A DNA stretch of 64,000 bases, taken from Pseudogymnoascus verrucosus. Lineage: Eukaryota. Made by a program: the position numbers and the translations under genes. The notes under the pieces are model-generated. The model saw nothing but the letters and a program-made list of their open reading frames with translations, ran no database searches and had not been told where the DNA came from. The stretch lies in assembly GCA_001662655.1 (NCBI GenBank), contig KV460213.1; one strand, written 5' to 3'. How positions within the stretch are numbered: position 1 is the first letter of the stretch; the number at the start of each line of letters is the position of its first letter. Below, piece after piece: positions 1 to 64,000 of the stretch.

Positions 1-698
1 CGATCGAGGCTCAATTCCGAGGTGCAGGAACTCCGCAACCAGAACGCGCAGTTGATTGAGGATCATACGAGGGATATGCTGAGTATAAAGGCGAAGGAGA
101 CGCAGCTTGTCCGCGCGAGGAGCGAGGCCGAGGCCGCGGATGCGATGTGTGCCCAGCTCCGCCGCGAGATGGAGAGGTTGAAGCGCGCGTTGACTGCTGC
201 TGAGCGCGCTGGGTCCGGGCCGGTGAGTCCTGGCGGCATGGGAGAGAGGAGCGTGAGCGGTGGGAGCGACGAGGCGGGTATCTATCGCGATACCGGTATG
301 TATGGCCAAGAAAGCCGCCGGACGCCTGGGTTTGGCGGCAGAGGCGGTTACGGCGAGGAGAAGGAGAATGGGAATGGATATGAGAGTCCGGGGGCGGGGA
401 TGAGGAAGCTGAGGAGTCCGGATTTGTTGAGCAGGGGGTTGTCGAGGACGGGGAGCACGAGTAGTGGGAGGAGTCCGGCGAGAGAGGCGTATAGGGGGGG
501 GAGGGAGGCGAGTAATCCCAGCCCGGCGCCGGGGGATGGACAGCCGGTGGAGAGTTGGAAGAGGGCGGCGGAGGTGACGAGTGCGTTGAAGGCGAAGATT
601 GAGCAGATGAAGGTTAGTCATGTTCGTGGGGGTGTAGTGATGAGTGATTGCTGACTGACTTTTGTGTTTAGGCGAGACAGGGGATTTCGAGGCCGTAG
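1..698 (+). CDS. 3' part of a conserved fungal coiled-coil protein (5'-truncated by window edge)
   Basis: Open frame encoding coiled-coil segments (DHTRDMLSIKAKETQLVRARS; ESWKRAAEVTSALKAKIEQMK). GT-AG intron 613-671 with CTGAC branch site; last exon ARQGISRP* ends at TAG 698. Confidence 0.75.
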
Positions 699-1063
699 GT
701 TTGACTGAGATACCACGAGGGGAAGGGGGGGGAACTATGTTGAAATAGGGGTTTGGGTTGGGTGTATGTACTGACAAGGGGGTCGACAACGGTTGACGCC
801 AGGGCTGTAATGAGATGAAATGTGATGGCAGGACGGGCATTGGAGGCGTTTTGGGATGAACCGTCGGTGTGCGTGGCATGACCTTGTTGAATGAGTACGA
901 GCACGAGACGAGATGAACCAAGAATAATTTTGGTGTGACTATGAATGGCATATATCATATATTTGAATGATTCCCCTACAGTACTCATATAGACAGGACG
1001 GTGTGGTCTAACATGGACCATTGTGGCATAGACGTCCCTAACAATGATATATCTAGCGACTAG

Positions 1064-1106
1064 CAAGTCACAGCACCGGCGGGCTGCTGACCGGTGCTGT
1101 GACTTG
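1064..1106. repeat. Perfect 16-bp inverted repeat (11-nt loop)
   Basis: CAAGTCACAGCACCGG at 1064-1079; its reverse complement CCGGTGCTGTGACTTG at 1091-1106. Confidence 0.95.
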
Positions 1107-1139
1107 GTGCCGGCTGCTGGCCGTTACATTTTCCGCTTT

Positions 1140-1815
1140 TGCGCATCGGTGAGTATATTTCACTGCTGTTGCGCATTTTCAGTTGAGATCGTGCGCAGCA
1201 GTATTGTGTGAATAGATTAAAGAGATGATTACATAACATGGCCCACCTATCCCATGTTCCTGTCTGTCGAGCTGTGTTGCCAGTTGTCGGCCCACGTGAT
1301 CTGTAGCAGCAAGTTGGTGCCTAGCCGGCTGGCGCTACACACCGGTTTCGCGGATTAGCAAACAGTTCTAGCCAATTCTGCGCACTTTCAATTATGGACC
1401 GTGTGCAGGGCTGTCACCTGTCTATAGCATTCTATGGAAGACGAATCCTTTGTATTACTAATAAAGAGATCACTCTATATCATCGCCATATGCAGCATGT
1501 TTGATTCTATAAGTCAGTGCACGTGATTCATAGGGGCAGGATTCCTGCCAGCTATCATTTCTCTGGCTTTGCGCACACTGAACTATAGTGCGCATATTCA
1601 AATTAAACATGCACTAGCTGGCATAACCTTCTGCCGATTTTGCCCACCACTAGACTTTTCTAGTGGTGTTTACGCGCTTCCCTGTCGAGGACCACAACGG
1701 GGTGGTCGCTCGGTGTGCAAGCGGCAGGAACGCGGCAGTCGGTAGCCAGCATCACGTTCCTCCACTCTTGCGCATTCACTACTAGATTTTAGTCACTGCT
1801 GCGCATTTTCAGATT
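1140..1815 (+). repeat. Degenerate ~210-bp-period array of motif TGCGCAYWTTCARWT
   Basis: Copies start at 1170, 1379, 1589 and 1800 (spacings 209, 210, 211). Extra TGCGCA at 1140, 1192, 1570 and 1769. Confidence 0.8.
1645..1668. repeat. Perfect 10-bp hairpin
   Basis: CACCACTAGA-CTTT-TCTAGTGGTG. Confidence 0.9.
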
Positions 1816-1999
1816 GCCGGCCGTACACCGGCCAGAAAATTACAGGGATATAGTTAGTAAGGGACTCTTAGGGTTGGAGCTGCTGGATTTAGCAGAGTGC
1901 AGTTGCTGCTTTACGCACCCTCCACGCTACACCCAAATGCACGTGATCACAGATTGCATCACAGACCTGTTGGGGATAAATGGAGATGGTGCCGCAGCC

Positions 2000-2041
2000 A
2001 GAAACCTACTGTGAGACTTGGCAGTCTCACAGTAGGTTTCT
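2000..2041. repeat. Perfect 19-bp inverted repeat (4-nt loop)
   Basis: AGAAACCTACTGTGAGACT-TGGC-AGTCTCACAGTAGGTTTCT. Confidence 0.95.
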
Positions 2042-2216
2042 TCTTCCCTATTACTCTTATTTTCCTCTATTACCCAACAAAACTGCCCATCCAAAGTCAT
2101 TATATCAACTCTGTTACCGAAAGAGCGGGGGGTCCACTATAGAACCTAAAGATGATCGTGCTCAGTAAAGTGATACATCAGACGGTGGGTATTGGCCCCA
2201 TTGGGCGGCCACCGAG

Positions 2217-2314
2217 GTACGCGGTTGAATAAAAAACGGCACAGTTCAGTTCACCACTAAAAATATACCAGAAATGCGCTAAGAACCGTGCCACTTATTG
2301 TTTCAACCGCGTAC
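2217..2314. repeat. Long imperfect inverted repeat (~31-bp arms, outer 13 bp perfect)
   Basis: GTACGCGGTTGAA (2217-2229) / TTCAACCGCGTAC (2302-2314); inner GGCACAGTTC / GAACCGTGCC. Confidence 0.85.
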
Positions 2315-3097
2315 GAGGCACGTTTTCGACAAGGAACTTCGCCGACTTGTTTGCTGCCAAGTGATGCGCTTGGCCAATGAATACAGCTAGGATGCTAAGC
2401 GCTAGGGTTCCCCTGCCGCCGAAACTCTCCTGTAACACGGAGAGATGCGGCCAGATGTGATCCTTGACGAAACAAAACAAACATCGAACGTTTCCGAATT
2501 CCGTCTTGTGAATCCGAGAGGCTGGGAATGGTGTCGTCCTAATTACTGTAAGCTCTAGACTCAACAGCTCTAATGAAGCTTGAGCTATCAGCTTGCGCTT
2601 GCTAGTCGTTCCGCGTCGTTGAGAGCGTTCAATGCGCCGCCGTCGCTAATTCTTGGCAGATACCCACCAAACCTCGACAGCTGCCATAACAACTCGAAAT
2701 ATGAAGACGAGAGAGCCGCAAATACCGGAGCCTCAAGAGCTGAAGTGTAAACCATGCCGTAGCTCACCATCTTTAGTGATGGGAACACGATTGGTAGGAT
2801 AAAATCGAGAGGCCAGCAGTGTTGTTTTATGTGTGTCAAGGCTCCAGAATGTGGCGTTTATTCCATGCATCTCACGAGTTCTCACATCTAAAGCTGAATA
2901 TCATCCTTGAATGTGCATCAACGACACAGCCTTCTAACATGTTGGACTCTAAGATGTTTCGAAGCGAGAGCTTTGCCATGAAGTAAAAGTACAAATAGTG
3001 TAGAATGACCTTTCATTGTGTCCTAAATATTCTTCCTGGAGATATTCTTTGTGGAGCAGCCAGAACCAATATTAAATTTCACATCTTACATCTCACA

Positions 3098-4198
3098 ATG
3101 TCGGACACTACCAACAGTTCGCCTAGCTTTCCTACGCTATCTGATATTGGCGATGCCCTTTCTGATATCACCACTGCTGATTGGGAGTCAGCCATCCATC
3201 CTCCAACGCTATCTGGTATTGCAAAGGAGCTCTTGCTGGTTGAGGCTCACTACGCAACAGAAGAAGCTGGCCTTCGGAAACAAATCGAAGAATTGGAATC
3301 AACAGTCCGGCGCCAGGCTAAATCGATGGCCCGTCAAGATGTGATAATAAAGATTCAAGAAGAAGAAATGGAGTTACTAGATGGATTAATAAAGTCGCGA
3401 AACAAATCAATCGACGAAAAAAACGAAACAATAAAGAGGCAAGGCGAATGTATGAAAGTTTCTGATTCTCGAATTGCTACACTTCTCGGTCAATGGGACA
3501 CTCTTCAATCCAAGGGAGAACATCAATCGCCCTATCGGAACAAAATCATTTGTGTACCGATCCCTCCAAATTCGCTATCACATGAAGACTCTCCACTCTC
3601 TCACACACCTGGAACTGATTCCCTTTCAACTCCAAAGGCGGCTGTTGCAAGCTTTTTAGCTAGCCCTGCTTCAACTCTAATGCAGGTTAATCCATTTGCA
3701 ACCCCTTCAGTTAGCCCTGCATCAACTCCAGTGCAGATTGATGTATTCTCCGACAAAAGAGCAAACTCCCCAGCGAAGTCTATGTCAACTCTAGAGGCGG
3801 CCTTACACCCCTCCGTCAAACCTGTTGTGTCAACTCCAACAACAACTGCTAACACCCCCGCCATACTTTTACCAACTCCAAAGACTACTTTACCTACGCC
3901 AGACAAACTCGTTCCACCTCCAACGCCAAAGCAAAACGGCGAATCCAAGTTCTCATTTGGCAAGCCAGCCCCATTTTTCACATTCGGCGACCCAATTCCA
4001 GTTTCTCCATCTAAATTTGCTCGAGGTCTAAAGCCGCATCACACTCATACCCGCTCAAAATCAGCAGAGCTACGGGCCTCTCCAGCCATGTCCCCTTTCT
4101 CCTCTCGGAAACCCTTTGAGGAGTCTGAAGGCTGGAAGCCTGAGGATTGGAATAAATACTTGCGCTTTGGGCCACCTACCGCAGAGAACGTCTTCTGA
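3098..4198 (+). CDS. Hypothetical protein: N-terminal coiled coil, Pro/Ser/Thr-rich C-terminus
   Basis: Long intronless ORF. ATG at 3098 in CACAATG context is the likely start; alternative ATG at 3005. Confidence 0.65.
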   Translation: MSDTTNSSPSFPTLSDIGDALSDITTADWESAIHPPTLSGIAKELLLVEAHYATEEAGLRKQIEELESTVRRQAKSMARQDVIIKIQEEEMELLDGLIKSRNKSIDEKNETIKRQGECMKVSDSRIATLLGQWDTLQSKGEHQSPYRNKIICVPIPPNSLSHEDSPLSHTPGTDSLSTPKAAVASFLASPASTLMQVNPFATPSVSPASTPVQIDVFSDKRANSPAKSMSTLEAALHPSVKPVVSTPTTTANTPAILLPTPKTTLPTPDKLVPPPTPKQNGESKFSFGKPAPFFTFGDPIPVSPSKFARGLKPHHTHTRSKSAELRASPAMSPFSSRKPFEESEGWKPEDWNKYLRFGPPTAENVF

Positions 4199-6316
4199 AC
4201 TTGGTCTGGGTGGGCGCATAGCTTTTGCCTGGTTCAATGCTGGCAGGTCCATTCGCTGGCGCTATCTGCTAGCGTTGCTATAGGCTATAATGTTTTTTTG
4301 CGTGTTGACGTCCGCGGTCGACTTGGCTGGCATAAGCTCGATCTCGGACTCAGTTTTGTCGTTCAAAAAGGGGGATAATAGGATGGGGATAATCGGTTCA
4401 TCCAGAAGACTACTGACAAGGATGTCAGACATGGCGTATATGGGGCGGTGGGACGGTGGGGCAGCCAGACATGGGGCCCGATTCGATCATTTGATCAAGG
4501 CTGCTGAAAGCGAAACGAAAAGCCCAGTGGCGTGAAAGCATGCTCAAATTTAAAGTGATGTTAATTGGCAGGAACAGCATACAGATATAAAAAGTCCCCC
4601 AAAACAGAATGTCCAAACCACGACGGAGCTAGAACCGAATATAACAGTATCTAGAACTTCAACTGCTTCATTTTCCTTCAGTCTCACGTCGCAAATTGTT
4701 GGAACATGATATTTCACGTGATACATAACCTTCAAACCGATGAGGAAGCCATGAACCTGCTTGCGAAACAAGGTGTGGACACGGCAAATCTTTCACACCA
4801 TTCTCCATGCCGCCCACTTCACACAGAGCTATAGTTCAGTGCTTGTTACGCATACTTGAGACCACAGTGAATAGCTTTTCGACGGCAACTGGACTTGGTG
4901 TGCGCTGTGGTCTTTAAAAACGAAGATGGTGTGAGGGCTGCTGTTCTTTCTCTGTGGGTAGCCTTGAATCTTCCCTGTGAAGTGCATGCGACCTTGGTCC
5001 TCATTAGGATATCACTGCATGTGATACAGCTGCGGACGACTCACTGTAGAAATTGTGGCATTAATGTGCGAAGGTAGGCAATGAGGTACAAGGAACGAAG
5101 GGCGGTTCTATGCGCCTCGGCTTCTGTATTCCAGTGGCCAATGCATACAAATACGAACCAACATCGCCTTTTTTATGAAACTATACTACTATACTCCGCA
5201 TGATACCATGCCATCAAGGTTCGCCTCGCTCCGTCTTCACAAACGATAGACGCCCGTCTATTGGTAGCACCACGCGGGCTGCCCGGCTACCTGCATGCAT
5301 TAGAGCCCCGAATCTGGACATCCGAATGCACATGGCTTCACTATGAAGCCCCTGCTGCGCCGATCCACCGAGCCTTGCCATTCACACCAAGACACGTAGG
5401 ACAGAATTCCGACTGCTTGGCCCGCAACCTGATAGGATCGCAATAGCGTCTAGGCAGCCACTCCATTCATTGAATATCTCGGTGAAGGCGCGACGACAGA
5501 CCAATAGATGTTCTCGAAGATACACCCTCGGCTTTCTCTCTGGACCAATATCTTAGATATCCCAAATGGTTTTCACCGGCCAAAAGGGCAAGATCTTACG
5601 ACTTGGTTGCCGCATACCATCGATGCAATGCAATACGACACCGAATTAGTCGAGGATTATAACCTAGCCAGTAAAATACAGGCACGTACTGAGACCTTCA
5701 AGCCCGATTAATTCTGAAAGGTAATTGAATCGACGTAAACGAGGCTGCCACGAGAGCACATTCTAGTGTTACCCTGTTCAATTGTTGAAAGAGGGCAGGC
5801 GCCGCAGCCTCGTTCCATATCAGACGGTGTTCTTTTTGTTATCAAAAGACCATCGAGGGGGCCTTTCAAAGTGCAATATTATATTCCCTAAATCAGTTCT
5901 TGACGCGAAATTCTGGATTGTAATCCCTAAATAATCTTGTAATTAGCTTTACCTATCACCCCATGTTACAGAATCACCATTCGGTCAGGGCGCTTATAAC
6001 AAGGCACGATCAGGAACGAACCTCATTTCAATCTGGTGTCAACAACTTGGCACGGAGCTTCTCAAAATCTATTAGACTTGGTCGAACCTCTAGTCAACAG
6101 GATAGCACAACGACGAATACAAGAATGGTATGAGATATATCGTGATAAAGCGAAATTAAAATACCACTTAATTAACTTTGAGGACAGTCTCCTCTGCGAG
6201 ATTCGCGGCGAGCGGCTCGACGCTCTTCTTTAGCTCCAGATGGTGGGGAACAACATGATACCAACGGGCATACCAGTACTCAACCTAGCAATACCACCAG
6301 TCGTCAACGAGACGAT

Positions 6317-8224
6317 ATGTCTTCCGCTGCCGAAATTGAAACATACATAGGCCCTTTAACTAAGGAACTTCGCGCGGCGTCTCAGCAGCTGTTAAATGCT
6401 GAAAAGGCGGTTAAAGCCGTCAGTGATTCATGTATTCAATATGCAGACGAGATCACTCAAATACCACTGGTACAAAAGAGATTTGAAGAGCTAAGGGGAC
6501 AGATTGTAGACAAAGACGCAACGATATCAAATCAAAAGATTGCATTGGACGTTTTAGAGCAGAGGGCTTCTGATAAAGAACAAGCCGCTAAGAGCGAAGT
6601 TGCAGCCAATCGAGCCGAGAAGGAGAGACTACAGAGCGAAAAGGAAGATATTTTGCGTCAAAGGGAAGCTGATGATGAGAAGTTGAGGGCTAGAGAGGAA
6701 AAACTAAGGGTCGAAGCAGTCAACGAGCTCTCGCGATTGAAGGGTGTACAGGACAGAGAATTCATCGCTCAAAGGAAGATTCTAGAGAGAGACTTAGAGA
6801 AGAAAGAGAAGGAGCAAGCGGGAAAAGTTCGAAAGCTGGAAGCCACCAGCAAAAAGGCTCTTGATACAATCAATGAGCTAAAATTGCAGGTTGAGACGCA
6901 ACGTAATGAGTTGATAGTCATGGCTGGAAAATTTGAGGATCTGGACAAAGCCAAAGACATGTATAAAATGGAAAAGGAACAACTTGCTATGAAGTTGGAA
7001 GATCTCCAGAAAGAATTTTCACTGAGCAGCAAGCCTCTCGAATATTAGTAAGTTAACCCACGCTAGCACTTTGAGAGTCAAATTCAACTCACAACGAATA
7101 CAGCAACGGCGAATTTCTCAAGATTTCGACCAAAATCCAGGCCATTTCTTCTCAATACCTAGCTAGAAAGTTAAGTAATGAGGTTTATACCCCTACTCAC
7201 CGTACCCTAATCTCAGCTGATCAATGCGTAGGAAATGAGAAATCTACCAGCGAAAATTTCTGCTTCCGACTCAGCTTTTACTTCTGTTCCTTTGTCCAAT
7301 AGTGAAACGTCGTTGCAACTTAGAACTGCCCATGCCCAGCGAGTGATCTCAGACGCCGTATACAATACAGTCTGGCGTCATTTCTCTTCCGATATAACGT
7401 CGGATGACTTGAGATTATCTACATTTATTGAAAAAATGGGATCCGCAGTGGCCAAATCTGATGGTAGCGGTCGTTCTGCAGACGTCTGGAGAGCGGTCAC
7501 AGTACGAACACTTGAATCCTTGTCCACAACTGAAACACGACGTCAGGAGGGTATCCTACAGGAGGCGGGTACAGCAAAGTCTTTCAAGTGCAGGGAAGAC
7601 AAGCTTGTCAACCTTGTTCTCTCGATTCTCGGTTCGCTGGTTGATCCACCGAGTTTACCTCAGTTCAAAGCCGACCTTTTGGATATTGCAAGAGATGCAA
7701 TATCAGTCTGGACGTCTGCTCAATCCGATGAACGAACGTTCACCATCAATTCTACACTCAATCAAGAAAACAAACGCGACTGGAATGTCGCAGCGCTTGA
7801 CTATGACTCCTTGTATGCTGATGGTGGCCCTCAACAAGTAGTTGAATCGAAACCATTCACAGAAGTTTTTACGTTGTTTCCAATAATTATTGCCACGAAG
7901 CGGGTTCAGGCCCCAAAAGCAGCAACTGGTCCCCCTGGCAGCTGGCCTGAACAAGACCAGCAGGCTTTGGGTAAAGAAGTTACACTTATCCATAATGGAC
8001 TCGGGCTTCCGCAGGAGTCGGAGATGGTCCAGAGGGGAATCGAGGAAGTGGAGGACAAGAAGAGGCTGAGGCTAGAACTTGACGAATTGTTGGTGCAGGA
8101 AATGGCCGAGAAGGGTAGAGGGCATAGTAGGAACAACTCTACAGTTGTGACCGCATCTGGGCCGTCAAGCCCAATCCAAAGATGGTCAGAGAATAGGCGT
8201 AATGGACACCCGACTGAGATTTGA
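6317..8224 (+). CDS. Hypothetical long coiled-coil protein (3+ exons)
   Basis: ORFs 6317-7047 and 7232-8224 are joined in frame by exon 7104-~7182 through GT-AG introns (7048-7103; ~7183-7231). The frame stays open upstream to an AG at 6233, so an earlier exon is possible. Confidence 0.7.
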
Positions 8225-9822
8225 ACGAGTAGAGATCAGCAAACTCGTGGAGCTCGCCATACGTTATATTGTAATAGATACTATGGCAATATTTCTCGTT
8301 TCTTTCATTGGTTTTTCATAGTCTGGCCAAGCAACGGGATATATTCATAATCTACTTTTCCATATTAAATTGATACCTATACTCTGCCTTATATTCCTCT
8401 ACGTTGCAAACTATAAGTTCCAGTATCTCGGGTATTCTCTGCTATGAGCATAAATAGTTTGTGCTGAGGGGCTAACTCGCTTTGCTCTGGTTGAGGTCGT
8501 TGCGCCAAAATTGCTGGTCGTGTCGCACTGAGCCTATCTCAGAGAAGGAGTGTGACTTGTGGAGAGATCCTCAGCACACGAGTGTGCCCCGAGAATGATT
8601 CCTCAATTAGCGGATCACAATAGTGGAATGCAGTATGAGAACCACCAGTTTCTTCAAATCTCCCGCGCGAGGTGTCTCTTCTGGAAGTAGCACCACCGTG
8701 TGAAAACCCCCAGTCCAACAACTTCCGATAGAAGCTAAGAACCCTAGATAAAGATCAACCACCTCTCGATATAGTGACTACCTATTTCAAAGGCGTCAGC
8801 CACACACAGCACCCATTGCCCCACTCTTGTAATCGCGTCGCCGGCAAACTAAATCTCCCTCCCAAGCACGGTACTCCTCCCACTCGACGGCGCGATCCCT
8901 CTCCGATAGCAGGAATCACAGTCCTGCGATTCGGCACGATCCCCTATAACCTTTGCCTTCTGTCTTCATTCTGCAAGTAATCGTCGGATCTGACTGCTCA
9001 CTTCCCTCACATGTTGTAGGTGTAAATACTAGGATATCCTTCTATGGCGCCACTACAAGCTTCCGTGGACGTCGACTTGTGATTCGTCAAATCTCCTCGG
9101 TGTACGGTTCCTCCTCTCTTCATCTGGACTCCATTCTTCAGGCCGAAAATTAGGGTTGCTGTAATGTGCAGTATTATAGTGACTATTTTTAAACATGCTT
9201 GTCTGGAAGATCTGTGACGATGGATCGTTCTAATCACTGTCGTACTCGTACTTTGAGTGCCGAAACTGGCTGCCCAAACTAGACAGAGGAACTTCAATGG
9301 GCTTCACCTGAAGATTGCGAGTGCGCTGTGGTCGTGATGGTGCGCTATGGATTGATAGCGCAGCAGCCGGGACGATTGGCGTGCTAGAGTTGTGAGGAGA
9401 TACCGCTAATATAGGTGGGACATACTGCATGTTTGGTGTCGACACTAATGTATCGAATGGATAGGTGGGTGTCACGATAGGCTCGTAGTCGCTGAGGGGG
9501 GTGTATGTCGAGGGAAAGCCATGATTACTCAGGGCTGCCATAGACAGGCCAGGTATGTCCACTGTACCGGGCAGGTTAGCCGGGTTAAAGTTGGTCATCG
9601 GCGATGAGTCCAGAGCACGATCGAAGACGCCAGCGCGGTTAACCTGGATATTACTAGCAGCGGACGCGCTATCGATAATCTTTTGCTGTCGTAGAGATCA
9701 GGAACCGTTGGTATACTTGTATAAGATATCATGCTGGCCCGGTAAAGCAGGCGAACGATGGGTCCAGTAGGGTTGATTGGGATGTCATTATCATCCTCGG
9801 CCCGGACAAGATGACTATTAAC

Positions 9823-9906
9823 GTACTTTCCTTGCAGGCGAAGCGCTACTGCGAGGTTGTTTATGCTGGCGAGCGTGCCTGGGTGATCCTTCCCGAGCAC
9901 CGTCTC
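9823..9906 (-). pseudogene. Single kinesin-light-chain-type TPR repeat, probable relic of a fungal NLR (NB-ARC/NACHT-TPR)
   Basis: ETVLGKDHPGTLASINNLAVALRLQGKY matches the LG.DHP.TL.S.NNLA..L..QG.Y TPR consensus of fungal NLRs. No NOD domain or further repeats nearby. Confidence 0.7.
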
Positions 9907-10167
9907 CGTGAGCAGCAGCACAGAAGGGTGCAATATTCTTAGCGGTCACCCTTCTTTCGTCTTTCTCCCCTTTAACCACAGTATTGAGTGCCATTTAACA
10001 TTCTAACAATACGATAGCTAATGTCACCACATAATGCAACTATCCTGACCAATTGTAGACTGTAGCTGAAGAAGCGCTGCGCATATCTAGCTCCGCAGCT
10101 GGTCATATTCGTGCAAAAGCAACGTCTGCTTTACTTCCACAAGCATAACAAAGATCTGTGAATGTTT

Positions 10168-11490
10168 TCACTCATGCGAACCTAGCTTTTCTGAAGCCAA
10201 TCTTCCTGGATTAAGCGGGCGTCCAGTTCCATAACGTCCTTCAAATGGGGAGTTACTCCCTGTAGACCTATCAACATCCACCTCTAATGGGCCGCGACTG
10301 ATCTTCTGTGAAAGCAGCTGAAGAGAAGTATCTGACATCTGTCCAAGGAATTGTCTCGATCTAGACCCAGTCGTCACGCGCTTCGCGGAGATCAGATCTC
10401 CAAAAGTTGCAACAATGATTTGATCACCATCGTCACCCATCAAGACATCTTCGAAGACATGTATTCGATCTGGAACTGCTTTCTCAGCTGCTTCTGAGCA
10501 GATTTTCAAACTTTGTTCAACGCTCCTTAATTCTTCTCTTATTCTTTCTTGCTCTATTGCCTGTTCGCCGGATGGAGTAAGAAGTTGCGAAGAGCTGCGC
10601 ATCTGCTCATTAATCCTGTGGAGCTGTTCTCTAAGCTGAGATGTGGTTTGGGCTAGGCCCAACTTGCAGTCAGTGAGAGTATTGTTCGTGACTGCTTCTG
10701 CTAGTGTAAATTTCTTGGACTCGGCCGCAGAGTCTTGATTGTTTGCTGATGTCCCAGCAGTGTTCACAAAAGCATTCTGTTGTACATCATCGATGTGTGC
10801 AGAAACTTGAATGCAGATATCTAAACAGCTCTGTGCACTTTCTCGCTCTTCTTTGATTCGTTGTTGCTCTAAATTATCCACATTGAATGCCTGAGCGCCT
10901 TGTGAAATAGCCTGTAGCTTCTCATCTAACTCTTGCAAGTGCTCTTTGAGATCAGAGGTGGTGTTTGCGATCATCGTATTATATTCATTTAGGAGAGAAA
11001 TCGTGACATTAGTCGTTCTTCTACAAAAATGTGTCAGCTATAGCTGATATCAGGAACCAAGACTGGACCAAACTAACATGTTGGCGTCACCAAGAGCAAT
11101 AGCAATTGTGGATTTATAGCCTCCTAGCATATTCTTAAATGCGTTAATATCACCGCCCATATAAGTTAGAGTAGTCCAGTCGCGAAGGCTCCTCCTTGTT
11201 CCACTGGAATGCTTCGTGCATTTTAGCACTATCGCTTCGAATTCTTGACAAGCCTGGTTACATCGAGTAAGAGGAAGTGTTAGCGATGTTAGGTCGACCT
11301 TTCCATTGCTGATAGTAGCATGGAGAGACTGCAGGACCTCATTTAAGGCTTCGAGTTCTTCTTTCAAGCCTCGTATAGTTCTTTGACTGCTTTTAAAGCT
11401 CGAGATTAACTGATGCAACGACTGTGTTGATTTAGCTGCAAACGTCACTAGCGCTAAAAGGCTAGCGGTAACGCTCAGTGGATCTGCCAT
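10168..11490 (-). CDS. HeLo-like / fungal N-terminal STAND-associated domain protein (PF17111, azaphilone cluster protein L-like)
   Basis: Starts MADPLSVTASLLALVTFA...RTIRGLKEELEAL. Intron 11077-11021 joins ...ALGDANI-RTTNVT... to the 268-aa ORF. Internal duplication QQRIKEERESAQSCLDIC / QERIREELRSVEQSLKIC. Confidence 0.85.
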
Positions 11491-13186
11491 TGTAGACAGC
11501 AAATGATAGTATACGGTAAGAGCGACCCTGTAGATATATACCTATGGTCATAACATGCCGACCAGGTGATGGGCACATCATCTTCAGCGAGCGGGGCTGT
11601 GCTACATTTGCCAGCCGCGCGGCTATCACGATGCGCCAGCGCTTATAAGATCTGTTCTCGGCTACAGATCCATAGGACCAAACACCGACACGAGCGTATA
11701 TTTATCTAGAATAGCATTCTCACGACCTCGGCTTGCTCCTCTGGCGCGCATCTCGCTTCCTCCAACCTTAAGTGAAGCGAGAAGTTGGATACGACGATTA
11801 GAGCTTTTAACACTACCTGCTGCTCGGTCACGGGAACTGCCCAGTGTCCGCTTAGTCATCAATGGGGCCGCAGAGTCGGTGGTCGGTGTCGTCCTTCCCG
11901 CCCGGCTTTGGACACTTCTCTAGACCCCGTCTACGCTCTGTTTGCTTGGCCTTCTCACCGTATCCTGGTGATCTTCTTAGTCGCGGTATATGCCATGACT
12001 CTTTCACCGTTTTCTTTTCTAGAACGGCCTTTTCTTACAAAGGCATCCTGCGGGATTTTTTACACGCCAAGATGTTGTTGTGTGGTTCAGTAATCCCACT
12101 TCGTGCACTCCAAACATTATACCCACCATCACTATTACTATTCTGTCACCGAGGCCATCCATCACCAACCCGCCGAACCCATCACCGAGGCACTCACTCA
12201 GTCACTTACTAGCTACCCCCACCACGGGAAGGCAGAAAAACCCACTATGGCTGGCAGTTAAACTACCATCGGATCATCGGAGTCTACCTTTCTTCTACTA
12301 TAGCCCCAGAACCATCCATCCACTCCCAATGCCGTCGGAGTATCAAAATTATCACGTGCCCCCTCCCCCCTAACAACCAGCGACCGAGCCGTAGTGGATG
12401 GATATGATCCCCACTACGGATCTTGGCAGGTGCGGTATCCGTTTACTACTGTACCATCCCATCACATCAGCCCTACATAAAGTGATATACATTGCATAAC
12501 CGGTAGTTATGCAATTAATGTGGGCAGCAGCGGGTAGCAGCCACCCATCATCACCTATATCCAGTTATCGGAGCGGGTGGTGGCGGGATCGACGTGGTCA
12601 TCAGAGCGAGTGGCAGGGTGGTGGTGGGTGGTGGTGGGTAGTGGCAGGGTGGTGATCGGGGATGATCGGGGTGATCTTTTTGGTAGTGGGTAGAAGGGGG
12701 GGTAAGGTAAGCGTATAGCGGGTTGACTGCCGGATGCGCGGGAGTTGTGTGGTGGTGGTGATGGGTTTTGTGGCTTGGGTTGATGGATGGCCGACTATAG
12801 GTGGTTATGTGCGAGGTGATTAGAGTGCCTAGAGTGCTTGTGTGCTTAGATGTGCATAGATAGTGGCTGCTTGATTGATGAGCTTGGTTGGTCTGGTCGT
12901 GTGTGTGCTGATTGATGGCAGGTGTAGTGTATTTTCATGGTTTACTACTACTAATCACTACTACTACTGCTTACATAGTTACAAAGTACACCGCATCCGT
13001 ACCCTTCCTTCTTCACTTTTGTGGCGAACAGACAGGACAAGGCAAGGCAAGGCAACAGTCTTCACAGTCGTTACAGCGCCAAGAGTGACGTATGATAAAG
13101 GGATTGAATTGTACTGGTTGGATCTTACGAGATGGGGGATTGGGCGTGTCTTACTAAGAATGGGATTGAGGGAATTGGCTGGCGAA

Positions 13187-13261
13187 ACTGACTGTATGTA
13201 CTTACCACGAAGGGAAAGACACTGTACTGACTGTATGTACTTACCGTGAAGGGAAATACAC
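13187..13261. repeat. 39-bp tandem duplication
   Basis: ACTGACTGTATGTACTTACCnnGAAGGGAAAnACAC at 13187 and 13226. Confidence 0.85.
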
Positions 13262-15729
13262 GGTTGATGATGAATAGACGGTGTAGGATGAGGTGAGATG
13301 GCTGGATGATGGATGGAGCTCTACTGTGCTGTGTGGTGCTGTGGGTGTGGTGTGTAACCCTTGCTCTCGCTCCCCTCGTCCATCCTCGTCCATTCCCTTG
13401 TCCGTCCCCGTGCCCTTGTCTGTTTGAAGGATAGTCCGTACGTACGAAGAGTGGCAGCCTTACGCCTCTGGAGTACTACTGCTCTACTGGAGTACCCTTC
13501 ACCCTTCACTCTTCACCTCTAGATTACTCCCACCGCTCCACTGGAGTACCCCTGCACGTCTACAACTGGTATCCAAACAGAAGATGGAAGGGAGGGGGGG
13601 GTCGTGTCTTACTTGGAGATTCTTCGACGGGTCGAGTCGCACACTTGAAGATTGAAGATACTGTACTGTACTGCAGATGTATAATCCAGCTAAGCAAGTG
13701 GCGTTGGGCGGCTCTTTTCGGATCCCGGAGTTTAGGTAGGGGAGGTCTAGAGGTGGGGAAAGCGAATGCGAAAGAGAATGCGAAAGAGAAGAGACGAAAC
13801 TTGGAAATCCCCCTCTCGGCGCCGTTGGTCTGGCTCGGCGCGCCATTGAGAAATCTTTGTAAAAACCTCTACAATAAGACAAAGACAATTAATTTGTAAC
13901 TGCCGCCGGCACTTTCGGCATACCACGGAGCAAAACAAACAAATAGAATGGCTCCAACTGTCCTGTCAAACCCAGCCGTTTTTAATGATCCACACGCTAG
14001 ATCCACACTTCACTTTCCTCATGATCTTCAATCTTCTCTGGTGCTCGGCCGACAAGAGTAGTAGCTCGGGATTCGGCCGCCTATACTGACCGGAGAGTCG
14101 AGAGTCGAGAGTCGAGGTAACTGACATGCAGAACTGCTGTATGGGTAGGGTATGGTTAGTGGTATGGTTAGTCGAGAACTGGTAGAGTAGGCTATGACGG
14201 GTGCAGGGGTGTAGTACTGTAGGATGGATAGTTAGGGTACTCTGACGACAAGGGTACGGACTAAACAGACAGGGGTGCAGGAACTTTCAATTCACCCGAC
14301 CTCCGTGTCCGTGTCGGCGCCGAGGGAGAGGAGTGGGGTTTTAGTTGTGTTAGTGGCTATTAATGATGCTAGCTAAGGATGATGGTGGATGGTGATTGGC
14401 TAGATCTCTGGTAAGGAAGTTAGTAATTGTTTATGAAAGAGATTATACTAGAATGTGCTGAGATGTGTAAGTGTGGAGGTCCAAGCTTGTCGTTCCCTTT
14501 GTGGTTTAGTGGGGGTTAGTAAAGTCAGTTAGCTGGTGACTATCCTGCTGCCCAGACTGTACCTTAATCCCCTTTTAGCATTAGAAGGATTGCCATGACA
14601 TGTGTGTTACTTTTTAGGTGCACTTTTTAGGGGAACTACTTCCATGTTTACCCATCATTACACACACGGCTGTTTCCATGGCGTATATCCACGTATCCAT
14701 CGTATCCATCGTATTAGCCATCGTATCCACGCCTGTAGCACTAGAAGGAGAAGAAGAATACTTTCATGACAGGATAACAAACTACTACTTCCAGGGAAAA
14801 CTAACAGACTTCAGTCCTCGTGCACATATCAGCCTTCTACCTATCCATTCTTTGCCTTCATACTCTCTTTACTAACTACTACTATCCCTGCTTACCACTT
14901 ACTTTCTCTACTACTGTCCCTTCTCTCTTCCAACTATTCCAGCCTTTCCAACTACTGCGGCTGAACACCTGAACACCTGAACACTACCCTCCCACCAATC
15001 GACACCACCACACACACATATACACGAAAAGTACGACGATCTGGTTACCTGGTCTACCCTCCTACTACCACCCTGTTACTACACCTCCACAACTCCCCTG
15101 CTACTCAACCAACCTCTCGGCGTAATCATCCATGCGCCCCTGCACCTCCTCCACCTCCTCCACCTCCATCTACACCTATTTCCATCCAACGCCCCTGCTC
15201 TAGAGCCGCCTTTCCCCTCAAAACACACTCAATTATACCTCGCACCTTCGATCCACTCAGATACCCCTTCCACCCTGACAAAGCCCGGTGGTCATCACCC
15301 TGCTGCTACCTGCTACCAGAAAAAACTGACCTCAGACCGCCGACTTCTACCGTCCGCCTTCCCGCCTCCGTCCCCCGAATCTGCATGGAGCCCTTACATA
15401 TACATAGCTATGTAGAGCGAGCTATATCCCTCGCTCTGTGACCCGACCGGCCGCCTACGCACGCACGCCTTCCTATTATATACGACCCAATTCCCGTTGC
15501 TGGGCTCTCTGAACGAACGAGACAATATCAACTTCAGTGTCTCACCTCGAACACATCTCCCTCCCTCCCTTCCAACCTTCCCTTGCATTGCCTCGAAGGA
15601 TAACCCCGCAAGGAAGGGGCGAACCAATCCACCACACACTCGAAAACAAAACAAAACCACCCCGCAGGAAGGGGCAACCCATACCAAAAACCCAAAAAAC
15701 ATAAACAAACCACACCCCAAAAAAGGGCA

Positions 15730-17610
15730 ATGAACCTTCTACACCCCGGAGCCGGCCTCCACGGCCACGAATACTCCAAGAACGCACCCAAATCCCGCTC
15801 CCCATCACCGCGAATCACACTACACCGCTCACCCTTCTCCGCCCCCACGAAGACCACCTCGCAGCTAGACACCACACCCAGCAGGCCATCCCTCCGCACG
15901 ACGACGACGGGACAGTTCTCACCCACCAAGCCCCGCGATACCCCCGACCGCGTCGCCTTCCTCGACCCGGACTTTGACGAGGTCATGAGCGATGATGGGC
16001 GGTCGTGTGGGTACTCTGATGGTAGTGCTGCGGCGCGGGGGAGGTCGAAGAGGAAGGGGAGGCATAGGAGCACGTCGTATTACCTCGCGCACCCAGCGCC
16101 GACGTTGACGCAGAAGCAGAGGTTGTTGCATATTAGGCCGAAGTTGTTGTTGCAATTACAGCAGCTCTCGGCGGATGCACGGCCGCGCCCGATGGTGGAT
16201 GTGATTTCCTCGTCGACATTCGTGCCGAGGCTGTCGAAGAAATTCCCAAACTTATACAGGGGATCGGGAGAGCTAAAGATAAACGACGTTATGATTGTGA
16301 GGAGCGATGACTATGATGCTCTCGACGAGGATAAGGAGGTTGAATCTGTTGTGGAGGAAGCGGCGCGGGATAGGGACGTGTTGGCTGTTATATGTCAAGT
16401 CCCCAAAGGCGACCTAGGAACAGTCGAAATCTGCCTCGAAGACGGCTCACGCTGGACCGCCGGCCCTTCATCAAAGGGTGTACTGGAGCTCGTCAAAACG
16501 GACCCCCTAACCGGCGAACGCACGATCGGCCGCTGGGTGCCGAGAGGGACATCGAGACGGAATTCCCTCCAGACGCCTGCGAGGGGAGCAGCAGCCGCGG
16601 GAGGCGCGGAGCCAAGGTACCAGTTTAGTTTTATCGATCCGAGTACACGCCGCCATCCCATCCTGGCGACGTTGACGCAGGGTACGCTCAAGATCTCGGA
16701 TACGTACAGTCCCGTCGCCAATTCGGAGGAGGAGCACCCGCCTGTGTCGTCGAGGACGTCGTTGGATGGCGGGGAGCAGGGGGATAGCGATTCGAACGTG
16801 ACTGTGAGTGTGGATCGCAAGGTTCTCACAGTGTATGAGGAGCAGCGTCTACTCATCGAGGTCTCGGCGGTTTGGGTGGCGCTGAAGCAGGGGTGGTGTC
16901 CGTCGTTTAAGTATGGGGATTACTGCTCTCCTACTTCGTCGGGGAAATTCGCGACACCGTCTTCGTCGTCTACACCGTCGTCTAAGGGGGAGAGGCCGCG
17001 CTCGTTTTCGCTCACGCCTAGTGGTGCGGCGAGACATAGACGGAGTAGGAGTAACACCGTCACTTCCATCCCTGAATCGGTGGATAGCTCTACCGGGACG
17101 ACGCGCTCGCGGCGCGGCGTGTTTGCGAGGGCGACATTCAGCGCGAGTACCTTCTCCGCCGCTCTGGCCGAGTCGGAGGCTGGGTCTGGGGCAGGGAATA
17201 AACGCAACTCGGCCCCGCCCTCGGCGTTTCAGCAGCAACAGTTCAAACCCCCCGAACGCTCGTTCTCGAATGGAGCGGCGTTTATGCAGAAGGCTGCTAA
17301 GAAGAAGGCGGGGAGGCCGGCGAGTTCGAGTGGGAGTGAGGGGGTGAGGACGCCGGGGAGGGGGTCGTCGTTGGATATGGTGGAAGGGGGGGTGCTGGGT
17401 CCGGGGCTTGGCGTTGTGGGGAGGGAGGTCCCGGTGAAGGAACGGAGGAGGCCGGTGTCGGAGGTTGTGGGGAGGAGTATGGCGAGGGAGGTGGGTGGGA
17501 AGAAGACGCCGCCGCCGCCACCGGTGGTGAAGAAGGAGAAGGAGAAGGAGAATCGGAGGTTTAGTTCGATTATTAAGTTTTTTAGGAGGGGGAAGGGGGG
17601 GAGGAGTTGA
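15730..17610 (+). CDS. Conserved fungal hypothetical protein (626 aa)
   Basis: Long intronless ORF with globular-looking blocks (LHIRPKLLLQLQQLS..RPRPMVDV; YQFSFIDPSTRRHPILATL) between Ser/Arg-rich disordered regions. Confidence 0.8.
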   Translation: MNLLHPGAGLHGHEYSKNAPKSRSPSPRITLHRSPFSAPTKTTSQLDTTPSRPSLRTTTTGQFSPTKPRDTPDRVAFLDPDFDEVMSDDGRSCGYSDGSAAARGRSKRKGRHRSTSYYLAHPAPTLTQKQRLLHIRPKLLLQLQQLSADARPRPMVDVISSSTFVPRLSKKFPNLYRGSGELKINDVMIVRSDDYDALDEDKEVESVVEEAARDRDVLAVICQVPKGDLGTVEICLEDGSRWTAGPSSKGVLELVKTDPLTGERTIGRWVPRGTSRRNSLQTPARGAAAAGGAEPRYQFSFIDPSTRRHPILATLTQGTLKISDTYSPVANSEEEHPPVSSRTSLDGGEQGDSDSNVTVSVDRKVLTVYEEQRLLIEVSAVWVALKQGWCPSFKYGDYCSPTSSGKFATPSSSSTPSSKGERPRSFSLTPSGAARHRRSRSNTVTSIPESVDSSTGTTRSRRGVFARATFSASTFSAALAESEAGSGAGNKRNSAPPSAFQQQQFKPPERSFSNGAAFMQKAAKKKAGRPASSSGSEGVRTPGRGSSLDMVEGGVLGPGLGVVGREVPVKERRRPVSEVVGRSMAREVGGKKTPPPPPVVKKEKEKENRRFSSIIKFFRRGKGGRS

Positions 17611-20600
17611 CGATGGTTCGACGAACACGCGATACGCGATACTTCAACAGCACGATGTTTTGTTCTTTTGTACTTTGTACTACTACTACCAACCACATTT
17701 CATTTTTTATTTGTCGACGCCGCTGAGGACGGCGAGGACGGCGAAACTTATCAACTTAGCGTCGCATACACAGGAGGGTATCAGCATAGCGAGGTGCGAG
17801 GGGGGTGGAAATCAGGCCTGTGGTGAGACTGGCGTACATACATGCATATGCTGCGTTTTTTTCTTTTTTGGAGTGTTTATGGGGAATTAGGATTGGGATA
17901 GGGGCGTTAATGGTGGTGGTTGGAAAGGGGGACGGGAGGTAATTGTACGAGTAGAGATTACACCACTTTTATATCGGAATTAAATCGGAATAGGATTTTT
18001 GAATGGGGAGTGATACTTCCCATTCCATCTCATCTTACTTTCCCGTGCCTTGCCTTGACTTGTCTTGCTAACATCTTCCCCTGTTATCTCACCCCCCCCA
18101 CCAAGATCGATGCCGTAGTGCCCACGCTGGTTCGGCCGGCCATGTAGAGAAAATTTGGTATTCCTGGGGGCGTACACGATTTATCTTGAGAGTGTGAACT
18201 GAACAGCGTTGTTATATATCTTGTTCTGGTCGATGGAATACTCGGGAAGCTCATGACGGACGGGCTGGGTGGGAACTCGGAGGGGGATATATCTTACCGC
18301 GGCGGAGATGGGGGTGTGCTTGTAATGGGGGTGGTTGGTGGGTGATTGGTGTTTTGTGAACTTGTTGTGGTGTTTTTAAGACTGTTAGGGGAGGTTTGGA
18401 TGGGGTTTGTTGAGAGCGGGAGGGGGGAAGGAGAAAAGAGACCAGAGCGGATTATACGAGGTATATCATCCCACTACTTTTTTTTCATATCAATCAGATC
18501 AGAATAGCTTTGAATGCGGAAAGAATATTCCTATATATACTTCCCTTTGTTCCCACCACGTTCTTTCTTACCTCAGCCACCTGCCAACACGGATGCCGCC
18601 CATCCATGTGCTCTCGCTCTTTCGCGTCGCGATAGGTTGGTATAAGGGAGTACTAGATATCACGTCCCCTGGTATTAGAGGAGATTGGGATCATTCCCAT
18701 TTTCTATGACGGACAACGTCGGCGGCCGACCGAGCTGCGAAACTGCGGAGATTTAAGTCTAGTGGTCATTAGAAAAGGGGACCTTCTGGGATGCAGGGAA
18801 AGGGGAGCGGTAGTGAGAAGAAGGTTTGTGGTGGTGAGAAAGGCCGCTGTGGCTAGATATGGTGGTGGTGGTGACGAGAAGCGTGATGGTGGTGAAAGGG
18901 GGCGAGAGGGAGACGTGGGGGGGGGGGAGACGTATGTAGCAATTCCATGGGACTAGAAACTCGGAATCGGATGTTGATGTATCGGAAAGCTTGATCCTGT
19001 GTCATTTATTACTTTTATGTGTGCTAGAGAGCGTATGTCGAGAAGGGGGTGGGAGGGGTGGTATATGTACGTGGTTGGCTTGAGGGGCAGGGAGCGAGGA
19101 GTATGCGGATGGGGATGGGATTTGGGGTTTGGATTTTGGGGAGTACTCGTGTTTTGGTTCCGGGAGTGCGTGTAATGAGAAGTAGCAGGGAGAGACGTGC
19201 ATGGATAAGGGCTCGTGACGGGGATAGTGCTGGGAGATAGGGGCGACGCTTCTTATATATTCCCCTTTCGAGCCTCGAATTAACCCTCATCCTCATTGGA
19301 ACCACCGATAGCATGGAAGGCATGGGGCTGTGTTCTTGTGAACTCAACTGTTTGCACGAGGGAGAGAGTATGGTGGAGGACGTGAAGGGGAGGGCGGTGC
19401 GTTTGATGAGAATTGGGAAGGGGGGTGGGTGACGAGAATGCGGCGGTGGTGAGAACTCGGCTGCGAGAAAGGGGGGTCGGGGTGACGAGAACAGAGTCAG
19501 CGGCGGCGGTGGTAATAGCGAGAGAGGCAGGGAGGAGGGCGTATGTGAGGAACTGCTCGAGACTGAAAAATAAGAATGGAGTGTGGTTAGAAATCTCTGA
19601 ATCTTTCCTAGTTTGGAGTGGCTGAAGATTTGAATTGGATTCATCGAGAGGGGGGTGGAATGGGGTGGGGGGGTATATGTGAAGTGGTTGGTGAGTTGAT
19701 GGGAGGGTTGGCGGATGGAGATGGAGATGGAGATGGGAATGGAGATTAGGGGGATATTCGAGGTTTGGTGTTCGAGGTGCTGTGATGAGAAGGGCCAGGG
19801 AACGAGGCTGGGAGGAGATGTGTGGTGATAGATTCACAAAGACGTAGCTAGGGGATATTCCCCACAAATCACCTCCCTCCCCCTCCCCACCCCTCAACAT
19901 CCTCACCCAAACCCCCCCCCGTTTCCCATTAGCACCACAAAACAGCATAAAATCCAACCGCCCCTCCTCCTGTGACCATTTTCGAATCACGCACAAAATG
20001 GGCCTTACCAACGATAGAGGGGCGGTCTCGGGAACTGAACTCGAGTGCGAGGGAGAGGGAGAGGGTACGACGGAGGATGTGAGGGGGAGGGAGGGGCGTT
20101 AGGGGGGGTGGCGGCGAGAAGGGCGGTGGTGGTGAGCAGGGGTGCTAACGGTGAGAGGCGTGGTGGTGAGAAAGGTAGTGACGGAATGGAGCGATGGTGA
20201 GAGGCAGGGCTCAGGGACTTATAGATCGTTGTCTTCACGGAGATGACGCACAATTCCTTACTTTTGGGCCAGCTTGTAAATCACAAACATTTGACGAATA
20301 TCTATTTTGATGTGTTTGTATTGTTCTCTAATTTTGCTAGTTGGTCGACGACGATATGGGTATCGCGAGTCAACGAGTGTGCATCTTGGTCGAGTCTTGT
20401 GTCGATGAGTAGTGGGTTGGCTGTGTTTTGATGTGTAGAAACTCGTAATGGGGTGTATGCTAGGGGAGGTTGGCTTGCTTGAGTTCTAGCGAAATTGATA
20501 ATCCGTAGATCGGATGTAGGGATGATGTGAGCGGGGATGGGATGAGGATGGGGTTTTGAGGAGTATTCGAGGTTTAGTGACTAGGTTTATGTGATAAGAA

Positions 20601-21304
20601 GCGGGTGGGGGATGGGGATAGGGAGGAGGAGGCTGCCATGGAATATTCACAGGGGGATAGCTGGGGATGTAGCCGACGCTTCGGATTTATTTCCCGTTCG
20701 AGACATATATATATCGAGCATCGAACGAACCCCCATCTTCATTGGCAACGACTCTGCTGCTTCCCACGAAAAGCACAAGCTGACCTATGATGGAGGATGC
20801 GAAATGGACGTTGAGGCGTTGATGGGGATACTGGGGTGAGAAGGCGGGGTGGTGTCGAGAATGAGGCGCCGGTGAGAAGCAGGCGGCAACAGCAGCATTC
20901 TCTCGAAAAACTCCTCGCCCCCCTCCCTCTCTGTAACCCTAGCAACCGCCGCTCGCGCAAGGGGCCACACGAACACCAGCTCCGGGATATCGTCGGGCCT
21001 TTCGATGAACAGGATTAGGGATGGATGGCGCGGAGGGGAGTAGAGGTGTATAACATAAACTTCACGGGTATATAAGGATTATCAGGAGATGGGGATTGGG
21101 ATGGGGATTAGGCGTAAAACATCATTGTCACATTAATATCAAAATACATCCATCCTCGATAAAATACCAGCGAGTACTCGAGAAGATAGCCAATTCATCA
21201 CACGTAAAATCTGGCCAAAGCCTACTTCATTGCTAGAGTTATGTAGAAACCACAATCCACAACCCCCCGACTTCGACTACCCCACCATCATGACGTAGGG
21301 ATGT

Positions 21305-23125
21305 CTAGTACTTCTATTCATTGTCAGCGATCGATCTCTCAAGAACGAAAAGGATAAAAATTCACAGGTGGTTTATGCGGAGCCTGCCCCTGTGGCGGAT
21401 ATCCCCCCTGGGCACCATACTGCTGCTGTCCATACTGGCCCTGTTGCTGCGGTGGCGGCGGGTATCCCTGCTGTCCACCCTGTGGCGCACCGTACTGACC
21501 CTGCTGCTGCCCATAAGGCGGCTGCTGGCCATACTGTCCCTGCCCCTGAGGAGGCTGCTGGCCGTACTGCCCCTGTCCCTGGGGAGGGTATGGAGGCTGC
21601 TGGCCATACTGGCCTGGAGGAGGAGCACCATACTGGCCTGGTGGAGGAGCGCCGTATTGGCCCTGTCCCTGAGGTGCGCCGTAGGGCGGCTGTCCGCCTG
21701 GGGGAGGGGCGCCGTACTGACCCTGGGGAGCGCCATATTGACCCTGTGGTGCTCCATATGCCTGCTGTCCGCCGGCTGGCCTGTTGGATTTCTCGTCCTT
21801 GGTATCGTAGCTTGAATCTATGGCACCAAGGAGGAGCTTGCACAGCCACAGGTCGGGGGTTAAATCGACCGGTGGGTTGGCGCGCGACATCTCATCCTGC
21901 TCAACCTCGAAGTTGGAGGTGGAGTCGATGAGCTCGCCGATTCCAGGCTCGTCGTCTAGCTTGCCGAGGAACTCGCGCGCCTTGAGATCGTTTCCGACCT
22001 GAGCGAACTGGTAGCTCACGGCGCCCTTACCGTAAGGCGAGCGGGCCAGCTCGCCAGATGTGTAGCGAATGGCGTCGAAGACGGCGGTGGAGGCTTCGCC
22101 GGCGGGCTGGCCATCGGTGATTGTGATGACGAGGATGGGCTTGCGGAGCTGGTTGGAGCGGACTTTTTGGATGACGAGCGGCTCGAGGACTTTGTTGCGG
22201 AGCTGGGTGCCCATGGGTGTGAGACCCTTGAATTGGACGCGGGAGATGAGCTGCTCAACTTCGGCTTCGTTGCGGATGTTGTTGCCTTGAATTTCGCTGT
22301 TCATGAAGCGGACTTCAATGCCGTCGGAGTCGAAGAGGGAGGCAGCGAAGGCGACTTTGGAGAGGATGAGCTTGAGATCTGAGATGCGCTCGCCATTTTC
22401 TTCGAATTGCATGGATCCACTGTCATCTGGGCGGTGTTAGAATAGCTACTTTGACTGTCTTTCGAGCATACATACCAACGTAAAGAATGATATCGAATAG
22501 AGCAAGCTTGACGATATCCTGCCCAACCTCGGGCTCAACCTTCCATGTCTGAACCAAGTGCTGCACTTTTCCAGGCGCACCCTGGCATATCTGATCGAGA
22601 GTGGCTGGGTTCGAGAAGAAGCTTTGGAGATTCTTCTCCTGGATTGTTGCTTGGAGAAGCCCGCGGTAGGCTTGCGGGTTTGTCTGTGCCTGGCGGACTG
22701 GTTTCTGTCCACCCTGTTGTGGGTAACCCTGCTGTGGAGGAGGAGCACCGTATGCTTGCTGTTGTCCGTATTGACCCTGTGGTGGACCCTGACCCTGGGG
22801 CGCCGCTCCTGGATAAGCTTGGTACGCTGGCGCACCTCCGCCGGGCTAAACAGTCAGCACTTGAAATAGCGGTTCGCACAGCGAGTATGCCTTACATATG
22901 GCGGCTGTCCACCCTGTGCAGGTCCCCCGGGATATGGAGGCTGTCCACCAGCTGGTCCTCCAGGATAAGGAGGCTGCCCGCCAGCTGGACCACCTGGGTA
23001 TGGGGGTTGAGGAGCTCCGTAGGCACCAGCAGCGCCTTGCGCCGCGGCCATTTTCGATGCGAGCTAGGGGTTCAGTTAGTTCGTAGCTGTGGGGTAAACT
23101 GAGTGCGATATCAACTTACACCCAT
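21305..23125 (-). CDS. RfeF-like vWA-domain protein with Q/G/P/Y-rich termini (multi-exon)
   Basis: Spliced start MG|LASKMAAAQ. vWA motifs DDSGSM(QFEENGERI), ITITDGQP and FAQVGND. GQYGAPP repeats; last micro-exon KY* ends at 21305. Confidence 0.85.
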
Positions 23126-23496
23126 TGTGCTGTTTAATCTCACCGTTGAAGAAACAAAGAGAAAATTAGGATGATGAAGAGGATGAAGATAACTTTTAAA
23201 GGAAAGAAATGTTTGATGTGAAGGAAGGAGAGCTGAAGTGTAAGCTGCGCGTACTTTAAGGTGTTGGTTGAAGTGGGGGTGGGGCGGTGCTGCGGGGCTG
23301 AGTTTGAGTGACGTCTTGGTGGAAGTTGATGTGCATGGTACAATGCTATGTTTGTTACTGGGCAAGAGCTTAACTCAATCATGGCAATTGAATGTCACGA
23401 TGCTACGCGATCTAATTATGATCTTCACTTATTCACTTTCTAAAGTTGAGATGGCCGCTATCACATAATGGAGGTTTATCTACTGCTTCGTAGTTA

Positions 23497-23703
23497 CCTT
23501 GCCGGCGCGATCCATCAAATTTTTAACGGTCCTGAGACGGTCCCAGAACCGTGTATAACCGTCTAGGTTGAAGCTTAGTCTTCAATTTAGGACAGTCTTA
23601 AGATTTGTATATACACTTAGACGGTGGCACAACTAGCTAATCTAGGTACGCGTCTTAGGGCTGACCTGGGACTCATATAATTACATGTGCTACGCCGGCA
23701 AGG
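23497..23703. mobile_element. MITE-like non-autonomous element (~207 bp)
   Basis: Terminal inverted repeat CCTTGCCGGCG / CGCCGGCAAGG with degenerate complementarity extending ~55 bp inward. Flanked by TAGTTA / TGGTTA, a candidate 6-bp target-site duplication. Confidence 0.6.
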
Positions 23704-23963
23704 TGGTTAGGGCGAATCATTCCACAGGTGGGAACGAATCTTACTTTGTTTAAGAGCTCAAAGTTTGTGCCAGCTGAACTGAGACTGAGATATTCGACGC
23801 TGTATATATAAAGTGTCTCAGATAATATAGCATTGAATCATACGTAGATACAGCTTACTAGATAGAGGTATATATAACCCCCCTTCTCCCCTCTCCCATC
23901 GCACCGTCAATCTCCCCGTTCCAATACCATCTTAAAGTCCATTCCAACCCCTATTCCGCTATA

Positions 23964-24360
23964 ATGCACATCGTTATCCTCTTTGCCGCTACGCCGCTAT
24001 CCTCACCCCCTCCCTTGCGGCCTACACCTGTCCTACCAAGAGTAGCCCCTTCAATACCCCCCGGTGCTGCACAATGAGCAGGAACACTCAATGCACGAAC
24101 CGTTCGCAACACCTCCCTACCCCCTACCATTTTCCATAACTAATCCACTCTGTAGCTTCACGAGTGCCGCAGGACTATGACGATTTTGGAAATCTCTGCC
24201 AGGAAGAAAACTCTAACACGTATCCGTCTTGCTGCGTTGTGAGTTGCCTGCCGTTCCTGTCTTACCGTAGAGATGTAGTTAGACGTACGTCGTAGAGAAG
24301 GCTAACTAGTGACCTACATAGGATATTCAAGGGGGTGACTGCATCTTAACCAGAGAATAA
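23964..24360 (+). pseudogene. Class II hydrophobin-like 8-Cys secreted protein, frameshifted in the signal peptide
   Basis: Exons 23964-24101, 24156-24238 and 24322-24360 give MHIVILFAA/AAILTPSLAAYTCPTKSSPFNTPRCCTMSRNTQCTNPSRVPQDYDDFGNLCQEENSNTYPSCCVDIQGGDCILTRE*. Frame break at 23991-23992; TATATATAA at ~23869. Confidence 0.75.
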
Positions 24361-24775
24361 AGAGAACCGATCGCATCTAAAGCAGAGTTCGGGGAAATAG
24401 GGTCTAGCTAGATATTTGGGCTACAGAATAACGGGCTATTGGCTCCAGTGACAGTCTATTTGTTACCGTGCCACAGTGACTGTCTGTTTGCTACTGTGTG
24501 ATAGGATCTACCAGTGCCATAGAGACTTTATAGAAACTTGTCGCATACCAACAAGTTATAATCTGAGAATACGTTTATGTGCTCGCCTAGAAACCATGAG
24601 AGAGATGTGAGAAAATAAACACGGACAAAGTAATATAGCTCCCCACACCAACAAAACATAAATGCGATGCTAATACATGACATGCAGATTAATATTAGAC
24701 CTAATGATTATAATCTATCTCGCCCTTGGATCAACCTGTGCCTATTCATCAATTTGAAGTAAATTTTAAATCTCT

Positions 24776-26789
24776 CTACGGACTCGTAGGTTTACTCTTC
24801 TCAGCCGCATCTAGCTCTACCCTAGGAACCTCAGACCCTGTCAGCTCGTAAGCTACATGCCCCTTCGATTCCTGATTCGCAACGCCTCCCGCATCCTGCA
24901 TTTGGTAGATCTGGGTATCATTCAACTCATGCGTCGGCTCATCTCCCGCATGCATCTGGTAGATCTGGGTATCATTTAACTCATGCTTCGGCACCTCCCC
25001 AAGATTTGATAGTTGATGACTCTGTATCGATTTTGAGTCGGCAATGATTGCATCATCGTCATTTGGGTCCACGGATGTGATCGTCTGCATTGAGGCTTGC
25101 TTTTGTCTCTGTTTCTTGAGAAAGAAATATCCACCGATTGCGAGGGCGAGGACGATGACGGCGGCCGCGACGCTTATACCTGCAATAGCACCGGTGCTAA
25201 GCCCGGATTTCGTCGATTCCGGGCTCCCTGTCGTTCCTTCCGTTCCAGTTGTCGATGGCCCTTCGCTGTTTACGGCTGTGGAGTCCTTTGATGCAGTCGT
25301 AACGACATTCGCTGCTGCGCCTTCAACCCACGAGCACGGCGACACTGAGAAATTTCCGCGCTCGTAGTCCACTGTTAGGTAACTAGTTTCATCTTCAGCA
25401 TCATATCTTGTCAATAGACGTAGGAAACTTACGCTTCTTGTAGAAATGTTCGTCCCAACGTGTATTGTGTCTCATTCGCCGCCTTCTTGAGCGGGAAATA
25501 GCGACTCGAGTTCGCGACCATGGGATATTCTGCTTTAAGATCGAAGGCAGAGTATGGAAGTACAATTGTAACCGCTTCCCCGCCGGTAGGCGTATCCGCG
25601 AGTCTAAATCTTACTTGCGCATTCTCCGTCAGCAATGTCTGGTGATGCGAGTCATTCACAAGGTATAGCCCAGTCGTATCGTCCAAAGTAAGACCGAAAG
25701 CTGTTTCGAATTGCTTGCAAGCAGTTTCGGGGAGCCAGAGGTTGGGGTCGGTAGAATCGATGAAAATTAGAATTGGCGAGGCGAGGAGGGATGCCTGGAC
25801 AGTGCCGCTGTAGGAGATGGATTGTAGAGAGACGACTATATCGCGACTGACATCTTGAGCGAGGGTGAAGGAGACGGAGTTGGAAGTAAACCGAGAAGTG
25901 TCGTAGCCGCCGAAAATCAGTTGTCCATATACCTGTTTGAGTCCTATTTGAGAAAACGTCAGGATTGAGATGGGAGAGTAGCGAGTAAGGTGAGTAGCAT
26001 ACGGTACATTGCCCCAGCTGTATAGCTCCAGCTAAGGCTAGGAATAACATTCTGATTCTTCAAAGACGTGAAGTAGGTCGGCCCTGTGGAATTACCAAGT
26101 GAGCTGAGGTTAGCTGGTTGGGTACCGAGGCCGAAAATTCCTCTGTCTGTATTAGTATGGTTTGATCGGGATCTTCTATATCAAGGAGGTCATACAAGTA
26201 GAAGGGCGACGTAGAAGCAATGCCTCCAACAGTCTGGTTTTTGAGCGTAACTCCATTTGCACCAGCTACCAAACCCAAGCCGAGTGTTTCCGTTCCGAAA
26301 TTTGCAGCTTGGCTATAGCCAAGATTGGCTTCAAGGCCAACACCATCTTGATTGATCGCAAAGAAACCGTTGTCAATCCATGTCGACGACGTGTTCGGAC
26401 TGAACATCATACCACGCGAGCTTGCGCAACCCGCTGGGACGGTTGCGAAGACCTTGGTTGAGCATCCATACTCAGACAGAACCACCAATGTCTCAGGGGA
26501 AGTTGTGGAAATCGTAACGCGGACATCTTGCTCTGGCGTCCCAACACGCAAGTTGAAAGTGCTCCATGGTCCATCGATGCCTTCACTAAATTTGCGAAAA
26601 TGTTAGCAACTCTCGATCAATTGTATTGAGAAAGCGGGTGACTGACAAGTATTGACTTGGCGGGATCACGAGGGCTTGGGCTAAGTCTGCCGTGTTTATA
26701 TTCTCACGGACCACAACGCTGTCTGGAACAGCATCACATATTCTGATCAGACACTGCGTGAAAAGCAGTGTTCCAAGAGCAGAATACAT
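24776..26789 (-). CDS. Pepsin-like (peptidase A1) type I membrane protein, probably catalytically inactive
   Basis: Signal peptide; motifs GIDGPWSTFNLRVGTPEQ, WSYTAGAMY, LIFGGYD, IDSTDPNLWLP and LGRTFLQEA. TM helix GAIAGISVAAAVIVLALAIGGYFFL; several GT-AG introns. Confidence 0.85.
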
Positions 26790-27742
26790 TTTGGTTTGAG
26801 TTTCTTTACGACGTTAAAAACGATGCAGCCATTTCGCAATTGAGGCGGGATGGAATGGATCCTAAACTATCACGACAACTCCGTTTTTCCGGGTTAGTCA
26901 CGCTCACAAGCCAACGAAGACAGTCTAGAAGACAGGAACGCCTTACCATGCCATACCTGTCAAGCATAACATGCCAAGGTAAGCTATCAATAAGCCATGT
27001 GAACCCGAGTTATTGTGTACTACGGATGCTATCCCTTGCTGACCCCTACTTATTGTGGGTTTATTAAGATTCACTTCGACGGTGAACCTAACACACCTAC
27101 AGGGAATAACGCCGAGGAAGTGCTATTTATGAGATGGAATATCCCGCCGATGTATGAGAACAGTATTTTGGATGATATAAGTGGGTTGCATTCTTTGTTA
27201 AGTGGGGTGGGACGGCTCGCCATCCGCCATCAATAGATGGGGTCACAGCGGATGGTTCTCACCCATCAAATGTGTCCGCATACGACGTTGGGTCGTTACT
27301 GAAGGATTCAGTCCCCTGGATGAAGCCATATGTTAGATCTGAGTGGTGGGCTGGATCGAAACCCCAGTTATTCAGGGGCAACCCAGACTTCAGCCTCACC
27401 TGGGCACGTATCAATACTATGTTCTGTACCATAGTGGGCAGGTGCAGCAAAATAATACAACGTAATGAAATTAATGGCTAGGCTAATTAGTCTCATGTGG
27501 AATCCTTCACTAGGATTGATATTCATAGGGCGTGGCAAGATAGTGGGAGAGCATGACGCCTCGTCTCCATCCATCGTGCAAGGTATACGAAGAGGCCTGC
27601 CTCGAAGCAAGAGCTAAGTGGCGGTGGTTCCTCTTTCTTTACTTCCATAACTGTGATCTTCGTTACTATTCCTGTTCCTGTTTTTGACCTACCTCACTGT
27701 CTTTACTTACATATTTGCTTGCTCTTTGGAGCCTGTTTAAAA

Positions 27743-29333
27743 ATGTCGTTCGCTTCAGCGCCTTGCGCATTGCTCGCGCTCTTCTTCTTCGCAAAGGCTA
27801 CTAATGCCGTTGGTATGTATCTCATAATGCCTTCTCCGCGGATCGAAGTCATGCCATTGCGCTTCTTCTAATATCTTGCAGCTGTTCCCGTAGGCGAAGT
27901 GAATTCCACGGCCGTTTCTGCCACATCTACCGGTCTGCCGTCAACCATCACTCAGGCCCCAAACTTGCCAATTTCGGATCAGGTGGTTCCAATCAACACA
28001 TGCTCTTACTACAATTCGACCATCAGTCAATACCAATGGAACGACCCATGGTGTAGCATGTAGGTTTTGCTTCTCCAAGGCGCATATTCGAGTCTTTAAC
28101 TAACACATCTAACAGCCAAGCTGGCACCGTTCAGCTCACTTACTGGCCAACGGATACGAACTACTCCTATCCAGCAACCATCTATGATTCCCAGCTGGAT
28201 TATACATTGTAAGAGAGGCCACTAGAGACTTATGGTTTTAGTAGAGCAGTTCGTTAACAAGCCATAGCACATCGCCTTCCGTGTACATGGTAGTTAACAC
28301 CATCTACGGTTGGAATCCATGCGGACCTCTCGGGCCTACAACTAGCAATGGAATCTTTGGCTTCGACCTCACCGACGTCTCGACGCTTGTCCCCTACGAC
28401 GATATGACGGCGACCACTCGCCGCGCCACGCGCCAACTCTATCTCAGCGATCTCGGCAAGAACTGTCCAACCACCGAAAACAGCGAGGCGATGACAAACA
28501 CCCACCCGGTGAAGAACGCTGATTCTCGCTGCAACCCAAACCTCGTTATCCCAAAGGCGATCAAGCAAATGGGGCTGCCATACTGGAACCATTGCGGCAA
28601 CGTCGGGAACAAGTTTGGGCTCTTCGATCCTCCGTATGCTATGCCAACACTAGACGGGCTTTTCCCAGTGACGACGACTGCACCTGTTGTGCCGCCAGTA
28701 GTACCAACTACATCAGCAGCTACAGGACCGACTGCTGTTCCGGACCTCCCTACGAACACGGTTGCTGTTCCTGAGCCGACTGCGCCAACCCCTGATGTCC
28801 CAGTTGTCAACAAGCCAACCCCTGACGTTCCTGTTGTCAACCAGCCAACCCCTGATACTCCAGTTGTCAACCAGCCAAACCCCGATACTCCAGTTGTCAA
28901 CCAGCCAAACCCCGACACACCTGTCGTATCCGTTCCAGCCGAAGTCTCTTCAGCCGCCGGCGCCGCACCAACACTGCCACAGCAAGTTGTCAGTCTCGGC
29001 CCTGGTGGATTCGAAGTCATCCACAGCGAGGGTGCCGTCCCTTCCACGTATTTGGTCCCTGCCATTGGCGCAACGGAAGTTGGCGTCGGTGTCGCACCTG
29101 CTTCCGTCGTCGTCTACCAAGGACAAACCGTGACCGCAGGAGGCGCCGCTGTCACAGTGACGAATCCGGCGGCGGAGGTGAATGCTGGTGGTAATGCTGC
29201 TGGAACTGAAGCGGCCACGGAGGCGGATAATGCTACGAGTACATCGCCGGTCTACTCCGGGTCTGCCAACAAAGTACTGGGTAGCACTGTTTGCCTCGGT
29301 GCGGGCTTTCTTGTTGCAGTCTTGATGCTCTAA
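27743..29333 (+). CDS. Secreted, probably GPI-anchored cell-wall protein with Pro/Thr/Val repeats (4 exons)
   Basis: Signal peptide MSFASAPCALLALFFFAKATNA; Cys-containing domain (VQLTYWP, TSPSVY, FDPP); C-terminal omega region and hydrophobic tail. Confidence 0.8.
28785..28927 (+). repeat. Coding 30-bp minisatellite (~4.7 copies; PTPDTPVVNQ)
   Basis: CCAACCCCTGATRYTCCAGTTGTCAACCAG-type units in tandem. Confidence 0.9.
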
Positions 29334-30881
29334 AAAATTAGTGATCCTGGATATTTATATTTACAGCACGTTCGTTAGTCACCGATCGCCACGATCTAAT
29401 GGATACATTTATTCACTATAAAGCCGAGCGCACGTACGAGTTTAGAGCCTATTCTAAACTCATAGTTGATGAATTTCAATGACTTGAATAATTTGTGGGT
29501 TCGAGGAGTTTTCTTGCTAGCTCTGTTCTGATTGTTGTTCGAGCTTCCGGGTTCATTTCGTGCGGCCGAGGCTCGCCTGGTATCTCGGTTTCTGTCACTT
29601 TTGTCATATTCCGGGACTTTTTCTAGCTATATTTATCAATAACGTTTGTTTGGATTATGCAGGGAGCTAGTTGATGTTAAGGGATTTTATATGATGATGG
29701 TGTTACTGGCCAGTTGGTGGTAAGGGGTATGAAGGGGTTCCTGTCGCGGGCCCTTACCTTTTGTATACTTTTTAAACCAGTGATGTTCTTACTTTAAGTA
29801 TAGTAATTACCAGCCCCTTATTATTTTGCCCCTAGTGGCGGTTCACAGATGTTGCCTGTGCCACAAGCACGTATATTATGGGCGTTAATTGTCAGCAGTC
29901 GTGAGTGACAGTGAGGCTTGCGTAAAGCTTCTTGGAGCCTGGGATATAGCATTTTCTCATAAAGACGGCGCAGCCCCGGATCCCGGGGGAACACAGAACC
30001 CTTTTAATTTCTCTTTTGAGAATAATTCTACGAAAAACCTGATATTATTAATTTTCTTGTGGTAGATTTTTCATCTATGCTGCAGTTGCTATTATTGCAC
30101 AGACTGAGACGAGACCAGGCTTGTTCTATATTCCCTGGTATTTGAATTTGTTTACTATACGGGTCTCTTGGATCGTTGATAACAAACACCCACGAGGTCA
30201 TTTTTGTGGGGAACAGCAGGAACAGGTCGTGTGCACGGTACCACTTTGCCACGGTACTTCCATCACCACCTCCACCGCGCTTAGGAGCTTGTACCCGAGC
30301 TTCCACTGCACTGCATTAGGTAATCGCTGAACCGACGGCGCCTATGCAACAAGGCTGTGGACAAGAGCTTCGAGACCAGGCCACACTACACAAACTATAC
30401 ACTGTACACCCTCTTCAATCTTCTGCACAACCAGTTTTTGTTTGTTTGTGCAGGAATCCAAGATACTGGAACCGAATAGAACGAGCCCGATTGATCGTTT
30501 GCGTCTGCGCCAAGGCTGACATAGAGACGCGGAATAGACGGCGCCTTTGGGAGACGCTGGCTGAGTGAGCTGCTGGGAAGCTTGAAGGCTGGTTCGGTCG
30601 ACAGGGAAGGAAGGAAAGGTTGGGTGAGCTGAGGTTATTTAAGGTGAGTCTGATGCTGGCGCTGCTCACAGAGGTCTACGAGGCTGTGATATATGCACTT
30701 CTACCTGCTTCAAGATGGGACTCTACATTACAGCCTTGATTCACCCTTTGTCAATGGCAAGCACACCAATGGCAAACACAAATAGCTAACTACTTCCCAG
30801 ACCTGCAGCTGAACACGGTCATACACGACCACCTCTCCTCCTAGCGATCTGCGCACAAACTCCCTCCAAAATACAAACACA

Positions 30882-33800
30882 ATGAACAACTTCGGCAATG
30901 GCAGCTTACATGCCCAGACCCCACACTCCGATGCCTTCTCCCGCTCTACCTCCCCTGGCCTTGGCTGGGACGGCAGCAGCAGCGACTCCGAGCGCGAGCA
31001 CCGCTACCGACCACGCACATTTCCTTACTTCAAGCTTCTACCATATCCCGTCGAAGCCGATACCGAACGCAATGTCGCCCTACAAGAGATCCTGAAGCAG
31101 CTATACACGGCGGTGCGGGCTGAGGACTTTGCACCGGGCGCGGTGCACTGGACGCGAGAGTTGAAGGGCTGGCTGGGTCTCAAGTTTGAGATCACGCGAG
31201 AACTGCGTGTTAAGCTGGCCAAGCTGTACTACATGCTCAGCCTTGCGCCTGGCCTGGACCCATCTTCCGCGGAGCGCTTCCTCACCATGTTCCTCGTGCT
31301 CACCAAGAAGAAGCACTACCTCAAGCCCGGAAAGGACCTCACCCTCGACTGGCGGCCACTGTGGAGTGAGATCCGCAGCCTCGTGCTGCCGACCGAGACG
31401 GCGCCGCATCAGAATTTGAGGAGGCGGCCCTCAAGGCATCTTGCGCGCTTCTGTATGCTGGCGCAGCTGTACTTTGATCCGCGGGAGCGGCAAGCGATGT
31501 TTGAGGAGATCTTCCCGTACTTCTCGACCTCGGAGGTGTCAGGGGCGTTCATCGTAGGGGGTGTATTGAATGTGCTCATGCCAACGACAGCGGCGCCGGA
31601 TGAGCCGGGTCAGCTGCAGCCAGCGGACTACTTACCAACCTTTTTCCACCTGTGGGCGCTGGTTAACAGGTCCAAGGTTTTCGATACTATCTTCATCGAC
31701 CTTTTCTCCCGGCTTGCACGCGATATCCTAGCATGTGAGCACGTCCCATTTAGTGAGCACGGTGTCTTCTCGAAGGCGCAATCAGATCTCATTTTCACCG
31801 CCATCCTACGCCTGACCGAGATCCCGGTCGGCCAAGCCTCATCACCGTACAGCGGCAACGTCGACCTCGGCGTCGGCGCGGCGCTATACCTCGAGCGAGA
31901 CAAGAAGAAGCATCCCATCGCATATACTATCTCGCGATGGATCGTAATGTCGCTGTCTCCCGCATGTCTGGACGCCCCGGGCTCCATCCTGGCAAACCTA
32001 GAAGGTCTCATAGAGTCGGTGGATACGTTCTTCCACCCGTCGAACCAGGGTGGCTGGACGACAATGCTATCGCAGCTGACGTACTACCTCGTCGACTTCT
32101 TCGTCATGCGCTGGAACCGCGAGCGCAGCGGCGAGATGGACACTCCACCCGAACGCAGACTGAACGATGCGCTGAAGCGCCGCTTCGTGCTGTGCCTCAA
32201 GGAAGTCACCTTCATGGGAATCTTTGCCAAGAGCTCCAAGTCGCTGAACCACTACCTCTCTGCCTTGCAGGGCCTAGCGTACCTGGAGCCTAGCGTAATT
32301 CTACCGGGTGCACTACAGCGCTTTTATCCATCGCTGCAAGGTCTGGTTGAGGTGCACCGCACGAGCTCGTCGTTACGGGGGCTGCAGATGGTGGCGCCTA
32401 TTATGGCGAGGGAGAAGGGCTTCCGCTGCCACATCACGGCACTGCTGGCACTCGCGCTGCCTGGCATCGATGCGAATGATCTGGATAAGACTATGAATAC
32501 TCTTACGTTCTTCCAGGCGGTCGCATATAGCATTCCCTTTGTTGATATCACGCGGCCAGACGGCGGGATACACGATACCTCATTGGCGATGCAGTGGGTA
32601 CAGGGCGAGATGGAGAAGATGGAGATTGAGGGCCAGGACGTGGTGCTGGACTACAAGGAGGGGCTCAGCGACGAGGACGAAGTTAATATCCTGCGTAGCT
32701 CCACCGCGGGCTTTGCGGAGTTTGTGCGCGCTCTGCTGGGCAAGATATTCACGCTGCTTGAGAACTTGCCCGATGCGGCGAGGGTCAGGAGCGGATCGCC
32801 CGAAGAAAACGTTATCAATACGCTCCCCGCTGCATTGACGCCGCTGTTCGCCGCAATGTCGCCGGAGGTCTTCGAAGTCGCGCTGGAGAAGCTGGCTGCG
32901 TTCGTAGGCGGACACGTCGTCCATCAGGCTCGCGATGCCGTGGCATTCATGACAAACGCTATGTGCAAGGCGAACCCGAAGAAGACGCTGCGTACCTTCG
33001 TACCTATGCTCATCGTCGGGATCCGCAACGAGATCGACCACAACGGCGCGGCATCCGACCGTAGTAGCGGCACCGACGTGCTGCCTCGCGACCGCGCGCT
33101 CGTATGGCACATCAGCATGCTCAGCATGATCATCGTGCACGTCGGAGCCGACGTCATGGACTACAAGACGGAGCTCTTTGACATCGCGCTGTACATGCAG
33201 GAGAAGTGCCGTGGACTGCCTACAGTGCACATCTCCAACTACATCCACCATCTCCTCCTGAACTTGACTCTCACGTACCCTGTCGACAACGCTCTGTACG
33301 AGCCTAGTGTGATCGCGCGCGGCGTTGACGCACAGGACTGGGGCCGCCAGACCCCGCTGTCGGAGCTTACCATCAACTGGCATCGCCCGTCCAAGGAAGA
33401 GATTGCCTTCGCGGTCGAGCTATTCGAGTCGCAGGTTAAGACGGCCACGGAAAGGTTAACGGATCTGATGAGCGATAATCCGTCTGTGAGCCGCAGCGGC
33501 AAGGTTAAAGTCTGGTCTGACGAGGTGTCTCGCAACCTAACACAACTGCGTCTCGTCATCTCGGGCCTTTCGGCGCTGTTCGATCCCAAGGAGGCGTCTG
33601 GGGAACGCGGCACGCATAAGGCGAATGGTGAGGGTGACGCGGATCGCGATCTGGATATGACGGATGCGGATGGGAACGAGGATGATGAAGAAAATAGTCT
33701 CCTTGCTGAAGGCGATGATGATGAGACCCGCCCGCAGTTCCATTACCAGGCGGGCTACCTCCTCCAGCCAGACAGCCCGGAATTCGTGCGCATCCACGTG

Positions 33801-36795
33801 CTGCGTAGCGAGGTTGGGCAGCTGCTGTCGCGCACTCATGCATTCCTCAACCAGCACCAGGAGGACGATGTCGCATGCTTCACGGCGCTATACAGCGCAT
33901 ACAAGGTGTGGATCACGGATGTTGGTACCGAGCGTTCGGCGCACACGCTCGACCGCGTGATAAAATTGTACAATGCCGATATCAACCCGTTCAAGGTCAG
34001 TGGCTTACGCAAGAACTACCCGCGTCCGCTTCTCATCAAGAGAGCCAGCGTGTACCATCTTCAGCGTGTTAGGCATAATGCGTCGGGGCGCCAGAAGTGC
34101 GGCACCGACAAGGCGCTGCTTCTCGACCTCACGCAGTCTAGCATGTCGCTCTACACGGAAGTGCGTCGCAATGCGCAGGCGGCAGCGGAGTCTGCGCTCA
34201 AGGTGCTCATTGGTGGGCGTCCATTGATTATTCCTCCGCTCCTGAAGGCGTTCAAGGCTGCTCTTGCGGCTAAAGACCTCGATCGCGTTAAGGGCGGTCT
34301 CTATACGCTGCTCTTTGGAAGCCTGCTCAAGACTATCTCGAAGGATTGGCGGGTTGCACCAGAGATGATTAGACTGTATCTTGAGGCATGCGCCGTGGAT
34401 AAAGCGTCCATCCAGAAGCTGACCGGCGGCGCATTGTTCGCGCTGTCCGAGTTTGGGAGGCCGCTGGAGCGGATGGTGATATTAGACGAGGAGTTGCTGG
34501 CGGATATCCAGCCATCTGAGTCGGTGGTTGCGGCGATCAACAGCAGACACGATTTCATCGTCGAGCGCCGCGCGGCGGTCGAGGCGAAGAAGAGAGAGTT
34601 TGCAGAGGAGCTGGTCGAGATGCTGAAGACGGCGCACTGGGCTGTTGCAAGCCGTTGTGTGCTGTTTATCAATAATATCGGGCTACGCTTCGAGACCATC
34701 GCGCCAGACTCGTTCATCGCCATCTCGGCGCAGGGCGCCATAGACACACATCCCGGGCTCCGCGCTTGCTACGCGGGGGCCTTCACACGCATCTTCTCGA
34801 CCATTGACCTCCGTGCCGTGTACGCGCACGAGTACAAGAACTTCCTCCTGGAGAAGGAGACGGAGCCAAACAAGATCCAAGTGCCTGTCGACCGCAGCGA
34901 CCCGAACCTGACGCAGAACTTCCTTGACAGCTTCGCCGACCCGGCAATGCCAGAGTACTTCGTCGATAGCGATCACCCCGGCTGGCTCGTGTGGGGCAAC
35001 AAGTTCAACGCCTTCACGGCGCGCCCAACGAAGCGTTTTGACGGGTACGACGAGCTCGAGATGAAGACGCGGATACACATCGGTAAGCTGATCACACGTG
35101 AGTGGTATGCGAAGTACTTTGCGTACCTGAAGCAGGAGCCGCGAGACACGCGATCGGACCAGTTCCGCATGGCCAGCGTTATGCTGCTGATGCACACGTT
35201 CGATCTTCTCTACGACGGGCTGACGGCGGCGACGCTGGAGGACGTGAAGGAGGAAGTCACGCGCGTGTTTGAGGATGGCAGTGACAAGCACCAGCATCGT
35301 GCGACGGCGGAGATTATAGGCGCCCTCCTTGCTGGCGTGATGGACGAGCCGCTGGAGCTGCGCGACAAGATCTGGGGATATGCGGTGCCGATTATGCAGG
35401 GTGTGTTTGCGGACGGGCTGACGCCAGAGAACATCGCATATTGGATGACGTGTCTGCATCTGATTACGAACTCGAAGGATCCACGGAGATTGCGCGAGGT
35501 TGTGGACCGTCTCGCGGCGTTCCGCCTCGACATGACATCCAATGCGGCGTTCAAAGAGAGCTCGAAGATACAGCTGCTGGAGTTTGCCATCGCGGACGCC
35601 GGGTGGCATTTCCGCCTCGAGAAGCCGATCGTGCAAGACTTTCTCGACCACATCGACCACCCGTACAAGAGCGTGCGTGAAGCTATGGGCCGTACCCTGG
35701 CAACCATCTTCCGCACACGCTACTACGAGTCGTTCAAGGACGTGCCGGCACTGTTGGCAGCGAACAAGGCCGAGTCGACGATCGGCATCGAGCCATACGT
35801 CCCCACCGACGAGTTTGCCGCGACCATCACAGGCGTCTTCACTCAGCTCGCGAAATGGCGCACAGAGCGCACCCCAGGCCAGCAAACACCATCCTCGTAC
35901 ACCTCCGGCTCCAAGACCGTCATGCTCTGGCTCGACACCACACTCTGCTCATATGAGTGCACGTCCCTCCTCCCGTTCTTCGCCGACACCTTCATGGAAG
36001 AGCTCCTGCACATGATGGACGTCAAAGAGGACCCCGAACTCCAGCGCCTCGCCTACCACGTCTACCGCCACCTCCCCAACATCCCCATCCGCGGCAGTGA
36101 CGCCGCCTTCATCGACGCCCTTATCCGCATCGGGCGCTCCAGCACCTCCTGGCACCAGCGTCTCCGCACGCTGATTAACATGCAAGTTCTCTACTTCCGC
36201 CGCATCTTCCTGATTGCGCCGGCCCAGCAATCCGCCCTCTTCGCGGCCGTCTCCGCTATGCTGCAAGACACCCAACTCGAGGTCCGCATGGGCGCCGCCA
36301 CTACTCTGGCAGGGATGATCCGCTGCTCGCCGCTCGCGCTCCGCACCTCGGCCATCACGGCGTTGATTAAGGAATTCTCGGATCTCCTGGACGCGAACCC
36401 GATGCCCCGCAAGCGACCCGGCACAGATACACCAGTCGACCACGCGAAGCAGGTCCTGAGGCGCCATGCGGCGGTGCTGGGATTGGGGGCGCTGGTGCAG
36501 GCGTTTCCGTATGCGACGCCGCCGCCAGCGTGGATGCCGGGGGTGTTGGCGATGTTGGCGAGGAGGGCGGCGGCGGATGCGGGGGCGGTGGGGAAGACGG
36601 TTAAGGGAGTTTTGGCGGATTTTAAGAAGACGAGGCAGGATACTTGGGGGACGGATCAGAAGGTTTGTTTTCTCCCCTTTTCTAATTTGGTACTACTTTT
36701 TAGTTTGGGGCGTTTGACTAACGGGTTTCTAGTACTTTACGCCTGAGCAGTTGGAGGATCTGGAGGGCGTGTTGTGGAAGAGCTACTTTGCCTGA
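30882..36795 (+). CDS. BLM10: Proteasome activator Blm10/PA200 (PSME4)
   Basis: ~1950-aa HEAT-like ORF with TFFHPSNQGGW, LPGIDANDLDKT and RRHAAVLGLGALV. Intron 36663-36732 gives the C-terminus ...LEGVLWKSYFA* (20S-docking HbYX-like end). Confidence 0.93.
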
Positions 36796-39700
36796 TCGAC
36801 GATTACTGGGGGAGGTGTGGGATATGAAATCGGTGTGAACAGCAGACGTATAAACATGTGCATATTTTGATGCCCCTTTTTTTTCGCTTTGGGAAAGAAC
36901 ATAAATTTTCATGGAATGGGAGAGAAACACACGAGCTGGTCTGGATGGCTGAATGAATGGGAACAGGGTTATATACGATATGGCATGGAACAGGAGCAGG
37001 CTTTGGGGCTTGGAAAACCGGCATAGCAGTGCGCATTGATGGCTTGGGTGGGGGGGGAGTCATATAGCGGGCATATTTTCGGGGTTTGTGTTGTTCGTTT
37101 TTGAGGGTTTTGTTAGGTTGGAGTGGTGGGTTTGGGGGGGTAGATAGATGTATAGAGGTTATGGATTGTTCTCTCTGTGAGTGGGATGTATATGGTGGTT
37201 TTAGGAGTTTGTTGTGTGTTGTGTGTGTTGAGGGAATGTGGCACTAGATATGTCGGTGAATGAGTCGTACCCGCTTGAAGAATGCACGACTTCCTGTGCC
37301 GCTGTCAACCGCGTTCTTTGCGGTAACCCCGCCCCGAAAGTCTACAGATACCACATAGGAGCATTAAATGGAAAAGGGGTTGCATTTATTCCCGTGTATA
37401 CTACTACACCGAGTATATCGTTCGATGTTGTCAACGGCGGAAGTGTAAGAATTTACGGTTGTTACGGATGGGGATCGCTCACAGATTTGACTGGTACAGC
37501 ATCCACCCCCTTCCACCACCTCATCCGCTGATCACGACAATGATAGCACCGGCATCGAAGACATCGGCTCGAACCGGGAAATTACTCTTCCCGTCATCTT
37601 GGACGTTTTGAAACCAACAAGTACCTCCCGCGAGTAATTAAACACCTCGCATACCAACGCGCAGCGCCCATCACTCCACCAACCCTCCCCGCCATCTCTC
37701 CATAACCAGACAACTCTTCCAAATACCTGCTGTTCCATCCCACCTCCCTGCCGCCATCGACTAATCGACCTACAGCATCTATCTCCTCCCGCCCCTCTTA
37801 CCGGCGCGTCTCATCTCGCATCACATCGCAGCATGTCCATCGTTATATGAGACCCACAGCCGAACCATACCCACACCCACGGGTCGAGGGCGTCGCTATT
37901 ATAAGCTGCATTAGGGAGTGAAGTATGGGGTGTGGAGAGTGATGGCAGCAATGGTGGAGGGGTGAGAGGGGCCGTGGGTTGTGAGCCGGACTGTCGGATT
38001 TGGGGGGCGGCTGTTGGTTTGGAAGTGTTAGAATGTGACAGGTCGCTTTTAAGTCGTGTTAGAGGGAGATTTGAATCGGGATTTGGTGCTGATGCCAGGA
38101 ATGAGAGTGGAAGTCATGGCCGCGGAGATGAGGTTCCTGCCTGACGTCGCATCGGCCAGCTCCAGGGCTATGCGTGGAAGGCACCGTGGCTGTGACATGA
38201 CGGCGGTGATAGTGCCGCCGCCCACGACGGCGCAGCATCGTGCATCGCACCGGGCATAAGCGACGGGGTAACGTGACGATGTGGTACGCGATCAGCGTCG
38301 CATCGGTGAGATCATGTCCTGTTCCAACACTGGTATGCCGACACACCTCTCTGGTGGCAATCATACGCTGGCTCTGGGGGGGTTCTTCCTTCCATTCAAT
38401 GTCCATCATTTCATCTATCCATCGATCCTTTTCCTTCGCGGGTTGTCGGGACGTTTAATTTCCCTCCACTCACTCTGCCCATCCTCTTCTCGGTACCAGT
38501 CGTTGTCTCTCTCGCATCTGTACGTACCCCGTACCTCGCACCGCACCGTCGCACCGTGCCGAGTGCTAACAGAAACTAAACGTCCCTAACTCCACGGCCA
38601 ACTCTCAACTCCTCAACCTAACCATCCCACCTGATCACCGCTCGTCCCTCTTGGCCCTCACCCTCATTCCATCCCACCGCCCACGCGCCTCCTACCCTCA
38701 TCTCATCTACCGCGACTAAGCACGGTGATATACCGAGGTATGCCCTAACCAGGCACCCGGTGGGAAGGGATCACCGCTAGCGCGCGCACCGAGCACTTGG
38801 TTCGGGTCGCCAGCCACTGTGTAGCGGGGGGGGTGTGCACTGGGGATACGACGGTGGTGGGTGTGTGGGAAGTTCCTAAATTTACTGCTTCTTGCCAAGG
38901 AGTAGGTAATGGTGAGCAGATTACGCAGGGGTGGCTTAGGGGAGAACCAGGTTATAGGGGTCTGACTCCCTGTGGGGGGGTTGTTGTGTTCGTGCATCTC
39001 CATGCATCTCCGGGCTCGGACTCGGACTTCGTCGTCAATCTCTGGAGAAGGGAAGGATAGGTGGGAGGGAGTGTGTGATGGGACGAGATAACACCAATAT
39101 GTCGTAATCGCCCTCCCCCAACGGCACAACGTTATCATCCCGCCCGTTACAACAAGAGTCACCCAGTTACCAGTCAGTCCCTCCACGTTACAGAAAAACA
39201 AAGGTGAAATATATATTGCACGAAAAACCCGCAAATATACACCGCCCCCGTCCGTCCGTCCCTTCCCAGTACACCAAATAGTGAGGTAAGTAAAGTAAAG
39301 TAACTCCCCCCCCACGCCCGGTCCCGACAAAACCCCCTGTCGTACTCCAATATCCATGCCCCCCCATCGCGATACCACCCACCCAGCACAGCAACCCGTG
39401 TCCCTGTCGGCGGTGTGTGCTCCCCCTGTCATCGCGCTGTTTACCAGAACGTGCCCGAACGTGCCCTCTCCCAAGTCCCCCTCTCCGTTCCATCCATGTG
39501 TGTCGTCCCACTTTGTCGTCGTCACACGCCTGATTTGCGACCCGGTTTCCACTCGGTGTGTTTCCGAGGGGAAAGTAAAATTTGGGAGAGAAAAAAAATT
39601 GCTTTGACTCCCGAGGTTTACGAGGAAGTAAAATTTGGTGGGGGGGGATATTGCACCGCCGCTCGTTGTTGTAGTTGTTGTTGTCCCATGTTGTTGTTCG

Positions 39701-39874
39701 CCTGTTTTTCGCCGTGTTGCTCCTGTTTTGCTCCTGTTTGATGATGGTGTATTGTTTTGCGTATGTGAATGGGTATAGGTATAGGGATATGTAACCAAAT
39801 CTAGCCGCTCGATTTTATCGTATATGTATCATTGTATCGTATGTGTAATCTTATGTCCGTCGTATATGTCCTTC

Positions 39875-40431
39875 CTATGCTACCAGTGCCGGTGAGTGAT
39901 GCCGGTGATGTGAGTGTTGTTGGTGAAGTGGTGAGAGGATGGTCCGCCGGTGGTCTGCCCATTTCATGGATGGAGGGCATTTGATGGATGATGGGCTCTT
40001 CCAGACGGGGCGAGGAGGTGGCTGTTGGCGCCATACACGGCTGAGGCGGCGTTGGGTGAGGATGGGGATCTTGAGGGCTTCCATCCAGGGCGCTTCGACG
40101 GCGGGGCGGCAGGGACCGCAGGCGTAGCTGCTTGGGGGATGTAAGTGTTTTGTTATTGAGGTAGATATAGGAAGAGATATATAGAAGGTGGGATGTGGAG
40201 GTGAAAACTGTAGAGAGGGATGTGGAAGTAAGACCTGCGAACAGAGAACCACAAAATGGAACGACGGCCGCCGAAGTGAGAACTGCGAATAAACACACAA
40301 ACATACCGTTTCTCATACGCAACAACATACACCTTGCACCGGACGTGCGTCCTCTCATACGTCTCGCACCACGCCCGCACCGTGAATACACGATGTCCGC
40401 ACTTGTAACGGACCTGTGTAAACGGACACAT
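39875..40431 (-). CDS. Small Cys/His-rich fungal protein (putative zinc-binding)
   Basis: Exon 1 (40431-40307) MCPFTQVRYKCGHRVFTVRAWCETYERTHVRCKVYVVAYEKR; intron from GTATGT at 40306; exon 2 (S)YACGPCRPAVEAPWME... ends at stop 39875. Confidence 0.7.
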
Positions 40432-43400
40432 CTTGTTGGCGATATCTCCCTCCGTCTGTCTTGCGTCTGTACGCGTCAAATCAAGTCTTGCTCTCCCAGC
40501 AAGAAAGAAGTGCAAGCGTGCGTTCGAATTTCCGTTATAGTCAATATCTCCGTCGTCGAACCAGTAAAGACAAGTCGACAGCAGTATATCTCGTTACTGC
40601 AATCAGCACATTCGTTCGATCGATCGTCCGTTATCTATCTCACTCCCCTCCTCAAGAAGTGTGCGAACCCCCCTCTATTCATATCCACCCTCCCCCCCGG
40701 CCACCCCATCCGCATCAGCACATCATCCCCCTCCTCCACTTCCAGCCTGTCTCGACGCTGTCTATCCCATCCCCCCTCGCCCGCTCCCATCCAGCCCGCC
40801 CCGATCGCCCAGCCAGTGCATCCACACGCCCGGTCTGTTGGGCCCTTGAGACCCCTGATCCCCGTCCTGCGCCGCTGTGCCGTGCGGTAGAGTACGCTCC
40901 CAGATGTACTGTAGAGTACGGTATGGACAAGGGTCTGCCCGCCCCGCAGCGAGTGGCGTGTGTGTGTGTGTGTCTCTTAGAGGGCATTTTCTGACATCTG
41001 ACGAGTCCCAGAGCGGGGGGCGGGTGGTGGGCAGTACGGCGGTAGTCCTGTAGGTACAGTCAGTACTCTGAGGAGGCTAGGGGGGATCGCTGGGGAACTG
41101 CTGGGAATTGTGGGAACTTGGTGGTGTCATGGTGCGGCGTTAGAGTGTGGTAGTATAGCGGTATTAGCTGGTTTCTTGGTACCTAGCGCTGTAAATCTTA
41201 CGCTACAGGAACGGGGGGTACAGGGTGTTTGTGGGCGAGGGGTGGGTGAGGGTGGGATCGAACCCGGGGAACGGGGGACGGTCGGGGTTTGCTACTGGTG
41301 GAACCAGCGCATTGGAGGATATCATGATGGGGAAGAGAGAGGCTTGAGGGGCTTGAGAGGCTCGAGACGGGGATATGAGGCAGGGTTGGTATATTTGGGA
41401 ATACCGAGTTTGGTAACGGGTAACGAGTAATCGTCGTCGGTGAAGCGAGTAGTAGGGTTTAACAATTAATTAAAGGGTGGCATAGAAGGAGGTTATTGGA
41501 GGCTGTGGAAGAGGAAGTCAGTGGTGTTGTCGCTGTCGCTGTCACCGTCACTGTCACTGTCAACAACTGTAGTTGTGATAGTGGCATGGGAGATTACTGT
41601 TCTCGTATACAACATCGTATACAGCATCGCATACAACAAGATACTCTCTCGTACAGTGAAAAGTCAGATTACGATGGACACTCTCAAGATGCACGCTCAA
41701 ATCCAAGCAACGAGGCGTCCAAACATCCAACATCCCGCATCAAAGATTCCAAATACCCAGATACCCGGAACCATCTGTACTCGAGTACATTCAGGAAAAC
41801 ACCACAGGAATCTGATCAGTCTCTGCGCCACTCACGGAACCGATCTCTCCCGGCCATCGCATCTCATCTCATCGCCATCGCCATCGCCATCTCCATCGTC
41901 TTGCTTCTGCGCGCGCGCCGACCTGCGCCGACCTGCATCGATCGCCAGCGCCCAGACCATCGCCTGTCTCTGCGTCCTCACACACCTCATGCAGCATCCA
42001 GGAAGCGTCAACAACAAGCATCACAGCGCACACCCGTCCTAAGACCTACGCCAGCCCTGTGCTGCTGCAGAAGCCACTATCCAGCAGGGGAACATCACCA
42101 GTCCACCAGCACCAGAAGCTATGACACTTCGTGCCTCGACAGCGGCACGCCAGCGCTGCATGTCTTGCATCCTACCCACTGACCAGTTCACCTCTACCCA
42201 CCGTCTCGGCGCCTCAGGACGCTTTCGATCGCGTGTGCATATATCGCGCCGATCTGTCTCCTAAACGGGCCGCAGCGTCCCCACGACGGTACAGCCGCCG
42301 CTGCAGAGTCTGAGAGGCTGGCCTATCTGGGTCGCCGTCTCGAGGGCCGCTGCTGTTTTGGGGGAGGAGACGACGGCTTCATGCAGGACTCACTGCGATG
42401 GGATAGGGGAGACAATAGTTTGTGGGGAGCGAAGGGTGGGATGAGACACTCTTGTCTCGCTCTTTGCACACAGATTCCATCAATACGGTACTGTGCGCAG
42501 GTGTTCCACGTGTGTACCTTGGTCGATGTTTCTAAGGATACTACACTGCGCTGCTACTACTCTCGTCGTCGCCGTGTCTGGTGATGTTACCATCGCCAAA
42601 CGGCAGCCATGCCCCTCCATCCCATCTCCCCTCACCCGCCCACCTCGCACCCAAGACACGGCGCCCTCCCCTAATTCGTCCGCTACCAGACACCAGCTCT
42701 CCTCCCCGCCGCCTCCCTACGCACGCCGACAGATCGGGAACGCAGCCTTCCCATTCCGAGACGACGGCAGCGCCTAGGCACTACGCGGGGACCCGGCCGA
42801 TCCCCCGCCGTTGCATGCATCGAAACCTACTTACCTCTTTCGGTCGCTACAGAACTGTAGACGACCTAGCTACCTAGTTACCTGTGTTCCCTGGCTGTGG
42901 CCCGCTGCCGCGGAGCCGACGCCGTGCTACTGTGCACCACTGACTCGGGCGGGTATGATGCGCACCTGTCGATGGGCGGAGCTAGGGGTTTGGCCTGCGG
43001 GGACTGGGACGGGAAGAGGTGGGTACGGATTGCACGTACTATGGGGATTTTACTGTAATAGTGCTGCAGAATAGGTGGTGGCGGCTGCGTGTCTCAGTGT
43101 CTCAGGAGAGAGACAATACTGTCTACTGGACGAGACAGAAAGTTGTCCTGTCTCTTGTCCTGTCTAGCACTGCAACGGCAGTTACTGGTGCTGGAGAAAA
43201 GCAAGGAAAAGACAGATGCAGCACGAAACGATGTCTCGTCCTGCCAGGTTTTCCCCTTTCGACCCCCCTGAGCTGCGCGTCGGGGTTTGCGTTGCGTCCT
43301 GTATCTGTATACTCCTTCCTGTCCGGTCGTGCCTGTACAGTACAGTACATACAACAATACTGCAAGAAGGTAAGTACCACCCAGCAATTTTTCTGCAAGT

Positions 43401-44158
43401 AAACAACAGCGACAACAACAATACCAACGGGACGATCTATCGCTGCGAGGGATATCAAACATCACTCCACTATCTCGTCCACGACTCGTAAGGTACAGTA
43501 CATCAATCCAGCACATCACAGCAATCAATCAGTAAACACCCCCTCCATCCCTCGTACCCACCACCACCCCTCTCCCCACCACAATCCCCATCGTCCCATC
43601 TTCCCACCCATCCATCCAGCGGCTCCCCCTCCCCCCTCCCCCTTCACCGTCGAAACGCCTCGTCCCGTCTTCAGCCACACAGGCTCCTAAAATACGCCTC
43701 AACACGGCAGCCGGCACTGTCGCCGTCCGCTTCGTCCCGTGTCTGTTCCTGGCATGCGGCGGCGACGCTGGTGATCTCCACCTCACACCACCTCCCTCCA
43801 ATACAATACAGCATAGTACAGTACAGTACCTTTTCTCGCCAGCTGGTAAATTCCACACAGCCGGGCGTGCCGGGGACTGCGATGGCGGCTGTGGCTGCGC
43901 GGCAGGCAGATTGGTGGTTGGTTGCGAGGTTGCAGTGCATAGTGGGAGATCAGGGGGAATGAGGGTTTACAAGGGGGGCTATGCGAGATGGGGCGAAGAG
44001 GGAGACGCGTTGATTCAGAGCGGTGTATGATACAGTACTTTATGAAGACGATGCGACGTCGGTGAGGGCGACGCATGGTGGCAACGACTCTGGAGAGATG
44101 AAAAGAGGAACAGTTGCGAGATCTCAGCTTCCCCAGGTTCGCAGGCTACTGAGACATG

Positions 44159-44200
44159 CAGTAGTAATCAGTAGTAATCAGTGGTAATCAGTAGTAATCA
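44159..44200. repeat. 10-bp tandem repeat x4 (CAGTAGTAAT)
   Basis: Direct inspection of the sequence. Confidence 0.9.
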
Positions 44201-44357
44201 CGCCAAGCAGGTGGTTTGAACATCTTCATCATTTCCCTTTCTACCGATCCAGCTCATCCGTCCTAGCCAGTGAAACGCCTATAATCCGTGGGAAACTAAA
44301 CGCCTTGAATAAAACTCCTCTCCCGTCCTTCACATGTCCGGGTATATGGCACCCCTT

Positions 44358-46706
44358 TCACACCTTCACCCTTGGCTCCCGGATACGCCTCTTCGGCGCC
44401 GGCGTCCCATTCACACCCATCCCGAGCGCGATCTTGCTCTCCCTCGAACTCGCCATCCCGACCCTGACCTTGGTCGCCTTCTCCTCCTTATCTTCCTCAA
44501 CCACTACGGTCTTCTTCTTCGTAGCCCCTTTGGGCCCAGCAATACTCTTAGAAATAATCTTCTTCTCGTCAAATTCCCTCACACATGTCAATTCCTCCGC
44601 CCATACGACTGCCTTCTTCGGCTTTCCCCCCTTCCCTTTCTTCTCCTTGTCATCAAACACCTCCTTCAGCAACCGCTGCCTCAAGACAGGGTCATCCTTC
44701 TCCTCCGCTTTCTTTGCCAGCAACTCCATGGCGCCTAGTGCACCAGCCTTATTCTTCCTTGTATTTACCCGCGTCAGCGCAGCGAGCTCCTTCACCTCAT
44801 TCTTCCCCCCAAGTGTGAGCGTTGTATCCTCTCCCCCAAGCCTCCTCATTGGAATAAAACTAGGTGCGCCCGGCGCCGCTGATTTAACAGGGAGTCTTGT
44901 GCGGCCGCTCCGGCGAATACTCTGCGGTTCCGTCGGCTCGTCACCCGGCGCCGACGAGTTAAGTCGCTTCGACCGCTTAACAGGCGAACTCGACGTCGGG
45001 TCGACGGGCTCTTTCGAAGCGGTCTTTACGGGGGAGGGGGAGAGGTTGCTATCCATATCCCCCAGTGGGATGCGCAGCGGAGAGTGTGGGGAGCGCTTGC
45101 GTTTCGGTGAAGATTTGGAAGCTTTTGAGGCTTGCACGCGGGTGAGGAAGGAGCGGAGCATGTCGGTGTCGTCGTGATCGTAGTCTACCGCCGGGGGGGT
45201 GAAGGATGCGGACTCGGCAGACTCAGCGCTCTCGTGAGAGTCGGCGGACTCACTTGACTCGGATGGGCTGTCCGAGTGGGTGGCGTCCTCAGTGTGCTCG
45301 AAGACGGGTTGCTCGGGCTGGGTGGGAGAAGTGTTGTCAGCTTCTGCTGGCTCTGGGTCCTCAGAGGCATCGTTGGCCTCCGCGTCCGTTGCTTCCTGTT
45401 CTTCTGATGTAATATCTGTAGCACTCGTAACATTCTCTTCATGTTCCACAGGTATTTCTTGAGCATCATCGGTGCTTGGGGCGTCACTCTCAGAAGTGGC
45501 AGGTTCTGTGGAAGCTTCGTCCTTTTGCTCTTGACCTTGCTCTACATCACCAGTCCCAGTAGAAATGTGATCATCAGCCAATGCCAGGCACTCTTCCGTC
45601 TCCTTCTCTAAAGGCTCCAGAGGTAGCGATTTCTTTTCCAGAAGCTCCTGAAGATAGCTTTTGATAGGAGATGAGCGCCTCTTCACCTTCTTCATCTTCG
45701 CGATAGGGGTGAAGAAGTTAACCATTTGATTCTCGAGTTCGCTCCTGCTGAGATGGACCTTGGGAGGGGCGGTAGCTGGTACTGCTGTAGCCTTTGCCGC
45801 ACGAACAGGGGTTCCCATAACCCCTGCATTATCTGTGCTGGGTCCATTGGGTGCTGAGCTTTCGTTATCAGCACCAGCGAAAAAGGCTCCAGAGAGCCTA
45901 AGGTCCCCTCCAGCGCTTGACCTCTGTTCTTTCGCGGCGCGCGACCTCTGTTTCTTTCCGGGAGATTTTAAAGGTGATCGAATCACTGGCGAAAAGACTT
46001 CCAGCATTGAGACTTCGTTCGCTAGGTCGAAATCCGGAGTGATTTTCGGAGATTCGGTCTGAGGGGGGATTGTAACAGCTTCGGTGTCAATAAGCATCGA
46101 TCTCCTCAGGCTCTTTCGTAGGGATTTCCGCGGCCGCGTAGCTCTCTTAATGGCGCCTTCGGGTGATATCTGCAGCGGCTCGGATTGTGCTTGTATGTTG
46201 AGTTTGGTTTGGCGGAGGGACTTCTTTGGCGAGACGACCTTGTTGTCATTCCTCCTTTTCCTCGGTACAAACTTCAGGTCGTCTTGTATCGAGCTTTCGT
46301 CATCTCCAGCGTGTGCCGCACTTTCAACAGCAGTGCTGATCTCGTCTGGGAAGCCCTCCCATTCTGTGCCATCCCACTCCGCATCCCTTATGTTCTGTTT
46401 CGCGCTGGTTGCCCGCGACTTCTTCCTCGATCCCGTGCCCTCCTTTTGTAATTCCAGCTGTGCCTCCTCGTCGTTTGTATCTTTCTCAAAGGCTCGCGCA
46501 ACCTTCTTCCAGACCTTCTTGCCGTGTAGTCGAGGGGCACGTGAGGGCACCTTCGCGCGGTCCCAAGCTCGAAGAGCTCCGCGATTCGTAGGGGGTAGAA
46601 ATGCAGACTTGCTGATATTCCTAATTCATTATAAGCAATCATTGTGGTCACAATGAGGTAGTAGTACATACCAGTCTTGCAGGTTAGGACCCTCCGACGC
46701 AGCCAT
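44358..46706 (-). CDS. Conserved fungal hypothetical protein, largely disordered
   Basis: ATG 46706 MAASEGPNLQDW; a short intron (GTATGT..TAG) joins it in frame to the 730-aa ORF. Conserved-looking blocks DDTDMLRSFLTRVQASK and ELAALTRVNTRKNK. Confidence 0.8.
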
Positions 46707-46817
46707 TGTCGCTGCTATTCTGCTCGTCAAAACTGATAGTTTAGAACATAAAATCGGGGGTTCAAAGTTCGCAAATATAGAAGGAATATAATTAAATCCT
46801 TCGTTCCCTCAAAGTAC

Positions 46818-46823
46818 ACGCGT
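46818..46823. promoter_or_regulatory. MCB-like box (ACGCGT) in a divergent promoter
   Basis: ACGCGT(CAAAA) ~110 bp upstream of ATG 46706. Confidence 0.35.
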
Positions 46824-47117
46824 CAAAACCGCATCAAAGTCGTAAATTAAGGATAAGTCCCGTTGAGAACAATACTCTGTCTGTTATCGACTGGGAGTTT
46901 CTTCGTTTGTTTACATCCACCACTTCTTTCGGCAGCGCACCGGCCAACCGCTATCCCAAGTACGCACTAGCGTCACCGAGGTGTTTGTGCCTGAGTTTGT
47001 GCCTGATTGATCCTCGAAAGTTTTTGGGGGACCAATTGGGACGACATTCCTCGCGACCGTTCGAGATCTCTCAGCATTCGCCCTCAAGAGAAACAGTTTG
47101 TCTGAGGATTTTCCAAG

Positions 47118-47565
47118 ATGCCGCCAAAGAAAGTAGCTGTGCCGAAAGCGGTAGCAACCCGTCTGCCACCTCTGCCAAAGCTTCGTGTCAAGAGGCCGAA
47201 TCAGAACAATAACAACCCTTGCTTGGGAATCATGACTTCTGTTCTCAGTAGGTCTCCCCAGAACCAAATATCCTTGTAGCTAAGGGCAAACCGAGCAAGT
47301 TGCTAACGGAAATCTACAATAGCTTGCTGGGCTTCTTCGGGGTACAGCGTGGCGGGCTGCAGCGCTTTAGAGACATCACTGCGCGTATGCATGGACACAC
47401 CGGTAAGTTACTCCAGATTTCGCAGGATAGGGTGCACGCCGAGATGGGATAGAGAGCTAATAAATTATGCGATTACAGAGATCGAAGGATTTGAAGAAGA
47501 ACACCATCAACTACCATTTGTCGAGAATGTACCCCCAGATTGTCGGACCGAGGAAGAGGAAGTGA
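47118..47565 (+). CDS. MRP10: Mitochondrial small ribosomal subunit protein mS37 (Mrp10), twin CX9C
   Basis: Three exons give MPPKKVAVPKAVATRLPPLPKLRVKRPNQNNNNPCLGIMTSVLTCWASSGYSVAGCSALETSLRVCMDTPRSKDLKKNTINYHLSRMYPQIVGPRKRK*. Confidence 0.9.
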
Positions 47566-48115
47566 AGGGAGCGCAGGACGCGGCGGAAGATGTGAAGCTA
47601 CTGTATATCAGGATGAGGAGAGCCGGAGGAGTGCAAGCACGATTTCGAAAGAGCCTACGGAGGGAAATACTTGTATATTGGGAGCCACTGTTGTAGGATA
47701 CGGCATGAGTGCATTGGCGGCGTATTGGGATTTGGGAAGACTGTATATGTATACCAGAGCAAATGGAGGAATATCAAACAAGAACAAGAAGCAACTATTG
47801 CATTAGAGTTATGAAGTGATCGGCTTGAGGAAACCGGGAGGGGTGTATCTTGGATGCGGCAACCTATACTTCGCGGCGATCCTAAGGAACCACTCAATCG
47901 GCCATTGAAGGTCAAAACTCAGGAGAATGCAGGACGGACAACTGCAACGATAGCTGCATCTTTCTGGTACAATACTTTGGCCAGCAAGCGGTACATTCGT
48001 AGAAATCAAACTTCACGTTTTGTGTCACGTGACATATATAAATTACCTTGAACCGCTGAAGCCCTTCAGGGTATCCGCCATCACAGACAGCGGCCAACCA
48101 GCCACAACCGCCCCA

Positions 48116-49601
48116 ATGCCAAAGCCCCTTTTCCTCACGCGGCCTCTGGACTCCCCCCACCAGTCCCTCCTCTACCTCTTCATAGCATATAAGTCCCTAG
48201 TCCTCTTAATCGCCCTCTTCAGCCCTGGCCCCGGTTACGATACATCTGCCAGCCTTCTCACCCTCCCTGTCAACGATGGCTCATCCCTGACCACCTTTTT
48301 CGAGCTTGTTGCTGAGAAACTGACATCCTGGGATGCCATCTACTTTACCACAGTTGCGAGACGCGGCTATCTCTATGAGCAAGAATGGGCATTTGCATGG
48401 GGCTGGACGAACTTGATATCCTTTTTCTCCTCCGGTAGGCCTCTCTCCATATATATCCCCATTTACGAACTAACGCCCCACAGATCTCGGCCAGACCTCC
48501 CTCGCATACCTCCCACTTGAAAGTCTTGTAGGTGCCACCATCGCCCATGCCTCCCACGGCCTCTCGGTCTTCGCGCTCTACCACCTAGCCTGCGCCATCT
48601 TTCCTGGCCCATCTGGGCCACAGCTAGCTTTTATCGCTGGATGCCTGCACATCCTCTCACCGGCCGGGATCTTTCTCTCCGCTCCGTGCGGTGAGAGCAC
48701 TGCTGCATTTTTGACCTTTGCCGGGGTTCTGTTTTTTGCCTGGGGTGTGCCTGTCGGTGGTGTGTCGTCGGTGAGGCAGGATGGGTTCGTGGTGCTTGCG
48801 GGTGTGACGCTGGGGTTGGCAACCACTGTGAGGAGCAATGCGCTGCTAAACGGCATTGTTTTTGCAGAGGAGGCGGTGCTAGTTGCCTGGAGTGTTACAA
48901 AGGGGTTGACGGTCCAGAAAATCAGACGATTGGCTGCTGTAGGAGCTGGTGGATGTTGCATTGCTGTCGGTTTCTTGCTACCACAGTACATTGCGTACCA
49001 AGAATACTGCTCTTCCGCCTCACCCCGGCCGTGGTGCGCGAGCTTGGCTCCTAGTATTTACACTTTTGTGCAGGAACACTACTGGTATGTCTCTACTTTG
49101 TCTCCTCCGTATCCAGGTGCTAACACGAATGGTAGGGACGTGGGCTTCCTCCGCTACTGGAAAGTATCCAACATTCCGCTCTTCCTTCTTGCGGCGCCGG
49201 CCCTCATGATTCTTTTATCCTCCGGTCTCCGCACAGCAGACCTCACATCAAGGGAAACCACCAGACCCTCGCACAAGGTTGACCACTACAAAGTGACTCC
49301 GACCGAACGCGCCCTCTCACAACGCACGATCCGCCTGCTCAGGAGTCTGGCGTATCCACAGATTGTTCTCGCAGTGCTCGCGATCACCAATTACCATGTC
49401 CAGATTATTACGCGCCTAGCATCTGCTTCGCCCGTGTGGTATTTGTGGCTGGCATATAGCTTACTAGACGCTGGACAGGTTGAGGGGAAGGCGAAAGTAA
49501 GAAGTAGGTGTAGCGGTTGGGAAAGGGGTGTGGTTATGTACATGGTCATGTATGGACTCATCCAGGCGGTTCTGTTTGCATCGTTCCTTCCGCCTGCATA
49601 G
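48116..49601 (+). CDS. GPI18: GPI mannosyltransferase 2 (PIG-V)
   Basis: Motifs PGPGYDTS, LTSWDAIYF, GYLYEQEWAF, RSNALL, SIYTFVQEHYW|DVGFLRYWKVSNIPLFLLA, HVQIITRL and LFASFLPPA. Introns 48435-48483 and 49085-49135. Confidence 0.92.
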
Positions 49602-50423
49602 CGTATTTAGGTTAACGGCTCTGTGAGAGCCTTCTATTTTTGTACTATCAAATATAAATAGTGTTTCTCAGTCTCTGTTTCTACTTATGATTGATTTAGG
49701 CTGCCGGATACTTGTTTTGCTCATTTTGTGAGCGGATGGTAGGTAATTCTTGCCAATAAACTGGCGTTCAAAGTTCAACCCGGTTCAACCAACGACAACA
49801 AACACCAAAACTCTTCACACCTTTATCAAACATGTCTTTGTCCATGTTTCTTGTACGGTCGTTATCAAACTAAACATAAAGCATAGTCAAGACCGTTTCC
49901 GCGCTTGCCTGCCTCACGCTACTTTCTTTGTTCAATATGCATGTAGCCCCGAAACAACGTAACAGGAGCCTACCTTTCATGAATTGCTAGTTTACTCTCC
50001 GCGCCAACTTTAATACCGTTGTTGATTTTGGCCACTACCGTTCAGGTTGCTGTTGGGCCTCAATTTACCACGAACACGGGAGTCTAGTGTTTAGGTCTGT
50101 TTCTCAGATCTCTGAGGTCTATTCAAACTTTTCTACAAGAATCCTTTGTTGGCCTTGCTTACTCCGATCTCCCAAATACCCAGCCTAGGTCGGCTGGATA
50201 GACCTCTTACAAAATCCTTCCCAGAACTCCAGTACTAATCTCATGCTCGTCTCGCTTGCACTTCTTCGACCGGATCAGCCACCAAGATTTTGACGCCCTG
50301 GTATTTCACACTTGGGCGTCTTCTACGAATCTTTCTGCCAAAAGGTGGCACTGAAGGCTGAAGGTATTCTCCCAAAGAGCAGTTCAGTCTAGATTGAAAG
50401 TGCCACTTATTTCACGCCCAGAT

Positions 50424-52609
50424 ATGTGGCCCAACAACAACTTCGGAAGCAACAATTTTGGAAGCAACAGCGCGCCCACCCACAGCGGCGCCAGGGACAA
50501 CAATAACAACAATCAAAGCAACACCAACCAGGAGAACTACCAAGGAGGTGAGATCAACCAGGGTAGCGAAGACTTTGTTAACTACCCTCACCATACTGCT
50601 GGCTTCCCAGTGTATCCACTATTTCCGTTTGAATATTACCCGCCGCCAAGTTCAAACTATTTCGGGGGTTACATGCCAAACGTATTCCATCCAATGCCTG
50701 GATTTGGGAACAACGAGTTTATACAAGCCTCTTTCACCAATCCAGCCAATCCGGTAAGTTGAGCATGAAGTTGTGCTCCTTCCTAGAGAAGAATTACAGA
50801 TCCAAGTACTGATCTATATTCACCATTCTCGCAATACCTTCAAATCATTCCATCTTTATCCGAGCAATTCCTGTCTGAACTAACACCCCACAGGAGCAGG
50901 CCATGGAGCCTCTTGCGCTGGCCCGTCCTGGTGTATCAACTCACTCTGTTCAAGCAACTCGGTCCATCACATCAGCTCGGCCCGACACACCAACTGAACC
51001 TGCTGCGTTACGCAAACCTGTTGCTAACATGGCTCTGAACTCTAGGGCGGAGGAGCTAAAGGCCCAGCTCATAAAGAGCAAAGAGGAACGTGCCAAGGCC
51101 AAAAATGCGCAGAAATCAGATGGAGCTGTCGCCGGCACTCTCGATCCAACGTCACTAGAGATGGCGAGTTTGCTTCGAGGCTCTCCTACTATGCCCAGAA
51201 ATCAGCCGAAGGGTCCCAGGAGTTGCTCTATCGTGTCCTCTACTGGACCAAAAATTATTACAAAGGAAATTATTTCAGGCAATACTGGACCTAATTTGGC
51301 ACGAAAAACTTTGGCCTGCGACATATTAGGAAGACCCAAGGCTGACGAGAATGAGGTTGCAAAACTCATTGAGGCTGGCAGAGCTGCTGTTGAAGAGAAC
51401 TGCAAGAAGAATCTGAGTTCCAATGGATTGCCTACTTCAGGGATTGGACCATCGCCGGATGCCACTAAAGTTGTACAAAACACTGCACAATCAAAAGGAT
51501 CCCAAACGCAGCTTAATTTGATGCATTCAAAACCAGCTTCAACTCAGGCCAGAGCTTCTCAAGATATTGAGCAGAGAAGAACTGTACCCAAAGAAGAGCA
51601 TGAGAAGGTTCTGACGGATGAGCTTGTTCTAGAGGTTGTGAGGAAGGAAAAATTGCCATCGACACCCAGTGCTGTGGAAATGCAAGGTCTCATTGGGTTC
51701 CACAGGAGCGCAATTACACCGGACAAGAAGCCTGCACCAAGACATGAATATTCTGGACAACGTGGATCAAACGCAAATACGATTGACAAGCCTCGACTTG
51801 ACAGCTGTGGCAAGGACAAAGATAACTCAAATGCAAATAATAGGAATAGTATCAACATGATTCATAGCCCGAAGGAAGAAAAACATTCACCACTGGAGAA
51901 AGTTCTCCTGAGCAACGATGATCTCCGCGACTGGCTCAAGCTAACTAAGTGGGACAATCTTGCTCACCGCAAACGCGCCCTCGGGCGCCACCGCGCCATC
52001 ATCGCCATCAACACGGAAAAGGCCACGGAAAGGGCACACCTCCTCGAGAGTGCTGCCAAAATCGAAGCTTTAGACAAGGAGAAGGCCAAGTTAGAGGCTC
52101 AAATGACAGACGACGAAGATGTATTTGCCGACAGGTTCCCTGGACGCTCCAAGACGAGATCAACTGCGAGAGGGGGTTCCGATGAAGACTCTGTGAACTC
52201 TCCAGGCCAGGTTACAGAGCCAACCCCAGCCTCAGTCGCCCCCAGGAAGCGCTCCTTCTCTACCTTCTCTAACACCAACCACGTCTCTGTGAGGCCCAAG
52301 AGCCGCCGGCACTACGCCTCTGATGTACGGAGATCGAGCCCCAGCAACTCGGGACAAGAGCTCTTCCACGACCGCCACGACCGCCGTGGCCGTTCTCGTG
52401 AGCGCCGCAGCTACGAAGACCGTCGTGACATGTCGCCCAGTCTTAAGTCCTTCCTGGAGCGTGAAGATACCCGTGAAGAACGCGAAGCTGCAGCCCGTCG
52501 CCATAACACCGGATTTCGTGGTTACCACCGTGATGAGCATCGCCCTTACTGCGGTTATCGCTGGAGAGGCCGCGGCCGTGGTAGAGGCGATTTTGATGAG
52601 CGCCGATAG
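50424..52609 (+). CDS. Hypothetical protein resembling the non-YTH part of Pezizomycotina YTH-domain proteins
   Basis: Asn-rich exon 1; intron 50754-50893; blocks SRAEELKAQL and DLRDWLKLTKWDNLAHRKRALGRHR; RS/RGG-rich C-terminus. Confidence 0.7.
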
Positions 52610-53363
52610 TTCAGACACCGATTTGAGAGGGAAGGTGGGGTGGAGACTCGAGGGCTTGGTGGCGGGGTTGCGGCTTCGGGGAAATTATTATTATTTGATG
52701 TTTTTAATGGCTAGTTGTTTTGTGTGGTACCCTCAAAAAAATACATTCTGACGTGTCTCGTTTTTGCTTTGTGAGTGACTGTTCTGTGATTAAAAGTCCA
52801 TGGTGAGTATTTTGCCAAATATGATAAATATTCGTGATAGTGCCAAGCAAGTCCCTTTCATCGCAGCAACCATCCATAATATTTACCAAACCCAACCACT
52901 ATCCATACTATCCAATAGGCAAGAATAAGAGATAAGTTAGCCCATCACTGAGTCATAAATATACGGTGTGTAGCACCGGTTTGTGCCATCAAAGTTGACG
53001 AGAACGTTGACAATGTGACCGCTTATTTATTTATTGATTTGGGTTTTTTTTAAGTTTAAAATTTTGTAACCATTAAAATATTTATATCACCAGACTTCAT
53101 CCCCTAAAGTTAACCGAATTGCCAGCGAGAGTGCAACTTAGCGTTTACATTTTGAGCTGAGGAGCAGCCACCGTATGTTTACAACAACCACCTATCTGTA
53201 TAGCCTCCAGTTCTCAATCTTAGCATCTCTCTTGTCCACCATACCCAACGCCTCACTACATTCCGAATTATAACCCAGCATTCACCAAACACCACCGCGA
53301 ACTCCCCACCGCGCAATAAATGTCGACGCCGTATAGTATACACCTTCTCCAAGCCAGAATCTC

Positions 53364-56300
53364 TCACTCATCATCCTCTCCCTCAGCATCAACATCCACA
53401 TCCCCAACCACAAAATCCTCTTCATCACTAATCACCATCTTCCCCTTTCCCTTCCCCTGTCCACCCCCATTCCTCCGCCTACTCATCCCAGGCGTCTCAT
53501 ACAAAATCCCCTCATCTTCCTCACTACTCTCCTCCTTCCCCTCGTCCAGGCTCTCCCCAAGGCTCACCTCGACCCCAAGTCGACTCCTCTCCTTCAGCCG
53601 CGGCGGTAACCCAGGTCCACTATCCGCATTCCCGAAATCGCTCTTCTTGGTCCCCTTCGGCCAACGCCCAGGCCCACGTCCTGTACCACCCGCCGAACGC
53701 CGCGAGCGCGACGCCTTGCGACTTGACCCCGTTGAGCGTGCGCGCGAGCCTGTGGCGCGGCGTGCGGTGCTGGGGCGGGAGGCGGTGGGGCGGGCGCTGC
53801 GGGGTGTGCCTGAGGGTTGGGAGAGGGAGAGTCGAGGGGCTTTGATGCGTGAGGCGTTGATTGGGGGGTAGATTTCGAAACGGGATGGGGGGATGGGGGA
53901 GAAGTCGTCAACAGTGTTGATGGCGAGGGGGTAGTCGGGGTGGGGTCCGCCGTTGGTGAAAGGTTGGAGTGACGGCCGGCTTGATGGGGGGGAGGCCGGC
54001 GTGGGTGTTGTTTCTGTGGCTGGGCGAGAGCCCTGGCCAGAGGTTTCAGCGAGGGATGGGTCCAAGTCCATTTCGTCAGCTTGCTCGCCTTCCACGTCCA
54101 GTGAAGCGAAAGAGACGCCATTTGTTAAACCGTTGGATTGTCCGCTTTCGATATCGCCATTGGTTAAAGCAGGTTGCGTGGCGCCAGCTGGATTCTCGTC
54201 TTCTTCATCTTCATCTTCATCCTCATCCTCGCGCGGCGCAACAGCGCTCATAGGCGGTGCATGTTCTATAATATTCTGGTTGTTGCGGCCCATGATATAG
54301 GGTGTCCAGACGAGCCCGTGCGGGTTAAGTCTGACGTAGTTCTTGTCCTCCCATTTCTTGATATATTCTTCGTAGAAGTCGTAGTCGAGTCTCAGAGCAT
54401 ATGTGCCAGTGACTGGGTCTCTAACCAGAGCCCGAAGCCCTTCGAGGGCAGAGACAATGTCGTCAGCCGTCATACCAGTTTGTTGAGATAGTTCGATTAC
54501 ACTGATCGACCTCTTCTGCTCTCTTGTATCCAGCAATCTGTAGCATAACACAAGACGCCAGTAGTTTCTATACGACACGAGGCCCATATCTGAAAGAGGC
54601 TTTTCCGGGGATCCAGATTTTCTCTCCACGAGGGTAAGCAAATAAGAGAAGTCGATAAGAAGATTGCCGTAGCCTTTGCGTTGATGGATGGGCAAGGTGA
54701 GAATGCACGAGACGTTATTTTGACTGCTTGGCCTCTTTTCCTTGGAAAAGTATCCCACAAAATGGCAGCCGAACTCGTCGTATTCTGTCATAACATAGAA
54801 CAGGAATGGTTCCACATCGTAGTAGAGAGTCTTTGAACCCAAGAAAAGTTTCGCAAGGAGGCATAGGTTCTGGCAGTAAACCGGATTCTTTCGTCCATCG
54901 ACTTCAAAAACTGAGATGGATACATCCCTGTAAATTTCATCTCCTGGCGGATGCTTTGCTGCGCACTTCATCTTGTGGCGCCAGGCGACATATTCCGAAT
55001 TCATGTATTTCAGACAGAATTCACAAATGTGGAGCACACGATTTCGACTGTATTCCTCTGGGTAGGGCGCCGCATACCACGTGTCGATCTCGTAGCCTCC
55101 AAAGTTGATGCACTCAATTTGAGATGCTGGACCGGACACCTTGCGTGGTTTCTTAACGTTTTCTGCTTCCGCATGTTCTAAGGCGGTCTTCTGCGCCCAT
55201 TCTTCTTCTGCCTTTTGACGAGCGTTATCAAACATTCGACGGTCATCAGCCTGGGGCAGCGTTTTTGTTGTATCCGACTGCGCTTCTGTGAGTATGCCAC
55301 CATACGGTTTCGACTTCAGTTCATCCATGTCTTTATCATGGAAAGAATAGAATGGCTGAGAATAGATACGCGGTACGTATGCCGGAGGAGGAGCTGATAT
55401 TGATGCCCTACGTGCGGCTGGTGTTGACCTTGGTCGCTTCTTCACTGGTTTTGGGGGGTTAGAAAGGATGCGTGCCAAGTCAGTCGCATTCAATCGAATC
55501 CGAATAATAAGGCTTGTGCGTGAATGTTTTTCGATTGTTACCGGTGGCTTTGTAACCTTTAGGGGTCGAAGTGATCGAGATGGCCGAGAACTAGCGGGCT
55601 CGGCTGCTTTGTTTTCATTGTTGAACCCCTCGGCTGGTTCCAATTTGTGGCCATCAATATTCTCGGCTGCTTCAGCGTCCGTCATTATTGCATTCGAAGA
55701 TCCGTCAGAGGTTCGCTTCCGGCGTTTACCGATGGACGATATAACGCCCTCTTCTGCCTCCGCAGACGAGGTTTTACGCTTCCGTAGTAATCTCGAGCCA
55801 TCCATTGGGTCATCGTCAACAATTAAGTTATTGAAAACGGAATGCGAGTCGGGTTTAATTGCCCCTCTCTGGGAAGGGAGTAAGTCTCGTGCCAGCTTCG
55901 GTGCTGACGACCGTTGGAGGGTGATTACCGATGGGGATTCCTGGTTTACGGTTTCCGGTTCCAGGGCATTGGACACACATCCTGGGCAACGCCATTTCGC
56001 AGCATCTGGAATGGTCAGTTAAAGCTCATACACCGTTTCAATGGGCCGTACCTTCATCTACTTCGAGTGCTTCCGCATCTCGCGAGCATTGTCGATGTGC
56101 TGTGCACACACTTGTCAGCATCGTTCTAGATCCAGGGGTATACCGTGGATAGCCATACCATTATCGCCACAAACAGCACAAGCAAGATACTCCTCAAACT
56201 CAGGGCTGGGATCATGATCCTCGTCTTGGTGGCAAAAACTGCACGTATTAATACAGCAGTATATTGGGAGATTCCGCGAGGCAAACTTACATGCAACGGT

Positions 56301-56874
56301 TAGGATCAATAGGTTCCGCCTCATCGTCTTGCGCCACAGCGGCCTCCCATTCAGCTTCGGCCTCGACTTCAGACTCATCACTCGAGTCATGCGACGCATC
56401 ATCGGCCGCATCTTCGCTTTCTTCGGCATCTTCTTGTCCAAATTCTGCGTCCTCTTCATCATCTTCTAGCTCCCTCGGCTGGATCTTGACAGCACCGACT
56501 CCCTCTCCATCCTCGTCATCTTCATTTTCTTCCTCGTCGTCCATGGCTCCATCGGCCCCCATGCTCATTCTAATGGTATCTCCATGGTCCTGCTCATAGT
56601 CGTCTTCCCCCTCCGCATCTCTATCTGACAGGTCATCTTCCTGCCTTTGGTCTTCATCTTCGTCCTCATTATTTTCGTCTCCGTGTTCATCATATGCGCT
56701 CCCATCCGTATGGTTTTGCTGAACTCCATTCAGTAGCTGGTTATTCGCGGCAAACGCCTCAGCATTCGCGCCCATGTCCACGTCTTGGTCATAGTCCTCC
56801 TCATACTCCGCGTCGTCCTCCGACGTCGGCATGCTCTGCTGCACCTGCTCCTCCGATAGCATCGCGGCCGCCAT
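53364..56874 (-). CDS. SAS3: MYST histone acetyltransferase Sas3 (PHD fingers + MYST domain)
   Basis: Acidic N-terminus; spliced PHD finger (CMFCHQ...CAVCGDN...HRQC...WRCPGC); MYST motifs IDTWYAAPYPEEY, CQNLCLLAKLFLGSKTLYYDVEPF, QRKGYGNLLIDFSY and GSPEKPLSDMG. Confidence 0.92.
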
Positions 56875-57234
56875 GGTCTCAGCCAGGAGTAGCGGGGTGC
56901 ATGAGTGGTATAGGGGTTGCGATTCGTATCGTTATGGGACGTGGATTCGAGGTGAGCTCGTCTGTTCGCAAAGCAGCAGCGCGCTTCCGCGTCACCTCAA
57001 CATAAGTAGGCGTATGAGGAGTGCGATGGGCCTTGTCTGCAGTTATCGAATTGAGCAGCACAGCTTCCGCCGCGCTCAGTTTCCGCCTTTGCGCTCGTCG
57101 CGCTCCTTGTGGTCGCGCCCCTAGATTGGAGGTGGGAAGATCGAGGCTCAAAATCACCAGTCGCGGCCCTAACTGTCCACCACAACACTTTTCAGCGAAT
57201 CTGCGCGACTCTGTAGAGAGGTTAGACCGGTGCG

Positions 57235-57261
57235 ACGCGTAAATACAAATTACTACGCGAA
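57235..57261. promoter_or_regulatory. MCB/SCB-like sites in the SAS3/NDUFA1 divergent promoter
   Basis: ACGCGT at 57235-57240 and ACGCGAA at 57255-57261. Confidence 0.35.
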
Positions 57262-57518
57262 TTTCCCCAGTTCTAGAGTTGTGCTGTCGCGGCGTGGGCG
57301 AGGCTCTGGCTGGGCTGTCGTCGTGGTGTTGCCCGGTGCCTTACGTAAGCGATGCAATCAACGACGTCCACTTCAAGCTCCCGAGAAAGAGGTACAATCA
57401 GGCCTTTACACCACCCGATACGAGCGCAAGGTATGTTGGACCGCCACTACCTTCGAGATATGGAATGTAAGAGTGTGTAGACTAACAATTGAGTGAATAG
57501 CTACACACCGAAGCCACA

Positions 57519-58046
57519 ATGGGTGTCCCTTTCGAAACCCTCATCCCGTTCGCCATCATGCTGACCGTACGTCAACTTCCCCAACGCCTACACCCTCAAT
57601 CTCCCGGCGGTTTGGATACTAACAATGCGGTATAGATGTTCGGCATTACCGGTGCTGGATTGTCGAAGGTCAGAGCGATGCAGAACGGTGGAAAGCGTGG
57701 AAGACATTCCGTCGATCAGTGGGATAGCGTACGTCTTTCCCCAAACCCCCTCCATTGACGACAGCAAAACTAACAGTCTTTTAGCAAAGTACGAGCCTCT
57801 CAGATCCTGAATTCTATATAATAGCTGCAGTGGATGGCAGAAACCGAAAAGGGATATTGGCTGACCTCTCACAGTGATGGACCGCGACAGGCGGTTAACG
57901 GGCTTCCTCCGCGGCCAAACCGGCAGTGCCATTGCGCCCCCGGGATTCGAGTTGAACAACCCATGGAGGGTAAGTCTGATTCTGTGGGTGTTGAAGTCAG
58001 AGATCAATGCTAACAGTGTCTGCAGTTGGAGAAGAAGTTCCGTTAA
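57519..58046 (+). CDS. Complex I accessory subunit NDUFA1/MWFE-like (fungal 9.8 kDa subunit)
   Basis: Exons 57519-57566, 57636-57728, 57785-57788, 57875-57969 and 58026-58046 give MGVPFETLIPFAIMLTMFGITGAGLSKVRAMQNGGKRGRHSVDQWDSQMMDRDRRLTGFLRGQTGSAIAPPGFELNNPWRLEKKFR*. Confidence 0.9.
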
Positions 58047-59212
58047 ATTACCCACAAGACGACACCACCTCTAGACACAACAAAATGTATATATCCAAAG
58101 CAATAAAGATTTAAAACAAAACCTAGCATGTACCAAGTTCTTCACCATGGATGTTGGAAAGAATTGGGCTTTGGACCAGTGGCGGGTCGTGCCACATCCA
58201 GGGCTTTGTTCTATTAAATTCCTCAAAGACTCAATAGCTTCGTGTGATCTTTTGCCCTTTCATTCGTAGTGCCTTTCATGAACTTTCAAAATCATAATGC
58301 TCTTACACGTAGGGTTTAATTATTCTAAATCTGTCAATATGTACCTATTTTGGTTGACGATATTCAGTTCCCACAACACACGCCGCCCAAATGTCTGAAG
58401 AAAGATGGTGCAGAAGTGTACAATATCTGGCATTTACATCAACTATGATTGAAATATAGGCGCTCAATCACCGAAGGCTGCAATTAATAAGCCAGTTGCT
58501 GAGAAATAGAGCCAACGAAATGATTCCATTTGTCTAAATTGCTAGCATCAACCCCCGCAACGGCACTCTCTCTTCGGGCGGCACGAGTAGGCTTTTGCTG
58601 CAAGATAAGATATATAAACATACCCACTATATTAGCAGCCGGAAGCCGGAAGGCTATGCATATATCTAGGTTCGACTGTGCTATTGTTGCTTGTCATACA
58701 TAGTTTCACATGCAAAGCCCGTTTTGCGACTTGTTCCGATTCCCCCGAGACTCACCACAAGCCAAAGAAATAGAAGTGAATAGACTTTGGCAGGAGAGAT
58801 TTGATATTGGATACACCTGACAATTTTTATGGTGGATATTCGTACGGTATCATCACGCATTGCACAAATTAAACCTCAACACGTATAGACAATTAGGTAC
58901 AAGACCAATTCTTGTTGCACAATGGGCATTCCTATTCTCCAGCGCTTGCTACATTGAGAAAAGAGAAATACACTCAACGGACCTATAGCCACCTTTCTTT
59001 CTTGTTAAAAGAATAGAGTCATGTTCGTACTGCAGTAGACTGTGCCTCCAACCCCATCCCCCAAAACCAGCACTCCGCATGGCCGTTTAAAAATCAAAAC
59101 CGGGACTGCTCCAATCCACCGGCGTCTGCCTCCCTCCTCGCCGGGTATCAACTCCTCTACTCCATGCTTTCGCATTGCAATGATTGATTTCTACGTCGAT
59201 GATACAAATTCA

Positions 59213-59999
59213 TCACCTAGTCGCCAACGTAGAGCCCTCACCCCCAAAGACCAACATCCCATGGTTACCCCTGACAATCCTCTCGCTCTCCACAAAGTTT
59301 GCCTTCGAATTACCCACTCCCAGATCCCTCAGTTTGCCACTCCCAATATCAAACAGTACACCGTGAACAAGCAACCCGCGCTCGTTCACCGCATCTTCAA
59401 CAACAACATTGCTCAACAGCGTCTCCACGCCCGCCGCGACATTCAGCTCCGCTAACCTAGCAGCCCTCGCGGCCTGATCAGTAATCGCCTCAAGCTCAGC
59501 CTTGTTCTCGCGCCTCAGCTTCTTCAGCGGTGTGAGCCATGTATCCAAAACTCCACCAACGCGACTATCTCCCAGCGCCGCTCCAGCACCGCCACAGCTC
59601 GTGTGTCCACACAGCACGATATGCTGGACCTTCAAGTGCGCGACAGCATACTCGATGACTGCGCTGGAGTTGATATCGGTCGGGCTGACGATGTTGGCGA
59701 TGTTGCGGTGGACGAAGACGTCACCGGGCTGCAATCCAAGGACCGTGGTCTCAGGGATGCGCGAGTCGGAGCATCCGAGCCAGAGGATAGTGGGCGTCTG
59801 CCCAGTCGCGAGCGTTGGGAAGAAGGCCGGGTTCTGGTGCGATTTGTAGGAGGCCCAGGAGGCGTTGGAGGAGAGCGCGTGGGAGAAGGGGTCGGCTGCG
59901 TGGGGGTCAGTGGAGGTCTTTAGAGGGTACGAGAGGCGCGCGGTCGTGATCAGGATGCGAGGAATGTGGCAGGTCTGCGTGCATACCTGTGGGAAGCAT
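59213..59999 (-). CDS. Beta-class carbonic anhydrase (Nce103/Can family)
   Basis: Zn ligands WLGCSDSR and CGHTSCGG; FVHRNIAN. Start MLPT|ADPF via intron 59986-59896. Confidence 0.93.
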
Positions 60000-60998
60000 T
60001 GCGACTGTGTTGTGAGTGTTGAAGGGTGGTTCGACTTAGAGGGGTCGGAGGATGATTGATGTTGAGAGGCGTTGAGAATGCCTACGTGCGGCTTGTCCCG
60101 GCACAAACCCGAGGTTGTAAATTAGGGTTCTCGCTCGTAATGACTCAGAATTCGTCAAATAATAATTGTCCTTCGAACAATATCGCGACAGGAAATTCGG
60201 TGGTAATGAGCAGCGTCGGGTATTAGGATGTTGTTTGTTGGTGAGTATGGATCGAGTGCAGGCGTTTCCTATGTCGGCGGCATTCGGTCGGGGGTCCGCG
60301 GGTCGAGTGGTGGAGTGATAAGCAAAAAGCTTTATCTGAATTAATCGATAAGGTTTTTAGGGTTTGTTCGTTGAGAAAAGCGCCGACAGTGACCGAAAAC
60401 GTCAAAAGGATGAGGAAAATGAGTTTACGAATTATAGTTACGAGGGAGATGGGATAAGTTTGTAAAATATATGATAATATTGCATGAAGAACCTGTCTCG
60501 AGGAGCAACGGGCCGACAAATGCACAGTTTACTCAGTGACCATTCGATGTTACAACACCGTCTGGGGCGTCTGACCCCCGTTTCGCCTGCCACCCACCAA
60601 CAGATCTCGTCTCAACAATGCTATTCGCCCAGATTCGCCCACTACGAAAATCACACCATCGCCGCCTCAAATATTTGCCTTGGCACGATAATTTCTTTTT
60701 CGTGAGAATATTGGCGAAGAACACAAATATATACTCGTAAACAAAGAAATTTTTGCGCCGGGTGAACAAATCAACAAATCGCGAAGTGACTAACACGGTA
60801 AACATTGTGGGAATCAATGGATTTTCGTGAAAGAGGTTCATAAAAAAGCATTTGCTCCGTAAAATTGGTATCATCGAGCTATCATTCATGGATACAGAGC
60901 TAGCTAGAGAGATATGACAATCCCACGGTCTGTTACTGAAACCATACCAGGAACGCCAAAGGACACCAGCCGCAATCAAGACTTTTGGGTTATTACAC

Positions 60999-62050
60999 TT
61001 AGATCTTGATGGCAGACTCGAGCGCCTTGCGCTTCTTCTCCTGGCGAGCGTTGGCCTTGGCACCCATGATGCCACCACCCCACTGCCTCTTGGCCTCCTC
61101 GTACTTGTCGGTGTAACCATCCTTGATGGCCTGGACGAGCTTGGAGAGCTCAGTCTTGTCCTCGGAGCGGACCTCGGTGATGGCGAGGACAGCGGCGGTC
61201 TTCTTGTGGACGACCGTACCGAGACGGGCCTTGCCCTTGACAATTGCGTATGGGATACCCATCTTGCGGCAGAGAGCTGGGAGGAAGATGACCAACTCAA
61301 TTGGGTCAACATCGTTGGGGATGAGGACGAGAGCGGCCTTCTTGTTCTCAATCAGGCCGACGACGTGGTTGAGACCGTACTTGACGGCGTATGGCTTCTT
61401 GGAGACATCCTCCTTCTTCTTGCCCTCGGCAATGGCGCTAGCCTCCTTGACGAGACGCTCCTTCTTCTCGGCCTTGGACTCAGGGCGGTACTTGTTGAGG
61501 AGCTTGAAAGCCTGGGCGGCGGTGTTGCGGTCGAGGACGTTCTGGAACTGGGCAATCGCAGGTGGGACCTTCAGGCGGAGGTTGAGGATCTTCTTTTGGC
61601 GCTGAAGGCGGACGTACTCTGGCCACCTCACCATGCGGGAGAGGTTGCGCTTGGGCTGGATAGCCTGACCGACGCCATGGTTGCGAGTGCGCTTCTCAAT
61701 GAGAGGGTTCTGAGAGTATTAGCAGGCCTTTCCATGAGCTGCTGGAGGGGAGTAGATGATCAACTTACCTTCGCGGCCTTCTTGGATGCAGCACCTACCT
61801 TTCCCTGGGGGAAGGGGGCGGCGGCAACTTTCTTGGTGCTCTTGGGAGGCTAGTCATTGAGAAAGATCAGCTAATGTTCCATACATTGCAGCTGTTCTAA
61901 ACTCTAAGAGACAAAACTAGATCTCGGTGCCTTTCGACACACGAGAAATTGTAATGCTCAAGCCATTATCAAGTGTCCTCGGACAAAGTGATAGGAGTCG
62001 CGCTCATCGCAATAGGGGCATCAAGTATAATTATGTGTTTATCTTACCAT
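60999..62050 (-). CDS. RPL8: 60S ribosomal protein eL8 (L7a/L8)
   Basis: ATG-only first coding exon; introns 62047-61850 and 61768-61710; motifs [30 protein letters not shown] and WGGGIMG. Confidence 0.96.
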
Positions 62051-62344
62051 GTCGATTGATTTTGCCGGGTCGAAGGGCTGTGGTGATTGTCGTGAAATTG
62101 GCGGCGATGAAGAACAGAAAATCAGAAGAGAAGATTATTCTCGGATCTGTGTGTCGCTAGGGCATGAAGTCTTGGCGTTTGAAATTGCGCTAACCACGAT
62201 TAGATTAAGGCGATAAGGTAGTTTGCTCAACTAGCAAACATAAACTTTTTGATTATGACTTGTAACCTTCATGACCCCGCCATCGAACAGAAAGTCAATC
62301 TCTTGAGAGTTCTGGTAGTGCATATACGCTAGATTTTTCTAAAG

Positions 62345-63640
62345 ATGGCGCCCTCAATATGTGCTATTTGTGAGACCAACAGGGCACTAATAATTCGGCC
62401 AAAGAACCACCAAAAATTATGTAAAGTCTGTTTTATCCAAATTTTCGAAGACGAAATCCACCACACCATCACAACTACGAACCTCTTCACCCCAGGAGAT
62501 AGAATCGCTATAGGCGCCTCTGGAGGCAAAGATTCTACAGTCCTCGCGTCTGTCCTAAAAACCCTCAACGAAAGACACAACTATGGCCTTGACCTGGTCC
62601 TCCTCTCTATCGACGAAGGAATCAAAGGCTACCGCGACGACTCCCTCGAGACCGTCAAGCGCAACGCTGAGCAATACGAGATGCCACTGAAGATAGTCGG
62701 CTACGATGAGCTATATGGCTGGACCATGGACCAGGTTGTAGCCACCATCGGCAAGAAGGGGAACTGCACATACTGCGGAGTCTTCCGGCGGCAGGCCCTC
62801 GACCGCGGGGCAAACATGTTAGGCATAAACCACGTCGTAACCGGCCACAATGCCGACGACGTCGCCGAGACCATCCTGATGAACCTCCTCCGAGGCGACC
62901 TACCGCGGCTGGCCCGCAGCACGAGCATCATAACCGGGGACGCCACATCCTCCGTCCGCCGTAGCAAACCGCTCAAATACGCATATGAGAAGGAAATCGT
63001 GCTCTATGCGCACCACAAGAAATTAGATTACTTCAGCACAGAGTGCATCTACAGCCCCGAGGCCTTCCGCGGCTCAGCACGAACCCTTATCAAAGCGCTC
63101 GAGCGCGTCCGGCCATCCGCCATCCTTGACGTCGTCCGCAGCGGCGAGGATATGGCGAAGCTGGTCCCTGCTGAGGTGACTGGGGGCCCCAAGTGCGCTG
63201 GTCGCAAAGCCGAGGTTCTGGCTGCGGATCGAGAGGAAGAAGGTGCGGGTGGCTGCGGTAGTGGCAACGGGAGGAGTAGTGGCTCCGAGATGGCGGATAT
63301 GGAGAAGCAGCTGAGGGATAATGAAGGCGCAGGAGAGAGAGAGGTGGAGATCACAAGTGCGCAGGTGCCGAGGCGGCGGGATACGAATAGTAGTATGGCG
63401 AGCTCGCGGCCGGGGAATCTGAGGAAGGAGGTTATGGGGAGGAAGTTGCCTAGGCAGACGCTGGGGACGTGTCAGAGGTGCGGGTATATGTCTAGTCAGG
63501 CAATATGTAAGGCGTGTACGCTGCTAGAGGGGTTAAATAAGAATAGGCCGCAGGTGGAAATTGAGGTTGATGCGGAGGATGAGGATGATAGCTCCACGCT
63601 GAGGAGGAAAATGGAGGGGATAGCGTTGACGGCAGGATAG
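62345..63640 (+). CDS. NCS6: Cytoplasmic tRNA 2-thiolation protein 1 (Ncs6/Ctu1)
   Basis: PP-loop [26 protein letters not shown] and C-terminal [16 protein letters not shown]. Confidence 0.95.
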
Positions 63641-63810
63641 ATAATGGATCTTGACGATTAATCTGAAAATTATACCCAATGCCTCAACAGGAACAACAGG
63701 ACTTCATGATTCTATATAGGCCAACTAACAAAGTGATATCATAACGACATATCCTCCCTAAAAGCTCAATTTCCACACACCCAGAGTATACCAGTGCCGC
63801 CGAAATTTCC

Positions 63811-64000
63811 TTAGAAATTCGGAATCGTCGTTCCGACCCCCTTCTCCCTGGCCAAAGTAATAAGACCTCCACCAACAACGAGATCCATCAGCCCCATCCC
63901 GACGCACTTATAAACCACATTTCCCTCTCCTAACCATGTAGCCATCGCATCATCCTTAGACTTAACCTTCCTATTATCCATGCTCAAGCTTCGGATTTTA
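63811..64000 (-). CDS. 3' end of an ornithine cyclodeaminase/mu-crystallin (PrnX-like) protein
   Basis: Open frame from the window edge: ...WLGEGNVVYKCVGMGLMDLVVGGGLITLAREKGVGTTIPNF*. Resembles the OCD C-terminal KSVG...D motif. Confidence 0.75.
   Translation of the reverse strand, partial: KIRSLSMDNRKVKSKDDAMATWLGEGNVVYKCVGMGLMDLVVGGGLITLAREKGVGTTIPNF

Follow-up and report, generated by a model that had tools for sequence, protein, structure and literature searches.

A predicted two-rung beta-solenoid with inter-rung salt bridges in a HeLo-like protein of Pseudogymnoascus verrucosus

The gene and the layout of its product

The gene lies on the minus strand of the 64-kb window of P. verrucosus DNA analysed here and, as read from the sequence, consists of two exons with a spliced product of 421 aa. 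Exon 1 (11078..11490, ATG at 11490) encodes aa 1-137 and two bases of codon 138; it is followed by a 57-nt intron (11021..11077) of the form GTTAGT...CTGAC...TGTAG, with the GTTAGT donor directly after 11078, and by exon 2 (10171..11020), which encodes aa 138-421 and ends at the stop codon 10168-10170. This spliced model is supported by the homologue P0003, which has the same length of 421 aa and is 91% identical across exon 2. In total, 69 homologues were found at E<=0.001, and carriers of the gene include animal pathogens such as Histoplasma and Blastomyces. Judged from the Pfam matches of the ORFs in the window and the flanking regions, the neighbours of the gene are housekeeping genes.

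Exon 1 encodes the N-terminal part of a PigL_N / HeLo-like domain, starting with a hydrophobic helix, and matches Pfam PF17111 (E=3.1e-55; 187.2 bits against a cutoff of 27.2) with its residues 2-137 on profile positions 1-137 of 209. Exon 2 continues the match (E=2.5e-22, 79.7 bits), with its residues 1-69 on positions 139-208 of the same profile. The gathering score of PF17111 is exceeded, and 140 of the 144 members of our alignment A2 match the family too. The end of the domain, with the first C-L-x-I-C helix, comprises aa 139-207 (10813..11019, minus strand); in and after it, AF2 places helices at residues 2-40 and 47-89 in exon-2 numbering.

Two helical hairpins separate the HeLo-like domain from a pair of repeats, R1 and R2, that form the subject of this work. 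Within this region lies a degenerate first copy of the motif, made up of R1, the linker and the first eight residues of R2 (aa 220-249, 10687..10776, minus strand). It has decayed in P. verrucosus and is modelled by AF2 as a loop (pLDDT 52-67). Homologues retain a recognisable first copy that covers motif-HMM positions 2-34 some 105 aa upstream of the main motif, with the strongest match, E=4.1e-11, in locus L031. The last helix before the motif (aa 289-318, 10480..10569, minus strand; AF2 helix 151-180 in exon-2 numbering) carries a second C-x-x-I-C-type segment, SLKIC, and alignment A1 confirms the duplication of a helical segment ahead of the motif that had been noticed in the initial annotation. 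The tail of 55 aa after the motif is likewise as described there. A conserved C-terminal helix (aa 368-379, 10297..10332, minus strand; AF2 helix 230-241, pLDDT ~92) is predicted to pack against the side of the solenoid, and further downstream follows a conserved motif, F-x-G-R-[YH]-G-x-G-x-x-L (FEGRYGTGRPLN; aa 397-408, 10210..10245, minus strand), which is seen in alignments A1 and A2 and is modelled with a low pLDDT of ~50.

Two predicted rungs in register

The two pseudo-repeats proposed in the initial annotation are both present on the minus strand as written: R1 is HVFEDVLMGDDGDQIIVAT (window positions 10461-10405, aa 325-343) and R2 is ISAKRVTTGSRSRQFLGQM (10392-10336, aa 348-366). The span given for them, 10336..10464, is right at its lower bound and reaches one codon too far at its upper bound, as R1 starts at 10461. 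Their offset of 23 residues and the linker FGDL are found in the translation, and in this protein the four opposite-charge pairs and the Q/Q, V/V and G/G identities are all in place. The predicted structural units are slightly longer. Rung 1, the acidic layer (RIHVFEDVLMGDDGDQIIVATFG; aa 323-345, 10399..10467, minus strand), contains R1, and rung 2, the basic layer (DLISAKRVTTGSRSRQFLGQMSD; aa 346-368, 10330..10398, minus strand), contains R2. As a sequence repeat the two barely rise above chance, since a profile-profile alignment of their columns chose the in-register solution but with P=0.01 and a probability of 4%; as a structural register, they are more than chance. Nearly all of the 46 motif positions are conserved, on both strand faces and across five ascomycete classes, and so is the inter-rung turn T-x-G-D-L (T in 142/142, G in 138/142, D in 130/142 and L in 141/142 rows).

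The register itself can be read from covariation (MI-APC) among the 142 non-identical homologue motif rows of alignment A2. Averaged by separation, MI-APC stands at 0.051 for 23 residues and does not exceed 0.012 for any of the 35 others tested; five of the 15 top pairs are 23 apart, a separation shared by only 24 of the 861 pairs (hypergeometric p=2.7e-5), and the pairs 11-34, 14-37, 13-36, 8-31 and 17-40, all of separation 23, make up half of the ten top long-range pairs. Charges are anticorrelated at 14-37 (r=-0.60) and 8-31 (r=-0.59). A full swap from D/R to R/D is seen at 8/31 in P0162 and P0209 and at 14/37 in P0151 and P0199; the carriers share 37% and 27% mutual identity and the closer relatives of each retain D/R. 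The four swaps are independent of one another. In about eight rows the 14/37 pair is neutral on both sides. The register and charge complementarity put forward in the initial annotation are thus borne out among homologues by the peak at separation 23 and by the swaps. Three of its four opposite-charge pairs hold across the family, one of the E/K type (129/142) and two of the D/R type (112/142 and 119/142), whereas the fourth, D13/R13, is oppositely charged in just 7 of the 142 rows (DR in five, ER in two). In full-length numbering the D/R pairs are aa 329/352 and 335/358. Beyond the two rungs, column 53 of the motif, in the C-terminal helix, shows covariation with both members of an in-register pair, columns 18 and 41.

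Structure prediction gives the same arrangement. With 144 sequences AF2 reached a mean pLDDT of 78.7 (76-94 for residues 181-240 in exon-2 numbering), and the three-strand pattern 186-190, 193-194 and 199-204 of rung 1 recurs 23 residues on as 209-213, 216-217 and 222-227 in rung 2, followed by the helix 230-241; with 18 sequences the pLDDT of the motif region was ~30. An alignment-free ESMFold2 run with four copies of residues 178-246 yielded a continuous in-register stack with a score of 0.65, the best of three controls scoring 0.00. In this tetramer rung 2 of a chain lies in register against rung 1 of its neighbour, and the interchain contacts of lowest predicted error all have an offset of 23 (210-187, 212-189, 215-192, 218-195, 219-196, 220-197, 222-199, 223-200 and 227-204). 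Contact agreement between runs was at least 90%, and partner pLDDT was at least 79. Of 30 proteins solved as same-chain pairs, 21 attained the mark that was reached here, and of 23 solved as single chains none did; among eukaryotic proteins it was reached by 17 of 29, yet by only one of the seven that have no older solved relative, and by none of 30 single chains. These counts hold roughly, as the calibration used two copies rather than four, and the stacking score may reflect a memory of solved HET-s fibrils. In structural searches, Foldseek with the whole exon-2 model gave no PDB match at E<=0.001, the rows of a wide VIA-align search with that model fell nearly all on the helical hairpins of residues 1-96 and not on the beta part, and the named clusters of the ESM Atlas gave no usable match to residues 178-250. 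At the level of computation, the module's register, its salt-bridge contacts and its predicted fold are shown.

A stacking module or a soluble domain

The explanation that we favour, and to which we would give an even chance, is that a charge-zipped two-rung beta-solenoid stacks on itself to assemble a HeLo-like effector, and that the protein represents a new HET-s-like family that is not linked to NLRs. The 46 residues aa 323-368 would form a parallel, in-register solenoid with 23 residues and three short strands per rung, zipped together by E/K, D/R and D/R salt bridges, a Q/Q ladder and a small hydrophobic core (F/A, V/V, x/A and I/L), with the conserved helix running along one side. Rung 1, on the upper face of a molecule, would exactly complement rung 2 on the lower face of another. 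Given such complementary faces, head-to-tail stacking into an open-ended, HET-s-fibril-like polymer is possible, and the predicted tetramer suggests that the module may polymerise in this way. Such a polymer would cluster the N-terminal PigL_N/HeLo-like helical domains, which are of the MLKL type, for membrane attack or some other oligomer-dependent action; by analogy, the HeLo-like protein may function in cell death.

A soluble domain is the strongest competitor of this explanation, although we consider it less probable. The two rungs could form a stable solenoid whose cap is the helix ahead of it, the C-terminal helix or the degenerate first copy, and could serve as a fixed docking module or build finite oligomers such as a dimer or a ring, never an open-ended amyloid or a prion. 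The covariation and the predicted folds are equally compatible with a capped soluble domain and with a fibril. The extreme conservation of nearly all 46 positions across five classes is unusual for a signalling amyloid motif and fits a folded domain with fixed partners; the tight, conserved T-x-G-D-L turn, the confident AF2 prediction of the monomer, the covariation of the flanking helix with the solenoid (41-53 and 18-53), the housekeeping gene neighbours and the lack of a linked NLR in our searches point in the same direction. On the other hand, two rungs would be a small number for a solenoid that stands on its own, and both open faces are exact electrostatic complements of each other. In the four-copy prediction the stack is continuous, and the helices, which touch those of neighbouring copies, lie beside it and leave the ends uncapped. 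The pTM of the AF2 model with 144 sequences is just 0.45, so that no capping arrangement is predicted with confidence.

Relation to HET-s-like motifs and to NLR receptors

HRAM1-5 are HET-s-related amyloid motifs, described by Daskalov, Dyrka and Saupe in 2015 (PMC4518210). Like HET-s and the HRAM proteins, the protein described here has two pseudo-repeats C-terminal to a HeLo-type domain (PF17111 in this case), a covariation pattern consistent with parallel in-register stacking (separation 23, p=2.7e-5, with charge complementarity) and an aromatic/glycine motif further downstream. The inter-repeat charge complementarity falls on HRAM frame positions 6, 7, 12 and 13 and the putative hydrophobic core on positions 5, 8, 10 and 18, with a Q at 16 as in HRAM5, the only HRAM family for which PMC4518210 reports it, and a G at 19 of the second repeat. 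At positions where hydrophobic residues are expected in HRAMs, the module has F/A (5), V/V (8), mixed/A or T (10), Q/Q (16) and I/L (18). The differences are equally clear. HRAM repeats are 21 residues long and are joined by a variable loop, of 6-18 residues in 154 of 155 cases and of two residues in the remaining one (PMC4518210), whereas here the period is 23 and the rungs are joined by a conserved turn of 2-4 residues (two in the 21-residue frame, four between R1 and R2). The glycine expected at position 19 of both repeats occurs in R2 in 141 of 142 rows but in R1 in none (V in 131, I in seven and A in four), and there is no preference for R/K at position 15. The repeats (aa 323-345 and 346-368) are nearly invariant across classes and, although C-terminal, end 55 aa before the C-terminus, being followed by a helix and the 55-aa tail; the protein is 421 aa long, and two helical hairpins separate its HeLo-like domain from the motif.

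Profile searches agree with this mixed picture. PF11558, the HET-s_218-289 profile with which the initial annotation had proposed a comparison, was not matched: no Pfam family was found at E<=10 for C-terminal pieces of 104 and 63 aa, and PF11558 is absent from the 25 families most often matched by the members of alignment A2, although only 38 of the 155 HRAM proteins match it themselves according to PMC4518210. In the reading of the module as an atypical HRAM, what stands is a two-layer parallel in-register stack with inter-layer salt bridges in a PF17111 HeLo-like protein, as supported by covariation, AF2 and ESMFold2; what is missing is the R1 glycine at position 19, a long variable loop and the PF11558 match, and the searches gave no partner NLR with an r0 rung. 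With the structural core supported and several defining HRAM features missing, it is plausible that the module works like HET-s, whereas its being an HRAM is not established.

The search for an NLR with a matching motif covered the window, 34 related loci and the protein databases, and returned none. None of the 77 ORFs scanned in the 64-kb window encodes a NACHT or NB-ARC domain, and no second copy of the motif was found there. In the protein databases the motif was at the N-terminus of a long protein in none of the 150 representatives listed, and a word search of proteins of 497-2000 aa gave, among 15 candidates, just two mis-fused models of the same gene. The flank scan took in loci of 6 kb or longer, whose non-redundant ORFs of at least 230 aa number 137; 94 were searched against Pfam, the other 43 being ORFs of the query gene, ORFs overlapping a submitted one on another frame or strand, or near-identical ORFs from sister contigs. 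One of the 34 related loci that span 6 kb or more (L041) has an adjacent NLR, with a lipase-like N-terminus and without the motif. In a further explanation, improbable in our view, the module would be a classical NLR-templated amyloid motif whose partner NLR, with just one r0 rung, lies at another place in the genome. Only 98 of the 155 HRAM proteins have an adjacent NLR (PMC4518210), so that linkage is common but not obligatory, and a lone rung of 21-23 residues would be too short to be detected by the database searches used. Against such a distant partner, HMMs of rung 1 only and of rung 2 only, run over 643,587 bases of related loci, matched nothing significantly but PigL_N-type paralogues, their strongest matches off the gene having E=0.16-0.48 over 11 residues, and the motif is near-invariant and lacks the diversification that PMC4518210 attributes to co-evolution with NLRs. 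A linked NLR that acts by amyloid templating is probably not the trigger. A lone blade of the WD40 type, with four antiparallel strands in a meander rather than a parallel two-layer stack, is suggested by the only PDB sequence matches at E<=10 (19 sequences, all RACK1 and none a HET-s chain, one blade with 48 residues aligned at a non-significant E=0.39-1.5), and we reject it as highly improbable because covarying pairs keep a constant separation where an antiparallel hairpin gives a constant sum (the best antiparallel diagonal of at least 15 pairs has a mean of 0.018 versus 0.051 at separation 23, and one four-pair diagonal 0.035), because Pfam WD40 (PF00400) is unmatched at E<=10 and because AF2 and ESMFold2 both predict in-register stacking.

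MLKL consists of a four-helix bundle, a brace and a regulatory domain, a pseudokinase. The protein described here resembles it in having an N-terminal helical executioner-type domain, helical linkers and a C-terminal module that would control oligomerisation, although this module is a predicted beta-solenoid of 46 residues instead of a pseudokinase; HeLo-like domains have indeed been linked to MLKL (PMC9815663, PMC12881547). The HELLP/PP, sigma and PUASM motifs are likewise short assembly motifs, found at the C-terminus of proteins with HeLo-like or other effector domains, and PF17111 is treated as a HeLo-like domain carrying C-terminal amyloid motifs (PMC9815663). Unlike the present module, for which no NLR pairing was found, those motifs owe their definition to a pairing with the N-terminus of an NLR encoded no more than 20 kb away. 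That screen examined C-termini of 10-150 aa after the effector domain, and that of PMC4518210 was restricted to proteins shorter than 310 aa, of which it took the final 80 aa. A protein of 421 aa with a long region after its domain lies outside these length filters, and the family escaped both screens because such long regions were excluded. The signature GQMSD is absent from the 11 searchable supplementary files of PMC9815663, and GQMSD, LGQMSD and WLGQMS are absent from the supplements of PMC4518210 that were checked and occur literature-wide in one unrelated paper only. No description of the module was found in the accessible literature on HeLo-like domains, solenoids and AlphaFold, and the accessible part of a deep-learning paper on amyloid signalling motifs (PMC12261475) does not mention it.

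To the best of our knowledge, every fungal amyloid signalling motif known to date came to light because it is paired with an NLR receptor. A further-reaching and more doubtful proposal is that the self-stacking module represents a sixth, NLR-independent family of fungal beta-solenoid functional amyloids, a near-invariant, continuous 'charge zipper' with 23-residue rungs ranging from Orbiliomycetes to Eurotiomycetes, which would polymerise head-to-tail, possibly with prion-like self-templating, to activate an MLKL-like executioner, and in which an intramolecular cap, provided by the degenerate half-copy upstream or by the flanking helix, would hold the switch in its off state. If self-stacking is the correct explanation, beta-solenoid assembly of the HET-s type would not be limited to fast-evolving allorecognition or immune gene pairs and would also be used by an ancient, conserved and mostly single-gene HeLo-like protein of many ascomycetes. 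The module would then be a natural solenoid of two rungs, compact and lacking a flexible loop, its register set by salt bridges, and one would have to ask how an MLKL-like protein that has no linked receptor is triggered.

The gene and its family

The gene is on the minus strand and, read from the ATG at 11490 through a 57-nt intron (GTTAGT...TGTAG, 11077-11021) to the stop codon at 10168-10170, gives a spliced product of 421 aa. Among full-length homologues the nearest, P0003 (Pseudogymnoascus sp.), likewise has 421 aa and is 91% identical across exon 2. The N-terminus carries the PigL_N domain (Pfam PF17111; E=3.1e-55 for exon 1, 2.5e-22 for exon 2), termed HeLo-like in the available text of PMC9815663, and C-terminal pieces of 104 and 63 residues matched no Pfam family even at E<=10. 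The spliced translation contains the two 19-residue repeats, R1 (HVFEDVLMGDDGDQIIVAT; aa 325-343, window 10461-10405, minus strand) and R2 (ISAKRVTTGSRSRQFLGQM; aa 348-366, window 10392-10336, minus strand), in the layout proposed by the initial annotation: an offset of 23, the linker FGDL, V/V, Q/Q and G/G identities, a duplicated helical segment before the motif and a tail of 55 aa after it. About 30 residues past the following helix, in a stretch of low-confidence prediction, the tail motif F-x-G-R-[YH]-G-x-G-x-x-L (window 10210-10245, minus strand) is conserved from Orbiliomycetes to Leotiomycetes. Two annotated proteins deviate. In P0002 (552 aa), a public gene model, the conserved tail is missing because the C-terminus of the gene is spliced into a downstream TPR fragment (window 9598-9945). 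The Pseudogymnoascus destructans homologue P0064, annotated at 193 aa only, lacks the beta-solenoid module because it stops within the first helical repeat, which may reflect a truncation, a pseudogene or a faulty annotation.

A word-indexed protein search returned 69 homologues (155-496 aa, E<=0.001), which by their source names come from Leotiomycetes, Dothideomycetes, Eurotiomycetes (Histoplasma, Blastomyces, Microsporum), Orbiliomycetes and one lichen fungus. Exhaustive phmmer with a 63-aa motif query gave 339 cluster representatives at E<=0.001, 84 of them at E<=1e-10. In the 150 matches listed of these 339, some of which are short fragments, the motif mostly lies ~40-100 residues from the end of ~250-430-aa proteins; the shorter proteins among the matches listed are gene calls covering exon 2 only, and the sole long one, P0078 (867 aa), is fused by read-through to a downstream gene. 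The R1+R2 block is the best-conserved portion of the protein: across 142 non-identical rows a single residue dominates most of its 46 columns, with T22 (142/142) and L26, G43 and D47 (141/142 each) near-invariant.

Register and predicted stacking of the two rungs

Covariation was measured as mutual information with APC correction over 60 motif columns of alignment A2 (144 sequences). The proposal that R1 and R2 positions stack in register was supported: mean MI-APC is 0.051 at separation 23, and none of the 35 remaining separations in the range 6-41 exceeds 0.012. The strongest long-range pairs (11-34, 14-37, 13-36, 8-31 and 17-40) all have separation 23, which accounts for 5 of the 15 top pairs and for 24 of the 861 pairs overall (p=2.7e-5, hypergeometric); separations 22 or 24 supply another four of the top 15. 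Charges are anticorrelated at 14-37 (r=-0.60), 8-31 (-0.59), 10-33 (-0.32) and 16-39 (-0.31). Joint residue counts are DR 100, DK 9, EK 2, ER 1 and RD 2 at 8/31, and DR 113, ER 4, DK 1, EK 1 and RD 2, with ~8 neutral/neutral, at 14/37. The full swaps to RD occur in P0162 and P0209 (8/31) and in P0151 and P0199 (14/37), with identities between carriers of 37% and 27%, and look like four independent events, since each carrier has closer relatives keeping D/R. All four charge pairs read initially (E/K, D/R, D/R, D/R) exist in the window protein, and in the homologues the E/K pair is oppositely charged in 129/142 rows, as many as keep the Q/Q ladder; the fourth pair, at position 13 of the repeats as first described, does not generalize, being oppositely charged in only 7/142 rows (DR 5, ER 2). 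One position of the helix after the motif, column 53, covaries with columns 41 (0.202) and 18 (0.099); these are in-register partners, and the helix therefore runs along the side of the stack.

With 18 sequences, AF2 placed residues 318-421 at pLDDT ~30. With 144 sequences, the exon-2 protein (exon-2 numbering for the rest of this paragraph; adding 138 gives full-length positions) reached a mean pLDDT of 78.7 and pTM of 0.45, with pLDDT 76-94 over residues 181-240 and ~50 in the tail. DSSP assigns strands 186-190, 193-194 and 199-204 and, in the same pattern shifted by 23, strands 209-213, 216-217 and 222-227, followed by a helix at 230-241. ESMFold2, given four copies of residues 178-246 without an alignment, supported binding (score 0.65; best of three controls, 0.00). 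Its mark was reached by 21/30 proteins solved as pairs of one chain and 0/23 single chains and, for eukaryotes, by 17/29, by 1/7 of those without an older solved relative and by 0/30 single chains, counts that are only rough for four copies because the calibration used two. The runs share at least 90% of contacts, with partner pLDDT of at least 79. Rung 2 of one copy (209-229) packs against rung 1 of the next (185-208), neighbouring helices are also in contact, and the lowest-error inter-copy pairs are all offset by 23 (210-187, 212-189, 215-192, 218-195, 219-196, 220-197, 222-199, 223-200 and 227-204). As a matter of model confidence rather than measurement, the four copies are predicted to stack head-to-tail and in register, as in HET-s fibrils, and the prediction may in part reproduce HET-s fibril structures already known to the model.

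On these computations, the register, the salt bridges and a two-rung solenoid are very probably correct. The complementary open faces and the four-copy model suggest that the module might also polymerise, to which we give an even chance. The extreme conservation of the motif and its setting among housekeeping genes (Stu2, Blm10/PSME4, PIG-V mannosyltransferase, MYST acetyltransferase, carbonic anhydrase and L7Ae) agree just as well with a stable oligomerisation domain.

Paralogues and the search for a partner NLR

The motif HMM matched only the gene itself in the 64-kb window (E=8.9e-32; next best, E=0.72), and no NACHT or NB-ARC domain was found in 77 window ORFs (18 of >=110 aa in 1-26 kb; 59 of >=40 aa in 8.1-10.2 kb or >=170 aa in 26-64 kb). 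A motif-restricted word search of proteins of 497-2000 aa gave two matches among 15 candidates, both mis-fused models of the same gene, and rung-only HMMs found nothing significant elsewhere in 80 related metagenome loci (643,587 bases; 34 loci >=6 kb). Of the flanking ORFs, 94 were compared with Pfam, and one of these, L041:11773-16185 (minus strand), is an NLR with a lipase-like N-terminus, NPHP3_N NACHT, winged helix and WD40 repeats; it is convergent to the homologue and ~500 bp away, in this one locus only, and carries no motif, N-terminus included. An unlinked partner NLR could still exist, since the database searches would miss anything as short as a single rung. An isolated TPR_10/TPR_12-like repeat (window 9598-9945, minus strand; E=2.1e-06 and 1.1e-04), 200-600 bp downstream of the stop codon on the same strand, looks like what remains of a TPR array of the NLR type, with neither an NB-ARC nor a NACHT fragment found nearby. 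No Pfam family was matched at E<=0.001 by the long open frames at 15604-17610 (plus strand, 668 aa) and 2999-4198 (plus strand, 399 aa).

Several homologues (including P0074, P0076, P0092, P0098, P0113, P0156 and P0167) have, immediately C-terminal to the first C-L-x-I-C helix, an upstream copy of R1 and the linker that extends 8-10 residues into R2, so the duplicated unit is a helical hairpin plus R1 and half of R2. The motif HMM detects this copy in many related loci (HMM positions 2-34, ~105 aa upstream; best E=4.1e-11, in L031), and in the window protein it is decayed (aa 220-249). Neither R1 nor R2 is a recent copy of the other, with which their weak profile alignment is consistent (P=0.01, probability 4%; the in-register alignment is the best local one). 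Extra motif copies in the 80 loci occur only in adjoining PigL_N-type paralogues (L018/L019/L065, L075/L077, L073 and L056). In some fungi divergent paralogues cluster around the conserved gene, as in L018 at 8255-9686 (minus), 11765-12388 (plus) and 12612-13028 (minus), and likewise in L019, L065, L075 and L077. Some clustered paralogues appear little more than helix plus motif, and their charged positions are lost or altered on both rungs together, as in the variant ...VIDNYATGDAVQFMVSTNGNILHGTNRGLGWRTRQVGGHLSD... In the predicted 198-aa protein P0200, two complete motifs stand in tandem at a spacing of ~71 residues, and a PigL_N domain is not evident; residues 152-198 of the mis-fused model P0001 hold a paralogue's motif with an inter-rung linker two residues longer (ST-ATRGNP-IT) and D/N as its second D/R pair.

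Resemblance to HET-s-related motifs

All 19 PDB sequence matches at E<=10 were RACK1 WD40 blades (E=0.39-1.5), with no HET-s chain among them. An antiparallel WD40-like model, tested because of this resemblance, is rejected by the covariation pattern, in which constant-sum diagonals are weak (the best with at least 15 pairs averages 0.018; one 4-pair diagonal, 0.035).

For comparison with the HET-s-related amyloid motif (HRAM), the G of LGQM was set as position 19, giving R2 as DLISAKRVTTGSRSRQFLGQM and R1 as RIHVFEDVLMGDDGDQIIVAT. Against the available text of PMC4518210, the hydrophobic core fits in part, at positions 5 (R1/R2, F/A), 8 (V/V), 10 (mixed in R1, A or T in R2) and 18 (I/L); position 16 is Q/Q, Q being reported for HRAM5, and position 3, in R1 only, is N in 125/142 rows, as in canonical HET-s. 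Charged or covarying pairs lie at positions 6, 7, 12 and 13, all of them on the HRAM list of that text (4, 6, 7, 11, 12 and 13). The tail motif loosely recalls the aromatic/diglycine segment past r2, the second repeat of HRAM proteins. Unlike HRAMs, the family has V at position 19 of R1 in 131/142 rows, and never G, and shows no R/K preference at position 15; the inter-repeat loop is two conserved residues, whereas 154/155 proteins in the same text have 6-18 non-conserved ones, and the 421-aa protein continues after R2 with a helix and tail, unlike the HRAM description.

No description of this module was found in the literature searched, where GQMSD-type strings occur only in an unrelated context; they are absent from the searchable supplements of PMC4518210 and PMC9815663. 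The length filters of both published screens, as given in their available text, exclude this family. By analogy with HET-S, HELLP and MLKL, as presented in the available text of PMC9815663 and PMC12881547, the module would activate the HeLo-like domain for membrane attack.
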